A DNA stretch of 64,000 nt, taken from positions 64,001 to 128,000 of the IMG/VR virus record IMGVR_UViG_3300032242_000488, one strand, 5' to 3'. Below the pieces are notes generated by a model that was not told the DNA's origin, made no database searches, and was given only the letters and a program-made list of their open reading frames with translations. This document shows positions 1 through 64,000 of this stretch, one piece after another. This DNA is from a virus. The position numbers and the translations under genes were made by a program. Numbering within the stretch: the first letter of the stretch is position 1; each line of letters opens with the position of its first letter.

Positions 1-2
1 GT

Positions 3-992
3 AATGTTACATTCAATGACGTAACAGTTAGTGGTAATTTAATTGTTAACGGCGATACTACCACACTTAATACAACAACACTGACTGTTGAAGATATTAA
101 TATTAACATTGCTAAAAATGCAACAAGTATAGGAGCGGCTGATGGGGCAGGAATTACTATTGGTAACTATGCAAACAGCCCAACTTTAACATATCTACAA
201 AGCGGTGATAAACTTGTTTTTAATAGACGAGTTGATGCTACAAGTTTTTATGGTGATTTTACAGGCAATGTGACCGGTAATGTTACAGGTAATGTAACAG
301 GTAACGTGACTAGCGTAAGCGATAATTCATTTGGAACAGCAACTATTAGCGGCGGCGATAGTAATAATTCTAGTTTGAAACTTGCAGGATACAATCAACG
401 TGGTGGTGTTGGGTTCCATGGATTTTTAGAAGTTAGAAACAACTATTCTTCTGCGGCAAATCCCAACAGATATTTCCGTTTAAATTCCGATGGTGTTTTA
501 GAAATTATCAACAGCTCATATGCCGTAACGTTATTGGCATTAGACAATGATGGCAATATGACAATCCATGGAACATTCCAATCTATTGGTAATATAACTG
601 CTCCACAATTTAACGGAGATGTAGCAGGTAATGTTATTACTACTAATATTAATACTCCAACTATAGGCGGAATACTAACTGTTCCTCCTCAAGTAAAATT
701 TAACAATTATGTTGATATTGATCAAGGACTATCAATAGCAGGCGATTATGTAGTATCAGTATCTGGATATAAAGTGGTTAGTGCCGTTGCTCCAGGATTT
801 ACAACTGCTGTTGATCTAACCAATACTAGAGCAACATTTAATGTTCCAGTACGTTTTGGTAGCTATACAACAACACAAAGAAATGCACTGACACCTACTA
901 ACGGTGATGTAATTTATTGTTCAGACAGCGGACCTGGCGGTATTGGTCAATTCTTAGGCTATGCAAACGGTGCTTGGACATCGCTAAGTTAA
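3..992 (+). CDS. Virion structural / tail fibre-like protein, 5'-truncated by the window edge
   Basis: Frame is open from position 3 (NVTFNDVTVSGNLIVNGDTTTLNTTTLTVED...) into the 270..992 ORF; GNVT repeats; C-terminal 'YTTTQRNAL..GDVIY...FLGYANGAW' motif typical of fibre proteins. Confidence 0.7.
   Translation, partial: NVTFNDVTVSGNLIVNGDTTTLNTTTLTVEDININIAKNATSIGAADGAGITIGNYANSPTLTYLQSGDKLVFNRRVDATSFYGDFTGNVTGNVTGNVTGNVTSVSDNSFGTATISGGDSNNSSLKLAGYNQRGGVGFHGFLEVRNNYSSAANPNRYFRLNSDGVLEIINSSYAVTLLALDNDGNMTIHGTFQSIGNITAPQFNGDVAGNVITTNINTPTIGGILTVPPQVKFNNYVDIDQGLSIAGDYVVSVSGYKVVSAVAPGFTTAVDLTNTRATFNVPVRFGSYTTTQRNALTPTNGDVIYCSDSGPGGIGQFLGYANGAWTSLS
264..311 (+). repeat. Tandem 12-nt coding repeat (GNVT x4)
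   Basis: ggcaatgtgacc ggtaatgttaca ggtaatgtaaca ggtaacgtgact. Confidence 0.85.
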
Positions 993-994
993 CA

Positions 995-1001
995 ATAAAT
1001 A
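995..1001 (+). promoter_or_regulatory. T4-like late promoter (ATAAATA)
   Basis: ATAAATA ~20 nt upstream of a structural gene; motif recurs in intergenic gaps before late-type genes. Confidence 0.6.
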
Positions 1002-1020
1002 CAGCATATAGGATAATAAT

Positions 1021-4000
1021 ATGCTGAATATTTGGAGCGTAAAATCTGGGTATAAATTCCCTACCTTGCAAGAAGGTACGGTTTGGAAAGATATCCACGG
1101 AGTAGATCATCGTATACCCCTACCTCTGGTCGCCGGTGCTGATTTATCCAATATAACGTTCAACGTGATTTCTGGAACTCTTCCACAAGGACTGAGACTA
1201 ATTAATCATTATATCTCAGGATCACCGTACGAGGTTATCAGAACTACAACCTCAACATTTGTTATTCGAGCAAAAAATACTGTTACAGGTGAGATATCAG
1301 ATCGAACACTATCGTTTGTAGTTGAGGGTCCAGATGCTCCTAAATGGGTTACCACTGAAGGAACACTTCCGGTCGGCGCGGTCCCTCATAGAATTGCACG
1401 TATAGTTAGTGCATCTAGATACAATAATATTGTCACACTAACCACTGACAAGGCGCACGATTTTGTATTCGATAATGAAATTTCTGTAACCACGTCATTA
1501 GTAGATATCAATAATACAAAAATAAAAATACTACGTCCTTCATTTTCTGGCGTAGAAACTCCAGACCAATACATCTATAGAGTAGCACACACTATAACAT
1601 ATAGAGATGTTGGCATTAATTTTGGTACTAGGTCTGTTAGCGGAACTATTCAATTATTAAAAGCGCCTCTAACTTTTGTACTAGACGGAACATACATCGA
1701 TTTTCAGTTGCTGGCCACTGATACTGATTTAAGAGCAGGTGACGAATTAGAATTCTTTATTGAAGAAAATAGCGGACAACTTCCTCCAGGCTTAATTTTA
1801 ACTAGGGACGGACGCATTACCGGATTTATTGACCCAATACTTTCGTTAGACATTACTGCTCGAGATGGGTCATTTGACGTTAACACCTTTGATGATTACC
1901 CTTATGATTTTGCGGTATTGCAAAATATCAGCGACCCCAACTGGCAACAGGTAGCAACGCCCAAAAAACTAAACCGATTTTATGAGTTCACAGTCAGTGT
2001 AACAGACGGTGAAACGATCACCAAGCGCACATTTAAAATATATGTAGTCGGTGATGATTTCTTGCGTACAGATAATACCATAATGAAAATTGGTGGCGGC
2101 GCATATATTTCTTATACATCCGATTCTACTTATCTGCGTAGTCCAATTTGGTTAAGTGCCGCTAACTTAGGAATCAAACGTGCCAATAACTATGTTACTG
2201 TTATACTAGATACCTTTGATCCAAATCCTGCTATTGGACCTGTAGACTATCGTTTAGAAAAATTTAATCCCGATGGTACTCCTAGCGAACTGCCTCCGGG
2301 GCTTGCACTTGATCCAACCAACAGTGAAGTGTTTGGGTTTGTTCCCTATCAGCCAGCAGTTACTATTGATTATAAATTTACCATTAGTGCTACCAAATAT
2401 GATAAAGAAAATATTGAACAAATTGAAGTTGAAATTGTCAATGCGGAAGTTGCACCAATTGGGCAAAATTATCTAAAGATTAATAAGCTGCCAACAGATG
2501 ATCAACTGTTAATCACCAATGATAATATTAGAATTGGTGCATATACATATAAAATTAAAACTTACGAAGTATTAAACAATCAAACATATGATATTATTAG
2601 ATTAGATAAACCTTTACAAAATGTAGTCATTAAAGGTTTTATAATTGCCAACACCTATTATAGAATATTGAGTCAACTGTATACGACACGTACAAGTCCA
2701 AAAACGTTTACTATGCAGGTACTTGGAGAAGTTGACAGTGTAATTAAATTCTTGACTCCTGCTAATTTAGGATCAGTTAGAGCAAACTTATCAAGTCAAT
2801 TGGAAATAAAAGCAGTAACCACTGTAGTTGGTGCTGTACTTACCTATAGACTAGTAGGTGGAATATTGCCACCAGGTGTTGAACTAAGTGCCAACGGAGA
2901 ACTGATTGGCCGAGTTACACAATTTGGAAATATTGTTTATAGAAGTTTTTGGAAAAGCGGCAAGCAATATAAAATTAATGATGTTGTAAAATATCAGGAT
3001 CAATTGTACAAAGCTAACTTTGCACATACTAGCGGCACACCGTTTAATATTGACTATTGGGACAAATATACATTTAGAAACAATGTTACCGGTCTTACTA
3101 CCTATGACAGTAGAACTACTACATTTGACGGAAGACAGGGAACTCAAGATCGTTCTTATAAATTTACAGTATTGGCTCAAGATCAATTCAAATACAGTGC
3201 AATAGCTGGAACCTTTACTGTATTTGTTGCTGACCCTGATGTCAAACTTTTTAGTAATGTCTATGTTAAACCATTCCCTACATTGGCCAAGCGAGCAAAA
3301 TTTTATACCTTTATTAATGATCTAGATATTTTTACTGAAAGTAAAATATATCGCGCCAGTGATCCTAATTACGGTGTACAAAAAGAATTAAAAATGTTAA
3401 TCTATGCAGGCATAGAAACTTTAGAAATTAAAAACTATGTGCCAGCACTAACATTGAACACTAAACGTAAACGCTTCCGTATTGGAAGTCCAAAGAAAGC
3501 CATTGCAAGACTGCAGGGATCAAATGAAACTATATATGAAGTAATTTATCTTGAAATTTTTGACGAGTACGAAATTGGGAAAATCAGTGCGGCGCCGGCA
3601 ATAAAATTATCTTATTCCAATCGTTCTAAGATTAATGTTAATCAAACAGATATCAACCCAGTCAACGGTCGATTAGATTTAAACAACAATAAAATACGCG
3701 ATAAATTAAACGAAGATGCAGTAGAGCGACTACGTAGTAATAAAGATGTTATGCGAGCAGATAATACTGGGGTTAATGCTAGCGGTAGAGATTTAGAATT
3801 AGTATATCCATCTAGTGTTAGCAATATTAGACGTAACATAAAAACGCTAATTGTCGGAGATAGTCCTAGACAAATTGACACAGAAAACAGCTTTTTGCCG
3901 CCGTGGATGGTGACTCCGCAGGATTCAAAAACTCCTGCTACAGGATATATAAAAGCAGTGCCGCTATGCTACTGCAAGCCCGGCGAAGCGGACTACATTT

Positions 4001-4134
4001 TACAAAATATAACACATAGCGGATTTGATTTTACTAGCTTAGACTTTGAAATTGATAGATTTATCATTGATGCAATTTCTGGAAATAACCAAGATCAGTA
4101 TTTGAAAATTCCTAATTACAAGTTTAATGTATGA
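1021..4134 (+). CDS. Large virion/baseplate protein with putative Ig-like repeats and a CBM5/12-like module
   Basis: Repeated 'G.LP.GL.L...G.I.G' Ig-type motifs; 'WKSGKQYKINDVVKYQDQLYKA' carbohydrate-binding-like module. Confidence 0.7.
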   Translation: MLNIWSVKSGYKFPTLQEGTVWKDIHGVDHRIPLPLVAGADLSNITFNVISGTLPQGLRLINHYISGSPYEVIRTTTSTFVIRAKNTVTGEISDRTLSFVVEGPDAPKWVTTEGTLPVGAVPHRIARIVSASRYNNIVTLTTDKAHDFVFDNEISVTTSLVDINNTKIKILRPSFSGVETPDQYIYRVAHTITYRDVGINFGTRSVSGTIQLLKAPLTFVLDGTYIDFQLLATDTDLRAGDELEFFIEENSGQLPPGLILTRDGRITGFIDPILSLDITARDGSFDVNTFDDYPYDFAVLQNISDPNWQQVATPKKLNRFYEFTVSVTDGETITKRTFKIYVVGDDFLRTDNTIMKIGGGAYISYTSDSTYLRSPIWLSAANLGIKRANNYVTVILDTFDPNPAIGPVDYRLEKFNPDGTPSELPPGLALDPTNSEVFGFVPYQPAVTIDYKFTISATKYDKENIEQIEVEIVNAEVAPIGQNYLKINKLPTDDQLLITNDNIRIGAYTYKIKTYEVLNNQTYDIIRLDKPLQNVVIKGFIIANTYYRILSQLYTTRTSPKTFTMQVLGEVDSVIKFLTPANLGSVRANLSSQLEIKAVTTVVGAVLTYRLVGGILPPGVELSANGELIGRVTQFGNIVYRSFWKSGKQYKINDVVKYQDQLYKANFAHTSGTPFNIDYWDKYTFRNNVTGLTTYDSRTTTFDGRQGTQDRSYKFTVLAQDQFKYSAIAGTFTVFVADPDVKLFSNVYVKPFPTLAKRAKFYTFINDLDIFTESKIYRASDPNYGVQKELKMLIYAGIETLEIKNYVPALTLNTKRKRFRIGSPKKAIARLQGSNETIYEVIYLEIFDEYEIGKISAAPAIKLSYSNRSKINVNQTDINPVNGRLDLNNNKIRDKLNEDAVERLRSNKDVMRADNTGVNASGRDLELVYPSSVSNIRRNIKTLIVGDSPRQIDTENSFLPPWMVTPQDSKTPATGYIKAVPLCYCKPGEADYILQNITHSGFDFTSLDFEIDRFIIDAISGNNQDQYLKIPNYKFNV

Positions 4135-4140
4135 TAAATA
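4134..4140 (+). promoter_or_regulatory. T4-like late promoter (ATAAATA)
   Basis: ATAAATA directly upstream of the 4162 ORF. Confidence 0.6.
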
Positions 4141-4161
4141 CATAATCAAGGATACTATAAC

Positions 4162-5172
4162 ATGGCTACAATGAGAAATTTAGATATTGACCAGGACTTT
4201 CCAGTTGCTGGGCAAGATAACGAAAGTCAAGGATTTAGAGATAACTTTAATGCAATTAAAGAATCGCTAACCTACGTTAACGAAAAAGTTTTTGAAACCG
4301 GTGGGCTAACTGAAACTACTGTAAAGTTAGGTGAAAGAAATCAATTTGACATTAATGCTAGTTTAGAAACTGTTAAACTATTAGGTACTTCAGAAACTAC
4401 TGTTAAAAGTGGTCAAGCTATTATATTGACCAGCGGACAAGAATTAAATTATTCAGCTGGGTCATATCATTCTATTCTATTAACATCCAGCACCAGTCTA
4501 GATGTAACTGGTTTTCCTATGCCAGATGGTACAGAAGACGGCCGCTATGCCAAAATGAGACTTGATGCTACATTGAGTACCTTTAATGTAACTACATCAG
4601 GTTCGTTTATTGTAGGTAATGTCTATACTATTTTTGCTTTGGGCAACACAGACTTTACAGCTATTGGTGCTACTGACAATATTGTAGGCACAACATTTAA
4701 AGCTACAGGTGTTGGCGCAGGAACTGGCACAGCTAAAGAAGCAAGAACACTAAGTTTTACAAACTCAGTAGCAGGTGGTACAATCAAATATGCGGGCAAC
4801 TGGCCAACAACATTGTATGTTACCAGCGAAACAAATCCTGTAGTTGTTGAATTTTGGTCTTATGACGGCGGTGAAGTAGTCTATGCTCAATACATAGGGC
4901 AATTTGGTCAAACTGTTAGAGATACTGCCGTAGTAAATTTAACTGTTACAGGTAGCACTACTCTAGGTGACGCTGTTACAGACAAGGTGGTATTTAAAGG
5001 TATACCAAAACTACCGTTAGTAGACGGAGTTACACTTTCTGGTCTAACTCCAGAAGTGGGTATGATGATTTTTAATACTACAACCAAGCGTGTTCAATCA
5101 TATGTTCCAGATACAGGACTTGCTCAAGGTAACAATGCATCAGGTACTGCTGGATGGGTTAATATCAGCTAA
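4162..5172 (+). CDS. Virion structural protein (baseplate/fibre associated)
   Basis: N-terminal 'FPVAGQDNESQGFRDNF' motif; T/G-rich beta content; late promoter. Confidence 0.6.
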   Translation: MATMRNLDIDQDFPVAGQDNESQGFRDNFNAIKESLTYVNEKVFETGGLTETTVKLGERNQFDINASLETVKLLGTSETTVKSGQAIILTSGQELNYSAGSYHSILLTSSTSLDVTGFPMPDGTEDGRYAKMRLDATLSTFNVTTSGSFIVGNVYTIFALGNTDFTAIGATDNIVGTTFKATGVGAGTGTAKEARTLSFTNSVAGGTIKYAGNWPTTLYVTSETNPVVVEFWSYDGGEVVYAQYIGQFGQTVRDTAVVNLTVTGSTTLGDAVTDKVVFKGIPKLPLVDGVTLSGLTPEVGMMIFNTTTKRVQSYVPDTGLAQGNNASGTAGWVNIS

Positions 5173-5405
5173 TGTTACATCCACTGTCGCCCGACTTGTC
5201 AAAGCTAAAAGATAACGAGCTTGAGAATAAACTTCAAGAGCTTAGTAAGCGTTATTTTCAAACTAGCAATGCAAATATTCAACAACAACTGATCATGTTG
5301 ATTGATGGATATAAAGAAGAATTGGCGAACCGCAGAGCCAGAATGTGGCAAGAACAATATCAAAAACGCGATACAGATCTTGACAGTTTAATAAAAGTCA
5401 GTTAA
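5172..5405 (+). CDS. Hypothetical protein (helical/coiled-coil)
   Basis: 77-aa ORF, TAATG-coupled to the upstream gene. Confidence 0.6.
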   Translation: MLHPLSPDLSKLKDNELENKLQELSKRYFQTSNANIQQQLIMLIDGYKEELANRRARMWQEQYQKRDTDLDSLIKVS

Positions 5406-5408
5406 AAT
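5380..5408 (+). promoter_or_regulatory. Sigma70-type promoter TTGACA-N17-TAAAAT
   Basis: Near-consensus -35/-10 upstream of the mini-DnaE ORF. Confidence 0.6.
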
Positions 5409-5414
5409 AACTGA

Positions 5415-5933
5415 ATGCATACTGACCTTCTAGGAATACCCATCTATTCTAAATCTGATATACTTGATATTATCTATCAAGGAAAGTTGGATGTCTTAAA
5501 CACAATCCTAGTTGACATTGAAAATGCTGAATTTGATAAATTCAATTTGGCCGCAAGAGAAGCAGGCGGCACAGAATTAAAAAAATACTACCCACTAGAT
5601 ATTAGCATAGAAGAATTTGATCAATCTCTTCAAGAAAATTGGTTAATGCCCGATGAATATAAAAATATGGACATTGCTAAATGGGTGCTGGATAAATGCT
5701 CTACGCAAGATCAATTACAGCGTGTTGGAGCAGAACTATTAGAATTCCAAAAACGCAATATGATGCCGTTGTTAAAATGGATGAAGTATTTTGTCGATAC
5801 CTGTAGGGCTAATAAGGTAGTATGGGGTGTGGGTAGAGGTAGCTCTGTAGCTAGTTATGTGTTATACTTAATAGGCGTTCATCGCATAGATAGTATGAAA
5901 TATAATTTAGACTGGCAGGAATTTCTGAGATAA
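5415..5933 (+). CDS. DNA polymerase III alpha (DnaE)-like fragment, 172 aa
   Basis: 'WGVGRGSSVASYVLYLIGVHRIDSMKYNL..EFL' matches the DnaE GRGS(A)AGSLV.Y.LGIT..DP..Y.L.FERFL region; ends before the PDID motif. Confidence 0.75.
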   Translation: MHTDLLGIPIYSKSDILDIIYQGKLDVLNTILVDIENAEFDKFNLAAREAGGTELKKYYPLDISIEEFDQSLQENWLMPDEYKNMDIAKWVLDKCSTQDQLQRVGAELLEFQKRNMMPLLKWMKYFVDTCRANKVVWGVGRGSSVASYVLYLIGVHRIDSMKYNLDWQEFLR

Positions 5934-5960
5934 GTAATACTATAATAGGAGGCTAGTAAA

Positions 5961-6191
5961 ATGGCACAAAAACCGCAAGCAAAGAAAGTATACCGTACAG
6001 CAAACGGCCGTGTAGTAGATATGGATCTACTGCGTCAAAAAAACGAACTAACGCCCGCAGTTGGCAATAGTCGTGTTAATGCTAGGGGCGACGAATTAGG
6101 ACCAGGTGGTAAAATTGTCCGTAGTAGAGAAGAAATTTTAAAAGACTTTTATGCATCAGCAGAAGCTGAAGCAGCCAAATCAAAGGAATAA
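5961..6191 (+). CDS. Hypothetical protein
   Basis: AGGAGG Shine-Dalgarno; 76-aa ORF. Confidence 0.65.
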   Translation: MAQKPQAKKVYRTANGRVVDMDLLRQKNELTPAVGNSRVNARGDELGPGGKIVRSREEILKDFYASAEAEAAKSKE

Positions 6192-6193
6192 CA

Positions 6194-6592
6194 GTGAACG
6201 TCAACGCAGTAAAAGGTAAAATTATACCGCTAGGTGATAAAATATTTGTTCATAACATGAACTTTGGCGAGCAAGTGACTACCGGCGGCATCGTATTAAT
6301 GAGTGATGATGCCAAGGATCACGGCATCCATGCTAGGTGGGCTCAGGTCTGGGCAGTTGGTAAGGATCATGCAGAAGAGTTTAATGTAGGTGATTGGATC
6401 TTAATTGAACACGGTCGCTGGACTAGAGGCATTCCATATGAGTATGAAGATGGTACAGAAACTACTATTCGTATGGTGGAAAACAAATCTATCATTATGT
6501 GGGATACTGAACAGCCTAAAGATGCAATCATTGGTCGTTTAGACGGTGGCGGCCCTCCTCCAACAGTTAGCCCAGATGAGTTTTTAAGATGA
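6194..6592 (+). CDS. groES: GroES-like co-chaperonin
   Basis: 'IPLGDKIFV...TTGGIVL...V.AVG...VGD.IL' Cpn10 signature. Confidence 0.8.
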   Translation: MNVNAVKGKIIPLGDKIFVHNMNFGEQVTTGGIVLMSDDAKDHGIHARWAQVWAVGKDHAEEFNVGDWILIEHGRWTRGIPYEYEDGTETTIRMVENKSIIMWDTEQPKDAIIGRLDGGGPPPTVSPDEFLR

Positions 6593-6954
6593 CAAATCCA
6601 TTCCGCGATCAAGAAAAATTTATGAAAGCCTGTGATCAAACCGCAGGCGGAGAATTTGACCAAGCGCAGTTTAAAATGTATCTAGGTCTTATTGACGAAG
6701 AATATAAAGAACTCCAAGTTGCTGTTGACGATAACGATCAGTTAGAAACACTTGATGCTCTTATTGATATTCTTGTTGTTACCATTGGCGCGATCCATAG
6801 TATGGGCAGTGATGCTGAAGGTGCTTGGAAAGAAGTTATGCAGACTAATTTTAATAAAATTGACAAAGAAACTGGTAAAGTTCGTAAACGTGAAGATGGT
6901 AAAGTACTCAAGCCAATTGGGTGGACACCTCCAGATTTAAAACCATTTGTATAA
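6589..6954 (+). CDS. MazG-like NTP pyrophosphohydrolase
   Basis: 'LIDEEYKEL...ETLDALIDILVV...N..K...REDGKVLKP.GW.PP' all-alpha NTP-PPase motifs. Confidence 0.8.
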   Translation: MTNPFRDQEKFMKACDQTAGGEFDQAQFKMYLGLIDEEYKELQVAVDDNDQLETLDALIDILVVTIGAIHSMGSDAEGAWKEVMQTNFNKIDKETGKVRKREDGKVLKPIGWTPPDLKPFV

Positions 6955-6956
6955 AA

Positions 6957-7088
6957 ATGTATAGAGTAAAATATTACAGATATGAAACATTACATTCCAA
7001 ATATTTTGAAACACTACACGAAGCAGTGATGTTTTCTGTATACAGTGTTCGGAATGGTAATGTCTACGGAATAGATCTAATCAAATAG
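6957..7088 (+). CDS. Small hypothetical protein (43 aa, not in ORF track)
   Basis: MYRVKYYRYETLHSKYF...GIDLIK fills the gap between MazG and the terminator. Confidence 0.45.
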   Translation: MYRVKYYRYETLHSKYFETLHEAVMFSVYSVRNGNVYGIDLIK

Positions 7089-7096
7089 ATAACACC

Positions 7097-7121
7097 AAAG
7101 GGTCTTGACAGACCCTTTTTT
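7097..7121 (+). terminator. Intrinsic terminator hairpin whose loop is a -35 box
   Basis: AAAGGGTC-TTGACA-GACCCTTTTTT. Confidence 0.7.
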
Positions 7122-7133
7122 AACCTCTATAAT
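7105..7133 (+). promoter_or_regulatory. Sigma70-type promoter TTGACA-N17-TATAAT
   Basis: Perfect consensus -35 (7105-7110) and -10 (7128-7133). Confidence 0.8.
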
Positions 7134-7158
7134 AGCAGTATATGCCAAGAGGAAAAAT

Positions 7159-7314
7159 ATGAAATGTAATACTTGCAACCAGCAGTACAGCGTTACCTGT
7201 GATTGGAATCAAGGAAGATGTCCACATCACCCTCCAATTATTAATCCACATAGTATGAGATTTTATAATCTGTTACAATTTATCAAGAGCATTTTTAAAG
7301 GACGATTACCATGA
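7159..7314 (+). CDS. Small Cys-rich hypothetical protein
   Basis: GAGG SD then MKCNTC...C...CPHH; start reassigned to 7159. Confidence 0.55.
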   Translation: MKCNTCNQQYSVTCDWNQGRCPHHPPIINPHSMRFYNLLQFIKSIFKGRLP

Positions 7315-7562
7315 CTGACAACGAACAAAATATAGAAATAATGAAAGACCTTAGAAATAGACTAGACAAGGTACTTGACAATACACCAGCAGAAACATCA
7401 ACTGTTAAGCATCCAGATGCTAAAAAGCATTTATACGTTAGCCTTGTAAAAAGTTTTATTCGCATAGGTGCAGGTTGCTGGTTAATGTCAGGCAACTTGC
7501 TAATGGCCGGTGTTTGTCTTATTCTAGCAGAAGTGTTAGGCGTTGTTGAGGAATTAGTATGA
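7311..7562 (+). CDS. Small membrane protein
   Basis: C-terminal hydrophobic hairpin; ATGA overlaps with both neighbours. Confidence 0.6.
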   Translation: MTDNEQNIEIMKDLRNRLDKVLDNTPAETSTVKHPDAKKHLYVSLVKSFIRIGAGCWLMSGNLLMAGVCLILAEVLGVVEELV

Positions 7563-8479
7563 AAGAGTTGTGGGTAGAAAAATATCGTCCTAAGACCGTA
7601 GAAGGTTATGTTTTTAAAGATGATACTCTTAAAGAACAAATTAACAAGTGGATTAAGGACGGATCGATTCCGCATATCATGTTAAGTGGTAATGCTGGTA
7701 CTGGTAAAACCACATTGGCAAAATTGTTGTTAAATGAAATCGGTGTACAGGATACTGACATCTTAGTCGCCAACGGTAGTAAAGAAGGTCGTAAGATTGA
7801 ATGGGTTGACAAGCTAATTGGTTTTTGTCAAACTATGCCCTTTGGTGATTTTAAAGTCGTGCTTATTGACGAAGCAGATTACATGAACAAAGATTCTGTA
7901 CAGCCAGCACTTCGTAATCTAATGGAAGACTATTCAAACAGTGTTCGATTTATCTTTACCTGTAACTATCCACACAGGATTATTACTCCTGTAAAAAGTC
8001 GGTGTCAAGAAATTAAGATTGAACGTACTGACTTAACAGAGTTTACTGCCCGTGTTGCTACTATTCTAGTTGAAGAAGGCATTAACTTTGATTTAGATAC
8101 ACTAGACACGTTTGTACAAGGCACATATCCAGACCTGCGTAAGTGTATTAACAATGTGCAAATGAACAGTACTAACGGTGCTTTAACAGTTCCAGAAGTA
8201 GTTGACGGTGCAGGGGACTATCGTGTTGAGATGGTAGACCTGTTTAAGAAGGGCAAGATTAGCGAAGCACGTAAACTGCTATGCTCACAAGCTCGTCCAG
8301 AAGAAATGGAAGAAATCTATCGTTGGATGTATGACAATATTGCTATGTTTGGTGACTCTGAAGAAAAACAAGATAGTGCTATCCTTATCATCAAGCAAGG
8401 TCTAGTAGATAATGCATCAGTCGCAGACCAAGAAATTAATCTAGCGGCAACTTTAATTAGGCTTGCGAGGTTGCAATGA
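7559..8479 (+). CDS. Clamp loader AAA+ subunit (T4 gp44/RFC small subunit-like)
   Basis: 'LWVEKYRP', Walker A GNAGTGKT, 'IDEAD', 'SRC' motif. Confidence 0.92.
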
Positions 8480-8799
8480 CCTATCTAGTAACAGAAAATT
8501 GTATCAAATGCAAACATACTGATTGTGTAAGTGTTTGTCCAGTTGACTGCTTTTATGAAGGACCAAATTTTCTAGCAATCAATCCCGACGAATGTATTGA
8601 TTGCGGAGTATGCGTTACAGAATGTCCTGTCGATGCTATTGTAGCAGATAGTAATGTTAATGTTGATATAGAATTTTGGCTTGAGCTTAATACTCGACTA
8701 AGTAAAAAATGGCCAGTTATTACAAAACAAAAACATGCACTACCCGATGCAGATAACTGGAAGGATGTTCCGGATAAAATAAAACTATTAGAGGAATAA
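8476..8799 (+). CDS. fdxA: 7Fe ferredoxin (FdxA type)
   Basis: [18 protein letters not shown] and [12 protein letters not shown] cluster motifs with the FdxA-like C-terminal tail. Confidence 0.9.
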
Positions 8800-8800
8800 A

Positions 8801-9595
8801 ATGACACAACGTATTTTAATTATGGGATTACCAGGCTCAGGTAAAACTTACCTAGCACAGCACATTGTAGATCATCTACAAGCAGATAAGAAAAAAGTTG
8901 GTTGGTTAAACGCCGACGATGTGCGTAAAAAGTATGATGATTGGGATTTTAGCGAAGCTGGACGTATTCGTCAAAGCAAACGTATGCGTGAACTAGCAGA
9001 TGCAATGACCGATATGGATTATGTAATCTGTGACTTTGTTGCGCCCTTAGTTGAGATGCGTAATAACTTTAAAGCAGACTGGACTATCTGGGTTGATACT
9101 ATCCGTGAAGGACGATACGCTGATACAAATGCTATGTTTATTGAGCCAGAAGTTTATGACTTCCGTGTTACTGTACAGAAAGCAGAAACATGGGGTGAGT
9201 TTATTGCAGGACATATTTTAGACAATCGCCGTCGTCCTACATTTGATTGGAAGAAAGAAACTGTACAGATGCTTGGGCGTTGGCAACCATGGCATGACGG
9301 ACATCGTGCATTGTTTGAAAAACTGTTGGCCCGTACAGGACAAGTTATTATTCAAGTGCGTGATGTACAAGGATGGCAGGGAAGTAATCCGTTTGAAGTA
9401 GAAAAAGTCAAGAGTTTTATCAAACGTGATTTAGATCCATTGTACCAAGGTCAATATGAAATCCAAGTTGTTCCTAACATTGTACATATTGGGTGGGGGC
9501 GCGGTGTAGGCTATACTGCTGGCGAAGAAACGTTTGATGAATCTATTACCAATATTAGTGCTACACAAATTCGTAAAGAATTAGGATTAAAATGA
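8801..9595 (+). CDS. Adenylylsulfate kinase-like P-loop domain fused to an HxGH nucleotidyltransferase domain
   Basis: GLPGSGKT, 'LNADDVR', 'DFSEAGR' (CysC-like); C-terminal 'LGRWQPWHDGH'. Confidence 0.7.
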   Translation: MTQRILIMGLPGSGKTYLAQHIVDHLQADKKKVGWLNADDVRKKYDDWDFSEAGRIRQSKRMRELADAMTDMDYVICDFVAPLVEMRNNFKADWTIWVDTIREGRYADTNAMFIEPEVYDFRVTVQKAETWGEFIAGHILDNRRRPTFDWKKETVQMLGRWQPWHDGHRALFEKLLARTGQVIIQVRDVQGWQGSNPFEVEKVKSFIKRDLDPLYQGQYEIQVVPNIVHIGWGRGVGYTAGEETFDESITNISATQIRKELGLK

Positions 9596-9777
9596 GAACA
9601 ATATTAAAAACGTTATCCTGGAGAGTCATTGGCTCTACTTCAACGTTTTTAATCAGCTATCTAATAACAGGGCAGGCATTTATTGCCACTAGTATTGCAA
9701 TTATGCAAATGATAGTGAACACCGTGTTATATTACATACACGAATTAGTTTGGAACAGAGTAAAAAAGGGCCACTAG
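9592..9777 (+). CDS. DUF2061-like small membrane protein
   Basis: 'KTLSWRVI...LYYIHELVW' pattern. Confidence 0.7.
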   Translation: MRTILKTLSWRVIGSTSTFLISYLITGQAFIATSIAIMQMIVNTVLYYIHELVWNRVKKGH

Positions 9778-9787
9778 GGCCCTTTTT
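9763..9787. terminator. Bidirectional intrinsic terminator
   Basis: AAAAAGGGCC-ACTAG-GGCCCTTTTT between convergent genes. Confidence 0.8.
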
Positions 9788-10543
9788 CTATTCGTCACCG
9801 TATAAAGATAATACCTCCTTGACCGCTTCGTGTCGCTCGATATCTTTCATACCAAACTGGCACACGCTCAATAAATCTAACTGTTTACCATGTAATCGCT
9901 CGCAGAAATCAATCAAGCCATTGTCATTTAAACGATCAGCTTGACGCAAATCTCCAGTTACGACCATTTTAGAACCTTCACCCAGTCTCGTTAGCAACAT
10001 CTTCATTTGATTTGGCGTAGCATTTTGCATTTCGTCTGCAATAATGTATGCGTTCTTGAAGGTGCGACCTCTCATATATGCTAACGGGCTTATTTCAATT
10101 ACTCCCTCACGGATCATGTTCTCGATATCCCTAGCGTAATAGTACTCTGCTAACACATCCATAATAGGGCGTGTCCAAGGAGCCATTTTTTGCTCAAGGG
10201 TTCCGGGAAGAAAACCGTGATCTTCATCAACAGAAACTGCCGGGCGTGTTACCACGATTTTATCTACCAACCCTTCTTTGAAGAGTTTGATACCGACTTG
10301 ACACGCAATCAATGTTTTTCCTGTGCCAGCGGGGCCCAGTGCGAAAACTATGTTTTTCGATGGGTCTAATAGTTGTAGTAGATATTCTTCTTGACTTCGG
10401 TTACGTGGGACTACGTGAACGCTACGTTTTTTCTGTGGAAGATTTTGTGAAAGTGTGTGTTGAAAGGGTTGAAACTCAATCACGTTTGCACGTGGATCGT
10501 TAAATCCGTCGTTAAAACGCTTTTTGGCTCTTTTTGTCGTCAT
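9788..10543 (-). CDS. phoH: PhoH-like ATPase
   Basis: GPAGTGKT, 'GFLPG', 'AYMRGRTF', 'DEMQN', 'LTRLG', 'GD.RQ.D'; start at MTTKRAK after an AGGAG SD. Confidence 0.92.
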   Translation of the reverse strand: MTTKRAKKRFNDGFNDPRANVIEFQPFQHTLSQNLPQKKRSVHVVPRNRSQEEYLLQLLDPSKNIVFALGPAGTGKTLIACQVGIKLFKEGLVDKIVVTRPAVSVDEDHGFLPGTLEQKMAPWTRPIMDVLAEYYYARDIENMIREGVIEISPLAYMRGRTFKNAYIIADEMQNATPNQMKMLLTRLGEGSKMVVTGDLRQADRLNDNGLIDFCERLHGKQLDLLSVCQFGMKDIERHEAVKEVLSLYGDE

Positions 10544-10672
10544 TAACTGCTCTCCTTTTTGAGGCTGTAGGACGTCATTGTCACAACTCTTTGTAGGACA
10601 ACTGAGAGGTCCTACACTCATATTTACAGAGTTACAGAAAAACAGAACTGATACTATATCAAAACAGTCAAG

Positions 10673-10679
10673 ATAAATA
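10673..10679 (+). promoter_or_regulatory. T4-like late promoter (ATAAATA); a divergent TAAATA at 10621-10626 on the minus strand precedes phoH
   Basis: Motif in the divergent intergenic region. Confidence 0.55.
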
Positions 10680-10702
10680 CATTGACAAAGGATCACTTGA
10701 AC

Positions 10703-11266
10703 ATGGCAGATATTTTAGACATTATCGAGAACATTAGCACCATCTACGAAAGCAACAGTAGCTTGGCTATTCTCAAAGACTACGAACGTGTATTTGACGA
10801 GTTAGATCTCTACGTGTTTGAAAACTGGCAGGACGGTGAACTTATATCAGGACCGCAAGTGGAACGCCATTGGGTAACTTGCAGTTTCATGTGGCCTAAA
10901 GATAAGATGCCAGATCCAGAAGCAGGCAAACGTTTATCAGAATACGGCTGTAGTGTCAAGTACAAGAAAGACACATTAGTCAAACCTAGAAAAATCAAAA
11001 AACCAGAAGACATCCGTCCTGGTACTAAAAAAGGCAAACTTGACGAGCACCCAATATGGGTTGTTGAGGTTACCATGCCAAAGAAGTTGATGTTAGATAT
11101 ATTCCGTGGGTACCACAATCAACTAATGGACGATCTAGGTATCGATAAAAATGTATCTGCTCCAGAACTACAAGCACCTCCAGCAGGTGAAGCAGTACAG
11201 CAACAAGAAACACCGGCCGCACCAGGAACAGCGGCACCAGAGGGAGCACCTAATGCAACTCAATGA
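10703..11266 (+). CDS. Hypothetical phage protein
   Basis: Long ORF, Pro/Ala-rich tail; start reassigned to ATG 10703. Confidence 0.7.
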   Translation: MADILDIIENISTIYESNSSLAILKDYERVFDELDLYVFENWQDGELISGPQVERHWVTCSFMWPKDKMPDPEAGKRLSEYGCSVKYKKDTLVKPRKIKKPEDIRPGTKKGKLDEHPIWVVEVTMPKKLMLDIFRGYHNQLMDDLGIDKNVSAPELQAPPAGEAVQQQETPAAPGTAAPEGAPNATQ

Positions 11267-11981
11267 AGATAGCTTACAAGCAGGCGACCTACGCAATCTA
11301 GTACATCATGTATTTGAAGTAGACAGCTATCGCTCAAAAATGGGCAACGATAAAGATGTAGTAGTATTAAGTTTTACAGTAGAAAGCAAAGACCCCGCAG
11401 ACGACCTAGTTAACTTTATTGAAAAAGGTTATCAGTTTGTACTAGATGCAGATGTAACACCTGGCGAACTAAGTAATGGCAAATACAAAGTGTTTGTTGA
11501 ACTGCAACGTGATCGTCATGTTGCAGAACACATTAGTGATTTATTATACGGTGTTAAAAAACTTACGGGCCTAGAAGAGTTTAAGTTTAGATATTATAAG
11601 AGTTTTGACAGCAAAGATGCTGTTAAAGAAATGTTAGAAGAAGTTATTCCTAATGATCCTAACACATACGAAGAAAGTATTAAAGAACATGCAATGGAAA
11701 GCTACGAGCATTTCTTTGCAAAAGGGCGTTTAGAAAAAGTAGTAATGGAAGGCGATCTATTGCGAGTCAAAAAGATCTATGCTGATCCATTACAGTTTAA
11801 AGTTATTAGAGCAGGAACACCAGCAGGTATATTAGAATCCATCGAAGAAAAGATTAATGTCAACGAATGGGCAGAGGTTATCTTTTTAACTAAGTACTTT
11901 GGGGACTTTAATATTACCAAGTTTGGTAACAAACTCATGTTTGAAGATAATGGACATGCAGTACTAATGGAGAGATTATAA
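11253..11981 (+). CDS. Hypothetical phage protein
   Basis: GGGAG SD before ATG 11253 (MQLNE...). Confidence 0.7.
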   Translation: MQLNEDSLQAGDLRNLVHHVFEVDSYRSKMGNDKDVVVLSFTVESKDPADDLVNFIEKGYQFVLDADVTPGELSNGKYKVFVELQRDRHVAEHISDLLYGVKKLTGLEEFKFRYYKSFDSKDAVKEMLEEVIPNDPNTYEESIKEHAMESYEHFFAKGRLEKVVMEGDLLRVKKIYADPLQFKVIRAGTPAGILESIEEKINVNEWAEVIFLTKYFGDFNITKFGNKLMFEDNGHAVLMERL

Positions 11982-12619
11982 TGAGCGAATTTACATTTCA
12001 GTTTACACAAGATCAGTTAGCACAAGTTATTCCAGGTAATCCATATATGGATCACTGGTTTAAGGCCTTATGCGAAATTTTACCAGACTATGAAATCAGT
12101 ACACCACAACGTGTTGCCGCATTTCTAGCACAGACAGCACACGAGTCAGGCGGCTATCGTGCTATTAAAGAAAACTTAAACTATAAGGCACCGACACTAC
12201 GTAAGATTTTCCCTAAGTATTTCCCGACAGACGAGATTGCTAATCAGTATGCTAACTTGCCAAACAAGCAAGAAGCTATTGCTAATCGTGTATACGGCGG
12301 ACGTATGGGTAACGGTCCAGAAGAGTCGGGTGATGGTTACAGATATTGCGGACGTGGACTTATTCAATTGACCGGTAAAGATAACTATACTCGCTATGCA
12401 CAAAGTCTTGAGATTAGCGTAGAAGAAGCTAGTGAGCACCTAACAACATTTGAAGGTTGTGTACAATCAGCGGCTTGGTTCTGGGAAGCTAACAACCTAA
12501 ACCAGTGGGCAGACAAGGGCGACATCTTAACACTAACAAAACGTATCAATGGCGGTACCATTGGACTAGAAGATCGTATCAAGCATTACAATCACGCTCT
12601 CCATGTCCTAGGAGCATAA
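11981..12619 (+). CDS. Glycoside hydrolase family 19 endolysin
   Basis: 'AFLAQTAHESGG', 'ENLNY', 'GRGLIQLTG..NY', 'INGG.IGL.DR'. Confidence 0.9.
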   Translation: MSEFTFQFTQDQLAQVIPGNPYMDHWFKALCEILPDYEISTPQRVAAFLAQTAHESGGYRAIKENLNYKAPTLRKIFPKYFPTDEIANQYANLPNKQEAIANRVYGGRMGNGPEESGDGYRYCGRGLIQLTGKDNYTRYAQSLEISVEEASEHLTTFEGCVQSAAWFWEANNLNQWADKGDILTLTKRINGGTIGLEDRIKHYNHALHVLGA

Positions 12620-12620
12620 T

Positions 12621-13085
12621 ATGTGGATGCTTGCGTGGGTACCAGATAGTGTTTTACTCTTAGCGGTTCATGCAGTGCTTGTTGCTGGAGCTATCGGCAC
12701 GTTTTTAAGTTTTTTCTTGTTACACAGGATTGTAAACTGGTTCCCAGCATTAGCACCGTGGCATTTACTATTACAGATTATTAGTATAGCATTGCTAGTA
12801 GGTGGTGTTTACTTTAAAGGCGGATATGATACTGAAGCTAGTTGGAGAGCTCGAGTTAAAGAAGCTGAGGATAAAGTAGCTGTAGTAGAAGAACAGAGTA
12901 AAGAACTTAATGCCAAGTTAGAAGCTAAGATTAAAGAAAAGCAAAAAGTGCGTGTTGAGTATTATGCAACTGTTAAAGAGCGTATCAAAGAAGTTGAAAA
13001 ACTTATCGACAGTAAATGCGAGCTAGACCCAAAGGTCAACGAGCTACATAACAAAGCCGCAACTAATCCGGAGAAAGCAAAATGA
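12621..13085 (+). CDS. Putative inner-membrane spanin (Rz-like)
   Basis: N-terminal TM helices then coiled coil with a C-terminal Cys; follows the endolysin. Confidence 0.6.
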   Translation: MWMLAWVPDSVLLLAVHAVLVAGAIGTFLSFFLLHRIVNWFPALAPWHLLLQIISIALLVGGVYFKGGYDTEASWRARVKEAEDKVAVVEEQSKELNAKLEAKIKEKQKVRVEYYATVKERIKEVEKLIDSKCELDPKVNELHNKAATNPEKAK

Positions 13086-13351
13086 AACGACTATTATTGC
13101 TAATCCCTGTAGTTATGTTAACAGGGTGCTTGGCAACAGCACCTGTAGTTCCAAACTGGCCTGAAGTGCCTAAAGATTTGCTAGAAGCTTGCCCTGATTT
13201 AAAAACAGTAGATCCTGCAAACGATAAACTTAGCGCAGTACTTGATACTGTAGCAGAAAACTACGGCGAGTATTACGGATGTAAGGCTAAAGTAGATGAT
13301 TGGATTAACTGGTACAGTGGCCAGCAAAAACTTTGGAAAACACTTAAATAA
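13082..13351 (+). CDS. Putative outer-membrane spanin lipoprotein (Rz1-like)
   Basis: Lipobox LTGC; Pro-rich 'P..P..LL..CP.L'; overlaps the i-spanin end. Confidence 0.7.
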   Translation: MKRLLLLIPVVMLTGCLATAPVVPNWPEVPKDLLEACPDLKTVDPANDKLSAVLDTVAENYGEYYGCKAKVDDWINWYSGQQKLWKTLK

Positions 13352-13374
13352 AGTAGTAGATTAAGGAGCGAGCG

Positions 13375-13689
13375 ATGTCAACACACAACGACATAAAATT
13401 AGTAAAATGGTTATTTCTATTATTGTTATTACCATTGTGCCTAGCATACTTTAGCGGAGATCGTTTTCGCTATCCTTGCCAGGACCCAAAAAACTGGGAC
13501 AAAGATTTTTGTAAAATGCCAATATGTGATGTTACAAGAACTTGCCCCGAACATATTTTTAAAGGTCAACGCGACCCTAGACTAGGACCCCCAAAAGATG
13601 GACAAACTCAAACACCTACTCAAACATTTACGCCAACTCCCTCAGCGAGTTTTGGCCCTACTGCACAAGGAGCAAACTGTGGAAAATAA
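13375..13689 (+). CDS. Membrane-anchored Cys-containing protein
   Basis: N-terminal TM; 'RYPCQDP.NW...C..P.C.....CPE'. Confidence 0.6.
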   Translation: MSTHNDIKLVKWLFLLLLLPLCLAYFSGDRFRYPCQDPKNWDKDFCKMPICDVTRTCPEHIFKGQRDPRLGPPKDGQTQTPTQTFTPTPSASFGPTAQGANCGK

Positions 13690-14287
13690 TCAAACACCCC
13701 TAATGTATACCGAAGAGCAACTAATGGCTCGACTAAAATTCTTTATTGGCATTTGTCTATCATTGACATTGTTTGGTATTGTATTTGTTGTGTTATATTC
13801 TTTGATCTTTGTAACACAACCACTTAATGCTATCAGTCCAATTGACTCTAAGTTTTTTGAATTAATTATTCCTATTGCTACATTCTTAACAGGTACATTA
13901 TCTGGTATTATGTTAGCAAGCCCTGGCGATAAAGAAGCACAGAAACAGGCACTGACAGCGGCTAATGCAGGATGGTCACGTCCGCCTAGCCCAACACCAA
14001 CAGCACCATCAGGAGGATTTGGAAGTGGCGCAACAGCATCAACAACAGGATTTGGCGGCGGGGCTCCAGCATTTGGCGCACCTTCAACAGGAGGCTTCGG
14101 TGCCCCCAGCACAGGTTTTGGTTCAGCACCGCTTGGCGGCAACACCGCAAGTAGCTTTGGCGGAAGCGGGTTTGGAGGCGCACCTTCAACAGCAGTTGCT
14201 CCGGTACCAAGCTGGGGAACAACACCAGTAGCAATGACAGCAGGTGGTAAGGCTATTGTACCAGATATGCCACAACCAGAACTATAA
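13679..14287 (+). CDS. Two-TM membrane protein with an FG-repeat low-complexity tail
   Basis: AGGAG SD before GTG 13679; two hydrophobic helices then a G/S/A/P/T-rich tail with 7 FG dipeptides. Confidence 0.65.
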   Translation: MENNQTPLMYTEEQLMARLKFFIGICLSLTLFGIVFVVLYSLIFVTQPLNAISPIDSKFFELIIPIATFLTGTLSGIMLASPGDKEAQKQALTAANAGWSRPPSPTPTAPSGGFGSGATASTTGFGGGAPAFGAPSTGGFGAPSTGFGSAPLGGNTASSFGGSGFGGAPSTAVAPVPSWGTTPVAMTAGGKAIVPDMPQPEL

Positions 14288-14306
14288 TCATTTTAAGGAG
14301 CGATAT

Positions 14307-14450
14307 ATGTTAGAAACATTATTTTATATTTTTGTAGGAGCATTCATTGGGTGGAATTTTCCACAACCTGAATTTGCAAAAAATATACAAGCCAAGTATT
14401 TGCAAAAGTACATTGACAAGTTAAAAGTTATTTTATTCTTTTGGAAATAA
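14307..14450 (+). CDS. Small membrane protein
   Basis: AAGGAG SD; 'LFYIFVGAFIGWNFPQP'. Confidence 0.55.
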   Translation: MLETLFYIFVGAFIGWNFPQPEFAKNIQAKYLQKYIDKLKVILFFWK

Positions 14451-14452
14451 CT

Positions 14453-14665
14453 ATGAACTGGCTGCAAAGTATGTTATCAGATGGGGCTAATAACTCCATC
14501 TCTAGTAAAAGAGTAATCACAGTATTAGCATTTTTGCTATGCGGTGTAGGATATCTTGCTAGTATGTACGGAGTTCATGTAGACAATAAGCTATATGATT
14601 CTATGATGTACATAGTAGTTGCAGGATTAGGTTTTACAGCAAGCGAAAAGTTTGCATCAAAATAA
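14453..14665 (+). CDS. Small two-TM protein (holin candidate)
   Basis: Two TM helices, 'SSKRV', near the lysis genes. Confidence 0.5.
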   Translation: MNWLQSMLSDGANNSISSKRVITVLAFLLCGVGYLASMYGVHVDNKLYDSMMYIVVAGLGFTASEKFASK

Positions 14666-14675
14666 GGAAAATAAA

Positions 14676-14906
14676 ATGAAAAAATTATTAGCAATTGTAT
14701 ATCTAGTAGGAATCTACTCAGTATGCCTTGTAGCTACTACAAATATGGCCTATGCTGAAGCAGTAGTTAAAGAAGTTTGCACACCAAAAGTAGACAAAGC
14801 CGGCAAACCAGTTTTGGATAAAGCAGGTAAGCAAGCTGAAGATTGCAAGAAAATTAAAACCCATAAAAAGGTAGAAGGCGATAAAGTTCCAGACGGCAAG
14901 AAGTAA
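14676..14906 (+). CDS. Small exported Lys-rich protein
   Basis: Signal peptide ending AYA; two Cys. Confidence 0.55.
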   Translation: MKKLLAIVYLVGIYSVCLVATTNMAYAEAVVKEVCTPKVDKAGKPVLDKAGKQAEDCKKIKTHKKVEGDKVPDGKK

Positions 14907-14914
14907 AATTCTTC

Positions 14915-14943
14915 TTGACATAAGTAAAAAGGTATAGTATAAT
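14915..14943 (+). promoter_or_regulatory. Sigma70-type promoter TTGACA-N17-TATAAT overlapping a terminator-like hairpin
   Basis: Perfect consensus; -10 lies within AAAAAGGTATAGTA-TAATCAT-TACTATGCCTTTTT. Confidence 0.75.
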
Positions 14944-14978
14944 CATTACTATGCCTTTTTTCACCAATAAAATAAAAT

Positions 14979-15809
14979 ATGGACTATTATAATGTATTAG
15001 GCGTTCCTAGAGGTGCTAGCTCCGAGGACATTAAGAAAGCCTATAGAAAACTAGCCGCAGTCCACCATCCAGATCGTGGTGGTGATACCTCACAGTTTCA
15101 AAAACTACAAGAAGCATACGCAACACTCAGTGACGATCAAAAACGTGCCGAGTACGATAATCCGCAACCACAATTTGGTGGGCCAGGAGGATTCCACTTC
15201 CATACAGGAAATATGAATGACATATTTGGTAATATGTTTGGTGGACCGTTTGGCGGATTCCAACAACGTGGAATGATGCGTAAAAATAAATCTATCAACA
15301 TCACTGTACAGATGACTCTCAAAGATATCCTGCATGGTAAAGATATTGTTGGTAGCATCCGTTTACCGTCTGGTAGAGAACAAGCAATCCAACTTAAAAT
15401 CCCTAAGGGTGTTGCTATGGGAGATAGTATTCGATTCCACGAAATGGGCGACGATACTCATCCGCAACTACCTCGAGGCGACCTAATTGCTATTATTGAA
15501 GAAGTACCGCATCCACAGTTTGAGCGTAGAGGTCCGGACTTGTACACAACTGCACCGATATCAGTATTTGATACAATGCTAGGAACTTCTATTAAAATTC
15601 AAACTATAGATGATTCTACATTAGACATCACAGTTCCAGCAGGGATTAATCCAGGTACTACAATGTGCTGTCATCAATACGGGTTGCCAATTGGCATGCA
15701 CGAACATCGTCGAGGAAACTTATATGTTAAGATCGATGTTGTTGTTCCAAAAAATGTGGATTACCAAGATGCTGAAATTTTAAAGCAATTAAAAGCCAAG
15801 TACGGTTGA
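14979..15809 (+). CDS. dnaJ: DnaJ/CbpA-type co-chaperone
   Basis: J-domain with HPD, G/F region, C-terminal domain, no zinc finger. Confidence 0.9.
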   Translation: MDYYNVLGVPRGASSEDIKKAYRKLAAVHHPDRGGDTSQFQKLQEAYATLSDDQKRAEYDNPQPQFGGPGGFHFHTGNMNDIFGNMFGGPFGGFQQRGMMRKNKSINITVQMTLKDILHGKDIVGSIRLPSGREQAIQLKIPKGVAMGDSIRFHEMGDDTHPQLPRGDLIAIIEEVPHPQFERRGPDLYTTAPISVFDTMLGTSIKIQTIDDSTLDITVPAGINPGTTMCCHQYGLPIGMHEHRRGNLYVKIDVVVPKNVDYQDAEILKQLKAKYG

Positions 15810-15833
15810 CAACTGTTTTAATTCGTGTATAAT
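15806..15833 (+). promoter_or_regulatory. Sigma70-type promoter TTGACA-N16-TATAAT
   Basis: Consensus hexamers upstream of clpA. Confidence 0.65.
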
Positions 15834-15860
15834 TAACTTATCATAACCTAAGGAAACGTA

Positions 15861-18113
15861 ATGGTAGAACCAAGTGATCAATTACAAGTAGTATTTGAAA
15901 AAGCAGTTGAAGACTGTAAAAAACTATCGCATGAGTATGTTACTCTAGAGCATTTAGTATATGCTATGCTATGCGAAGAAAAATTCTTTGAACTACTAAG
16001 TAATTTTGGTGCTGATACTACATATATCAAAACCAATTTAGAGCACTATTTGAAAAATAATCTTGACGAGATTAAAATAGAAAATGCTCCAAAAGGATTT
16101 AAACCTAAAAAGACTCAAACAGTCGAACGTGTGCTTAATCGTGCGTTCACACAGGTTCTGTTTAGTGGACGTCAAAGTATTGAACTTGTTGATGTGTTTC
16201 TAAGTATCCTTAGCGAAAAACGTAGCTATGCAGTCTACTATATCAATAAGGGCGGTATTGAACGAGAAAAATTTGCTGACTTTGTTAATAACGAACTCAA
16301 CGAAGAGGAAGAAGATACTGTAGTAGATGCCCAAAGTGAAAAAGCACTTAGAGCATTTACAACTAACCTTAACGATCAAGTCAAGAAAGCCAAGATCGAT
16401 CCTGTGATTGGTCGAGTAGAAGAACTTGAACAAATTGCATTGGGCTTAGGTCGTCGTACTAAAAATAACGTATTGTTAGTAGGTGATCCGGGTGTTGGTA
16501 AGACTGCTATCGCAGAAGGACTTGCATTTAACATCATTCACGGTGCTGTTCCAGAGTTCTTAAAAGAATACACAGTTTATAACTTAGACATTAGTTCTAT
16601 GTTAGCAGGCAGTAAATATCGCGGTGACTTTGAAGAAAGATTTAAACTTGTTCTTAAGGCATTAACTGGTAAAGGTAAAACTATTCTATTCATTGACGAA
16701 GCACACATGATTAGTGGTGCAGGTGCAGGTGGTGGAAATAGCAGTAACGACCTTGCTAACATGATGAAGCCAGCACTGAGCAAGGGCAATATCAAAGTTG
16801 TTGCTTCAACTACTTGGGAAGAATTCCGCAAGTACTTTGAAAAGGATCGTGCCTTGATGCGTCGATTCCAACGTATTACTATCGATGAACCTACTCCAGA
16901 AATGGCCATTGAGATTCTTAAGGGTATCAAGAAGTACTACGAGAAACATCACAATGCTACAATTACAGATACTGCGGTTGAGTCAGCAGTTAAACTAAGT
17001 GTCAAGTATTTACCAGATCGTAAGTTACCAGATAAGGCCATTGATTTGATTGACGTTGCTTGCTCACGTTTTAATATCAAACAAGTTGATAACAGAAATG
17101 TTGATGTAGCTGAAATTCAATTTGAACTTAGTAAAATGGCTAACTTGCCTGAAGAAACTGTCAAGGAAAAAGAAAGCGAAAATCTTGTTAACCTTGAAAA
17201 GAATCTTAAAGGTGAAGTTTACGGACAAGACGAAGCTATTACAGAAGTTGTTGACAAGATCTTTGTTGCACAAGCTGGATTGAAAGCAGAAAACAAGCCT
17301 ATTGGATCATTTGTGTTTATGGGGCCAACTGGTGTTGGTAAAACAGAAGCCGCTAAACAATTGGCTAAACAACTAGGCATCCCAATGATCCGCTTTGATA
17401 TGAGTGAATATCAAGAGAAGCACTCTGTGTCCAAGCTCATTGGATCGCCTCCGGGTTATGTTGGCTTTGAAGAAAATGCTGGCCTATTGATTACTAAACT
17501 ACAAGAGCAACCACATTGTGTTCTATTGCTAGACGAGATTGAAAAGTCACACCCAGATGTGTCAACTATCTTGTTGCAGTTAATGGACAATGGTAAGGTC
17601 ACCGGATCTAATGGTAAAGAAGCTGATTGCCGTAATGTAGTTCTTATTATGACAACTAACTTAGGTGCCGCTGATGCAGATCGAAACGTTATTGGCTTTG
17701 GTAGCCAAGAAAATGACTACGAAGATAAAGAACTTAAGAAGTTCTTTGCTCCAGAGTTCCGTAATCGTTTAGATGGTATTATTACATTCAGCAAGTTAAG
17801 CAAAGAAACAATGATCAAGATCGTTGGCAAGTTCCTAGTTGAACTTAAAACACAGGTTAACGATAAAGGTATTACTGTTACTATCAGTAATGAAGCTATT
17901 GATTACTTGGTTGAAAAAGGCTTTGATAGCAAGATGGGTGCTCGTCCGTTACAACGTGTTATTGACAAAGACGTTAAGCGTCCGTTGTCACGTGAGATGT
18001 TGTTTGGCAGTTTAAAAGATGGTGGCGCTGTTGAAATTGATGTTAATGATGACGGTATTATATTAAAAACTAAACAGAATGTATCAGAAGAAAACTACCA
18101 AGCTATTCTTTAA
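15861..18113 (+). CDS. clpA: ATP-dependent Clp protease ATP-binding subunit ClpA
   Basis: Clp N-domain; two AAA+ modules (GDPGVGKT; GPTGVGKT); 'GSPPGYVG'; no ClpB middle domain. Confidence 0.92.
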   Translation: MVEPSDQLQVVFEKAVEDCKKLSHEYVTLEHLVYAMLCEEKFFELLSNFGADTTYIKTNLEHYLKNNLDEIKIENAPKGFKPKKTQTVERVLNRAFTQVLFSGRQSIELVDVFLSILSEKRSYAVYYINKGGIEREKFADFVNNELNEEEEDTVVDAQSEKALRAFTTNLNDQVKKAKIDPVIGRVEELEQIALGLGRRTKNNVLLVGDPGVGKTAIAEGLAFNIIHGAVPEFLKEYTVYNLDISSMLAGSKYRGDFEERFKLVLKALTGKGKTILFIDEAHMISGAGAGGGNSSNDLANMMKPALSKGNIKVVASTTWEEFRKYFEKDRALMRRFQRITIDEPTPEMAIEILKGIKKYYEKHHNATITDTAVESAVKLSVKYLPDRKLPDKAIDLIDVACSRFNIKQVDNRNVDVAEIQFELSKMANLPEETVKEKESENLVNLEKNLKGEVYGQDEAITEVVDKIFVAQAGLKAENKPIGSFVFMGPTGVGKTEAAKQLAKQLGIPMIRFDMSEYQEKHSVSKLIGSPPGYVGFEENAGLLITKLQEQPHCVLLLDEIEKSHPDVSTILLQLMDNGKVTGSNGKEADCRNVVLIMTTNLGAADADRNVIGFGSQENDYEDKELKKFFAPEFRNRLDGIITFSKLSKETMIKIVGKFLVELKTQVNDKGITVTISNEAIDYLVEKGFDSKMGARPLQRVIDKDVKRPLSREMLFGSLKDGGAVEIDVNDDGIILKTKQNVSEENYQAIL

Positions 18114-18732
18114 CAAATACGTTTATAAGGTAGCAATCCGTACTCCGTTGTCTACGCTGTTTAGAGGTAAAAATCTTCCAAACACTAGACAACAGATTGA
18201 GGTATTGTCTGAACGTTTTGATAACAAGCGTGTATCGTCTACTAGTATAACCAATGGGTGGCGTAGTAGACAACAGGCTACATCAACAGATGTGTTTGTT
18301 GGACTACTATTACTAGACCAATTAGACTCGTTAAGTGATTTTACACTCAGGGTTGAAAATAGTACACTAGGGTTATACTGTAATGATTTAGACTTTATCT
18401 CAAAAGTTACCAATATTGTTGGTATTAATGTAGAAGAAATTGCAGTACCTGAAACCGATGACGTCCGTGACTTTTTGTTGTCAAATCCCAAGTCCATTAT
18501 CCGCGGAGAGTATACACACAAGTATAAAGTAACGGTTAATGCGCTATGGGAATCTGCTGATAACTTTAAAGCATGGGCTGTTAAATTGCCTAAAATTAAG
18601 ACTACTAATAACAAATATCGCTTTGGCGGTCACTTTTATGTAGCAGATGAAAAGACTCTGAGCCTTTGCCACATCTTTTTAGCTGATAAAATACGCAAAG
18701 TAGAACAGCTAGTCACTACAACGGAAATTTAA
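18079..18732 (+). CDS. Hypothetical protein
   Basis: 217-aa ORF overlapping the clpA end. Confidence 0.6.
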   Translation: MYQKKTTKLFFNKYVYKVAIRTPLSTLFRGKNLPNTRQQIEVLSERFDNKRVSSTSITNGWRSRQQATSTDVFVGLLLLDQLDSLSDFTLRVENSTLGLYCNDLDFISKVTNIVGINVEEIAVPETDDVRDFLLSNPKSIIRGEYTHKYKVTVNALWESADNFKAWAVKLPKIKTTNNKYRFGGHFYVADEKTLSLCHIFLADKIRKVEQLVTTTEI

Positions 18733-18749
18733 CCTAACTTCAAAATAGC

Positions 18750-18756
18750 ATAAATA
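18750..18756 (+). promoter_or_regulatory. T4-like late promoter (ATAAATA)
   Basis: Heads the block of leader-bearing proteins. Confidence 0.6.
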
Positions 18757-18779
18757 CTCTATAATAAGGTATCTGTGCT

Positions 18780-19124
18780 ATGAGAATGGATGAAGTTGCA
18801 AACTCAGTGATTAATTTAGAAGAAATAGATCTGCCTGCAGATTTACATTTTTTCATGCATAACGATCACAATTTTTACCGCAAGGTGTTTTTTCCTATGA
18901 TTAGCAAGGTTAAAGCACACATTAAAGCAGGTAATCGTTGCCACGATGGCGTATTCCGTCCTGTAGTTGATACTGCCGCAGAAACATACTGCAAAAAGTT
19001 TAATATTCCCGACAATCACAAGTCTGTATTCACAGATGTTGATCGTGATGAGCTAGCCCGTAAGATTTTTGGTCAAGAAAAAGATCGTATTGAGCAGGGC
19101 GACTATGATGGAGACGACCAATGA
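18780..19124 (+). CDS. Hypothetical protein
   Basis: 114-aa ORF after a late promoter. Confidence 0.65.
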   Translation: MRMDEVANSVINLEEIDLPADLHFFMHNDHNFYRKVFFPMISKVKAHIKAGNRCHDGVFRPVVDTAAETYCKKFNIPDNHKSVFTDVDRDELARKIFGQEKDRIEQGDYDGDDQ

Positions 19125-19882
19125 TTTTATTAGAAGGCGGTAATGTATTTGCCAATGCAACTCCATTCGATCACAAAGATGTTCCTGCAATACTTAAAAC
19201 AATCAACGGCGCACTAGCCGGTACCGGTATTACTGCTATTCCCGTCGGTTCGGCTGCTACACCAAAACACGGTCATACTAGCGGAGATATGGACGTTATT
19301 GTAGACGAACAGGCAGTACTAAACTACTTCAAAGCTAAGGATGCCAAAGCAGGCCGTAAGGCACTTAATGATTATATCAGCAGTAAAGGTTTAGAAACTG
19401 CACAAAGTGGTATCAATGTACACGTAAACGTTCCTGTTAACGGAGAGTTTCATCAAGTAGACGTTATGGTATCAGCTAATGCTGAGAAAGTGTCAAAATT
19501 TCACACCCATGCTATTCCAGATAACAGTCCTTACAAGGGCGTTAACAAACAACTAATGATGGCCATACTTGCCAAACAAAAGAACTATATGTGGTCAGCA
19601 TGGCAAGGTCTGTTTAGTCGTACACCAGAAGGTAAGAAGGGTGAACTAGTTGCCGATAACTTGGATGATGTTGCCAAACACCTGTTTGGTCCTAACGGTA
19701 GTGCTAAAGATTTAGGAAGTGTCGAAGCCATCCTTGCCGCATTACCTAAACCAGAAGCAGATGCACTATTGGCCAAAGCCAAAGAAGATGCTAACTGGAA
19801 AGAAGTACCAGTCAAGCAAGAAAGTTATCGTATTGGAACTAACGAATGGTTCCGTCATATGTTGGATAAGGTACAGCTATGA
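19121..19882 (+). CDS. Pol-beta-superfamily nucleotidyltransferase-like protein
   Basis: 'VGS.......SGDMDVIVD' (GS..DxD) plus distal 'QVD'; N-terminal 'LLE|GG' putative protease site. Confidence 0.55.
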   Translation: MILLEGGNVFANATPFDHKDVPAILKTINGALAGTGITAIPVGSAATPKHGHTSGDMDVIVDEQAVLNYFKAKDAKAGRKALNDYISSKGLETAQSGINVHVNVPVNGEFHQVDVMVSANAEKVSKFHTHAIPDNSPYKGVNKQLMMAILAKQKNYMWSAWQGLFSRTPEGKKGELVADNLDDVAKHLFGPNGSAKDLGSVEAILAALPKPEADALLAKAKEDANWKEVPVKQESYRIGTNEWFRHMLDKVQL

Positions 19883-21021
19883 GACTAAGACAACTGTTTA
19901 AAGAAGCAGAAGCACCTAAACAGTTAGGTCGAGCATTTAACCACCTAGAAGATCTAGTTTTCTTTCACGGTACTAAAGGCACACTTGAAGCACTAAGTCA
20001 TATTAAAGACTTTGCCAGTCAAGAAGGCGCACAGAGTATTCGTATGAAGTGGGACGGCAATCCACAAATATATTGGGGTCGTGCAGAAGCCAACGGTCCT
20101 TTAATATTAGCAGGACACAATGGTTGGAGCAAAGGTGCTGTAACAGACAGCCCAGAAGCTGTACAAGATTTTATTGCTAATAAATCTGGTAGTCCAAAGA
20201 CTCCAGAAGAAAAAGCAAGCCGTGATAAGTTTGCTAGCGAGTTCGCTAGCCTATATCCCCTGTTTGATAAAGCAACACCACGTGACTTTGTGGGTTTTGT
20301 CTATGCTGACGGTTTGTTCTTACAAAAGCCTGCGGCAGACAAAGAAGGTGTATACACATTCTGTCCTAATCCAAAGAGTCAAACTTGCTATCACGTTCGT
20401 GCTAATAGTCCACTAGGTAAACGCATCAGTGGCGCACAAGTAATGGTTGTGGGACATGCGTTCTTTCCAGAGTTTGGTATGCCTGATGCTAGTCAAAAGC
20501 CTATTAGTGACTTTAGTCAGTTTAACAGCAATCCACAACTAATCGTTCTTGGTCCAATATACAACAGCAAGCCTGTTAAGATTGACACTACCGCAGTTGA
20601 TGCCGTAGAACAGTTTGCACAAGCACACGGTCCACAGATGGACAGTTTCCTACAAGGACTTCCGGGACTAGGCGACCTAAAAAATATTATCTACACTTAT
20701 GTAAATCAAACAGCCAAAGCAAAACAGTTAGACTCGCTAAGTCCAAAACATTTTACAGAATGGTTGGCAGCTTCAAAGACTAGTCCGGGCAAACAACAAA
20801 AGATTAATGATCTAGTGGCGGCTAATCCAACAGCACTAGCAACTATCTTTACATTAGTAAAACGTATACAAGCAATGAAAGATGATATCATTGATCAAAT
20901 CGAAGGCGAACAAGGTGAGATATGGGATACGCACGGCGAAGGTCGTGTGCGTTATGCAGATCAAACTAAACAGCTAGGTCACGTTAAACTTGTACCTCGC
21001 AAGCGTTGGACACCGACCTAA
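19879..21021 (+). CDS. Ligase-fold nucleotidyltransferase-like protein (DUF6267-like)
   Basis: 'HLEDL', motif I-like 'KWDG', distal 'GEG.V' and 'KLV.R'. Confidence 0.55.
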   Translation: MRLRQLFKEAEAPKQLGRAFNHLEDLVFFHGTKGTLEALSHIKDFASQEGAQSIRMKWDGNPQIYWGRAEANGPLILAGHNGWSKGAVTDSPEAVQDFIANKSGSPKTPEEKASRDKFASEFASLYPLFDKATPRDFVGFVYADGLFLQKPAADKEGVYTFCPNPKSQTCYHVRANSPLGKRISGAQVMVVGHAFFPEFGMPDASQKPISDFSQFNSNPQLIVLGPIYNSKPVKIDTTAVDAVEQFAQAHGPQMDSFLQGLPGLGDLKNIIYTYVNQTAKAKQLDSLSPKHFTEWLAASKTSPGKQQKINDLVAANPTALATIFTLVKRIQAMKDDIIDQIEGEQGEIWDTHGEGRVRYADQTKQLGHVKLVPRKRWTPT

Positions 21022-21030
21022 GGACTTATT

Positions 21031-22071
21031 ATGAAACTAAGACAACTATTTGAAGGAATGGGGCAGGAAGTTGCCATTATATTCGGTCGCTTTAACCCTC
21101 CGCATAAAGGACATAGAGCCGCATGGGAACTTGCCGCAAAGAGTCCTATTTGGTATGTAGGTACTAATGAAAGTACAGTAGGTCCAAAGGATCCATTACC
21201 ATACGGCATCAAAGTAGAAGCAATGACTGCCATATGGCCAGAAGTTGAAGGACATATTATTGCAGAAACTTCATGGCTAACACTAGCTAGCCTAGTATAT
21301 GAGAAGCACGGAGATGTTACACTATTCTGCCTAACTGACGAAGATTGGGTTACTAAGACTATTGTTCAATACAATGGTAAAGAAGGTGCTCATGGTTTCT
21401 ATAACTTTAAAACTATTAAACAAAAGCCAACACCGCGTTTAAGTTCAGCTACTGCTTTACGTGACGCAGTAACAAAAGGCGATCGTGAAGCATTTGCTAA
21501 TGCCGCGGGTGTTCCAGCAGATACTCCTGTAGCAGGTAAACCATTCTTTGATCTTGTAGCAGAATACCTGCTACCATACTCTAATGCACCTGTAAAGAAA
21601 ACTGCAAAGAAGAAAGTGGCTGCACCTGTAGAAGGTGTAGAAGAAAGTATGTTGCCAGCTAGTGCGTTTGCAGGCAGTTCTAAATACAAAATGGGACAAG
21701 CAGGACAATGGCGTAACGACGGTCCTAGTAAGAATCGTCCGGCACGTCGAGGCGACCTAGTTGGATCCACAGATGAGTCCGAAGGTAGTCCGGAAGGTCT
21801 TCCACACTTAACAAAGACCATGCTAACACACATTGTACAGCAAGTTGGCTCAGAGGGCGCACACGCTATTATTAAAAGTTTAGAGTGGGGTGATGGTGCT
21901 AGTAAAGAACTTCTACATTTGATTGTTCAAGACATAGAAGACGATATAAAAGCCAACGACTTTAGACAAGAAGATGCAGCCGGCGTAGGTATCATTACTA
22001 AGCAAAACTCAACTGTAGATGTAAACAAAGGCACACCACGCAAAAATCTTAAAGCATTTAAACTAGCATGA
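21031..22071 (+). CDS. Cytidyltransferase-like (HxGH) nucleotidyltransferase
   Basis: 'FGRFNPPHKGH', 'DPL', 'SSATALR'. Confidence 0.75.
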   Translation: MKLRQLFEGMGQEVAIIFGRFNPPHKGHRAAWELAAKSPIWYVGTNESTVGPKDPLPYGIKVEAMTAIWPEVEGHIIAETSWLTLASLVYEKHGDVTLFCLTDEDWVTKTIVQYNGKEGAHGFYNFKTIKQKPTPRLSSATALRDAVTKGDREAFANAAGVPADTPVAGKPFFDLVAEYLLPYSNAPVKKTAKKKVAAPVEGVEESMLPASAFAGSSKYKMGQAGQWRNDGPSKNRPARRGDLVGSTDESEGSPEGLPHLTKTMLTHIVQQVGSEGAHAIIKSLEWGDGASKELLHLIVQDIEDDIKANDFRQEDAAGVGIITKQNSTVDVNKGTPRKNLKAFKLA

Positions 22072-22355
22072 AACAATACAAGATAACAAGTCAAGATTTA
22101 ATTCAGGATAGTCCTGATGATTGTTATCTTGCACCTGAAGATCCAATCCATGAACTAAAGATATTATCTGGCATGGGCGGACTAGGCGCCGAAGCTAGAC
22201 TACATGAGTATCGTGCTAATCAAGGCAGTAATATAAGTGTTACTGGAGATAGCAAAGGCGAACTAATGAAGAAGCATAACATACAACCTGGAACTAAAGA
22301 ATGGTTTAAGTTATGGTTCAGTCGTCCGTACCTTACAGGAGAACCTCCCGTATGA
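22068..22355 (+). CDS. Hypothetical protein
   Basis: 'IQPGTKEWFKLWF' motif resembles the C-terminus of 19121 ('IGTNEWF'). Confidence 0.6.
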   Translation: MKQYKITSQDLIQDSPDDCYLAPEDPIHELKILSGMGGLGAEARLHEYRANQGSNISVTGDSKGELMKKHNIQPGTKEWFKLWFSRPYLTGEPPV

Positions 22356-22486
22356 AGCTACGTGAATTATTTGAACATAAAAAAGGTGTTCGTGCCGTTA
22401 AATATAATAAGAAACCAAAAGCGTTTATTGAACCTAAAAAACCAATCAAACCTAAAAAGGTAGGAACAAAACATGAAAATGAGTGA
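22352..22486 (+). CDS. Small basic protein (44 aa, not in ORF track)
   Basis: MKLRELFEHKKGVRAVKYNKKPK...; shares the leader motif; ATGA overlap. Confidence 0.6.
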   Translation: MKLRELFEHKKGVRAVKYNKKPKAFIEPKKPIKPKKVGTKHENE

Positions 22487-22790
22487 ACTATTAGAAGCAA
22501 AAACTAAAAAAGCTGAGGCACCTAAGCCACGTAATTTTGTGGCTAAAAATGCTATCAACACAGGCGCTGGCGCACACAAAGACAAAAAGAAAGCCGCTAA
22601 ACAGGGCGATACTAAGCACAAGAATAAAGATCTTGAAATGGCAGAATCTGCTAGTGCAGGTGCTACTAGTGCGGCTAACGTAGGTGTAGGTCCTGTATAC
22701 AAGAACAAAAAACCTAAGATGCAAAAACCCGGAACTAACGCTTTAGACGGCGATAACTTAATGACCGGTGGCAGTATTGTAAAACGATAA
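22473..22790 (+). CDS. Basic hypothetical protein (putative internal head protein)
   Basis: MKMSELLE leader; Lys-rich. Confidence 0.6.
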   Translation: MKMSELLEAKTKKAEAPKPRNFVAKNAINTGAGAHKDKKKAAKQGDTKHKNKDLEMAESASAGATSAANVGVGPVYKNKKPKMQKPGTNALDGDNLMTGGSIVKR

Positions 22791-22793
22791 ATA
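22787..22793 (+). promoter_or_regulatory. T4-like late promoter (ATAAATA)
   Basis: Upstream of 22816. Confidence 0.55.
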
Positions 22794-22815
22794 CATAAAG
22801 ACAACGGAGTTACCC

Positions 22816-23766
22816 ATGCAACCACAAGTACAAATGCAACAACCAGACGATGAGGGCGGAATGGCCCGTGCAGACCTATATAGAGCTGCCAAGCACTCTA
22901 TGAAACTGTTTCAAATGATTCAGGATAATCAGCCACTAGAAGGTTGGGTACAAGCAAAGATCACCAAGGCTGCTGACTATCTAGACAGCATCTATCACTA
23001 CATGGAATATCAAGTAAAGTTTGGTCAAGGCGCAGTTGCTGCCAGCGTTGACGACATTACTGGAGACATGGAAACTGCCGCTCGTGCCGCAGAAGAAGAT
23101 GAAGAAAAAACTGATATGGAAGAATCTATGAACTACGAACAAAAACTTCAAGCACTATTAGAAAGTGCTGTTAAAAAAGCCAAAAAAGATTACGACGGTG
23201 ACGGCAAAATCGAAACTGGCAAGGATGAATATTTAGGTAGCCGAATCGCTGCCGCTAAGAAAGCTGGCAAGATGAAAGAAGGAACTTGTTCTGTCTGCCA
23301 TAAAGATCCGTGCAAGTGTAAAGATGTTAAAGAAGGTTTCCCAACTGTTGACGATGCAAAGAAAAATGCACAGGGTACAGCTGGAATGAAGGCAGGTGAA
23401 AAGAAAAAGTCTAGCACTGGTGGCACTATCGAAAAGACCAAGACTGGTATTAAACATACTGCTGGTAAGAATTATAGTGGCAAAGGCGTTGCAGAAGCTG
23501 ATGAAAAATGCAATCATAGTGCTAAAGGTAAAAAGTGTCCAGTACACGGCCTAAAAGAATGTGGTACTATGATGGCCTATGAAGCTGCCAAGCCAAGTGC
23601 AGGAATGAGCAAAGGTGCTAAGTCGGCATTAGTCAAGAAAGCTAAGAAGGGCGGAGATATTGGTAAGCCAGGTAAGAGTTTTGACAAAGTAGCCAAGGCT
23701 GCTGGTGGTGGCGAAAAAGGCAAAAAGATTGCCGCTGCCGCTATGTGGAAGAACGCGGCCAAGTAA
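22816..23766 (+). CDS. Lys/Ala-rich hypothetical protein (putative internal head protein)
   Basis: Modular: 'WVQAKIT.A.DY', 'DYDGDGKIE', Cys clusters, K/A-rich tail. Confidence 0.65.
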   Translation: MQPQVQMQQPDDEGGMARADLYRAAKHSMKLFQMIQDNQPLEGWVQAKITKAADYLDSIYHYMEYQVKFGQGAVAASVDDITGDMETAARAAEEDEEKTDMEESMNYEQKLQALLESAVKKAKKDYDGDGKIETGKDEYLGSRIAAAKKAGKMKEGTCSVCHKDPCKCKDVKEGFPTVDDAKKNAQGTAGMKAGEKKKSSTGGTIEKTKTGIKHTAGKNYSGKGVAEADEKCNHSAKGKKCPVHGLKECGTMMAYEAAKPSAGMSKGAKSALVKKAKKGGDIGKPGKSFDKVAKAAGGGEKGKKIAAAAMWKNAAK

Positions 23767-23778
23767 GGAATAGACAAA

Positions 23779-24741
23779 ATGGATATGAAGAAAATATTAC
23801 AAGCCTTTGACGGGGCCGCTGAGAAGAAGCCTGTGCAAGGTGCTAATGATATGAAGAAGTTCCTATCCATTGTGAAGGAAAGTGCTAATCCATATACACC
23901 TGCAAAAGAATCTGTTATTACAAGTTTTGAAGAAGGGTCAGTAGGCGGTGATGCTAATGCATTTTTGTTAGCCGCTGATACTATTCAAGATGAAGTAATG
24001 GCACAGGTTAACAAGATCAAGATCAATGCAGACGAAGCTAGCTTACGTGATATGATGGACAAGTTCAATGCTTTCATGACTGCTTATCATAATGTTGGTA
24101 AAGGCATTCTACAACCAGACATGTTTAATGATGAGATGGGCGAAAGCGTAGAAGAAGGCCGTCACGGATATGATGACAGTGGTATGAGTCTTGCACCGGG
24201 CAACGATGAAGGCCCTGATAGTTGGGACTACAGTGCGGCACATGATAGGATTGGCGCAGGCGATCCTAGACCAAAAAGAAGTGCATATCAAGCACCGCAG
24301 GATAAACCACAAATGGTTGGCATGTTCTTTTATAATGTACAACCAGGACAAGAAAATGAAGCAGCCGCATTAGGTATTAAACAAACTAAAAGCGGCAAAT
24401 GGGCAAAAACAAAATATAGCACAAGCGGACGCACATTTGGCATGCAAAAAGATCAAGCTGACAAGGCATTTGGTGTTGGCAAATGGTGGGCTCCTAAAAC
24501 AGAAAGCGTACAGTCAGTAGCAGAAATGGATAAGAGTCAAACTCCTCCAGGACGTGATGGTAGCAATAGTGATTCAGATGCTGGTAAGAAAGAATACTAC
24601 GGCAAATCTGTTAAGGCTAACGACGTTGTTAAAAGTGCTACTAAGAGTCTTGACAAAGAAATGAAGAAGGCGCATGCCAAAGAAGGCCTAAGTTTTAAAG
24701 ATTATGTTAACTTAGCAGAAGCTAAAAAGGGACTTGAATAA
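23779..24741 (+). CDS. Hypothetical protein (putative internal head protein)
   Basis: Repeated 'DMKK.L' motif; several xxE putative cleavage sites. Confidence 0.65.
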   Translation: MDMKKILQAFDGAAEKKPVQGANDMKKFLSIVKESANPYTPAKESVITSFEEGSVGGDANAFLLAADTIQDEVMAQVNKIKINADEASLRDMMDKFNAFMTAYHNVGKGILQPDMFNDEMGESVEEGRHGYDDSGMSLAPGNDEGPDSWDYSAAHDRIGAGDPRPKRSAYQAPQDKPQMVGMFFYNVQPGQENEAAALGIKQTKSGKWAKTKYSTSGRTFGMQKDQADKAFGVGKWWAPKTESVQSVAEMDKSQTPPGRDGSNSDSDAGKKEYYGKSVKANDVVKSATKSLDKEMKKAHAKEGLSFKDYVNLAEAKKGLE

Positions 24742-25130
24742 TGAGATTATTAGCCTTAGTAGTAGCAGTATCTTTAACCGGCTGTGCTAGCATTAAGGAA
24801 ATGATTCCTAGTTTTCAGGATCCTAATCAGTCAGCTAAGATTATAGATGTACGTCAAAGTGTAGCACAGTTGGATTGTAAACAACCACATGCTCCACAAG
24901 TTAAACAAATAAAAGATAACTTAGAATGGTTTGAGCTATATAGTACTAGCAAAGGCGAAAGACAAAACGATGTATTACGTTTGATCAAACCAATGCAAGA
25001 AACAGTAGATGATTTTTACAAGCGCAGTACAAGTGAAAAGCAGGGTAGCGATACCTATTGCGAGATTAAGAAAAAGTTAATGACTACACAGGCCGAACGT
25101 GCGGCGAGTGCAGTACTAGGGAGATTCTAA
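24741..25130 (+). CDS. Lipoprotein
   Basis: Signal peptide with lipobox LTGC. Confidence 0.65.
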   Translation: MRLLALVVAVSLTGCASIKEMIPSFQDPNQSAKIIDVRQSVAQLDCKQPHAPQVKQIKDNLEWFELYSTSKGERQNDVLRLIKPMQETVDDFYKRSTSEKQGSDTYCEIKKKLMTTQAERAASAVLGRF

Positions 25131-25363
25131 TGAACGAACTGATTCAATGTATTAACTCAGGAAAAGGTTGGGCCGCTGAACGTGCTAATATGGCATATCA
25201 AATAGGTCAAGCATTACAAGCAGGACAAGTAGGTCCTGATGAAGCAAAGGAACTGTTAGAAGATTTAGTTAGAACAGACAAGCTAGATGCAGAAGCAGAC
25301 GATATGGCTCTTAAGGCCTTGTTAGTTACTGGCATCTATGCAGTTATACAGATATGTGGGTAA
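25130..25363 (+). CDS. Hypothetical protein
   Basis: 77-aa ORF, TAATG-coupled. Confidence 0.55.
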   Translation: MNELIQCINSGKGWAAERANMAYQIGQALQAGQVGPDEAKELLEDLVRTDKLDAEADDMALKALLVTGIYAVIQICG

Positions 25364-25364
25364 T

Positions 25365-25799
25365 ATGGAACAACTAATAAACGCATTAAAAATAGCATTT
25401 GCCAGTGAATACGCATTTGCACTAAAGGCACAAAACTTTCATTGGAATACAGAAGGTCCAGATTTCTACGAGTTTCATTTGTTATTTGAAAGAATCTATG
25501 ACGAAGTCTACGGAAGTGTTGATGACTTTGCAGAAAACATTCGTAAGAGTGGCGCTTATGCTCCAGCAAGTCTAGCTAAGTTTAGTATGCTTACTACAGT
25601 TGAAGATGAGAACTCAGTTCCAGAAGCAAGAAGTATGGCAGCAGAACTATTAGCTGACAGTGACAAACTAGCACAGTTAATGGCTATGGTTTACAAAATG
25701 GCTGATGCTTCTGGCGAGTTTGGTCTAGCTAACTTCCTAGCAGATCGTCAAGATGCACATCGTAAGCACAGCTGGTTTTTACGTTCAATGTTAAAATGA
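25365..25799 (+). CDS. dps: Dps/ferritin-like DNA protection protein
   Basis: 'FHWN.EG.DF...H.LFE', 'D..AE.IR', 'H.K..W.L'. Confidence 0.9.
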   Translation: MEQLINALKIAFASEYAFALKAQNFHWNTEGPDFYEFHLLFERIYDEVYGSVDDFAENIRKSGAYAPASLAKFSMLTTVEDENSVPEARSMAAELLADSDKLAQLMAMVYKMADASGEFGLANFLADRQDAHRKHSWFLRSMLK

Positions 25800-25873
25800 G
25801 AGAAAATGAATATCCAGTCTATCCAGAAGATGATGGCACCGACCGTCCAAGAAATCCTTACAGCCCTGTATAA
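25796..25873 (+). CDS. Possible 25-aa peptide
   Basis: MRENEYPVYPEDDGTDRPRNPYSPV; ATGA overlap with the dps stop. Confidence 0.35.
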   Translation: MRENEYPVYPEDDGTDRPRNPYSPV

Positions 25874-25938
25874 TGGCCTAGCCTTATTCGGCGCTGGACT
25901 AGGTGGTATTCCATTAACTATTGGAGATTTAACAGATC

Positions 25939-26661
25939 ATGAGAGCAAATGAGTTTATAACTGAAGCATGGAGTCAGAAATACAAAAAGAGTATTAACTG
26001 CTCGCACCCTAAAGGTTTCAGTCAACGTGCCCATTGTGCTGGTCGAAAGAAACACAACGAATCAGTTGAGATGGAAATGACATGCCCTGACTGCGGCATG
26101 TGCGAATCACACGGCAATCTTAGTGAAATCAAAAAAGGTGCTAAAGACAGCAATGGCTTTACTAAGTGCTGGTCTGGATATCATGCCGCAGGTACAAAAC
26201 AAGGTAAGAATGGTTCAGTACGTAACTGTGTAAAGAATGAAAGCACAGAACTAGAAGAAGAGTTTGATCTTATAGAATCAATCATAGCTGATCTAGCTCT
26301 ACGCAATGGTGTTAACGAAGATGCTGTTTGGGAAGATTTAGAAACACTTACTGACGATGAACTATATGTGTTTGCTGTTACACAGCCAGTTAACGAAGAT
26401 TGGCAGAAAGTCAACAAACACGATAAGACTTCAGGTATGAGTCAAAAGGCAGTAAATGCCTATCGCAGAGAAAATCCAGGCAGTAAACTAAAAACTGCTG
26501 TAACAACAAAACCTAGCAAACTAAAGCGTGGTAGCAAAAGTGCCAAGCGTCGATCAAGTTATTGTTCTAGATCCGCTGGACAAAAGCGTATGCATCATAT
26601 AGATTGTAGTAAAACTCCAGACAAAGCAATTTGTGCGGCACGCCGTCGCTGGAACTGCTAA
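25939..26661 (+). CDS. Basic Cys-rich modular protein (putative internal head protein)
   Basis: MRANEFITE leader; modules separated by xxE sites. Confidence 0.65.
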   Translation: MRANEFITEAWSQKYKKSINCSHPKGFSQRAHCAGRKKHNESVEMEMTCPDCGMCESHGNLSEIKKGAKDSNGFTKCWSGYHAAGTKQGKNGSVRNCVKNESTELEEEFDLIESIIADLALRNGVNEDAVWEDLETLTDDELYVFAVTQPVNEDWQKVNKHDKTSGMSQKAVNAYRRENPGSKLKTAVTTKPSKLKRGSKSAKRRSSYCSRSAGQKRMHHIDCSKTPDKAICAARRRWNC

Positions 26662-27221
26662 TGCGAGCAAAGGAAATATTTGAAAACTTTGCTGACGGTA
26701 AACATCCTGAAGATAAGGGTGATAGCAAACGTTATCATGTACCAACTAAGGCTAGTGTAAGCACACTACGCAAAGTTGCCAAGCAGGGCGGACGTAAAGG
26801 ACAATTAGCACATTGGATGGCTAACATGAAAGCTGGTCGTGCTAAACATGAAAGCACAGAATCCGCAGATCCTAAAAAAGAAAAACTCATACACGACTTT
26901 CTTAAGTTTGCCACTAAGAAGCTACAATTACGTTCTGATTTTACAATAGAGTTTAGTTACGATACTAAGTCTGCACAAGATGAACATCACACAGGTGCAT
27001 ATAACTTTAAAAAGAATCATATGACTGTGTATTCTGCACATCGTAATCTAATAGATATATTACGTACATTATGCCACGAGCTAGTACATGCCAAACAAGA
27101 TCAGTTAGGACAACTACATCATCACGATGCTCCGGGTAGCCCACACGAAGCACAAGCAGATGAGATTGCAGGATATTTGATTAAGTTATACGTGAAGAAA
27201 CATCACGATATAATACAATGA
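26661..27221 (+). CDS. Protein with a C-terminal HExxH metallopeptidase-like domain
   Basis: MRAKEIFE leader; 'LRTLCHELVHAKQ...E.QAD..AG'. Confidence 0.6.
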   Translation: MRAKEIFENFADGKHPEDKGDSKRYHVPTKASVSTLRKVAKQGGRKGQLAHWMANMKAGRAKHESTESADPKKEKLIHDFLKFATKKLQLRSDFTIEFSYDTKSAQDEHHTGAYNFKKNHMTVYSAHRNLIDILRTLCHELVHAKQDQLGQLHHHDAPGSPHEAQADEIAGYLIKLYVKKHHDIIQ

Positions 27222-27324
27222 ACACACCTTAGGACCGGTACTTGTTACCGAAAGTGTGCGCCGGCTGCTGGCGCAGGACGGCCCGATTCGCTACCGGGAA
27301 TCCTGGAAGTGAGCACTTTTTTTT
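27221..27324 (+). ncRNA. Putative structured ncRNA (unassigned family)
   Basis: GC-rich intergenic island with five stems, possible pseudoknots and a U8 tail. Confidence 0.6.
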
Positions 27325-27326
27325 GG

Positions 27327-27333
27327 GTAAATA
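27327..27333 (+). promoter_or_regulatory. Possible late promoter (GTAAATA)
   Basis: Only 4 nt upstream of the desaturase ATG; would give a near-leaderless mRNA. Confidence 0.4.
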
Positions 27334-27337
27334 CTAG

Positions 27338-28036
27338 ATGATTATATTATATACGTTAATACTAACACATATTACTATTGTTTGCGTTACCCTGTTCCTA
27401 CATAGAGGACAAGCACATAAAGGATTTGTTTTTAATCCTGTGCTAGAACACTTTATGCGCTTCTGGTTATGGTTAACAACAGGTATGGTTACTAAGCAGT
27501 GGGTAGCGATACACCGCAAGCATCACAGATTCAGTGATGTTGAGGGTGACCCGCATAGTCCACATGTATATGGTATATGGCGTGTATTCTTTAAGGGCGC
27601 AGGATTATATCATGATGCTAGTAAAGATGCAGTTATGGTTGCTACTTACGGTCAAGGTACTCCTTATGATTGGGTAGAGCGTAACATTTATACACCCCAC
27701 AGTCGCCTGGGCATTCTCCTAATGTTAGTTATAGACTTGTTGTTATTTGGGCCTTTAGGTTTAATAGTGTGGGGTGTACAAATGATATGGATTCCGTTCT
27801 GGGCCGCTGGTGTTATTAACGGAATAGGACATTGGTGGGGATATCGTAATGGCAAAACTAAAGATCATAGTCGTAATATTAGTCCTTGGGGCATTGTTAT
27901 TGGTGGCGAAGAACTGCATAACAACCACCACTTGGACCCAGCGAGTCCCAAGCTCAGCAAAAGGTGGTTTGAGTTTGATATAGGCTGGATGTGGTTTACA
28001 GTATTTAAAACACTTAGACTAGCAAAAGTTAGATAA
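27338..28036 (+). CDS. Delta-9 fatty acid (acyl-CoA) desaturase
   Basis: His boxes HRGQAH, HRKHH and HNNHH; TM helices. Confidence 0.92.
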   Translation: MIILYTLILTHITIVCVTLFLHRGQAHKGFVFNPVLEHFMRFWLWLTTGMVTKQWVAIHRKHHRFSDVEGDPHSPHVYGIWRVFFKGAGLYHDASKDAVMVATYGQGTPYDWVERNIYTPHSRLGILLMLVIDLLLFGPLGLIVWGVQMIWIPFWAAGVINGIGHWWGYRNGKTKDHSRNISPWGIVIGGEELHNNHHLDPASPKLSKRWFEFDIGWMWFTVFKTLRLAKVR

Positions 28037-28039
28037 ATA
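28033..28039 (+). promoter_or_regulatory. T4-like late promoter (ATAAATA)
   Basis: Upstream of 28045. Confidence 0.5.
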
Positions 28040-28044
28040 TTATT

Positions 28045-28428
28045 ATGAGAGCAAAAGAATTTATTAAAGAAGCTAAAAAAGGTCATATGCTAAAGATTGA
28101 TCCAACTCACAAAGCTGGATTAAAAAATGCTATGACGTTTCCCGATCAAAACTCAAGTACAGGGTCAGCATATCTTAACTGGAGAATGGGTATTGCTCTA
28201 GCAGGTGCACCTGACTATCCTACAAAAATGGCCGCTGATAACTGGATCGGTGGAGACCCATTAGTTAGCACGTATACTCAGGAAGAATACGATATGGTAG
28301 TAGCTGCCAATGATGTAATCGGCGGTGGGCCACTGGAAAACTGGTCTGGCAAACGTAGCGAAGAACTTCCAGGTACACATAAAACAAGTCCAGTAGCTAA
28401 ACCAAAACGTAACAAGTACGGCGTATGA
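28045..28428 (+). CDS. Hypothetical protein (putative internal head protein)
   Basis: MRAKEFIKE leader. Confidence 0.65.
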   Translation: MRAKEFIKEAKKGHMLKIDPTHKAGLKNAMTFPDQNSSTGSAYLNWRMGIALAGAPDYPTKMAADNWIGGDPLVSTYTQEEYDMVVAANDVIGGGPLENWSGKRSEELPGTHKTSPVAKPKRNKYGV

Positions 28429-28739
28429 AAATAAACGAGCTGTTAACAGAAGCCCCGATCGACTTTGATCCTAACGAGCCGATGAATCCGCTAGTACATA
28501 GCCACCAAGGTGCTAATCCTGGCAAGCTACAGTATCGTATGTTACGTGCGGCAGGTCAGTTAAAGGATCTTGCCAAGAGAGCAGAACATGCTAGTCCCTT
28601 AGAATGGGAAATGATTGCCAAAAACTTTTCAGAACTAGCAATGAACGTTGAACAGATTAGACATGGTCTAGAAGAACTTGCCGCACAACGTAAAAAAGGT
28701 GGCGTCCGTTCAAGAGGCATAGATCCAACTATTGGATAA
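28425..28739 (+). CDS. Hypothetical protein (putative internal head protein)
   Basis: MKINELLTE leader. Confidence 0.65.
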   Translation: MKINELLTEAPIDFDPNEPMNPLVHSHQGANPGKLQYRMLRAAGQLKDLAKRAEHASPLEWEMIAKNFSELAMNVEQIRHGLEELAAQRKKGGVRSRGIDPTIG

Positions 28740-28746
28740 AATATAG

Positions 28747-28775
28747 TTGACACAGTCAACACAAGGCTATATAAT
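28747..28775 (+). promoter_or_regulatory. Sigma70-type promoter TTGACA-N17-TATAAT with a palindrome over -35
   Basis: Perfect consensus; GTTGAC-ACA-GTCAAC inverted repeat. Confidence 0.8.
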
Positions 28776-28797
28776 AAGGCATTACTAAGGAGAAGTT

Positions 28798-29058
28798 ATG
28801 GGCTCACGTACCTATGGACCAGAAGAAAAGGCCAAACTAGAAAGACTCATCAACGAAGGTTGTCAAATCAAATATGAGATTGAAAGCCTGTCAGAAGGAC
28901 TCAAAGAAACTGTTAAAGCAGTTGCCGAAGAGTTAGAAATCAAACCCGCACTAATTAACAAAGCTATCTCAATTGCCCATAAAGGTAACTGGAATGACGT
29001 ATTCAGCGACTTTGACGATCTTGAAACACTGATCGTAACCGTAGGCAAGGATAAATGA
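28798..29058 (+). CDS. Small dsDNA-binding protein (T4 DsbA/GapR-like)
   Basis: Helical 'EIESLSEGLKETVKAVAEELEIKPALINKAI..AHK' pattern. Confidence 0.55.
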   Translation: MGSRTYGPEEKAKLERLINEGCQIKYEIESLSEGLKETVKAVAEELEIKPALINKAISIAHKGNWNDVFSDFDDLETLIVTVGKDK

Positions 29059-29351
29059 TTGATACAATATTTGGTCCAACTATACAATGGATCAGGGATG
29101 ATTGGCGCAGTCATCCTTTACGTTTTTGCATTGAGTTGCTTGCTTGGGCTATTAGTATTGGTTGCTCAATCACAATGGCAGTCACTGTCCCTAATCCCCC
29201 TCTTCTTATACTATATCCTATCTGGATTAGTGGCTGTGCTATGTATGCATGGGCTAGCTTCACTAGGAAGAGCTTTGGCATGTTGGCTAACTATATCTTG
29301 CTGACCACTATTGATAGTGTAGGCTTGATCAGAATGCTAAATAATTTATAA
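29055..29351 (+). CDS. Membrane protein
   Basis: Three hydrophobic helices. Confidence 0.6.
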   Translation: MIDTIFGPTIQWIRDDWRSHPLRFCIELLAWAISIGCSITMAVTVPNPPLLILYPIWISGCAMYAWASFTRKSFGMLANYILLTTIDSVGLIRMLNNL

Positions 29352-29360
29352 GAAAGGTCG

Positions 29361-29413
29361 GCGGGCCATAAACCGCACAATAGGTATTTGTCAGCCCTAA
29401 ATGACATAAGGAG
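29361..29413 (+). promoter_or_regulatory. Tandem-hairpin putative translational operator of the polymerase gene
   Basis: GCGG-GCCATAAA-CCGC and TGTCA-GCCCTAAA-TGACA immediately 5' of the SD AAGGAG. Confidence 0.55.
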
Positions 29414-29417
29414 AAAT

Positions 29418-32087
29418 ATGAGTTATGTAGATGCTCTCTTTGACAGAGAGAATGACACCATTAAAGTCGTAGAACGAAACGACAAAGGCGAACGGGTCTA
29501 TAAAGAACACCCTGTACGCTACACATTTTACTACCCGGATCAAAGAGGCAAGTTTACTTCAATCTATGGAGATCCGCTTACTAAGGTAGTATGCAAGAAC
29601 ACTAAAGACTTCCGCAAAGAAGTTTCTATTGCTTCAAATAAAGAATTGTACGAAAGCGATATTAATCCAATCTTTGTACACTTATCCGAAAACTATTTAA
29701 ATCAAGACGCACCTAAATTAAACATCTGCTTCTTCGACATCGAGGTAGACTTTGATCCAGAGCGTGGCTATAGCACTCCAGAAGATGCGTTCATGCCAAT
29801 CACTGCGATTACTGTTTACCTAAAATGGCTTGGCAAGTTAATCACTCTAGCAATGCCACCTAAAGGCATGAAGATGGATGATGCTGTTAAACTAGTGTCC
29901 GATATTCCGGATGTACACTTGTTTGACAACGAAGGCGACATGCTAGAAACATTCCTCGATCTTATCGATGATGCAGATATTATAAGTGGTTGGAACAGTG
30001 AAGGCTATGACGTACCATATACTGTTAATCGTGTAACCCGTGTACTCAGCAAAGAAGATACCAAGCGTTTCTGTTTATGGGGACAACTACCAAAGAAAAG
30101 AGAGTACGAAAAATATGGGAAACAAGCTGTTACCTATGACTTTCATGGTCGCGTTCATTTGGACAGTCTCGAGCTGTACCGCAAATACACATATGAAGAA
30201 CGTCACACATACCGATTGGACGCTATCGGAGAAATGGAAGTAGGCGAGAACAAGACTGTCTACGAAGGCACATTGGATCAACTGTATAACAATGACTTCC
30301 ACAAGTTTATTGTTTATAACAGACAAGATACGTTGTTGCTGAACAAATTAGATGACAAGCTAAAGTTTATTGATCTTGCCAATACCCTAGCACATGAATG
30401 TACTGTACTACTACAGACTACTATGGGTGCTGTTGCTGTAACAGAGCAGGCTATTATTAACGAATGTCATCGCCGCGGATTCCAAGTTCCTAATAGACAA
30501 AAACGTGATGAAGATGCAGATAACAGTGCCGCTGGTGCTTATGTTGCTTATCCTAAAGAAGGCATTCACGAATGGATTGGCTCACTAGATATTAACAGTC
30601 TTTATCCTTCAGCTATTCGTGCGCTTAACATGGGCCCAGAAACTATTGTTGGACAGTTACGCCAGACCATGACAGATAACTTTATCCACGAACAAATGAC
30701 ACTTAAGAAAAAGTCATTTGCCGCGGCATGGGAAGGTATGTTTGGATCATTAGAATATACTGCTGTTATGGAACAGCGTATTGACAAAACGATTACGATT
30801 GACTGGGAAGATGGCAATAGTACAGAACACTCTGCCGCTGAAGTATACCAGTTAATCTTTGACAGCAATCAACCTTGGATGCTAAGTGCCAATGGTACAA
30901 TCTTTACCTACGAAAAAGAAGGTATTATCCCAGGACTTCTCAAGCGTTGGTATGCTGAACGTAAAGAAATGCAAGCCAAACTCAAAGACTGTATCAAAGC
31001 AGAAAACAAAGTTGAAGAAGAATACTGGGATAAACGTCAACTGGTTAAGAAGATTAACCTAAATAGTCTATATGGTGCTATCCTTAACGCAGGTTGTCGC
31101 TTCTTTGACAAGCGTATTGGACAGTCAACTACCTTAACAGGACGACAGATTGTTAAGCACATGGCTGGTAAAGTAAACGAGATTATTACAGGTGAGTTTG
31201 ATTATCGCGGTAAAGCTATCATCTATGGCGATACTGACTCATGTTACTTCTCTGGGTACACTACACTAAAGAAAGATATTGATAGTGGTGTTATTCCGTG
31301 GACTAAAGAAAACGTTATTGCTCTATACGATCAAGTCGGCGATGAAGTTAATAAAACATTCCCTAGCTTTATGGAACATGCATTTCATTGTCCACCAAGC
31401 CGCGGCGAAGTTATTAAAGCAGGTCGTGAGATCGTTGCTATTAAAGGGTTATTCATTACTAAGAAGCGTTATGCTGTTCTTTACTTTGATAAAGAAGGCA
31501 AACGTACAGACGTGGATGGAAAGCCTGGCAAGATCAAAGCTATGGGTTTAGACCTTAAGCGTAGTGACACACCAGAATTTATTCAAAACTTTTTAAGTGA
31601 TATTCTAGAACGTGTACTAACTGCTGGCTCGGAAACTGAAGTATTAGAACACATTACCAAGTTCCGTACTGAGTTTAAGGCTAGACCCGGTTGGGAGAAA
31701 GGTAGTCCAAAACGTGCTAATAACATTACAGACTATCAAGCCAAAGAAGCCAAAGCAGGCAAAGCTAACATGCCCGGACATGTTCGAGCCAGCATTAACT
31801 GGAATACTCTACGCCGTATGAATGGCGACAAGTATTCTATGCAGATTACAGATGGACAAAAAGTTATTGTCTGTAAACTCAAGCCAAACCCAATTGGCTT
31901 TACATCAGTTGCGTATCCTGTAGACGAACTACGTTTGCCTAAATGGTTTATGGAATTACCATTTGATGACGCAGAGATGGAACAGACTATTATTGATAAC
32001 AAACTAGAAAACCTTATTGGTGTTTTGGGTTGGGACATTAAGAGTACGGAAGAAAAGAATACCTTTAACTCGTTATTTGAGTTCTAA
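29418..32087 (+). CDS. polB: Family B DNA polymerase
   Basis: Exo I FDIE; motif A DINSLYPS; motif B KINLNSLYG; motif C YGDTDS; KKRYA. Confidence 0.97.
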   Translation: MSYVDALFDRENDTIKVVERNDKGERVYKEHPVRYTFYYPDQRGKFTSIYGDPLTKVVCKNTKDFRKEVSIASNKELYESDINPIFVHLSENYLNQDAPKLNICFFDIEVDFDPERGYSTPEDAFMPITAITVYLKWLGKLITLAMPPKGMKMDDAVKLVSDIPDVHLFDNEGDMLETFLDLIDDADIISGWNSEGYDVPYTVNRVTRVLSKEDTKRFCLWGQLPKKREYEKYGKQAVTYDFHGRVHLDSLELYRKYTYEERHTYRLDAIGEMEVGENKTVYEGTLDQLYNNDFHKFIVYNRQDTLLLNKLDDKLKFIDLANTLAHECTVLLQTTMGAVAVTEQAIINECHRRGFQVPNRQKRDEDADNSAAGAYVAYPKEGIHEWIGSLDINSLYPSAIRALNMGPETIVGQLRQTMTDNFIHEQMTLKKKSFAAAWEGMFGSLEYTAVMEQRIDKTITIDWEDGNSTEHSAAEVYQLIFDSNQPWMLSANGTIFTYEKEGIIPGLLKRWYAERKEMQAKLKDCIKAENKVEEEYWDKRQLVKKINLNSLYGAILNAGCRFFDKRIGQSTTLTGRQIVKHMAGKVNEIITGEFDYRGKAIIYGDTDSCYFSGYTTLKKDIDSGVIPWTKENVIALYDQVGDEVNKTFPSFMEHAFHCPPSRGEVIKAGREIVAIKGLFITKKRYAVLYFDKEGKRTDVDGKPGKIKAMGLDLKRSDTPEFIQNFLSDILERVLTAGSETEVLEHITKFRTEFKARPGWEKGSPKRANNITDYQAKEAKAGKANMPGHVRASINWNTLRRMNGDKYSMQITDGQKVIVCKLKPNPIGFTSVAYPVDELRLPKWFMELPFDDAEMEQTIIDNKLENLIGVLGWDIKSTEEKNTFNSLFEF

Positions 32088-32091
32088 AAGG

Positions 32092-32120
32092 TTGACAAAG
32101 CATATTAATCACTATACAAT
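32092..32120 (+). promoter_or_regulatory. Sigma70-type promoter TTGACA-N17-TACAAT
   Basis: Upstream of the clamp and modification genes. Confidence 0.65.
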
Positions 32121-32138
32121 ACAACTAAGGAGAATCAT

Positions 32139-32873
32139 ATGATTAAGGACATTTTAACAGACATCGTAGCACATACACATAGCCTAGGTTTTTTACCATT
32201 GGTAAAGGTCACTGGGGATAAGACTACGACAACAATTGAGTCAATGGCTGAAGATCGTTCAGTCATTGTAACTGCTAGTGCTCACAATGCAGTTACTGAA
32301 TTTGAAGGTACATTTGGTATGCCTCAATTAGACAAATTGGCATTGCATTTGAAAAATCCAGAATATAAAGAGAACGCAAAAATTGATGTGTCTAAGGCAC
32401 AACGTAACGGTGAAGAAATTCCTGTAGGTTTACACTTTGAAAATCAAACTGGTGACTTCCAGAATGACTATCGCTTTATGAACGCAGATATCATTAACGA
32501 AAAGTTAAAGACTGTCAAGTTCAAAGGTGCAAGTTGGGATGTAAGTTTTGAACCAACTGTTACTGCTATTCAGCGTTTGAAATTACAAGCGGCTGTACAC
32601 ACTGACGAAACTGTTTTTCAAGTTCGTACTGATAATGGTAACTTGGTATTCTTCTTTGGTGATGCAAGTACACACGCAGGTAGTTTTGTATTCCAAGCAA
32701 ATGTTAGCGGCAAGTTAAAGCATACATGGGCATGGCCTGTTCAACAAGTTATTAGCATCCTAAATCTTTCTGGTAACGTTACTATGAAGATCAGTGATGC
32801 AGGTGCTATGCAGATCACAGTTGATTCTGGTGTTACAGAATACAACTACATTTTACCAGCACAAAGCAAATAA
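32139..32873 (+). CDS. DNA sliding clamp (gp45/PCNA-like)
   Basis: ~245 aa, follows PolB, PCNA-like ending 'YNYILPA'; clamp loader present in window. Confidence 0.65.
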   Translation: MIKDILTDIVAHTHSLGFLPLVKVTGDKTTTTIESMAEDRSVIVTASAHNAVTEFEGTFGMPQLDKLALHLKNPEYKENAKIDVSKAQRNGEEIPVGLHFENQTGDFQNDYRFMNADIINEKLKTVKFKGASWDVSFEPTVTAIQRLKLQAAVHTDETVFQVRTDNGNLVFFFGDASTHAGSFVFQANVSGKLKHTWAWPVQQVISILNLSGNVTMKISDAGAMQITVDSGVTEYNYILPAQSK

Positions 32874-33052
32874 TGATCGAACTCCATAAAAGAACTATCA
32901 CTAGGGCAATTACTTATAGAGTTATTGCTCTTTTGATCACGGCCCTATGGACTGGTTTGAGTGATGCTGTATTAATTCATTTGATATTAACTGCAATCCA
33001 TTACGCTCACGAGCGATTATGGTTAAAAATAAAGTGGGGCAAAATTGAATAA
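32873..33052 (+). CDS. Second DUF2061-like membrane protein (59 aa, not in ORF track)
   Basis: MIELHKRTITRAITYRVIA...HYAHERLWLKIKWGKIE. Confidence 0.65.
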   Translation: MIELHKRTITRAITYRVIALLITALWTGLSDAVLIHLILTAIHYAHERLWLKIKWGKIE

Positions 33053-34577
33053 GAACTTAACAGCATTACAGAATGACTATGCATATTTTTTGCCTGCAAC
33101 TAGCGGTTTCTACTCAACGTTTATAGGCAAGCAACGCTACGGCAACTATGTTGATCCTGCACGTATTCCCGCAAGTCTTACTAATGGAGTGGAAAGTCTC
33201 AACTATCTAGATCCAGACAAAGGTCAGTTTTACTATGACCATTGCTTGTACTCCGCAGGACATGCTAACTTAGATCTTAATAAACCAGACGAAACTGAAG
33301 ACATGTTCCGTAACAGGAATCGTGCTACAAGTTGGGTATTAGGTGACTCAGGTGGATTCCAGATTGGTAAAGGTGTTTGGCCTGCTGACTGGAAAGATCC
33401 CAATTGTCCTAAAGCCGCATTAAAACGTAAACAAGTTTTAACTTGGATGGATAGTCTAATGGACTATGGCATGGGTCTTGACATTCCAGCGTGGGTTGCT
33501 CGAAGTCCTAACGGTCGTGCGGCAACTGGTATTAGCACATACAACGAAGCAGTTCAAGGTACTTTTATTAATAATGAATACTTTATTAACAATCGTAACG
33601 GCAACTGTAAGTTCTTAAATGTTCTGCAAGGTGAAAACCATACTGATGCTGAAGGTTGGTATCAGCATATGAAGAAATATTGTGATCCAAAACAATACGG
33701 TGATCGTGCATTTAACGGTTGGGGTATGGGCGGACAGAACATGTGTGATATCCACCTTGTACTCAAACGTCTAGTAGCATTACGCTTTGACGGATTATTA
33801 GAAAAAGGTCATCAAGACTGGATGCACTTTCTAGGCACAAGCAAATTAGAATGGGCTGTGTTATTAACAGACATTCAACGTGCCGTGCGTAAACATCACA
33901 ACGATCAGTTTACTATTAGCTTTGACTGTGCTAGTCCGTTCTTAGCAACTGCCAATGGTCAAATTTATACTAATACAGAAACAGACGATCGCACTAAATG
34001 GGTATATCGTATGCAAGCATCAGCAGACGATAAGAAGTATGCAACCGATACTCGCCTGTTTAAAGATGCTGTCTTACAAGATTTAATCTTTGAAAAGTTT
34101 GAGTCAAGTCCAATTATCGATCAAATGCAGATGAAAGATATTTGTATCTATAAGCCAGGCGACCTAAATAAGAATGGTAAAGAAGGTCGGACTAGTTGGG
34201 ATAGTTTTAGCTATGCTCTAATGATGGGACATAATGTTTGGATGCACTTAAATGCAGTCCAAGAAGCCAATCGTCAATATGATTTGGGCAAAATGCCGTC
34301 CATGTTGGTTGACGAACGCTTTGATAGAGTGTATTATAAGGACATAGTAGAAGCAATCTTTTCAACTAGTGATAGAGGCATTGCTGATGCCGTTGTAGAA
34401 GAATACAGTAGATATTGGATGAGTATTATTGGTACTAGAGGTGCTACAGGCAAAAAGACAGTAAACGCACAAACACATGCGGAAATACACTTTGAAATTG
34501 AAGCTAACTTAGAACCAGAAAAGAAAGCTAAAGTTGAACCTAAAGAAATTGTCCTTAACCCGAGTTTATTCGAATGA
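33045..34577 (+). CDS. dpdA: TGT/DpdA-like guanine transglycosylase
   Basis: 'GDSGGFQ', 'LDIP', 'VLQG', 'HFLG', 'SFD..SP' TGT-fold motifs; FolE and QueE nearby. Confidence 0.7.
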   Translation: MNKNLTALQNDYAYFLPATSGFYSTFIGKQRYGNYVDPARIPASLTNGVESLNYLDPDKGQFYYDHCLYSAGHANLDLNKPDETEDMFRNRNRATSWVLGDSGGFQIGKGVWPADWKDPNCPKAALKRKQVLTWMDSLMDYGMGLDIPAWVARSPNGRAATGISTYNEAVQGTFINNEYFINNRNGNCKFLNVLQGENHTDAEGWYQHMKKYCDPKQYGDRAFNGWGMGGQNMCDIHLVLKRLVALRFDGLLEKGHQDWMHFLGTSKLEWAVLLTDIQRAVRKHHNDQFTISFDCASPFLATANGQIYTNTETDDRTKWVYRMQASADDKKYATDTRLFKDAVLQDLIFEKFESSPIIDQMQMKDICIYKPGDLNKNGKEGRTSWDSFSYALMMGHNVWMHLNAVQEANRQYDLGKMPSMLVDERFDRVYYKDIVEAIFSTSDRGIADAVVEEYSRYWMSIIGTRGATGKKTVNAQTHAEIHFEIEANLEPEKKAKVEPKEIVLNPSLFE

Positions 34578-35122
34578 AACGTGATTATACAGACGGCGTT
34601 AGTGAAGCAGTAAACTTCTTCATCGGTAACGAGGTAGAGCATACACCTGCATTTGGTATGCGTACATTGTTTGTTACCGGTGTTCATAACGAGCAAGTTA
34701 TTGAACACTTGCTCGGAGATGAAAATGCTCTGCTTGACACAACTAAACACATTAAACATATCTTCTTTGGCGCTAATCATAGTTTTAATCCGCAATGGAA
34801 TGACTACGAAGGTTGGAAACAATGGGAAGATATGATTACATACTTTTTAGATCGAGAATATCTATGCTCATTAGATATTCCACTAAGTGCAGTAGAGGAA
34901 TTTAATGACGGTGGATTGAACGACTACGACAACTTTATTCCACAAATTCGCATACCTATTCCTTATATTAAACTTTGGAACTATAATACAATGCTTAAAA
35001 TTGATGACAAAGATTTTAAAGCAACCAATCCCGGCGTGTGGTCTCATAGCCTACACGATCTTAAAGACCGTAAGAAGTTCACTCCGTGGGCAGATTACAA
35101 AAATGACACTATCTTAAAATGA
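34574..35122 (+). CDS. Hypothetical protein in the modification operon
   Basis: ATGA-coupled between the TGT-like and T-fold genes. Confidence 0.65.
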   Translation: MKRDYTDGVSEAVNFFIGNEVEHTPAFGMRTLFVTGVHNEQVIEHLLGDENALLDTTKHIKHIFFGANHSFNPQWNDYEGWKQWEDMITYFLDREYLCSLDIPLSAVEEFNDGGLNDYDNFIPQIRIPIPYIKLWNYNTMLKIDDKDFKATNPGVWSHSLHDLKDRKKFTPWADYKNDTILK

Positions 35123-35514
35123 TTATCAAACAAGACATTAGACCAAATAAAATGATCTGGGTTACCTTTCAGAAAGAAGGTATTCACTGCTATCCGGCAG
35201 CGGCTACAGATCCTAAACTAGCTACAGGAGATGAATATGACGTATCGTTTCTTAGTACTCCTCATCGTCACATCTTTCATTTCAGGGTGTGGCTCAGTGT
35301 GCAACATAATGACAGGGACGTCGAGTTCATCCAGTTCAAGCGATGGCTCACTTCGTTGTATAATGGTCAAGGTTCCGTTCTAAGCCTTGATTATAAGAGT
35401 TGTGAAATGATGTCAGATGATTTATATGACGTTATTAGCAAGAAGTATCCAGATCGTGAGATCTGGATTGAAGTCTCCGAAGACGGAGAAAATGGTTCAT
35501 TCATCAAATATTAA
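35119..35514 (+). CDS. QueD-like T-fold protein (DpdL-like CDG decarboxylase candidate)
   Basis: 'EGIHCYP', 'FLSTPHRHIF' (LxxxHRHxF), 'RDVEFI', 'SCE', 'VSEDGENG'. Confidence 0.65.
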   Translation: MIIKQDIRPNKMIWVTFQKEGIHCYPAAATDPKLATGDEYDVSFLSTPHRHIFHFRVWLSVQHNDRDVEFIQFKRWLTSLYNGQGSVLSLDYKSCEMMSDDLYDVISKKYPDREIWIEVSEDGENGSFIKY

Positions 35515-35529
35515 TTTAAGGAAATAAAG

Positions 35530-35745
35530 ATGAAAAAAGAAGTCGTTCAGATTTTTGACGATCTAGAGGCCCTGCTTAATTTTTGCAGGTTTAATTTGGC
35601 ACCGTTTAATGAAGCGGATCTTTATAATAGGGGTTCAAAAGTTTGGAGAGATTACGAATATAGTAAACGTCCCCGTAATTTCGAACGCAAGGAGTGGAAC
35701 AACAAACCACGAGGCAATAATAATTACAGGAACGGTCGTCAGTAA
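35530..35745 (+). CDS. Hypothetical protein
   Basis: AAGGA SD; 71 aa. Confidence 0.6.
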   Translation: MKKEVVQIFDDLEALLNFCRFNLAPFNEADLYNRGSKVWRDYEYSKRPRNFERKEWNNKPRGNNNYRNGRQ

Positions 35746-36806
35746 TGGCAACTGTTTATCTAGTAGACCTTGAGCCTGTAGAAACTCGCTATACGGCTCA
35801 ATGGAAGACTCATCTTCCTGCTACCCTACAAAAGAAAGGACACGATGTCACGATTATCTCAGGCCCTAGCGATATTCCTAGCGCCACTACTCCTGGTGCA
35901 TTTCTTAATTTTGGGGGTACTAATATCTATAAGGCAAACCAAGTTGAACAGCTTGGAAGACTTTTTTGTGCAGGATCCATCAAGGCTGGCGATCATTTTA
36001 TTTTTACTGACGCTTGGCATCCAGGAATTATCAACCTAAAGTATATGAGTGAGTTACTGGGCATTCCAGTAACAACACATGGCTTGTGGCATGCTGGCAG
36101 TTATGATCCTCAAGACTTTTTAGGACGTCTAATAGGTAATGCTCCTTGGGTTAGGCATGCTGAAATGAGTTTCTTTCACGCATTTGATCACAACTACTTT
36201 GCTACAGATTTTCATATTAATTTATTTTGTGAAACATTTGTAAATGACAAAGAACAACGCATATTAAGCAGTAAGGTAGTACGCACAGGCTGGCCTATGG
36301 AATATATGGATAGTACATTAACCATGTATAAGAACATGCCCAAGCGTGACCTTATTCTGTTTCCGCATCGTATTGCACCAGAGAAACAAGTTGAGATTTT
36401 TCGAGACTTGGCTACACACTTACCACAATATGAATTTGTAGTGTGTCAGGATCAACAGCTAACAAAAAATGAATATCATAACTTGTTAGGCGAAGCAAAG
36501 ATGGTGTTCAGTGCTAACTTACAAGAAACACTAGGTATTAGTTGGTATGAAGGTGCCGTAGTGGATGCTATTCCTATGATTCCAGACAGACTAAGCTATA
36601 GTGAAATGGCATTTGATACTTTTAAGTATCCAAGTGAGTGGACTGAAAGCTACCAAGCATATGATTCTGCTAGACCTGCTATTTGCAATAAGATCATGCA
36701 GTATATGAATCATTACGATCAGTTCTTACCACAGCTAAGAAAACAAACGGAGGCATTACGTGAGCAATACTTCACAGCCACAGGACTGTATAACAATATC
36801 AAGTGA
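35745..36806 (+). CDS. GT-B fold (GT4-like) glycosyltransferase
   Basis: 'FPHRIAPEK', 'QETLGISWYEG' (E-x7-E), 'PDRLSYSEM'. Confidence 0.8.
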   Translation: MATVYLVDLEPVETRYTAQWKTHLPATLQKKGHDVTIISGPSDIPSATTPGAFLNFGGTNIYKANQVEQLGRLFCAGSIKAGDHFIFTDAWHPGIINLKYMSELLGIPVTTHGLWHAGSYDPQDFLGRLIGNAPWVRHAEMSFFHAFDHNYFATDFHINLFCETFVNDKEQRILSSKVVRTGWPMEYMDSTLTMYKNMPKRDLILFPHRIAPEKQVEIFRDLATHLPQYEFVVCQDQQLTKNEYHNLLGEAKMVFSANLQETLGISWYEGAVVDAIPMIPDRLSYSEMAFDTFKYPSEWTESYQAYDSARPAICNKIMQYMNHYDQFLPQLRKQTEALREQYFTATGLYNNIK

Positions 36807-37188
36807 CCCAGGTATTATTGCACAGGAAATAACTACCATTGATACTAGCACCTGGAACATGAGCTCAGGTGCTAGTAGTTACTATTACACCGGTGTAGGG
36901 GCAGCCGGTAGCACCGATACCATTACTATCAGCAATGGCGGAACTCATATTAGTAACTATACAATTAGTGGAGGTCTTACGTCATCTGGTACTGTTAGTA
37001 TTGGAACTATAAGCGGTGCTGGTACAGGATATAATTGGGGCACAACGGAAGAATTTGTAAATTGTTTGCCGGACTTTAATAGAGTACAGGCCATGTGTGA
37101 ACAATATCCCGGATTAAAGATTGCCTACGAAAAATTTGTAACAACATATAAGTTAGTGAAAGATGATTATGATAGTCCAAAAGATTAA
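36760..37188 (+). CDS. S/T/G-rich hypothetical protein
   Basis: Low-complexity N-terminus; C-terminal 'MCEQYPGLKIAYEKF...Y.LV'. Confidence 0.6.
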   Translation: MSNTSQPQDCITISSDPGIIAQEITTIDTSTWNMSSGASSYYYTGVGAAGSTDTITISNGGTHISNYTISGGLTSSGTVSIGTISGAGTGYNWGTTEEFVNCLPDFNRVQAMCEQYPGLKIAYEKFVTTYKLVKDDYDSPKD

Positions 37189-37645
37189 AAACAAATTCTT
37201 TTCTTTTTTAGAACGGCACGATCGCAAACGTATTATTATGGATCGTGTTGATGACGAACCATATTTGGAACGTTATTACATCTTTTTGAAAGACCGTAAG
37301 ACATTTCCGTTTAATGTATTTTTACATAAATTTTTAAAAGGCGACCCAGATGACATACACGATCATCCGTGGCCCTATGCTACATTCATTTTGAAAGGTG
37401 GATATTATGAATGGATTCCACAGTTTAACCCAGATGGTACAAAAAATTGCGAGATTCGTAAGTGGCGTGGACCCGGCCATTTTAGGATTTGTAGTCCTAA
37501 CAGTTATCATCGCATTGAATTAAAAGAGGGCATAAATGCATGGACCTTGTTCATGCCAGGCCCGCAAACAAGAGAATGGGGATTCCTTGTTAATAACAAA
37601 TGGATACACAATGACAACTACCTTGAAGCACGGAAACAACATTAA
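37163..37645 (+). CDS. Cupin-like (double-stranded beta-helix) protein
   Basis: 'HDHPW......LKGGYYE' and 'HRIEL...WTLF..GP..REWGF'. Confidence 0.6.
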   Translation: MIMIVQKIKNKFFSFLERHDRKRIIMDRVDDEPYLERYYIFLKDRKTFPFNVFLHKFLKGDPDDIHDHPWPYATFILKGGYYEWIPQFNPDGTKNCEIRKWRGPGHFRICSPNSYHRIELKEGINAWTLFMPGPQTREWGFLVNNKWIHNDNYLEARKQH

Positions 37646-38066
37646 AAACGGATTAGTTGGTAGTACTGTCAGTTCGTCAACCTACGGAGCAGTGCCTCCG
37701 CAGTTGAGCGGACAGGTTTATACAACTGCTACAGGAACATCTGGACAATTTTTGACAGCAGGTTCCGGTACTAGTACCACTGCGATATGGACTACTGGTA
37801 CTACTACCACTCCTTACGATGCTGTAATGACTGTTAATCAAACCAAACCGGCTACTATAGAAGTTAAAGGTAATATGGTTATTAACGGGCGAGATTTAGA
37901 AGAACGGTTAGACACAATTGAAAAAGTCTTGCAAATTCCAGAAAGAGATGTTAAACTAGAAAAGAAGCACCCTAAGTTAAAGAAACTGTATGATGAATAT
38001 ATTCATGCATTAGGGAAGTATAGAACATTTGATGCACTTAAAGGAGATGACAATGCAACTACATGA
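37611..38066 (+). CDS. S/T/G-rich hypothetical protein
   Basis: Low-complexity N-terminus; 'LEKKHPKLKKLYDEY' C-terminus. Confidence 0.6.
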   Translation: MTTTLKHGNNIKNGLVGSTVSSSTYGAVPPQLSGQVYTTATGTSGQFLTAGSGTSTTAIWTTGTTTTPYDAVMTVNQTKPATIEVKGNMVINGRDLEERLDTIEKVLQIPERDVKLEKKHPKLKKLYDEYIHALGKYRTFDALKGDDNATT

Positions 38067-38283
38067 ATCAGTTAGAGATAGCTACAAAGAAATTATTGTT
38101 AAAGAAAATGACGGTTTTCGAGTACGCATGGAAAAACACGAAGTACTAAGTCCAAAAGGATTGTTTAGTCTTAACATTGTTCAAGAAAATTTAAAAGACG
38201 GTGAAGTTGTAGATAGTCAAACCTATAACTTCTTTATGACCAAAGAAGAATTACAAAGTCTTGCACAGGGTTTAACTGCATGA
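38053..38283 (+). CDS. Hypothetical protein
   Basis: AGGAG SD. Confidence 0.6.
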   Translation: MQLHESVRDSYKEIIVKENDGFRVRMEKHEVLSPKGLFSLNIVQENLKDGEVVDSQTYNFFMTKEELQSLAQGLTA

Positions 38284-38789
38284 AAAAAATTTACTACAGT
38301 TGGAAAGACGTCGAGGGTGCTTGTTTAGATATTGCTAGACAAGTCATTGCTAGCCAATGGCGGCCTGACTATATTGTAGGCATTACTCGCGGTGGTGCAA
38401 TTCCCGCAGTAATGTTAAGTCAGTTTTTTGGTGTTCCTATGCGTCCATTACAAGTTAGTCTACGCGATGGCGGGGATTGCACTAGCGATCTAGGTATGGC
38501 TGAAGATGCATTTGGTCATGAAGAAGATCCTAAAAATATCCTCATTGTAGACGATATTAATGACCAAGGATCGACTATTGCTTGGATTAAACAAGATTGG
38601 CCAAGTGGTTGTTTTCCTGATCACAATCAATGGACAAAGACATGGGGACATAATGTTCGATTTGCTACTTTGACAAATAATATGGCCAGTAAAGAAACTG
38701 TTGACTATAGCGTTTGGGAAGTTAACAAAGCAGAAGAAGATTGTTGGTTAGTTTATCCGTGGGAAGAGTTTTGGCGCAATGACAACTGA
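38280..38789 (+). CDS. Type I purine phosphoribosyltransferase (Gpt-like)
   Basis: 'IVGITRGG', PRPP loop 'LIVDDINDQGST', C-terminal 'W.VYPWE'. Confidence 0.85.
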   Translation: MKKIYYSWKDVEGACLDIARQVIASQWRPDYIVGITRGGAIPAVMLSQFFGVPMRPLQVSLRDGGDCTSDLGMAEDAFGHEEDPKNILIVDDINDQGSTIAWIKQDWPSGCFPDHNQWTKTWGHNVRFATLTNNMASKETVDYSVWEVNKAEEDCWLVYPWEEFWRNDN

Positions 38790-39150
38790 TATTGAAAGGG
38801 CACTTGATGAAAAACGAGCACCGTGGACAGGTATCGAATACCGAACCAAAGACTATTGGGTCTTCCGAGATGCATACCCAGTTACGGAAGGACATCTGTT
38901 ATTTGTGCCTACCAAAGAAGACTGGGACCATCTTTGGGACTGCTACAAAGCCGCATACAAATTCGGTTACATGGGAGTCGAATCGGGCAGGTGGGACGCT
39001 TTTAATGTCGGACAGAACATTGGCGAGGCTGCTGGACAAACAGTAATGTATCCGCATATACACATGATTCCTAGACGCAACGGTGATATGGAAGATCCAC
39101 GTGGAGGAGTTAGACATGTTATTCCAGAAAAAGGAAACTATAAGAAATGA
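38779..39150 (+). CDS. HIT family nucleotide hydrolase
   Basis: 'D.YPVTEGHLLFVP', 'AGQTVMYPHIHMIPR..GD'. Confidence 0.85.
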   Translation: MTTDIERALDEKRAPWTGIEYRTKDYWVFRDAYPVTEGHLLFVPTKEDWDHLWDCYKAAYKFGYMGVESGRWDAFNVGQNIGEAAGQTVMYPHIHMIPRRNGDMEDPRGGVRHVIPEKGNYKK

Positions 39151-39326
39151 GTAAATGCACTTGCGGACGTACTATCAATCAACCCTGGTGTGATGGCAGT
39201 CACACTTTAACAGAAGCACAATATCAAGAACGCTGTAGAGAAATCGAACTAGATGAATACAAAAGACAAGCTCAGGAATTATGGAACGACTCATGCACAA
39301 GCGTTAGATCCAATGACAGTAAATGA
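39147..39326 (+). CDS. CDGSH-type iron-sulfur protein (59 aa, not in ORF track)
   Basis: MSKCTCGRTINQPWCDGSH. Confidence 0.75.
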   Translation: MSKCTCGRTINQPWCDGSHTLTEAQYQERCREIELDEYKRQAQELWNDSCTSVRSNDSK

Positions 39327-39519
39327 ATATGACGTTTGTATCAACTGGGACAATCAAAACGGTTTTTGGTGGAACGAGACTTGTGCGCTAGTATTAGAAG
39401 TTTTTGGGTTGCCTGGAAATAGATATGAATCTCATCCAGACACAGACTGTATGCTGTTTACATTTAAATCAAAAAAGGATGCAGACTTATGCAAGATACT
39501 GTTAAGCGAAAGATTGTAA
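39313..39519 (+). CDS. Hypothetical protein
   Basis: 'VFGLPGNRY' ORF; start reassigned to avoid a long overlap. Confidence 0.55.
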   Translation: MTVNEYDVCINWDNQNGFWWNETCALVLEVFGLPGNRYESHPDTDCMLFTFKSKKDADLCKILLSERL

Positions 39520-39695
39520 ACATTGTTATTGTCTTATTTGTCATATTCAGCTTACCAATAGTTTGGCTATTTGCGCCAAGGCATAAACAAGGCGAGATTA
39601 TTCGGATTGACTGCACCTGGAGTGAGATTAGTCCAGACTTTAGTATAGAAATAAAAGAAGCATGCCGCAAAGCTCGCATGGCAAATTCCAAATGA
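39489..39695 (+). CDS. Small membrane-anchored protein
   Basis: TM helix then 'DC...EISPDF....K..CR'. Confidence 0.55.
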   Translation: MQDTVKRKIVNIVIVLFVIFSLPIVWLFAPRHKQGEIIRIDCTWSEISPDFSIEIKEACRKARMANSK

Positions 39696-39994
39696 TAAAA
39701 TTTAATCTTAGTTTTTTAAATCCGTTCAAACACGAAAACTTTATTGGCTTATACAATTGGCACGGCGCAATTAGTAAAAATAAATCTTGGGAAGTAGAAT
39801 TGTACTACTATGCTCGCGAATGGTTTATTTTTACTGTAGATCTATCTTGGACAGGGTGCAGTCATGCAGGACCACGCATCGAATTTGGTTTGTTTGGATA
39901 CAATATAAGTGGCAACATTCATGACAACAGACACTGGGATTATGAAAATAAATGTTGGGAAACAGTTGACAACGACCTAAATAAAGTAGTATAA
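39692..39994 (+). CDS. Hypothetical protein
   Basis: ATGA-coupled; Trp-rich. Confidence 0.55.
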   Translation: MIKFNLSFLNPFKHENFIGLYNWHGAISKNKSWEVELYYYAREWFIFTVDLSWTGCSHAGPRIEFGLFGYNISGNIHDNRHWDYENKCWETVDNDLNKVV

Positions 39995-39995
39995 T
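39966..39995 (+). promoter_or_regulatory. Sigma70-type promoter (TTGACA-N18-TATAAT) with an embedded TAAATA
   Basis: Upstream of folE. Confidence 0.55.
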
Positions 39996-40034
39996 AACAC
40001 AAAGACATCCACGTCATTAACTCGGAGAATAAAA

Positions 40035-40781
40035 TTGACAGATAAAAAAGAAACAGGTTTAGACGCCATGTACGGCGATAGCGGATATCAAGAAGGCACA
40101 GCACATAACTATTTAGGTTTTGTAATGAAACGTAATGGTAAAAGATTTTGGGCCGGAGACAACATCAGTGAATACATTGATGACAAAATGAAAGAAGACT
40201 TAATCAACGAAACAACTCTAGCATTTGAAAAAGTGTTAGATTGTTTACTAATAGATCGAGAAAACGATCCCAATAGTAAAGGTACTGCTAGACGACTAGC
40301 TAAAATGTATTTTAACGAAGTAATGGCAGGACGTTATGACCCGGCACCAGATGCGACAGCTTTTCCAAATGATAGTGAAGATAGGTATGAGGGTATGTTG
40401 GTGGTTAGGAGTGAGCTTCGTAGCATGTGTAGCCATCATCACCAGCCTGTTTCTGGTGTTGCGTATATTGGGATCATCGCCGCCCAAAAACTCATTGGAT
40501 TGTCCAAGTACACACGTATTGCCCAATGGTGTAGTCGTAGAGGAACCCTCCAGGAAGAATTGTGTAATGACATAGCACGAGAAATACAAAAAGCTACAGG
40601 ATCAGAAAATGTAGCAGTCTATGTTCAAGCAGTTCACGGATGTTGTGAAAATCGCGGTATTATGGCACATAGTTCATTAACACAGACTACAGTTTTAAAA
40701 GGGGCATTTAACACTGACCCGCATACAAAGAAAGAGTTTTTTGATAACATTAAACTTCAACAAGAATTTGCACCAAGATAA
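40035..40781 (+). CDS. folE: GTP cyclohydrolase I
   Basis: 'SMCSHHH', 'GLSK..R', 'LQE', 'HGC...RG'. Confidence 0.93.
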   Translation: MTDKKETGLDAMYGDSGYQEGTAHNYLGFVMKRNGKRFWAGDNISEYIDDKMKEDLINETTLAFEKVLDCLLIDRENDPNSKGTARRLAKMYFNEVMAGRYDPAPDATAFPNDSEDRYEGMLVVRSELRSMCSHHHQPVSGVAYIGIIAAQKLIGLSKYTRIAQWCSRRGTLQEELCNDIAREIQKATGSENVAVYVQAVHGCCENRGIMAHSSLTQTTVLKGAFNTDPHTKKEFFDNIKLQQEFAPR

Positions 40782-40791
40782 GGAGACCTAA

Positions 40792-40983
40792 ATGTCAAAA
40801 CTAGCAAAACTAGCAAAAGTAAATGAAAATATTTCTATCAATCGTTACGATAACGGTTGGATGGTAGAAATTGGTGGACGAGATAAAAAAGAAGATTGGA
40901 AAACTACCAAAACTCTTTGCAACTCCGAAGAAGAAGTCATTGCTCTTATTAAAGAGTGGAACACATTACCCCTAGACGTTTAA
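40792..40983 (+). CDS. Hypothetical protein
   Basis: AGGAG SD; 63 aa. Confidence 0.6.
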   Translation: MSKLAKLAKVNENISINRYDNGWMVEIGGRDKKEDWKTTKTLCNSEEEVIALIKEWNTLPLDV

Positions 40984-40993
40984 GGAGAAAAAC

Positions 40994-41497
40994 ATGGCAA
41001 CATGGACCGTTAGCACACATTATAAAAAATCTTGCCAGGAAGTTGAACATTGGGTTCGACGTGAAGGCGAAGGCAAACTTACAGTCACTAACGGTTTCCG
41101 TTATGGCGAGTGGACTGTAGAAACTACAGACGACAATCCTCCAGAGTTTGAATTTACAAAAATTCCCGGCGGTGATGGTCGTAAAGACAGTATCAATATG
41201 CTAGATTGCGAAATTAACAATATTGAAAGTGTCGAGCTAGTTGAAATGTTTGATGGCGGTTGCTGGTTTGATACTGAGTTTGAAGATGTCACTGAAGAAG
41301 AACGAGCAGAGTTAGAAGACTTTATCGAAGAAAACAGCGTCTATGAATTAGAAGATCGCGAAGACGATAGTTGGTACAACGATGATACCGAATGGTGGAT
41401 TTGGGGTCCTATCGAAATTAAGAACGAAGCCGGAGAAACTGTACGTATTATCTGTGCAGACGAAGACGGCAATGTTGTCGACTTTAAGGACGAATAA
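40994..41497 (+). CDS. Acidic hypothetical protein
   Basis: AAGGAG SD; D/E-rich; resembles the 41636 ORF. Confidence 0.65.
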   Translation: MATWTVSTHYKKSCQEVEHWVRREGEGKLTVTNGFRYGEWTVETTDDNPPEFEFTKIPGGDGRKDSINMLDCEINNIESVELVEMFDGGCWFDTEFEDVTEEERAELEDFIEENSVYELEDREDDSWYNDDTEWWIWGPIEIKNEAGETVRIICADEDGNVVDFKDE

Positions 41498-41646
41498 TGG
41501 GAAGCGGTGATAAGTTCAGTATTGGAATTGTTAAAGGTTTTGGCCTAGCAATTTTTGTTGATAAATTTCCCCACGCTTTATCAATTACATTGATCGTCGG
41601 TTGGTTTCAAATTTATATGGGTTTTGGAAAGGGATATGATGAGTAA
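41497..41646 (+). CDS. Small hydrophobic protein (49 aa, not in ORF track)
   Basis: MGSGDKFSIGIVKGFGLAIF...GKGYDE; TAATG coupling. Confidence 0.5.
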   Translation: MGSGDKFSIGIVKGFGLAIFVDKFPHALSITLIVGWFQIYMGFGKGYDE

Positions 41647-42208
41647 AGTATATCTAATCAAACCCTTACATAAAAAAAGCATTTGCTGGCACATTGAAAT
41701 GTTCCGCGACAATGCGGACGGCAGTATCAGTTGGTTTAACATCGATGATCACTATCGCTGGGGGCAAGGCTTTGTAGAAGAAGATATGGATTGTAATCTG
41801 CCTCTAGAAGGTGATCTGCAAGCTCATGCTAAAATGGACTGCGGATGGGGTGCAGAACTAGACGACCAACACGCTTGCTGGTTTGAATTTAGTGATGACA
41901 TTACTGAAGAAGAACAAGAACGTATCAAAAAATGTTACCTAGAAGGTGATGGCGATCTCGAGTGGGAACGTGCTGGTGCGGCATGGTTATACGAAGGCAA
42001 TCACGAATGGCAGTTTGAAGATGACTATCTAGTTATCGATGCTCCGTATCAAGTTAGTCTTTGCGAAGAAGATGGCACAGTCATCGAGGAAAACGTTAAA
42101 CTACGCACTAGAGAAGAACTTGCAGAAGCCGCTAAAAAGTGGCAAGAATCTAATACTAACAAATGGCCTTTTGATGTTGTTGAAAGCGAAGGCGGGGAGA
42201 CAGACTAA
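41636..42208 (+). CDS. Acidic hypothetical protein
   Basis: D/E/W-rich; likely distant paralogue of 40994. Confidence 0.6.
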   Translation: MMSKVYLIKPLHKKSICWHIEMFRDNADGSISWFNIDDHYRWGQGFVEEDMDCNLPLEGDLQAHAKMDCGWGAELDDQHACWFEFSDDITEEEQERIKKCYLEGDGDLEWERAGAAWLYEGNHEWQFEDDYLVIDAPYQVSLCEEDGTVIEENVKLRTREELAEAAKKWQESNTNKWPFDVVESEGGETD

Positions 42209-42423
42209 TGAACTCAGTAGATATGGCAAATAATCTTATACATCGGGCAAAGAACTTACAAGAGTTCGTTGTTGAAACCGATGTCCCGGACGATTTTCGA
42301 TTTAATGGCGTAATACCATTTGACATGCAGATTAAAGATAGTATAATAACAGCTAAAGTAATAGCACTCGACTTCAATGAAGCTGTTACACAACTTGATA
42401 ACTTTTTAGAAAGCTGTAAATGA
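42208..42423 (+). CDS. Hypothetical protein
   Basis: Coupled 71-aa ORF. Confidence 0.6.
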   Translation: MNSVDMANNLIHRAKNLQEFVVETDVPDDFRFNGVIPFDMQIKDSIITAKVIALDFNEAVTQLDNFLESCK

Positions 42424-42593
42424 ATCCGCAACACCTATACACAATCCGATGGACACAACCCTATGCCACTTACCAAATGCGCCCATATCTTCGTCAACTT
42501 CGTGAAGATTACGAAGTTCAGATTGAAAATAAGTTGGCTAGTGATAAGTTTGATGATGCAAAAGCAGTCTTAGAAAGAATTATGAAATTATGA
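42420..42593 (+). CDS. Hypothetical protein (57 aa, not in ORF track)
   Basis: ATGA overlaps at both ends. Confidence 0.55.
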   Translation: MNPQHLYTIRWTQPYATYQMRPYLRQLREDYEVQIENKLASDKFDDAKAVLERIMKL

Positions 42594-42880
42594 ACTGGTT
42601 AAAACTTAAATTTCGAGATTGGATAAACAGCGCACAAGACATATATGAAACGTCCAGTCGACAAAATCGACTAGTTAGTAGTGCTGAAGAAAAAACTATT
42701 AATGATGATCCTGTATTAAATTTTAAAGTTTATTCAGCAGTGGGTGGTAAGGTTGTAGAGTTTAGACGTTATGATCGCAAGAGTGATCGTAACGATAGTA
42801 CTACATACATTATTACAAATGATCAAGACTTTGGTGAACGTATTGCAAAAATTGCTACAATGGAAAATTTAAAAGCATGA
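42590..42880 (+). CDS. Hypothetical protein
   Basis: Coupled 96-aa ORF. Confidence 0.6.
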   Translation: MNWLKLKFRDWINSAQDIYETSSRQNRLVSSAEEKTINDDPVLNFKVYSAVGGKVVEFRRYDRKSDRNDSTTYIITNDQDFGERIAKIATMENLKA

Positions 42881-43302
42881 AGATAGAAACACCTGCCGAA
42901 GGCATACTAAAAACACGTAGTTGGGGTGATGCAAAAGTATACAAAATTGTCTGCGAATGTGGGCAACCTGATCACGATCACGATGTGTGGATAGAAGCCG
43001 ATGAAACAGGTGTCAATGTTCAAATATTTGTAACTACTAAAAGTGACTGCTGGTCTGAGGCTATAAAACCTAAATATGATATCGATAATATTTGGTTACA
43101 AGAGTTTGAGTGGTTTTGGAAAAGTCTCATAAACAGTCTTTGGAGAAAGTTAAAGTTAACTTGGACACTATGGACTAAAGGTTATATTAAAACTGAAACA
43201 ACTATTAGTATGACTGAACAACAAAGTTTGAACTATGCAGAAGCATTAAAATCTGCTATAATAGATGTAAAGGAATTTAGGAAAAAAGATGAGCAAAATT
43301 AA
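42877..43302 (+). CDS. Hypothetical protein
   Basis: CECG..DH.H putative metal site. Confidence 0.6.
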   Translation: MKIETPAEGILKTRSWGDAKVYKIVCECGQPDHDHDVWIEADETGVNVQIFVTTKSDCWSEAIKPKYDIDNIWLQEFEWFWKSLINSLWRKLKLTWTLWTKGYIKTETTISMTEQQSLNYAEALKSAIIDVKEFRKKDEQN

Positions 43303-44146
43303 AATAGCAGAATTATTTTATAGCGTACAAGGTGAAGGACGGTACATGGGTGTGCCGTCTGTTTTCTTGCGTACATTTGGTTGTAACTTTAAATGTGCAG
43401 GCTTTGGTATGCCACGTGGCGAATTAAGTACTGAAGTTGAATCGATAGCAAATAAAATTTCAGAATTTAAAAATTACAAAGAACTTCCACTTGTTAGCAC
43501 AGGTTGTGATAGTTATGCTAGTTGGGATCCTCGTTTTAAAGAACTTAGTGCAATGCTTTCAAGTGATGCTATTGCCGATGGTATTATGGACATGTTACCC
43601 TACGAGGGGTGGCGGGACGAGCATTTAGTTATTACAGGTGGAGAGCCACTGCTGGGGTGGCAACGTGCTTATCCAGACTTGCTAGAAAATCCTAAGATGA
43701 CGGGTTTGAAAGAGATTACATTTGAAACAAATGGTACCCAAAAACTTACTTCAGAATTTAAAGAATATTTAAAATTTGGTTGGCTTAAAGCAGGGTATAG
43801 GCCGGACAGAGAAATTACATTTAGTGTGAGTGCTAAACTTCCATGTAGTGGTGAAAAGTGGGAAGAAGCTATTCTTCCGGAAGTAGTTTGCGAGTATGAA
43901 GAAGTTGGTACAGCCTACTTAAAGTTTGTTATTGCTACAGAACAAGATTTTGCAGATGCAGAATGTGCTATTGCGGCTTATCGTAAACAAGGATTCAAAG
44001 GACATGTATACTTAATGCCAGTGGGCGGTGTTGAAAGTGTCTACGCAATGAATAATAAGAATGTAGCAATACTAGCAATGAAAAACGGATTACGATATAG
44101 TGATAGACTACAAGTACCACTATTTAAAAATGAATGGGGAACCTAA
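43289..44146 (+). CDS. queE: 7-carboxy-7-deazaguanine synthase (radical SAM)
   Basis: 'E.FYSVQGEG...G.PSVFLR..GCNFKC', displaced third Cys 'GCDS', 'TGGEPL', 'ETNGT'. Confidence 0.88.
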   Translation: MSKIKIAELFYSVQGEGRYMGVPSVFLRTFGCNFKCAGFGMPRGELSTEVESIANKISEFKNYKELPLVSTGCDSYASWDPRFKELSAMLSSDAIADGIMDMLPYEGWRDEHLVITGGEPLLGWQRAYPDLLENPKMTGLKEITFETNGTQKLTSEFKEYLKFGWLKAGYRPDREITFSVSAKLPCSGEKWEEAILPEVVCEYEEVGTAYLKFVIATEQDFADAECAIAAYRKQGFKGHVYLMPVGGVESVYAMNNKNVAILAMKNGLRYSDRLQVPLFKNEWGT

Positions 44147-44598
44147 TGAATAAATGGATTGAAAAGTTGTTTGGCATTGATAAAATTAAAGCCAGAACAG
44201 AAGCCGCATTAAAACAAGCAGAAGAATCAATAGAGATGGCAAATAAAGCGGCAACTGCCGCAGAAGCCGCACAGAAAGCAGAAGAGCTTGCTAAAGCTAC
44301 TCCAAAAGAACGTGCTACTGCCAAAGGTGAACCGTATGTGGCTGTATTAGATACCAAAGTAAATCCAGATAATGTGCGTAATGGATTTTTTGAGCTTGAC
44401 TGGAACGACCTTTTTGTGTTACAATTGAAACAAGCTGGTTACGGATTTGACGGAGATGCTGACGAAGAAATTGTAGATCGTTGGTTCAGAGGTCTCTGCA
44501 AAGATGTAGCCAATGAAGAAGGTGTTGATATGACTGACCGAGGTGCTGGTTATATTAATGTTCGTAAGTTAACCGAAGGTAAAAGCGAAGTTTCATGA
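44146..44598 (+). CDS. Hypothetical protein
   Basis: Coiled coil plus 'GFFELDWN' domain. Confidence 0.65.
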   Translation: MNKWIEKLFGIDKIKARTEAALKQAEESIEMANKAATAAEAAQKAEELAKATPKERATAKGEPYVAVLDTKVNPDNVRNGFFELDWNDLFVLQLKQAGYGFDGDADEEIVDRWFRGLCKDVANEEGVDMTDRGAGYINVRKLTEGKSEVS

Positions 44599-45560
44599 CA
44601 TATATTCTAGTAGATACTGCTAACACATTCTTCCGTGCCCGTCACGTCATCAAAGGTGACGCTGACACTAAGCTAGGCATGGCATTCCATATTACACTTA
44701 ACAGTATCCGCAAGGCTTGGCAAGACTTTAATGGTAGTCATGTGGTCTTCTGTCTCGAAGGTAGAAGCTGGCGTAAGGACTATTATAAGCCCTATAAAGC
44801 TCAACGTGCAGAAGCTAGAGCCGCTAAAACAGTAAAAGAACAAGAAGAAGAAACCCTATTTTGGGAATCATTTGATCAGTTTAAAGAATTTGTTACTACT
44901 AAGACTAACTGCACAGTATTACAACATCAGCAATTAGAAGCAGATGATTTGATTGCCGGTTGGATACAAAGTCATCCAAATGACGATCATGTGATCATTT
45001 CGACAGATACAGATTTTGTGCAACTTATTGCTCCGAACGTAAAACAATACAACGGAGTAATGGAAACTACAATTACACACGAAGGCATCTTTGACAAAAA
45101 AGGCAAACGTGTAATTGACAATAAAACTAAAGCAGAAAAGGCTATTCCAGATCCGCAGTGGTTATTATTTGAAAAATGCATCCGCGGTGACACTAGCGAT
45201 AACGTGTTTAGTGCATATCCTAAGGTTCGTAAGAATAAATTAGAAGAAGCATTTAACGATAGAAATAACAAGGGGTTCGCGTGGAACAATCTCATGCTCC
45301 AACGTTGGGTCGACCATAACGGTGCAGAACATCGTGTACTAGAAGACTACGAACGTAATCGTCAACTTATTGATCTTACACAACAACCCGAAGATATTCG
45401 TAATATTATTAAAGAAACAATCTCTACTAATGCTGTTACTAAAGATGTAACACAAGTTGGTATTAGATTATTAAAATTTGCTCAACTATATGACCTACAG
45501 AAAATTTCTGATCAGGCAGATAGTTATGCTAAACCTCTAAATGCAAGGTACATAAAATGA
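44595..45560 (+). CDS. rnh: 5'-3' exonuclease / RNase H (T4 Rnh, FEN-like)
   Basis: 'WRKDYY..YK..R', 'EADD', 'STDTDF.QL', 'GD.SDN'. Confidence 0.88.
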   Translation: MTYILVDTANTFFRARHVIKGDADTKLGMAFHITLNSIRKAWQDFNGSHVVFCLEGRSWRKDYYKPYKAQRAEARAAKTVKEQEEETLFWESFDQFKEFVTTKTNCTVLQHQQLEADDLIAGWIQSHPNDDHVIISTDTDFVQLIAPNVKQYNGVMETTITHEGIFDKKGKRVIDNKTKAEKAIPDPQWLLFEKCIRGDTSDNVFSAYPKVRKNKLEEAFNDRNNKGFAWNNLMLQRWVDHNGAEHRVLEDYERNRQLIDLTQQPEDIRNIIKETISTNAVTKDVTQVGIRLLKFAQLYDLQKISDQADSYAKPLNARYIK

Positions 45561-46033
45561 CAGAGATACATGCAAAACCCGTAGTTGATGGAAAATTTTG
45601 GATTGTTGAACAAGACGAAAATAAAGTTGGTGTTCTAAAACTTACTGAGCAAAAGAAATTTATTTTTAGTTCAAAAGATACTATTACAGTTTTTGATAAT
45701 AAAAAGAAATTGTTTGAAACTTTTGGATCTAATTTCTTTGTAGCAAAAAAGAAATACGAAGAAATCGCAGACGTAGATAGAGAGGTGCACGGCTATCCGT
45801 CTAGTAGTGTTCCGTACAATCCCATGTACGATGTAAAGAAACATTTACCCTTGTTTACAAAGAGTAACAAATCAAAATCAGTTTATTGTGCAGGTTATTA
45901 TATTATTAAATTTGATAAAGGATGGGTAAAGAGTTTTTGTCCTAAACTTATCACAGTTGAGCGTTATCAATATGAAGGTCCATTTAAAACTGAAATGGAA
46001 ATGAAGCATAGGTTAAACAATGCAAACAGATAA
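45557..46033 (+). CDS. Hypothetical protein
   Basis: 158-aa coupled ORF. Confidence 0.65.
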   Translation: MTEIHAKPVVDGKFWIVEQDENKVGVLKLTEQKKFIFSSKDTITVFDNKKKLFETFGSNFFVAKKKYEEIADVDREVHGYPSSSVPYNPMYDVKKHLPLFTKSNKSKSVYCAGYYIIKFDKGWVKSFCPKLITVERYQYEGPFKTEMEMKHRLNNANR

Positions 46034-46262
46034 AATCAATACTACAATATTGACACAATTTATGAATCAGGTCAAAGCGGCTGATACTGCTAATCAACGA
46101 GAAATTAGATTAGACATTGCCACTGCTAAAAATATACATCATACACTTGCATTGGTAATGACTAGACTAGCCGGTAATTATGAAGGTCTTATGCAGTCAC
46201 AAAGCAAAGAAGATCCAGTGGTTACTGTACAAATGGATGGCGGAGTTTGGCCGGAAAAGTGA
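46020..46262 (+). CDS. Hypothetical protein
   Basis: 80-aa ORF. Confidence 0.6.
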   Translation: MQTDKINTTILTQFMNQVKAADTANQREIRLDIATAKNIHHTLALVMTRLAGNYEGLMQSQSKEDPVVTVQMDGGVWPEK

Positions 46263-46272
46263 TGTAAATGCG

Positions 46273-46308
46273 ATAAATATATACGTAGTTATCTGGAGAT
46301 ACGTATAT
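46273..46308 (+). promoter_or_regulatory. Late promoter ATAAATA overlapping a hairpin that brackets the RBS
   Basis: ATATACGTA(46279-87) / TACGTATAT(46300-08) flank GGAG, 1 nt before the ATG. Confidence 0.5.
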
Positions 46309-46309
46309 C

Positions 46310-46594
46310 ATGAGTCGACCTAAACCAAATGTAGTACTTGAAAGCGTTAATAAAAAAACGTATAAGAGTGATCAAATCCTAGAAGCGGAAGCTATTTGGG
46401 CAGTTTTCTATTTAGGAAAACCTTTTAACTTAAAAAGTCAAAACAGTCTAAGTGGTTATCCAGGTAGCAAGTATAAAAAAGTCAGTTTTTCAAATCCTGG
46501 CCATGCACATAATCTTGCTAAAAAATTAAACACTTTATTCAACAGCAAAGACTTTGCTGTCTATAAATTAACAACAGGCGAAGAAATAAAGTGA
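46310..46594 (+). CDS. Hypothetical protein (MSRPKP N-terminus)
   Basis: Basic 94-aa ORF. Confidence 0.65.
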   Translation: MSRPKPNVVLESVNKKTYKSDQILEAEAIWAVFYLGKPFNLKSQNSLSGYPGSKYKKVSFSNPGHAHNLAKKLNTLFNSKDFAVYKLTTGEEIK

Positions 46595-46986
46595 ACAGAA
46601 AAACCTACACTAAGATATTCTTAAAGCAAGCCGATATGGCTCTGACTGAGGAAAATATTAGTGCTAGTATGCGTGTGTGGTGGCAAAACAACAGAACCAA
46701 AAGCGAAGGTGGTCTACGTCTAACTGAAAAAGGTTTGGACTTTTTAAGGACTAAATTGGATTTGGCTGTTTACGAAGTTCCGTTTCCTACCGGCTTCGAT
46801 TTAAAACCGCAAGTGATTATATTTTTGGATAGATTTATAGACTGTCCATATTTCTTAACAGATCGCTCAATAACTGTACTTTCGGAAAGAAAGTGTTTTG
46901 AGTTATACTTATTCAACGGTGATGTCCAAAAGTACGGCGTAACCAAAGCAATGAGTCGCAAAAAAGCCACAGAAGAAAATAATTAA
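46591..46986 (+). CDS. Hypothetical protein
   Basis: 'GGLRLTEKG' winged-helix-like motif. Confidence 0.6.
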   Translation: MNRKTYTKIFLKQADMALTEENISASMRVWWQNNRTKSEGGLRLTEKGLDFLRTKLDLAVYEVPFPTGFDLKPQVIIFLDRFIDCPYFLTDRSITVLSERKCFELYLFNGDVQKYGVTKAMSRKKATEENN

Positions 46987-46994
46987 AAAAGTTC

Positions 46995-47022
46995 TTGACT
47001 TTTCTAGTGTTCTGCGTTATAA
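46995..47022 (+). promoter_or_regulatory. Sigma70-type promoter TTGACT-N16-TATAAT
   Basis: Upstream of the AAA ATPase. Confidence 0.6.
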
Positions 47023-47075
47023 TACTAATACTGCGAAACAAAAGCAGTTCAATTTTTTAACAGACAGGAGCTAGT

Positions 47076-48170
47076 ATGGCAAAAGCAGAAGTTATCAATC
47101 GTCAAGTGAGCCCGAACGGTGCGAAGAACGCTATTCGTAAGGCATTTAAGAAACAGCGTCCTTTGTTCCTCTGGGGTCCTCCAGGCATTGGTAAGTCTGA
47201 TGTCATTCATCAGTTAGGCGCAGAAATGGATGCTCACGTTATTGACATTCGTTTGAGTCTTTGGGAACCTACCGATATTAAAGGTATTCCTTACTTTGAC
47301 AGCAACTCAGGTACTATGGTTTGGGGTAGCCCTTCCGAATTACCTACGCAAGAGTTTGCATCCAAATTCCCCCACGTTATTTTGTTCTTAGACGAAATGA
47401 ACTCTGCGGCTCCTAGCGTACAGGCCGCGGCTTATCAGCTGATTTTGAATCGTCGTGTTGGACAATATAAACTGCCCGATAATGTTTTGATTGTTGCCGC
47501 TGGTAACAGAGAAGCAGACAAAGGCGTTACTTATCGTATGCCTGCTCCGTTGGCTAACCGTTTTGTTCACTTGGAAATGCGTGTGGACTTTGATGACTGG
47601 TCACAATGGGCTACCGATAATCGCGTTCACCAGGACGTTGTAGGCTATGTTACTTTTGCTAAGAAAGACTTGTACGACTTTGATCCAAAGTCTAGCTCAC
47701 GTGCCTTTGCTACTCCACGTAGCTGGTCTTTTGTTAGCGAGTTGTTGGAAGATGACGACACTAGCAACGACACATTGACCGATTTGATTGCGGGTGCAGT
47801 TGGAGAAGGTTTGGCTATTAAGTTTATGGCTCATCGTAAGATTAGCTCTAAATTGCCTAAGCCAGAAGACATCCTTGCAGGCAAGGTTAAGAAAATGGAC
47901 ACCAAAGAAATTAGTGCCATGTACTCTTTGACTGTGTCATTGTGCTATGAGCTCAAAGACGCCGCTGACAAGAACGACAAGAAGTTTAACGACAAGGTTA
48001 ACTACTTCTTCCAGTTCATGATGGATAATTTTGAAACAGAATTGGTTGTTATGGGTACCAAACTTGCATTGACACAATATCAATTGCCGTTGGATCCAGA
48101 TGAGATTGCATGTTTTGATGACTTCCATACTAAGTTTGGCAAGTACATTGCGGCTGCTCAAACCAAATAA
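47076..48170 (+). CDS. MoxR-like AAA+ ATPase
   Basis: GPPGIGKS, 'FLDEMN', 'AAGNR', 'LANRF', 'TPRSW'. Confidence 0.85.
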   Translation: MAKAEVINRQVSPNGAKNAIRKAFKKQRPLFLWGPPGIGKSDVIHQLGAEMDAHVIDIRLSLWEPTDIKGIPYFDSNSGTMVWGSPSELPTQEFASKFPHVILFLDEMNSAAPSVQAAAYQLILNRRVGQYKLPDNVLIVAAGNREADKGVTYRMPAPLANRFVHLEMRVDFDDWSQWATDNRVHQDVVGYVTFAKKDLYDFDPKSSSRAFATPRSWSFVSELLEDDDTSNDTLTDLIAGAVGEGLAIKFMAHRKISSKLPKPEDILAGKVKKMDTKEISAMYSLTVSLCYELKDAADKNDKKFNDKVNYFFQFMMDNFETELVVMGTKLALTQYQLPLDPDEIACFDDFHTKFGKYIAAAQTK

Positions 48171-48177
48171 GCAGACA

Positions 48178-48205
48178 ATAAAAGGTGCAGAGATGCACCT
48201 TTTAT
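48178..48205 (+). terminator. Intrinsic terminator
   Basis: ATAAAAGGTGCA-GAGA-TGCACCTTTTAT. Confidence 0.75.
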
Positions 48206-48206
48206 C

Positions 48207-48235
48207 TTGACTTTTATACAGAATGACTGTATAAT
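48207..48235 (+). promoter_or_regulatory. Sigma70-type promoter TTGACT-N17-TATAAT
   Basis: Immediately after the terminator, upstream of the VWA gene. Confidence 0.7.
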
Positions 48236-48267
48236 ACATATATACAGTAAACATTTAGGAGCATAAA

Positions 48268-49446
48268 ATGGCATATAGTACTGATCCAGTTATTGACAAA
48301 ATTGTAGTAGCCCGAGTAGGCTTGCTATTACGTCATCCGTTTTTTGGCAATATGGCAACTCGCATGAAACTTATAGATGCGTCCGATTGGTTGCCTACTG
48401 CCGCTACTGACTTCCGTAACTTCTATTTTAACAGAGAGTTCTTTGAGAAAATGACTCCACGTCAAGTTGAGTTTGTAGTAGCACACGAAATCTTGCATTG
48501 TGTATTTGATCACATGATGCGTAACGAAGGTAGAGAAAAACAGATTTGGAATATTGCCGCTGACTATTGTGTTAACGGTATTTTAAAACGTGACCGTATC
48601 GGTGACGATCCTCCTGTTAAATTCTTCTATGATCGCAAGTATGACAACTGGTCAGCTGAACAGGTCTACGACGAAATCTACAACAAGTATGATGAAGAAC
48701 AACTTAACCAGTTGGGTCAAATGTTGGATCATCATATGGACCCAGAAGGCGGTAAGGATGGACAGCCACAGTACTCTAAAGAAGAACTGAAAAAGATACG
48801 TGACGAGATCAAAGAAGCAATGATCCAAAGTGCCAATGCCGCAGGTGCAGGTAATGTGCCCGGTGAGATTGCACGTATGATCAAAGACATGACCGAGCCT
48901 AAAATGGATTGGCGTGAAATGTTGCGTATGAACATTCAAAGCCTTGTTAAAAATGACTTTAGTTTTAGTCGTCCTAACCGCAAAGGTCAAATGACAGGTG
49001 CTGTATTACCAGGCTGTAACTTTGACACTAGCATTGACGTTTGCGTGGCACTTGACATGTCAGGTTCTATCAGTGATGAAATGGGTGCGGATTTCTTAGG
49101 TGAAGTCAAAGGTATCATGCAAGAGTTCAAAGACTTTAACATTAAGATCTGGTGTTTTGACACTAAGGTTTATAATGAACAAGACTATGACAGCTATAAC
49201 GGCGACGAAATCGACGAGTACGAGATCATGGGCGGTGGCGGTACCGAATTTGACTGTAACTGGGATTACATGAAAGAGCATGATATCCGTCCTAAGAAGT
49301 TTATTATGTTTACAGACGGTTATCCTTGGAGCTCTTGGGGTGACGAAGACTACTGTGATACCATCTTTGTTATCCACGGTAATGACACTATTGTTCCTCC
49401 GTTTGGTAGCTATGCCTACTACGATATGGAAACTTCAACAGCCTAA
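48268..49446 (+). CDS. HExxH metallopeptidase-like plus VWA domain protein (DUF2201-like)
   Basis: 'AHEILH'; MIDAS 'DMSGS'; 'GGGGT'; 'FTDG'. Confidence 0.85.
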   Translation: MAYSTDPVIDKIVVARVGLLLRHPFFGNMATRMKLIDASDWLPTAATDFRNFYFNREFFEKMTPRQVEFVVAHEILHCVFDHMMRNEGREKQIWNIAADYCVNGILKRDRIGDDPPVKFFYDRKYDNWSAEQVYDEIYNKYDEEQLNQLGQMLDHHMDPEGGKDGQPQYSKEELKKIRDEIKEAMIQSANAAGAGNVPGEIARMIKDMTEPKMDWREMLRMNIQSLVKNDFSFSRPNRKGQMTGAVLPGCNFDTSIDVCVALDMSGSISDEMGADFLGEVKGIMQEFKDFNIKIWCFDTKVYNEQDYDSYNGDEIDEYEIMGGGGTEFDCNWDYMKEHDIRPKKFIMFTDGYPWSSWGDEDYCDTIFVIHGNDTIVPPFGSYAYYDMETSTA

Positions 49447-49730
49447 TGTTATCTTTAGATAAGATTAATCCCCTTAATGTATTAGGGTGCAGGGAGGTGA
49501 GTGATCCGCCTCCCCATTTCCATTATCTTCAATTAAACCTTAAATATAATATCGTAGAATCTGTTAGACAATGGATATACGAAAATCTGCGTAGCAGATT
49601 CTATCTAGGCGAGTGCCTACAACTTACTGATAATCAATTTACAATACAGATTAAAATTGGATTTGAAGAGCCAAAAGAAGCCAGTTTCTTTTTGCTTGCT
49701 TGTCCACTTTTAAAGTATGTAAATCATTAA
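49446..49730 (+). CDS. Hypothetical protein
   Basis: Coupled 94-aa ORF. Confidence 0.6.
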   Translation: MLSLDKINPLNVLGCREVSDPPPHFHYLQLNLKYNIVESVRQWIYENLRSRFYLGECLQLTDNQFTIQIKIGFEEPKEASFFLLACPLLKYVNH

Positions 49731-49770
49731 AGTGATATATAATAGTACTTACAACCAAAGGAGTAAAAAC

Positions 49771-50001
49771 ATGACTGAAACAACTACACAACCAGAAGCA
49801 CAAACTACACCAGAAGCACCAGCATCTGTAGATTTAACTGTACAAGATCTAGCAGGTCTACGTTCAGTAATCGATGTAGCAAGTTCACGTGGCGCATTTA
49901 AAGCCGCTGAAATGGAAGCTGTTGGAAAAATCTTCAACAAGCTAAATGCATTCTTGGACCAAGTAGCTAAACAACAGCCTGCACCAGCAGAAGGACAATA
50001 A
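49771..50001 (+). CDS. Hypothetical protein
   Basis: AAGGAG SD; 'IDVASSRGAFKA.E' motif. Confidence 0.65.
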   Translation: MTETTTQPEAQTTPEAPASVDLTVQDLAGLRSVIDVASSRGAFKAAEMEAVGKIFNKLNAFLDQVAKQQPAPAEGQ

Positions 50002-50005
50002 TCTA

Positions 50006-50620
50006 ATGGCCGATATCAAACACATTGGAAGGTTCAAGTCAAACGGACGTAAATGTCTGATTGCCTATAGAACACTGCCCGGTGAAAGTGATTCTGCATT
50101 AGTTATTCAAACTGAAAATTTAACTGACGAAAACCATGACTCTCTAATGAAATTAGTTGAGTCACAAGGTGCTCAATCCAGTTATGAATTTGCAGAAGTC
50201 CTAGCACGAACAAGATTCCAAGACGGTAGTATTATGCTATCTAATTTGCATAGTAACAAAAAATTACTTAAGGTAAAAACTAGCGAGATTGAAGTAGTTC
50301 CAAACATGAAAGCTGTTATTAGTTTAGATCAACTAAACCAATTAATTGCTGAACAGCGTGGAATTAGTGTCAATGACCTAGCGTTAGGTAATCAAACTTC
50401 TGTACAAGATGTTGCTAAAGTAAATGATCTAACAGTTCAAGAAGAAACTGTTCCACAAAAAGCATTTGAAACTAAACAATTAGATCAACCACTTACTGAT
50501 ACAGACCTTGCAAAGAAATATCGTTCCGATGCAGATCGCCTTAGCAAGGAAGCCGCTCAACTTCGTAGGATGGCCGAAGAGCTAGTTCCAACAAAGAAGA
50601 AAGCTGCCGTTGACGAGTGA
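50006..50620 (+). CDS. Hypothetical protein
   Basis: 204-aa ORF. Confidence 0.65.
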   Translation: MADIKHIGRFKSNGRKCLIAYRTLPGESDSALVIQTENLTDENHDSLMKLVESQGAQSSYEFAEVLARTRFQDGSIMLSNLHSNKKLLKVKTSEIEVVPNMKAVISLDQLNQLIAEQRGISVNDLALGNQTSVQDVAKVNDLTVQEETVPQKAFETKQLDQPLTDTDLAKKYRSDADRLSKEAAQLRRMAEELVPTKKKAAVDE

Positions 50621-50937
50621 CAAAAAAGTCTTTGCCCAAAGACGTCGTTGAGTCGTGGCCAGAGATTTTTAGTGATATAGATGTTCGTGCAATACCGTTG
50701 GAGTATCTTGATTCTATACGAATCATTTTTGAAAACGGTAAAGTATGGGATATAGACATTGCCAAATATGCTAAACACTCCGGTGAGGATGACTTAGAAG
50801 GTCATCTTAAAGAACTTCTCAACAATTACGAAGAGTCTATACAACACATAGACTTTCGCTTGGATGTCGCTAAAGTTAAGAAAGATGTAATAAAACAAAC
50901 TAAGAGTTTTCTTAAAAAACCGAAAAGAGAAAAATGA
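50617..50937 (+). CDS. Hypothetical protein
   Basis: GTGA-coupled 106-aa ORF. Confidence 0.6.
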   Translation: MTKKSLPKDVVESWPEIFSDIDVRAIPLEYLDSIRIIFENGKVWDIDIAKYAKHSGEDDLEGHLKELLNNYEESIQHIDFRLDVAKVKKDVIKQTKSFLKKPKREK

Positions 50938-51470
50938 TAGCAGGAATGTTTGCAGTAGATAGTGTTGGGGGAATGGGATGGAAAGGTTCTATGCCTTGGC
51001 CCAATAACCCTGACGATATGAAATGGTTTAAGGCCACTACACAAAATCAAATTGTTGTCATGGGTAAAAAAACTTGGGAAAGTCCCGATATGCCTAGTCC
51101 GCTGCCAGGAAGACACAACGTAGTTTTTACCAATAACTTTTTTGATCAAGACGACATAGAACAGATCAAGGGCGATGTATGTGAAGCACTGATCAGTTTA
51201 AAAAGTCACAATAAAAGAAAAAATATATTTGTTATAGGTGGTCCTAACTTGCTTATGCAAAGTAGACCAGTGCTAGAACGTGTTTATCTTACTCGCATAT
51301 CAGGCGGTTATCTAAATGATACTAGCATCGATATAGTAGATTTTTTAGACGGAATGGTATTACATCAAACTGTCAATCTCGGATCTTGTATAGTAGAAGA
51401 ATATCACAATGAAGCAATATCATCAAGCGTTAAAGCATATACTAACAAACGGAAAAAACAAGACCGATAG
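50934..51470 (+). CDS. folA: Dihydrofolate reductase
   Basis: 'G.MPW...DM.WFK..T', 'MGKKTWES', 'PLPGRHNVV', 'VIGG'. Confidence 0.9.
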   Translation: MIAGMFAVDSVGGMGWKGSMPWPNNPDDMKWFKATTQNQIVVMGKKTWESPDMPSPLPGRHNVVFTNNFFDQDDIEQIKGDVCEALISLKSHNKRKNIFVIGGPNLLMQSRPVLERVYLTRISGGYLNDTSIDIVDFLDGMVLHQTVNLGSCIVEEYHNEAISSSVKAYTNKRKKQDR

Positions 51471-52236
51471 AACGGGGGTAGGAACCCGTAGCGTATTTGG
51501 TTATCAAATGCGTTTTAATCTGCAAGAAGGTTTTCCAGCTACAACTACTAAGAAGCTCGCCTGGCGAGCGGTTGTAAGCGAACTCCTCTGGTTCTTAGAG
51601 GGTAGTAGCGATGAACGCCGGCTTGCGGAGATCCTACATGGTACTAGAGATCTTTCTAAGAATACCATCTGGACTGCTAATGCCCAAGCACCTTACTGGC
51701 AAGACCGAGCACAATTTCCAGGAGACTTAGGTCGAGTCTACGGAGTCCAATGGCGAGACTTTGGTGGAGTTGATCAAATAACTAAACTTATTGCCGATTT
51801 AAAAACAAATCCAGATAGTCGTAGACATATTATCAGTGCTTGGAATCCTCCTGAACTAGATCAAATGGCATTGCCTCCGTGTCATGTTATGGCACAGTTT
51901 GATGTCACAGATGGTTATCTAAGCTGTCAGCTATATCAACGTAGCTGTGATATGTTTCTAGGTGTACCTTTTAACATTGCCAGCTATAGTTTGCTTACTC
52001 ATATACTAGCTCGCGAGTGCGGTTTTAAGGTAGGAGATTTTGTTTGGACTGGCGGTGATTGCCATATCTATAATAATCACTTTGATGCTGTAGAAGAACA
52101 GTTATCTAGAGAACCTAAGACATTGCCCACCCTCATGTTTACAGAAGGCAAAAAAATCGCCGACTATACTGTCGACGATTTCATATTAGATAACTACAAT
52201 CCGGATCCAGCTATTAAAGCTGAAATGGCTGTTTAA
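51409..52236 (+). CDS. thyA: Thymidylate synthase
   Basis: 'DRTGVGT', 'ALPPCH', 'YQRSCDMFLGVPFNIASY', 'HIYNNH'. Confidence 0.96.
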   Translation: MKQYHQALKHILTNGKNKTDRTGVGTRSVFGYQMRFNLQEGFPATTTKKLAWRAVVSELLWFLEGSSDERRLAEILHGTRDLSKNTIWTANAQAPYWQDRAQFPGDLGRVYGVQWRDFGGVDQITKLIADLKTNPDSRRHIISAWNPPELDQMALPPCHVMAQFDVTDGYLSCQLYQRSCDMFLGVPFNIASYSLLTHILARECGFKVGDFVWTGGDCHIYNNHFDAVEEQLSREPKTLPTLMFTEGKKIADYTVDDFILDNYNPDPAIKAEMAV

Positions 52237-55200
52237 CGTATAAATGCTTCGATTACTTTAACTCCAGTATCATCACTAGATTCTAAAGCAACAGCAAATA
52301 CATCATTAGCATGTGGTACAGCGGCTACAGCACAACCATTATTGGCAGCTACTAGTCGTTGACCTTTGCGTACAGACCCAATTACTTTAACCGGAACTCT
52401 TCCTTTTAGTGCAACAGCTACACCGCCTTCTAAGTCTTTATTCATTAGATAAGCTGGCTTATCACTAACTACACCAATTGCTAGATCACCATAGCTACTA
52501 GCAGTAACTTCTTTTTCGCCACCAATAGTTAATACAGTTCCAATTTCGTAGTCTGCATCTGGTAGATATTTTTCTGCTAAGTCAGCAAAGTATGCTTCGT
52601 TAGCAATACCAATGAATCTGTCAGCGGTAATTTGATTTGCGCTAAAGTTACCATCATTATCTCTAGCTACAATACTAGCTCCAGTATTACTAGAACTAGC
52701 ATTAACACCAATTTTAACATTGTCACCGGCACCCGGAACATAAGGAAGAACACCTTCATTTAATGTTATAAAATTACCAGCAGTTAATTGACTTACATAA
52801 TTTAAACTAGATAATGTGCTACCACTTAATTGGAAATCATCTGCAAATGAGGCATTAATTGTAATAGCACCAGTACCGTCAAAATTAGCTGTACCTTTTA
52901 AAATACCGCCTAATCCTATAGCTCTAGCCTGTTGTAGTTTATCAGCAGATGCTGCCTTACCTGTAAAGTAAGCACTAGTTCCACTACCTGTTCCTTGACT
53001 TAGTACTACAGTACCGTTTGGAGATAATACATCGCCATTTAGTCGAGCAATTACAGTACCATATCCGTTAGTACCGTCACCAAGTGTAAGTTTGTTTTGA
53101 TTAGTATCGTATGAAAATGTTGTTTGGTCTGCATAGATACTTCTTGGTTGGCTACCAGTTCCTGGTAATCCTCCAGATACAAATACTGGATAGAATGTGC
53201 CAATGTCTGTTGGTTTATCAGCTACTAGAATTTGATTTGCACTACCTACACTAACTTCTGATACATTTTTCCATGCTGGAATTGTACCTGTACTAGAAAG
53301 TACATACCCAGCCGCACCAATTGATAGATAACTAGTAGTATCTGGGGCTGTTTGATATGGCATATCACCAATTATGCCAGCTGATAAATTTTTAGCTTTA
53401 GTTGCAGTTGCGGCATTACCACCTAATCCGTCCCCTGGATCAGTTGCTGTAATAGTTATAGGGGCCGCACCAGAAACAGATTGACTTGAGAAATTAATTG
53501 TTAATGTTGTTTGACCTAATGCAGGTACATCGGCAGCAACATTAGTAATTCTTACAGTGCCTGTAATAGCTGTACCTGTTACAGTAGCATTTGATCTCCA
53601 AGTATCTCCAAGTCCGGCAAAACTCCAAGGTTGTAAATCAGCGCCAGACCCAGTGAACGTGTCAACTAATACAGTAATTGTTAATGCAATGTTATCGATA
53701 GCAGTGATTTTTCCTGCCATAGATATTGTTGGATTATTAATTGAAGTTACTTTAATTCTAGTGTTTAATTGATAACCTGTTACTTTATTAATTGTCCAAG
53801 TTTTGCTACCTGTACCAACTGTAGTTGCAGTCACTGAGCTAATATCAGTATAACCTGCTCCAGAAGGAATATTACTTCCTGTAGTTAATGAATTTTGTAC
53901 AACAATCGTAGTCGATGTTGCCGCGCCACTTGTTCCTACTAGGCTAGCACCACTTGATGTAACTGTAATTGGAGCCGCTGTAGGCGCAATATTAATATTC
54001 CAAGTTGAGTTAGTTGTTGCTCCAACACCGTCTGTTCTTGGAACTTTAAGGTTAGCTCTTGCTTGTGTATCTGTACTAGCATTTGTACCGCCTGCGGAAA
54101 TTCCTAAAATGCCGCCTACGCCAAACTTGCTGTCTACATAGACTTTTGTTGCGGCATGCAAATCGCTTGTAGGTGCGCCGCTTAGTGTTAAGAATCCAGT
54201 TAGTGTTCCGCCTATAAGTGGTAATTTTGAATCATCAACAACAGAAATATTTGCGCTACCATCAAACGGTATACCATTAATATTACGAGGAGTTTTTAAA
54301 ACTATTGCATTGTCAGCAGTACCGTTAAATGTAGTTGCTGAAATTGTACTTGTGCCGTCATTATTTCTTTTACGAGCAACTAGTGTATCTCCGCTATTTG
54401 TTGCATTGAAACTTGCTTGTAGATATGAAGTGCCAACTTTTAATGCATTTGCTTGAGCCGCAGTACCGTCAAATGTTGTAGCATATACGGTGGCCCACTT
54501 TGCACTTGTACTACCTAGATTAAATCCAGAGCCTGTTGCATCTGGTCGTACACCGTATTGATCAATGACTAACGGAAATACGGGAGTTGTATTTTGTTTA
54601 ACTGAGAATGTAATACGTTGCCCGCCTAGTCTGGCAGCAATCAATGGCTGATTAGCTACAACTGTTAACGATAGGTCATCATTTGCGCCCAATGTTACAC
54701 CTTCATCAACGCTGACTTTTACCTGATATGGCAATGTTAATAAATTGTTTACTGGACTTAGGTATTCAGAAGGTAGTTTACCACCAAATCTTAATGCATT
54801 TGATGCTGTTCCCCAAACTCTATAAGTACCACCGCCATTTGTTCCGCTAATACCAACAGCATCAACATTAGGAAAAGTAATACCACGTTTAATTTGTTTA
54901 GAAGAAGGATCTGTAAAACCTGTAATAGTACTATCTGGGTCTGCAATGTTCAGTACAAATTCATCTTCAGATATGATAAAGTTGACTGCTCCGTTAACAG
55001 TTGCGGCAATAATTCCATGAGGTGTGCCGTTTGCATCAACAACGTTACGGCTAACCATCTGTGTAATACCAGTACCTGCATTTTGTGGACCAACAGTTAG
55101 CCAATCTTCTGTTACGCCGCCAATTCTAACTTTTAACTGATCTTTAACAGAGTCAAACCATAAATCTCCTGGTGTTGGAAATGGTGGCTCTGTTGCGCTG

Positions 55201-55490
55201 TATTCTGCGCCAGTTAGTGTTTTCCAAACTTTTGCACTGGTATATGTATCACCGGTGTGTACTTTTAATTTTTTGTTAGTTGTATCGTACCAGATTTGTC
55301 CAGAAATTGCATTCGGGGGTGAAATTTCTCTTGCAAAATTTTCAAGCAAATGCACAAATGTTTCGTTTTGAATCTCTCCGTAGCCGGCATAATTTTTACC
55401 AACTAGCTGAATATCTAGCGTTTGGTCTACAGTACCGTCTTGTACTGTAGCTTGTACCGCCCCATTCCATCTGTTTATTGTATATGACAT
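52233..55490 (-). CDS. Tail fibre/baseplate protein
   Basis: Shared N-domain 'GKNYAGYG..NE.F.HLLENFA...GQIWYD'; C-terminal 'ADLAEKY..D..Y..GTV...G.VS..PAYLMN...GRVPVKV'. Confidence 0.75.
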   Translation of the reverse strand: MSYTINRWNGAVQATVQDGTVDQTLDIQLVGKNYAGYGEIQNETFVHLLENFAREISPPNAISGQIWYDTTNKKLKVHTGDTYTSAKVWKTLTGAEYSATEPPFPTPGDLWFDSVKDQLKVRIGGVTEDWLTVGPQNAGTGITQMVSRNVVDANGTPHGIIAATVNGAVNFIISEDEFVLNIADPDSTITGFTDPSSKQIKRGITFPNVDAVGISGTNGGGTYRVWGTASNALRFGGKLPSEYLSPVNNLLTLPYQVKVSVDEGVTLGANDDLSLTVVANQPLIAARLGGQRITFSVKQNTTPVFPLVIDQYGVRPDATGSGFNLGSTSAKWATVYATTFDGTAAQANALKVGTSYLQASFNATNSGDTLVARKRNNDGTSTISATTFNGTADNAIVLKTPRNINGIPFDGSANISVVDDSKLPLIGGTLTGFLTLSGAPTSDLHAATKVYVDSKFGVGGILGISAGGTNASTDTQARANLKVPRTDGVGATTNSTWNINIAPTAAPITVTSSGASLVGTSGAATSTTIVVQNSLTTGSNIPSGAGYTDISSVTATTVGTGSKTWTINKVTGYQLNTRIKVTSINNPTISMAGKITAIDNIALTITVLVDTFTGSGADLQPWSFAGLGDTWRSNATVTGTAITGTVRITNVAADVPALGQTTLTINFSSQSVSGAAPITITATDPGDGLGGNAATATKAKNLSAGIIGDMPYQTAPDTTSYLSIGAAGYVLSSTGTIPAWKNVSEVSVGSANQILVADKPTDIGTFYPVFVSGGLPGTGSQPRSIYADQTTFSYDTNQNKLTLGDGTNGYGTVIARLNGDVLSPNGTVVLSQGTGSGTSAYFTGKAASADKLQQARAIGLGGILKGTANFDGTGAITINASFADDFQLSGSTLSSLNYVSQLTAGNFITLNEGVLPYVPGAGDNVKIGVNASSSNTGASIVARDNDGNFSANQITADRFIGIANEAYFADLAEKYLPDADYEIGTVLTIGGEKEVTASSYGDLAIGVVSDKPAYLMNKDLEGGVAVALKGRVPVKVIGSVRKGQRLVAANNGCAVAAVPHANDVFAVALESSDDTGVKVIEAFIR

Positions 55491-55519
55491 CTAGTAGCCC
55501 CTAAAACTAACGTTATTAT

Positions 55520-55526
55520 TATTTAT
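55520..55526 (-). promoter_or_regulatory. T4-like late promoter (ATAAATA, minus strand)
   Basis: TATTTAT on the plus strand, upstream of the gene starting at 55490. Confidence 0.6.
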
Positions 55527-55540
55527 CGCTCTTTGTGCTT

Positions 55541-57625
55541 TTAAATTAATGCAAAAAGTTTCCAATTTGTACTGTTGCCCGAAGGATTTGTTTGTCCTGC
55601 GGCTACACTTGCAATGCAGATCCATTCTTTGTAGTCAAATATTACAAGATCATTAGTTGAATACGCTGTAGCATTGTCCCAATTGCCCATTGGAACATAG
55701 TCAGTAACATATTTCCATACTAGACTATTATCTGGTTGTTCTGTAACTACAAAACGCTTGTAAAATCTAGTGGTTACAATACTAGCACCAGGTGATGGAA
55801 TTACTTGTGTTTCTATAATATCTTCTACTACTGAGAAGTTTTCATAGCTGCCTTCGCCTTTGTTCACTGTATTTTTACTAAATGCAATAGTTTCAGTACC
55901 AGTTAATTGTGTGCCTGTTTGTACTGGTTTGTACTGTATCGGGTTTACTACTATTGCTGAGTGTGTAGCATGGATTTTAGCAATAGTACCCTTAATTGCA
56001 ATACCTTGTGGATTATTAACACCGTTGTATATTGATGCAGTATATGATAAAATTTCAATTATTTTTGCATTTGCCGCTTCGATCCCAGGTTGGGTTGTTA
56101 TATCAAAGTCGCTAATGTCTAGTGTTAAGGCAATTGGTCGAACACTAACACGCTCGTCAACATATTTCTTGTTAGGTATTGCTGACGAGCTGCCAGTAAT
56201 ATAATCTAAATCTGCTGAATTAACAAATGTCTTACCACTAATATCAATATTACTAGTAGCAGAAGATAAAATTAAATCGGTTGTTCTACTGGTAATAGTA
56301 TTACCTGTAATATTTAAACCGCTAGTCATGTTTAATGTAGTTAAATTTCCTAGAGTTTGTAGATTAGAATTAACTACGGTGGATCCTAAAACAGTTGAAG
56401 ATAGCACCGGATTAAAATTGATTCTGTATGTTTTGCCAGTTGCTAGGTTAAAATTTTCAGAGCTAGACCAACTTGCATAAGGTTGAGAATAGTTTAAAGT
56501 CTTGTCAGTAGTCCCGTGTAGAGTAATACCGCCGCCGTCTGCATCTGCATCGGTTACTATGCCAACTGGAACTTTGTTTAATTCAATATTTTTATCTTCT
56601 ACTTGTAAAGTAGTTGTGTTAATTTTAAAACTATCACCCTGGATAATTAAACTTCCCGAAACTTTTAAGTCGCCGGTAATATCAACTGCGGTAGTTGGAG
56701 CCCTATTAAAAAATCCAATTCTTTGATTTATAGAATCAATATACATAGCAGTTTTTACACCGCCAACTGGTTGTTTAGTTTTTATTTCAATCGCTCTGCT
56801 TGACTCGTTATTTTCAATAACAAAATTACCGCCTTCTAATTTTAAATAGGTGTCGCCCTGCGCGGCAGTTATAGTTCCAGGGTCGCCACCAAGTAATCTA
56901 ACGCCATTTGTTGATTGAACAGTTAACGATCCAATGATTGTGCCATCTTGGTTGTTATACAGTATGTCGTCTGCTACTTTAGTTTCACCTAGTGCAGTAA
57001 CTAATCCTTCTGCACGAGAAACTGTAACATTAAATTTACTACCAATTAGGGTACCTACAGAAAATCCAACTCCAATATCTCCAGAAAATCCTTCAATTGA
57101 TAAAGCTGGTGTAAATGCTGTATTACTGAATATGCCTAACAAAACTCCGTTGACAAATAATTTGACAATTACTTTAAGTCTATTATTAGTATCAATAATA
57201 TTGTCAACTACAAATCCTGAAGTCTTTTGCTGTGCTGTAAATATTGGGCCTGCTAGTGTTAGGTCGACTCCATCATAAAACCATAATTGATTAGTTTCAT
57301 TATTAATCCATAAATCGCCAGGAACTAGATTAAGTGGCCTAACCGAACTTACCAATGGTCCGCCGCTGGCTCTAAATGTATTACCGTCATAGACATTTAA
57401 TCTACCTGTGCTAGTATTATACCATAGTTGACCTTTAATGGGATGCTCAGGTGCTGTACTGCTAGAAAAATTTTCTAGTAGCTTAATTAAATTCTCATTA
57501 AACACTTGACCAAAGTTGGTAACGTTTTTTCCTATTAGTGTAAGACTACTACTAGCGGTATCAAATTGACCGTCAGGAATATCTGCTAATAAATTACCGT
57601 CAGTTTTATTAATTTTATATGTCAT
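55541..57625 (-). CDS. Tail fibre/baseplate protein with a C-terminal CBM-like module
   Basis: Same N-domain; start reassigned to MTYKINK (57625); 'WDNATAYSTNDLV' module. Confidence 0.72.
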   Translation of the reverse strand: MTYKINKTDGNLLADIPDGQFDTASSSLTLIGKNVTNFGQVFNENLIKLLENFSSSTAPEHPIKGQLWYNTSTGRLNVYDGNTFRASGGPLVSSVRPLNLVPGDLWINNETNQLWFYDGVDLTLAGPIFTAQQKTSGFVVDNIIDTNNRLKVIVKLFVNGVLLGIFSNTAFTPALSIEGFSGDIGVGFSVGTLIGSKFNVTVSRAEGLVTALGETKVADDILYNNQDGTIIGSLTVQSTNGVRLLGGDPGTITAAQGDTYLKLEGGNFVIENNESSRAIEIKTKQPVGGVKTAMYIDSINQRIGFFNRAPTTAVDITGDLKVSGSLIIQGDSFKINTTTLQVEDKNIELNKVPVGIVTDADADGGGITLHGTTDKTLNYSQPYASWSSSENFNLATGKTYRINFNPVLSSTVLGSTVVNSNLQTLGNLTTLNMTSGLNITGNTITSRTTDLILSSATSNIDISGKTFVNSADLDYITGSSSAIPNKKYVDERVSVRPIALTLDISDFDITTQPGIEAANAKIIEILSYTASIYNGVNNPQGIAIKGTIAKIHATHSAIVVNPIQYKPVQTGTQLTGTETIAFSKNTVNKGEGSYENFSVVEDIIETQVIPSPGASIVTTRFYKRFVVTEQPDNSLVWKYVTDYVPMGNWDNATAYSTNDLVIFDYKEWICIASVAAGQTNPSGNSTNWKLFALI

Positions 57626-60072
57626 TATTTGTAGTCCGAATCGTAATCTGTTAATTTTCCTGTCCAAATAATCATATTTAAAGCAAGGAATGGGTTCATA
57701 ATACTAAATGGTTGAGCAAATGGGCCGCCTGCAGGATCTGTTTTTACGCCGCCACTTGTTCTTAGAAGTCTACCAGTGCCATCGACGCCGCCTAATCCTT
57801 TAACTGGAATTGCGTCTGTATCGGCTAACTCCGTAGGACTGTATGCACCAAACTGTCCGTTTTTATTTCCCATCAAATCGTGTTCGTGATCTGGAAGATT
57901 ATTAACGGTCAACTGCATCTGCTCGTCGCCTGCACCAATTCTAACTTCTGTAGGATCTTTATAATTTATAACTGCATTGGGATCAGTAACTCTACCAGCA
58001 GGACTTGTAATAGTATCAATCTTTGAAGATATGCTGTTTCTGTCTGGGACCTGTTTACCATTAAACATATTGTCTGCACCAAGAGGGAATCGACCTCTTA
58101 GGTCAGGAAGTTTAAATGTGTCGAATCCTTTTGTACCTAATGGATTAGTAGTAGCATCATAAGCATTAGCATTACCGTATAATCCAGCGATTACATTAAA
58201 TAGTGCTTCATATCGTATTCTAGAAACTTCTGAACCATCACATAGTAACCAACCCATCGGTGGTGTAAGCCCGGCATAAGGAACAACTGTACCAACTGGT
58301 AGTTGCGGTATTGCTGAAAATAATGTATTCTTCTTAATCTTATGAAGTCCAGCAGTTCCTTGACTTATTAGGAAGTCATCGCCTTCACCTAGATCTGCTA
58401 CTGCTGTAACTTCTGGTTTCCCGGAAATAAATGTTTCACTAAGATTAGTAACAAACTGTTTTCTATTACCTAGTACACCTGCTGGACTAATAGTTCCTGC
58501 AATCGCTTGTGGGCCTGTGGCTGTTGCGCTAAATGTAATATAAGTTTTTGTTCCTTCTATAACATTATACGTTCCTCGATATGCAACTGGAGTAATATTA
58601 GATACAACAACTAGTGTACCTGCAGGAAATGGAACTACTGTTTGTGCATCAAACTCAAGTTTGACCGTAGTACCGTTACCTGATGCAACAGTAGTGGTTA
58701 CTGGATTAGTACCCGTTTTGCCGTCAAATTCAATTTCATTACTGGTTACATCGCCGGTCATCTCAAATATTGTTGAGCTAGCTAGATTGGTAGCAGAACC
58801 GTCTACTGACCCCTTAACTGTTCCAACTAATTTTCCGTTAAACTCAGTAGCGGCAAATACTTTATTAGCATAGATGTTACTAAACTGTTTTCCGCCTTCA
58901 ACTGTAGGGTCAGAACCAATTGACGATCCATTATTCGATGTAGGTAGTATGTCGGTGCCTACTGTAATTTTACCATCTAAGGTAATGTTGCCACCGACAA
59001 ATAAACTTTTTTCTATACCTGCGCCACCTGCTAACTGAAATGCTCCAGTAACAATACTTGTAGAGTCAGTAGTACCTTTGATGAATAACTGTCCTGAAGA
59101 ATCAGGATTCTCTGTTGTTAGACCAAGGCGTATGTTTCCGCTAATATCCAATGCTTCTTGTGGAGCAATATTATTAATACCGACACGTTCTTGACTGTCT
59201 ACTCGAATAACAACACGTTCATTTCCGTTGTTATTAACACGAATGTCTAAACTTGAGCCCGACGTCTTTTGATAAATGTATCCAACACCGTTGTCAACAG
59301 CAAGTTCCATTTGTCCGTCAGCACCAATTTGTATACCGGTATTGCTTTTAACATTAAGACCTTTATAGTTATTGGTAATTACATCGGCACGTAAAAAATT
59401 GTCTGCTTCTAAACCCGTTGTTAAGTAACCTGATACAATCAACTTGCTGGCTTTTTCTGCTGTTCCAAAGTATCCGTTATATAAACTGCTAAGTGTTACT
59501 CCTGGATAGATATAAGGAAAACCAGGTAGTGTTGTTTTAGGTTGAAATTTATCAGTACTGAATATTGCTACTCTAAATCCGCCAACGTAGTTAGTAATAA
59601 CAGTACGTTCAATATTATCAGTGTCTCTAAAACTTTCTGGTTCAGCTCCGGTTCTAGCTCCTGCACTAAATCTTGGACCAACTAAAATCCAACCTGAACC
59701 AGAGAATAAAAATAACTGTTGTGTATCAGTATTAACCCATAAGTCTCCAGGTAAGCTGTTGCCTGCATCGGGCTGGTTACCGCTTGACTTTTTAAGGCCG
59801 CCTGCGGCAACCCACTGTGTTCCGTCATAGACATTTAATTGTTTTGTACTAGCATTAGTATCGTACCATAATTGTCCCTTAACAGGATTAACTGGCTCAT
59901 TAGTATTGGCAAAATTTTCTAATAGGTGTAGGAAGTTTTCGCCAATTGCTTGTCCATAACCTGTGGTATTTCTTCCTGGAAAGTTTAGACTGGTAACCGA
60001 ATTCGTAGTATTATCATCTACGGTCAGCGGAGTGTTGTTAATTTGATCGGTAAAACGAATTTGGTATGCCAT
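57625..60072 (-). CDS. Tail fibre protein with a tail-collar domain
   Basis: Same N-domain; collar 'PVGTVVPYAG..PP.GWLLCDG...F.LPDLRGRFP.G'. Confidence 0.8.
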   Translation of the reverse strand: MAYQIRFTDQINNTPLTVDDNTTNSVTSLNFPGRNTTGYGQAIGENFLHLLENFANTNEPVNPVKGQLWYDTNASTKQLNVYDGTQWVAAGGLKKSSGNQPDAGNSLPGDLWVNTDTQQLFLFSGSGWILVGPRFSAGARTGAEPESFRDTDNIERTVITNYVGGFRVAIFSTDKFQPKTTLPGFPYIYPGVTLSSLYNGYFGTAEKASKLIVSGYLTTGLEADNFLRADVITNNYKGLNVKSNTGIQIGADGQMELAVDNGVGYIYQKTSGSSLDIRVNNNGNERVVIRVDSQERVGINNIAPQEALDISGNIRLGLTTENPDSSGQLFIKGTTDSTSIVTGAFQLAGGAGIEKSLFVGGNITLDGKITVGTDILPTSNNGSSIGSDPTVEGGKQFSNIYANKVFAATEFNGKLVGTVKGSVDGSATNLASSTIFEMTGDVTSNEIEFDGKTGTNPVTTTVASGNGTTVKLEFDAQTVVPFPAGTLVVVSNITPVAYRGTYNVIEGTKTYITFSATATGPQAIAGTISPAGVLGNRKQFVTNLSETFISGKPEVTAVADLGEGDDFLISQGTAGLHKIKKNTLFSAIPQLPVGTVVPYAGLTPPMGWLLCDGSEVSRIRYEALFNVIAGLYGNANAYDATTNPLGTKGFDTFKLPDLRGRFPLGADNMFNGKQVPDRNSISSKIDTITSPAGRVTDPNAVINYKDPTEVRIGAGDEQMQLTVNNLPDHEHDLMGNKNGQFGAYSPTELADTDAIPVKGLGGVDGTGRLLRTSGGVKTDPAGGPFAQPFSIMNPFLALNMIIWTGKLTDYDSDYK

Positions 60073-60074
60073 GT

Positions 60075-60689
60075 TTACGCTCCGTTAAAACCTGTTAGAC
60101 TTTGTACTCTAACTGTATAATCAATTTGGATTAAACGGTTTAATGATTTTTGTACAGGATGAAAAATAACGTGGGTTAACAGTTTTCCTGTTCCAGCAGA
60201 GTCGTAAGCTCTAAGACCTAGCTCATCAAAAACGTATTCTCCGTTTAGATATGTTGTATTATCAAATGCTTCTTGATTGTTAGGCTCACCGTAGTCTAAT
60301 AAGCAAGTGACTAAAATGTCTGTATAATTTGTTCCAGTAACATGACGAACTTCTATCTTGTTTCTTGTAGGATCAACGTTGTTTGTACTACGGTCATTGA
60401 CTACTTTTGTATAAGTTTCATTATATAAACTGCTGTTAGATCCTGTAGTATTTGGAGTCAAATATGTGATAATTCCTGTTGGATCTACTGCTGTTCCGCC
60501 GTTGCCAAAGCTCATTTGATATATTGTTCCAATACCTTCATTTGCAAGACTCTGTGCTAGAGCAATACTCATATTCTCATAATGAATAGCATTGCGTTTG
60601 TTCACGATTATTTCTTCGGAGACGGGATCCCAAATTTTAATATGTCCTTGGAGTAATATTCCCGAATTTTCGTCTGGTTTTGTTGTCAT
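60075..60689 (-). CDS. Virion structural protein (baseplate/tail associated)
   Basis: 'FDELGL', 'THVIFHPVQKSLNRLIQIDYTVR'; context among tail genes. Confidence 0.6.
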   Translation of the reverse strand: MTTKPDENSGILLQGHIKIWDPVSEEIIVNKRNAIHYENMSIALAQSLANEGIGTIYQMSFGNGGTAVDPTGIITYLTPNTTGSNSSLYNETYTKVVNDRSTNNVDPTRNKIEVRHVTGTNYTDILVTCLLDYGEPNNQEAFDNTTYLNGEYVFDELGLRAYDSAGTGKLLTHVIFHPVQKSLNRLIQIDYTVRVQSLTGFNGA

Positions 60690-60710
60690 GTTGTTTTCAC
60701 CTATACATTG

Positions 60711-60717
60711 TATTTAT
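60711..60717 (-). promoter_or_regulatory. T4-like late promoter (ATAAATA, minus strand)
   Basis: Upstream of the gene starting at 60689. Confidence 0.55.
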
Positions 60718-60730
60718 TTTAATAGTTTTC

Positions 60731-63700
60731 TTATACTTTATTCTTGTCCGGCAACAAAGCGTAAGTTGATCTGATAAACTTAGCTGGATCAGATCCAGAA
60801 TCAGCCAATCCTACACCTTCAGTAGTCCATGCTTTGCCCACACGCTTCTGCACTACAATATACTGCCCTGCTTCCGGTACTTCCGTTAAGCGAATTTGCA
60901 TTGGCTGTTGATTATTTGCAGAGCTTACTGAAAATTCGGCTTCATATGCTACATCACCGCTAGGACTGTCAGGTCCCTGGTTGGGATTCCAAATGGTATA
61001 TGCTGTTTTACGCAGTCTGCGGCCTGCAACAAATACCTCAACATCATTACACTGATTGTAAGATGACGGGATAGTTTTTCTATACCAGGCGTTGTCTACT
61101 GTTGGTACTGCTAGTTTAAAGTCTAAGGATATTTTCAAGTACTTGATACCCCTAGCAACCACGCGACTAGTTGGCGTTTGATTGTTGATGTTAAACACCA
61201 ATGCTCCTGCTGTGTTTGCGCTGGTCGCAGTTACAGTAAATGTTGTCAAACTATCAATCGATGTAATGATAGCCAATGTGCCAAATGCGCCATTGCCTGA
61301 TACCTTACTAACGATTTGGCCAACTTGTAAGCCGCTAGTAACATTAGGAATTGTTATTCCGTTCTTGGTATATGATCCGGTTAGTGTAACGGTTGATGCT
61401 AGTCCTGCTGTGCTAACTGTGCCTGCAAGAGTTACAGTTTTTACATCTTCTGTTCCTGTAATAACTATAGATCCGTATGCGTTTGCAGTAGTTGATTTGA
61501 TAGTAATTTGTGTATCACTATTAATCTCAGTAATTATTGCATTACTACCAATTGATCCGCTACCGCTAACTTTAGATATTATCATTCCTGTTCGTAATGT
61601 ATTACGAACATTAGTTAATCCAGTTATTGTAGTTGTCAATGCTGTAGCAGTCACAGTGCCAGTTAACTGAATAGTAGTTACCTTTGTCGGCGATACAATT
61701 GGAGGATTGTATATGATTAAGTCGTATGCTCCAACAGATTTTGCAGGTGTTACAAATGTCAGTGTAGTATCACTTATTCTGTTAACTACGCAATCAACAT
61801 CTCCGACAAACACTTTGACATTAACTTTGAATCCTTTACCAGTAACTGTTACTGTTTGACTGCCTGTTAAATCAGCTGTTTGATCTTCACCTGGGAACAC
61901 TATAGACGATACTGTTAGTTCAGCAGAATTAGTATAAATGCTACTGCCATTAGTATACCCATCTGACACCGCCACTGATGTAATAAATTCATCCTTGTAT
62001 GGCACTGTTTGAATAATACTTTGATCCCGTACTAGTGTTCCTTCGTTATGCGCTGCCTTAATACCAGTTCCTAACGTACCACGTTTTAATTGGCGAATAA
62101 CATTGTTATCTTTCTTTAGATATTCTATACGCTCACCGTCAATAAAAATTACACCAGGTTTGTTTAGCCTAGGACTTGGGTCAGGTAATACAGATCCGTC
62201 AACTAGTTCTATCATAGTGTCATAATAATTTAAAGTTTTAGCCAATGTGGTTGAAGAAGCATCATCAATTCTTGAGTAAGAATTTTTGTTTAGCATGTCT
62301 TTAAATATTTTGTATCCAAAGCTGTTGCGTGTTACTTTGTTACTAAATGCAATTATATCAATAATATCAGTTTCTGCAAATACTCGAGTTGGACTAAAAC
62401 TAATATAATTCATGTTGCTCTCTAGAGCATAATCAACTTCAGGAGTTAATAGTTTTCTGTTTAGCGTTATCCAAACATACTGAGATCCAACAGCTGGTCT
62501 GCGTAATTTAATACGGCCGCCTGCTAACTGATTATATCTGTAGTATTCCTGTGCTCCTGCAACTAGTGTTGAAGCTGACGATGTCTTGTCATGTTCACGT
62601 TCAATTTCAAGTATATCATGATTACTGAAAGTAATAACTGTAATTACTGTACCAGCACTATATTCACCAAATAGCTCAATGGATAAAGTAGGATCTGTAA
62701 TAATGATATTATAATCGGAATTCGCAACTATAGATAATGCAATCTTATCTCCAGTTTTTGCAACACCTTTCTTAACCTTAAGTTGATTGTTAACTGGAAT
62801 CCAGAAATAATCAATACCTTGTACAATTGATTGTCCATTAACTGTTACAGTTACCGTTCTAGTGTCAACGGTGTTAAACGCATATCTTGAACTGTCAACC
62901 GTATAGGTTCTTGAAGTGCCTGCTACTACAAAGTAGAAAGTATCAGTTGGTCGTAAAATGCTTCCGTTGGTTACTACTAACACATTGTCTGCAAATGGCT
63001 TGGCAAATTCTGGACTGCGAGTTAATTCATATACTGAGTCAACACCATTATGTATAATTGTTTGCTTTTGTACTTTACTAATAGAATCAACTGCTGATCC
63101 TAAAATTGTATAGTTAATAGTTGCTCCTGCTGGAGGAGCAGTATCAAAACGTATACCAATAGTCCCAACTAGTGTATAGTGACTATCTGTTTTAAAAGTT
63201 GTTACTGCTGTAGCTTCTCCGTTAACTGTAACAAACGCTGTGGTTTCAGAAGCCCATCTTGCTACAGATACAAACTCGGTAGTAGTACCATCGCCAATAA
63301 AATAATCTAAGTCTAGAATATTTAAACCATTCTGACTGATACTTGTTATAACAATCTCTAATCCTGGTTGATAATTAGTAATTAATTCTATTTGTTGGCT
63401 AGCAAAATTAACAGAATAGTTTACGTCTTGTTTAATAACATTTCCGTCAACTTTTACAATAACAGAAGTTGATGTACCTGGACGTTGTCCGATATCAAAT
63501 ATATTATCGTCTGCTGTTAAATATCTCACTGTGCTAATAATCGGAGATCCATCTCCAATTTTGTGATATACTGTAATATCAACTGTATCAACTACCTGGC
63601 CAGTAACAATTTCTTCAGGTGCATAGCTTGATGTCGGAGTAACAAATCCATCACCGTCAACATTAATGTCTTCTGCCGCTAAGCCGGTAGCACTTACATA

Positions 63701-64000
63701 GGCAAAATCTCCGCCAAATATTTGAGTATCGTACTGAATATCACTAGGTTTAAAACTACCGTCGCTAGTGTTCTTTCTTAGAATGATACTGTCACCTGCT
63801 TGTATATCTGCACCAAATGCTGTTGTAAATGTTGCATGATTAGGAATTACAATTGGTCCAGTGCTTACGCCGTCACCGATGAAAGAATTCATAATAGCTT
63901 CTTGATTTACAATACTAGGGAAATTTAAAATTTCAGCTTGCACTGTATTGATTTTTCCGTTAAGTCGAACAGTTGCACCAGGAGTAATTACTCCGGCAGT
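60731..64000 (-). CDS. Very large virion structural protein (baseplate wedge-like) with an IPT/TIG domain; 5'-truncated by the window edge
   Basis: Frame open to 64000; repeated 'GDG.T..F' beta modules; IPT-like 'VTVTGKGF...V.VG...TLTFVTP'. Confidence 0.7.
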   Translation of the reverse strand, partial: TAGVITPGATVRLNGKINTVQAEILNFPSIVNQEAIMNSFIGDGVSTGPIVIPNHATFTTAFGADIQAGDSIILRKNTSDGSFKPSDIQYDTQIFGGDFAYVSATGLAAEDINVDGDGFVTPTSSYAPEEIVTGQVVDTVDITVYHKIGDGSPIISTVRYLTADDNIFDIGQRPGTSTSVIVKVDGNVIKQDVNYSVNFASQQIELITNYQPGLEIVITSISQNGLNILDLDYFIGDGTTTEFVSVARWASETTAFVTVNGEATAVTTFKTDSHYTLVGTIGIRFDTAPPAGATINYTILGSAVDSISKVQKQTIIHNGVDSVYELTRSPEFAKPFADNVLVVTNGSILRPTDTFYFVVAGTSRTYTVDSSRYAFNTVDTRTVTVTVNGQSIVQGIDYFWIPVNNQLKVKKGVAKTGDKIALSIVANSDYNIIITDPTLSIELFGEYSAGTVITVITFSNHDILEIEREHDKTSSASTLVAGAQEYYRYNQLAGGRIKLRRPAVGSQYVWITLNRKLLTPEVDYALESNMNYISFSPTRVFAETDIIDIIAFSNKVTRNSFGYKIFKDMLNKNSYSRIDDASSTTLAKTLNYYDTMIELVDGSVLPDPSPRLNKPGVIFIDGERIEYLKKDNNVIRQLKRGTLGTGIKAAHNEGTLVRDQSIIQTVPYKDEFITSVAVSDGYTNGSSIYTNSAELTVSSIVFPGEDQTADLTGSQTVTVTGKGFKVNVKVFVGDVDCVVNRISDTTLTFVTPAKSVGAYDLIIYNPPIVSPTKVTTIQLTGTVTATALTTTITGLTNVRNTLRTGMIISKVSGSGSIGSNAIITEINSDTQITIKSTTANAYGSIVITGTEDVKTVTLAGTVSTAGLASTVTLTGSYTKNGITIPNVTSGLQVGQIVSKVSGNGAFGTLAIITSIDSLTTFTVTATSANTAGALVFNINNQTPTSRVVARGIKYLKISLDFKLAVPTVDNAWYRKTIPSSYNQCNDVEVFVAGRRLRKTAYTIWNPNQGPDSPSGDVAYEAEFSVSSANNQQPMQIRLTEVPEAGQYIVVQKRVGKAWTTEGVGLADSGSDPAKFIRSTYALLPDKNKV

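Follow-up and report, generated by a model that had tools for sequence, protein, structure and literature searches.

What RNA, if any, does a large phage make in the short gap between an open reading frame and a fatty-acid desaturase gene, and on what might that RNA act? The window in which this question arises is a stretch of 64,000 nucleotides, positions 64,001 to 128,000 of IMG/VR virus record IMGVR_UViG_3300032242_000488; the record as a whole is 167.5 kb long, is estimated to be 46% complete and, judging by its tail-fibre, DNA polymerase B and other genes, is that of a large tailed phage. A sequence-only reading of this DNA had described a GC-rich island in an AT-rich genome, with five stems and possibly two pseudoknots, and had taken it for a compact, structured non-coding RNA of no family that it could name. 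The island is real, with a GC content of 0.55-0.60 over 27200-27320 against about 0.40 in the surroundings, and it holds a compact folded RNA of about 97 nt, the first bases of which overlap the UGA stop codon (27219-27221) of the upstream open reading frame. The features of the locus are as follows (23S positions in E. coli numbering).

26631-27221, + strand: upstream open reading frame, 196 aa, without a Pfam family
27209-27214, + strand: TATAAT, inside the upstream open reading frame; not conserved in the family
27219-27317, + strand: whole RNA element, one member of the family; 107.7 bits, E 1e-26 with covariance model R1
27223-27227, + strand: P1, 5' strand CACAC, pairing with 27254-27258; compensatory changes in 5 of 5 pairs
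27226-27237, + strand: block S1, ACCUUAGGACCG, unpaired in the internal loop between P1 and P2; antisense to 23S 1920-1931
27236-27250, + strand: P2 hairpin CGGUA-CUUGU-UACCG, stem 27236-27240/27246-27250
27254-27258, + strand: P1, 3' strand GUGUG, partner of 27223-27227
27259-27273, + strand: P3 hairpin, covarying 4-bp stem 27259-27262/27270-27273, 7-nt loop GGCUGCU at 27263-27269
27274-27278, + strand: P4, 5' strand CAGGA, pairing with 27301-27305
27282-27298, + strand: P5 hairpin CCCG-AUUCGCUAC-CGGG, covarying stem 27282-27285/27295-27298
27287-27294, + strand: block S3, UUCGCUAC, in the P5 loop; antisense to 23S 1930-1937, abutting the S1 target
27301-27305, + strand: P4, 3' strand UCCUG, partner of 27274-27278
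27306-27315, + strand: 3' tail, GAAGUGAGCA; AGUGAGC nearly invariant, UUCGCU/AGUGAG pairing with the P5 loop possible
27317-27324, + strand: T8 run, real here; not a conserved part of the family
27338-28036, + strand: fatty-acid desaturase gene (Pfam PF00487), the downstream neighbour

The case for the fold is a comparative one, since folding of the single sequence was no better than chance on either strand (z = -1.2 for the element strand). Covariance model R1 and alignment A2 were built from 24 similar members, and a larger alignment, A3, containing 99 distinct sequences from 100 loci, was fitted to the covariance model and scored at 21 pairs; a hand-made seed and model-based realignment were required, RNAalifold on a plain MAFFT alignment having found P3 only. 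In A3, 89.2% of the cells are paired, compared with 61% in shuffles and 31-56% when the partners are slid by 1-3 columns, and the covariation score, which does not exceed 0.096 in any slid control, is 0.498. Compensatory changes on both sides are seen in 20 of the 21 pairs and all five helices covary, so the five stems proposed from the single sequence are all present where they had been placed and all hold up across the 99 distinct sequences. The P3 stem is 98.7% paired, with GC, CG and AU swaps; in P4, where the model holds three pairs, 95.8% of the cells are paired and all three pairs covary. Because A3 had been fitted to the model, an unbiased mutual-information scan of all columns, with average-product correction, was added; its top 11 pairs all come from these helices, and no non-nested pair stands out in it. 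G.U pairs exceed A.C by 53 to 5 in P3-P5, which identifies the folded strand as +, the same strand as that of the flanking genes, and bears out the description of a compact, structured non-coding RNA on that strand.

The proposed tertiary pairings of the 3' tail are another matter. Pairing between the P5 loop and the tail is possible and compatible with the alignment: 94% of the cells are pairable, but both-side changes are found in 0 of 6 pairs. For the P3 loop, which is nearly invariant, the natural variants GGCCACU and GGCUACU improve an AGUG register with the tail, and two further loop variants (GGCUUCU) give no better one.

Three pattern scans of IMG/VR, each with at least about 120 matches and with chance matches removed afterwards, place the element in a family that occupies about 229 loci of jumbo-phage contigs and has at least 190 distinct sequences among the matches listed; a match to the family pattern in a Planctomycetales MAG was discarded as a chance match. 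Blastn of loci fetched by way of two flanking proteins gave about 25 homologues, with varying positions relative to the desaturase, and blastn against 50,697 cultured phage records found no homologue of the element itself. Searches with R1 gave exactly one match per locus in 100 related loci (883 kb in all), a single match in the element's own 167.5-kb record, and one strong match apiece in five records of 278-356 kb (at least 96% complete in two cases); one complete genome has a second, minimal copy of 76 nt. With one strong copy per 300-350 kb genome, the element behaves as a single-copy gene and not as a repeated signal. The flanking genes differ from genome to genome: in related contigs the element may precede the desaturase, closely or at a long distance, follow it, or stand beside quite different genes, and in 42 of 125 loci the three nearest genes downstream include one for an 86-aa protein (phrog_12534/639). 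Among the loci examined, no reverse transcriptase, recombinase, ligase, nuclease or endonuclease was found as a constant neighbour.

Members share a layout in which (A)CCUUAGGAC, unpaired, and the P2 hairpin lie within P1 (ACAC../..GUGU), the P3 stem has 4-5 bp and a GGCUGCU loop, P4 carries the P5 hairpin with AUUCGCUAC as its loop in most members, and AAGUGAGCA forms the 3' tail; the two ends of the element do not pair with each other. P2, whose sequence is similar to the antisense of 23S helix 69, can be missing, and in the short variants without it the S1 bases CCUUAGGAC become the terminal loop of the P1 hairpin. P4/P5 occurs in at least four versions, the alternative P5 loops being AGUCGUGC, CCGGGAAU and UUAACGCCAUUC. 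Stems vary freely, whereas CCUUAGG, GGCUGCU, CGCUAC and AGUGAGC are invariant or nearly so; CCUUAGG, which lies within S1, is a run of invariant columns across the family, and the P3 loop is unaltered in 120 of the 123 members that were found without requiring it.

These RNAs match no known family, as had been suspected from the sequence. At the gathering threshold, Rfam 15 (4227 models) gave 0 matches in the 64-kb window; with E allowed up to 10, a search of 27100-27450 gave matches at chance level only, and the same models applied to 16 loci (13 other members plus the Vibrio-phage elements described below) returned two tRNAs and nothing else. ARAGORN called no tRNA or tmRNA gene in the window, in agreement with the earlier statement that the element is not a tRNA.

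What does set the conserved unpaired bases apart is their relation to ribosomal RNA, which was absent from the sequence-only reading and emerged when the family was compared with 16S and 23S rRNA of E. coli K-12 (rrsH and rrlH). Exact matches to antisense rRNA reach 11-17 nt, with a mode of 12, in 125 of 125 members; the mode is 9 for sense rRNA and for shuffled elements, and 12 nt or more is reached in 14 of 1000 shuffles. In S1, (CUA)CCUUAGGACCG(UUA) is the antisense of 23S 1917-1933, matching over 17 nt in one member, and UUCGCUACC in the P5 loop is antisense to 23S 1929-1937. The footprint of the 5' domain on 23S 1921/22-1930/31 is kept in 96-99% of 188 members and that of the 3' domain on 1929-1937 in about 80% of them, though, the members being related, this complementarity counts as one evolutionary event and not as 188. 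The targets of S1 and S3 abut at the helix 69/70 junction: (A)CCUUAGGAC(CG) and UUCGCUAC are jointly the antisense of 16-18 contiguous 23S bases in 1920-1937, a stretch that runs from the 3' side of helix 69 into the start of helix 70. This is the best hybridisation site in all of 16S and 23S for S1 and also for S3, and the phage genome itself holds no cluster of sense matches that could serve as a target. The rRNA around G1930/U1931, where the blocks abut, is extremely conserved.

Variation within the family partly follows the rRNA. The A-to-G variants of S1, CCUUAGGGCC and CCUUGGGAC, keep the pairing with 23S by way of G.U. CUAC is found in S1 in 33 of the 38 members without CGCUAC in the P5 loop, against 15 of 76 others, a pattern that could stem from shared ancestry instead. 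Matches outside the two blocks are of another order: CGGCUGCUG in P3 is antisense to 16S 519-527 (the 530 loop), the P3 loop alone is also antisense to 23S 1070-1076, at chance level for a 7-9-mer, and a 7-mer of the tail matches the antisense of 23S 1099-1105, again at chance level. The match of P3 to the 530 loop is weaker evidence and deserves little weight, being a 7-9-mer no better than shuffled and missing from the version of the element in Vibrio phages.

That version came to light when 23S 1900-1950 was compared by blastn with cultured phages. Vibrio phages PWH3a-P1, qdvp001, R16F, 10AMN and P018-4 each have a 22/24 match in an unannotated gap, antisense relative to the surrounding genes, and in 2 of the 5 the element lies just upstream of a tRNA-Arg(UCU) gene. 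In PWH3a-P1, a phage of V. natriegens, it is located at about 80,880-80,990 of NC_020863; the host of qdvp001 and R16F is V. parahaemolyticus. On the coding strand, GCCUUGGGACCGUUAUAGUUAUGGC is antisense to 23S 1907-1930 (22/24) and is followed by the loop GUCGCUACC; the order of parts is AAGAAUUAGCCUUGGGACCGUUAUAGUUAUGGC, a different middle hairpin, a hairpin with GUCGCUACC in its loop, and AAUAGAGCUUUU. The blocks antisense to 23S are thus common to the family and the Vibrio phages, while the P3-equivalent loop differs and the tail is loosely similar. Models R1 and R2 have their top match in those genomes at this element; it scores 14-16 bits, which equals the score of a noise match inside T4 gene 45, but we judge the coincidence of the model match with the site found by blastn not to be noise.

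The reading that we favour, to which we would give a probability of roughly 45%, is that the RNA pairs with the 23S rRNA of the host. Transcribed with the upstream gene at the 3' end of its message, and perhaps cut out of that message, it would use the hairpin domains P1/P2, P3 and P4/P5 as a scaffold that holds four conserved stretches unpaired, and S1 and S3 would base-pair with 23S 1920-1937. That stretch is presumably base-paired in the mature 50S subunit, with which a local fold agrees, and the most plausible partner would therefore be 23S rRNA that is nascent or unfolded, or else the free 50S subunit. The outcome would be a phage RNA that either interferes with or exploits the way in which large subunits are assembled or used. 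What is established is a conserved fold, its copy number and its complementarity to rRNA, and it is from these that we infer the pairing, its stage and its effect. The element has two features looked for in an antisense RNA: its recognition bases lie unpaired in loops closed by stems (those of S1 in a loop that is internal or terminal, those of S3 in the loop of P5), and its complementarity to a defined RNA is significant (11-17 nt against 9, in two abutting footprints). A bolder version, which we think unlikely, makes of it a trans-acting guide or clamp, two loops of which would seize the helix 69/70 junction, and perhaps a third the 16S 530 loop, so as to block or reprogram large-subunit assembly or subunit joining, or to bring a phage enzyme to the site.

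Several observations weigh against pairing with 23S rRNA. The target, if base-paired in the mature subunit, would not be freely accessible there. The blocks lie in crossed order relative to the target, the 5' block opposite its 5' part, which makes one continuous antisense strand impossible. About 20-30% of the members have P5 loops without clear complementarity to the 1929-1937 site, and the S1 variant CCCUAGGAC breaks a pair with the rRNA and is compensated in cis. Taken alone, the short blocks S2, S3 and S4 and the loops of types 2-4 hybridise to rRNA no better than shuffled blocks do, and the conservation of S3 and the tail might be explained otherwise, as the two could pair with each other. 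The Vibrio phages count on this side as well, in that they lack the P3 match to the 530 loop and that their elements score at the level of the T4 gene 45 noise.

Some of the same facts would suit a structured RNA or RNP whose loops serve its tertiary fold, or bind a phage or host protein, the rRNA complementarity being an unused relic of its origin, for example from a captured piece of inverted rDNA. P2 does look like a diverged antisense helix 69, as a captured fragment would; the P5 loop and tail can pair at 94% of the cells; S1 is partly or wholly paired in cis in some subgroups, as CCU/AGG, CCC/GGG or CCUUAGG/CCUAAGG; and the invariant P3 loop has no convincing target. A relic would be expected to decay, however, and here the bases complementary to rRNA are the most conserved while the stems turn over. 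Nor would it be expected that two blocks lying apart in the RNA map side by side on one target, that the AC of CGCUAC is conserved without a role in loop-tail pairing, or that the distant Vibrio-phage version retains the 23S-antisense blocks and not the P3-equivalent loop, and we hold this explanation to be somewhat doubtful. A new class of self-cleaving ribozyme, one of the suggestions made from the sequence, is very improbable. The element is compact, with several helices, invariant unpaired nucleotides and possible nested pseudoknots, and it is found in phage, all of which would fit; beyond conserved structure, though, nothing favours a ribozyme or, for that matter, a riboswitch. Models of hammerhead, HDV-like, twister, twister-sister, pistol, hatchet and hairpin ribozymes found no match in 27100-27450, even at E up to 10, or in the 16 other loci, the order of strands is by inspection unlike an HDV-like fold, and nothing marks a cleavage site.

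The place of the element in its transcript bears on the remaining explanations. In about 80% of the loci an open reading frame on the same strand stops 3-13 nt before CCUUAGGA, or at a UAG inside it, and given this arrangement and the want of a conserved promoter the element is probably co-transcribed with the upstream gene as the tail of its message. The start of a separate transcript from the TATAAT, proposed earlier, finds no counterpart upstream of other members, and a promoter scan found none at the locus. A position directly after a stop codon would suit a cis element of the transcript end (an unusual terminator, put-type antitermination, an exonuclease block or a processing site), as would the promoter-like sequences that often follow it (late-type ATAAATA in 49 of 195 members, sigma-70-type TTGAC..TAnnnT in 27, TTGCTT-type in 14) and the separate GC hairpin with a U-run that comes after it in a few members. 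Such a role appears to us quite improbable: there is one copy per 300-350 kb genome against hundreds of operon ends, a terminator or stabiliser needs no invariant loop sequences, and the rRNA complementarity would be left without explanation. The T8 noted earlier does exist in this sequence, but only 34 of 195 members (17%) have a U-tract after them, and no intrinsic terminator (a GC-rich hairpin with a U-tract within 0-2 nt) was called in 26900-27500, which speaks against a plain terminator. That the element is a riboswitch or leader of the desaturase is suggested in this window by the start of that gene 21 nt downstream, by the U8 that follows the element and by an alternative hairpin (27287-27313) that ends 3 nt short of the U-run. 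In the family as a whole it is scarcely credible: only 13 of 125 loci have the desaturase directly downstream (21 have it among the three nearest genes on that side), the element lies elsewhere in close relatives, the downstream genes vary and show no constant association with the element, promoters often intervene, U-tracts are rare, and no conserved expression platform, be it a terminator or a sequestered RBS, was found.

If the RNA does pair with 23S rRNA, it has partial parallels in several well-known systems. Like CopA/CopT of R1, RNA I/RNA II of ColE1 and the sRNAs derived from mRNA 3' ends, it is a folded RNA at the 3' end of a coding transcript with recognition bases unpaired in loops, but here the predicted target is host rRNA, and recognition is split over two loops for adjacent parts of it. 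With box H/ACA and box C/D guide RNAs it shares a pair of short guide stretches that are complementary to a conserved site in rRNA; unlike them, it has no H, ACA, C or D boxes in its conserved columns, its order is crossed, and its footprints overlap at 1929-1931, leaving no unpaired target base. No Rfam snoRNA or sRNA model matched 27100-27450 or the 16 other loci, and we know of no rRNA guide RNAs of the H/ACA and C/D types in bacteria or phages. The calicivirus TURBS and the T7 epsilon enhancer are likewise viral RNA elements by a stop codon with bases complementary to rRNA, but those hold ribosomes for the next open reading frame by pairing with accessible rRNA of the small subunit, whereas here the complementary stretch lies buried in 23S, there is one copy per genome, and promoters often stand between the element and the next gene. 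EBS1 and EBS2 of group II introns resemble S1 and S3 in being two loops that recognise adjacent target parts in the same crossed order; in the present family there is neither a core of domains V and VI nor a reverse transcriptase, recombinase or endonuclease as constant neighbour. The 23S site G1930/U1931 is, as we take it, a hot spot for mobile introns: it presumably falls in the I-CeuI homing site and corresponds to the insertion site of the R2 element in 28S rDNA.

Phages are known to take over translation by way of proteins, tRNAs and ribosomal proteins. To our knowledge none has an RNA that targets ribosomal RNA itself, and our literature searches found no description of a phage RNA antisense to rRNA. 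Should the pairing be real, it would represent a new mode of host takeover, aimed at a part of rRNA that hardly varies across bacteria, and the RNA would be a natural broad-range 23S binder, possibly useful as a tool; if, in addition, a phage enzyme were brought to the site, bacteria and their phages would have their first snoRNA-like guide. With the analogous element present in phages of V. natriegens and V. parahaemolyticus that are in culture, the idea can be tested directly at the bench.

T4 offers a last comparison. The model match within its genome, which lies inside gene 45 on the wrong strand, was rejected as noise. T4 species 2 RNA (rnaD), for which no function is listed, is, like the elements of the Vibrio phages, a small phage RNA near or among tRNA genes, in this case following tRNA-Arg. 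It is without the S1 block, the GGCUGCU hairpin and the AGUGAGC tail, and against the family model it scores 7.6 bits (E 0.5, not significant), the P5-like hairpin being all that it has in common with the family; it may be a distant cousin. The likeness of that hairpin is a first lead, and a lead only, on this RNA: its invariant 5' hairpin CCGG-GUCGCUA-CCGG carries both the 9-mer GUCGCUACC and the P5-loop core UCGCUAC, and the 9-mer is invariant in 5 Tevenvirinae.

Cultured Vibrio phages carry an analogous element, and an RNA of T4 shares a loop sequence with it, at these places:

NC_020863 about 80,879-80,989 (L382:1422-1532), minus strand: unannotated intergenic element of Vibrio phage PWH3a-P1
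NC_000866 71053-71171 (L387:3054-3172), minus strand: rnaD, the stable "species 2" RNA of phage T4

The same unannotated intergenic element is found in the further cultured Vibrio phages qdvp001, R16F, 10AMN and P018-4 (loci L383-L386), and an Rfam search with the Vibrio-phage elements matched no family. Read as RNA from the coding strand, the element is the antisense of 23S 1907-1930 and of 23S 1929-1936. T4 rnaD starts with the invariant hairpin CCGG-GUCGCUA-CCGG, whose 9-mer GUCGCUACC is identical, base for base, to the Vibrio-phage element's loop block and includes the P5-loop core of the element family (antisense of 23S 1929-1936); against the family model, the rnaD match was below significance (E 0.5). 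In T4, tRNA-Arg(UCU) precedes rnaD; in R16F and 10AMN the element lies directly 5' of tRNA-Arg(UCU).

Departures from the usual fold are seen within the family. In six loci (L176, L217, L264, L311, L345 and L364) CCUUAGG is paired in cis with a CCUAAGG further downstream, a pairing that replaces the usual ACAC/GUGU P1. The CCUAAGG is itself an rRNA-sense copy of the target, and the recognition block may be present here in an auto-masked form. Another departure is a second copy in a complete 352 kb relative:

G002:C1:76943-77018 (L286:201-276): minimal 76-nt copy

It lacks P1 and P2 and comprises a part opening with ACCUUAAAC, a P3 that carries GGCUGCU, a stem of 8 bp bearing the loop UCGCUAC, and AAGUGAGCA as its tail, scoring 27 bits with family covariance model R2.

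Three neighbouring genes of the window recur or are widespread:

25338-25799, plus strand: ferritin/Dps-like protein (PF00210; phrog_3636, "DNA binding protein")
27338-28036, plus strand: fatty-acid desaturase (PF00487)
28798-29058, plus strand: 86-aa protein (phrog_12534 and, less strongly, phrog_639, "transcriptional regulator")

The ferritin/Dps-like gene recurs 5' of the element in 19 loci. The desaturase is an auxiliary gene widespread in this phage group: IMG/VR contigs encode at least 597 relatives that are 74-94% identical to it. In 42 of 125 loci the gene for the 86-aa protein is one of the three that follow the element most closely, often with a sigma-70-like promoter of its own; the protein may be an AsiA-like factor. 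The spacer between element and next gene (27325-27337 here, and in other members) often carries promoter-like sequence: ATAAATA, resembling the T4 late promoter, TTGAC-N17-20-TAnnnT, or TTGCTT, resembling the MotA box. Such motifs suggest a T4-style early/middle/late promoter system in these jumbo phages.

True copies also occur in contigs CAZHPL010000057.1 (L284) and NZ_JBBAKG010000001.1 (L285), binned to Bacteroidota MAGs; element-bearing contigs are assigned to Lishizhenia and to Haliscomenobacter (a 183 kb contig and a second one). These are probably misbinned phage DNA, the binning being at best a weak hint of the phage host.
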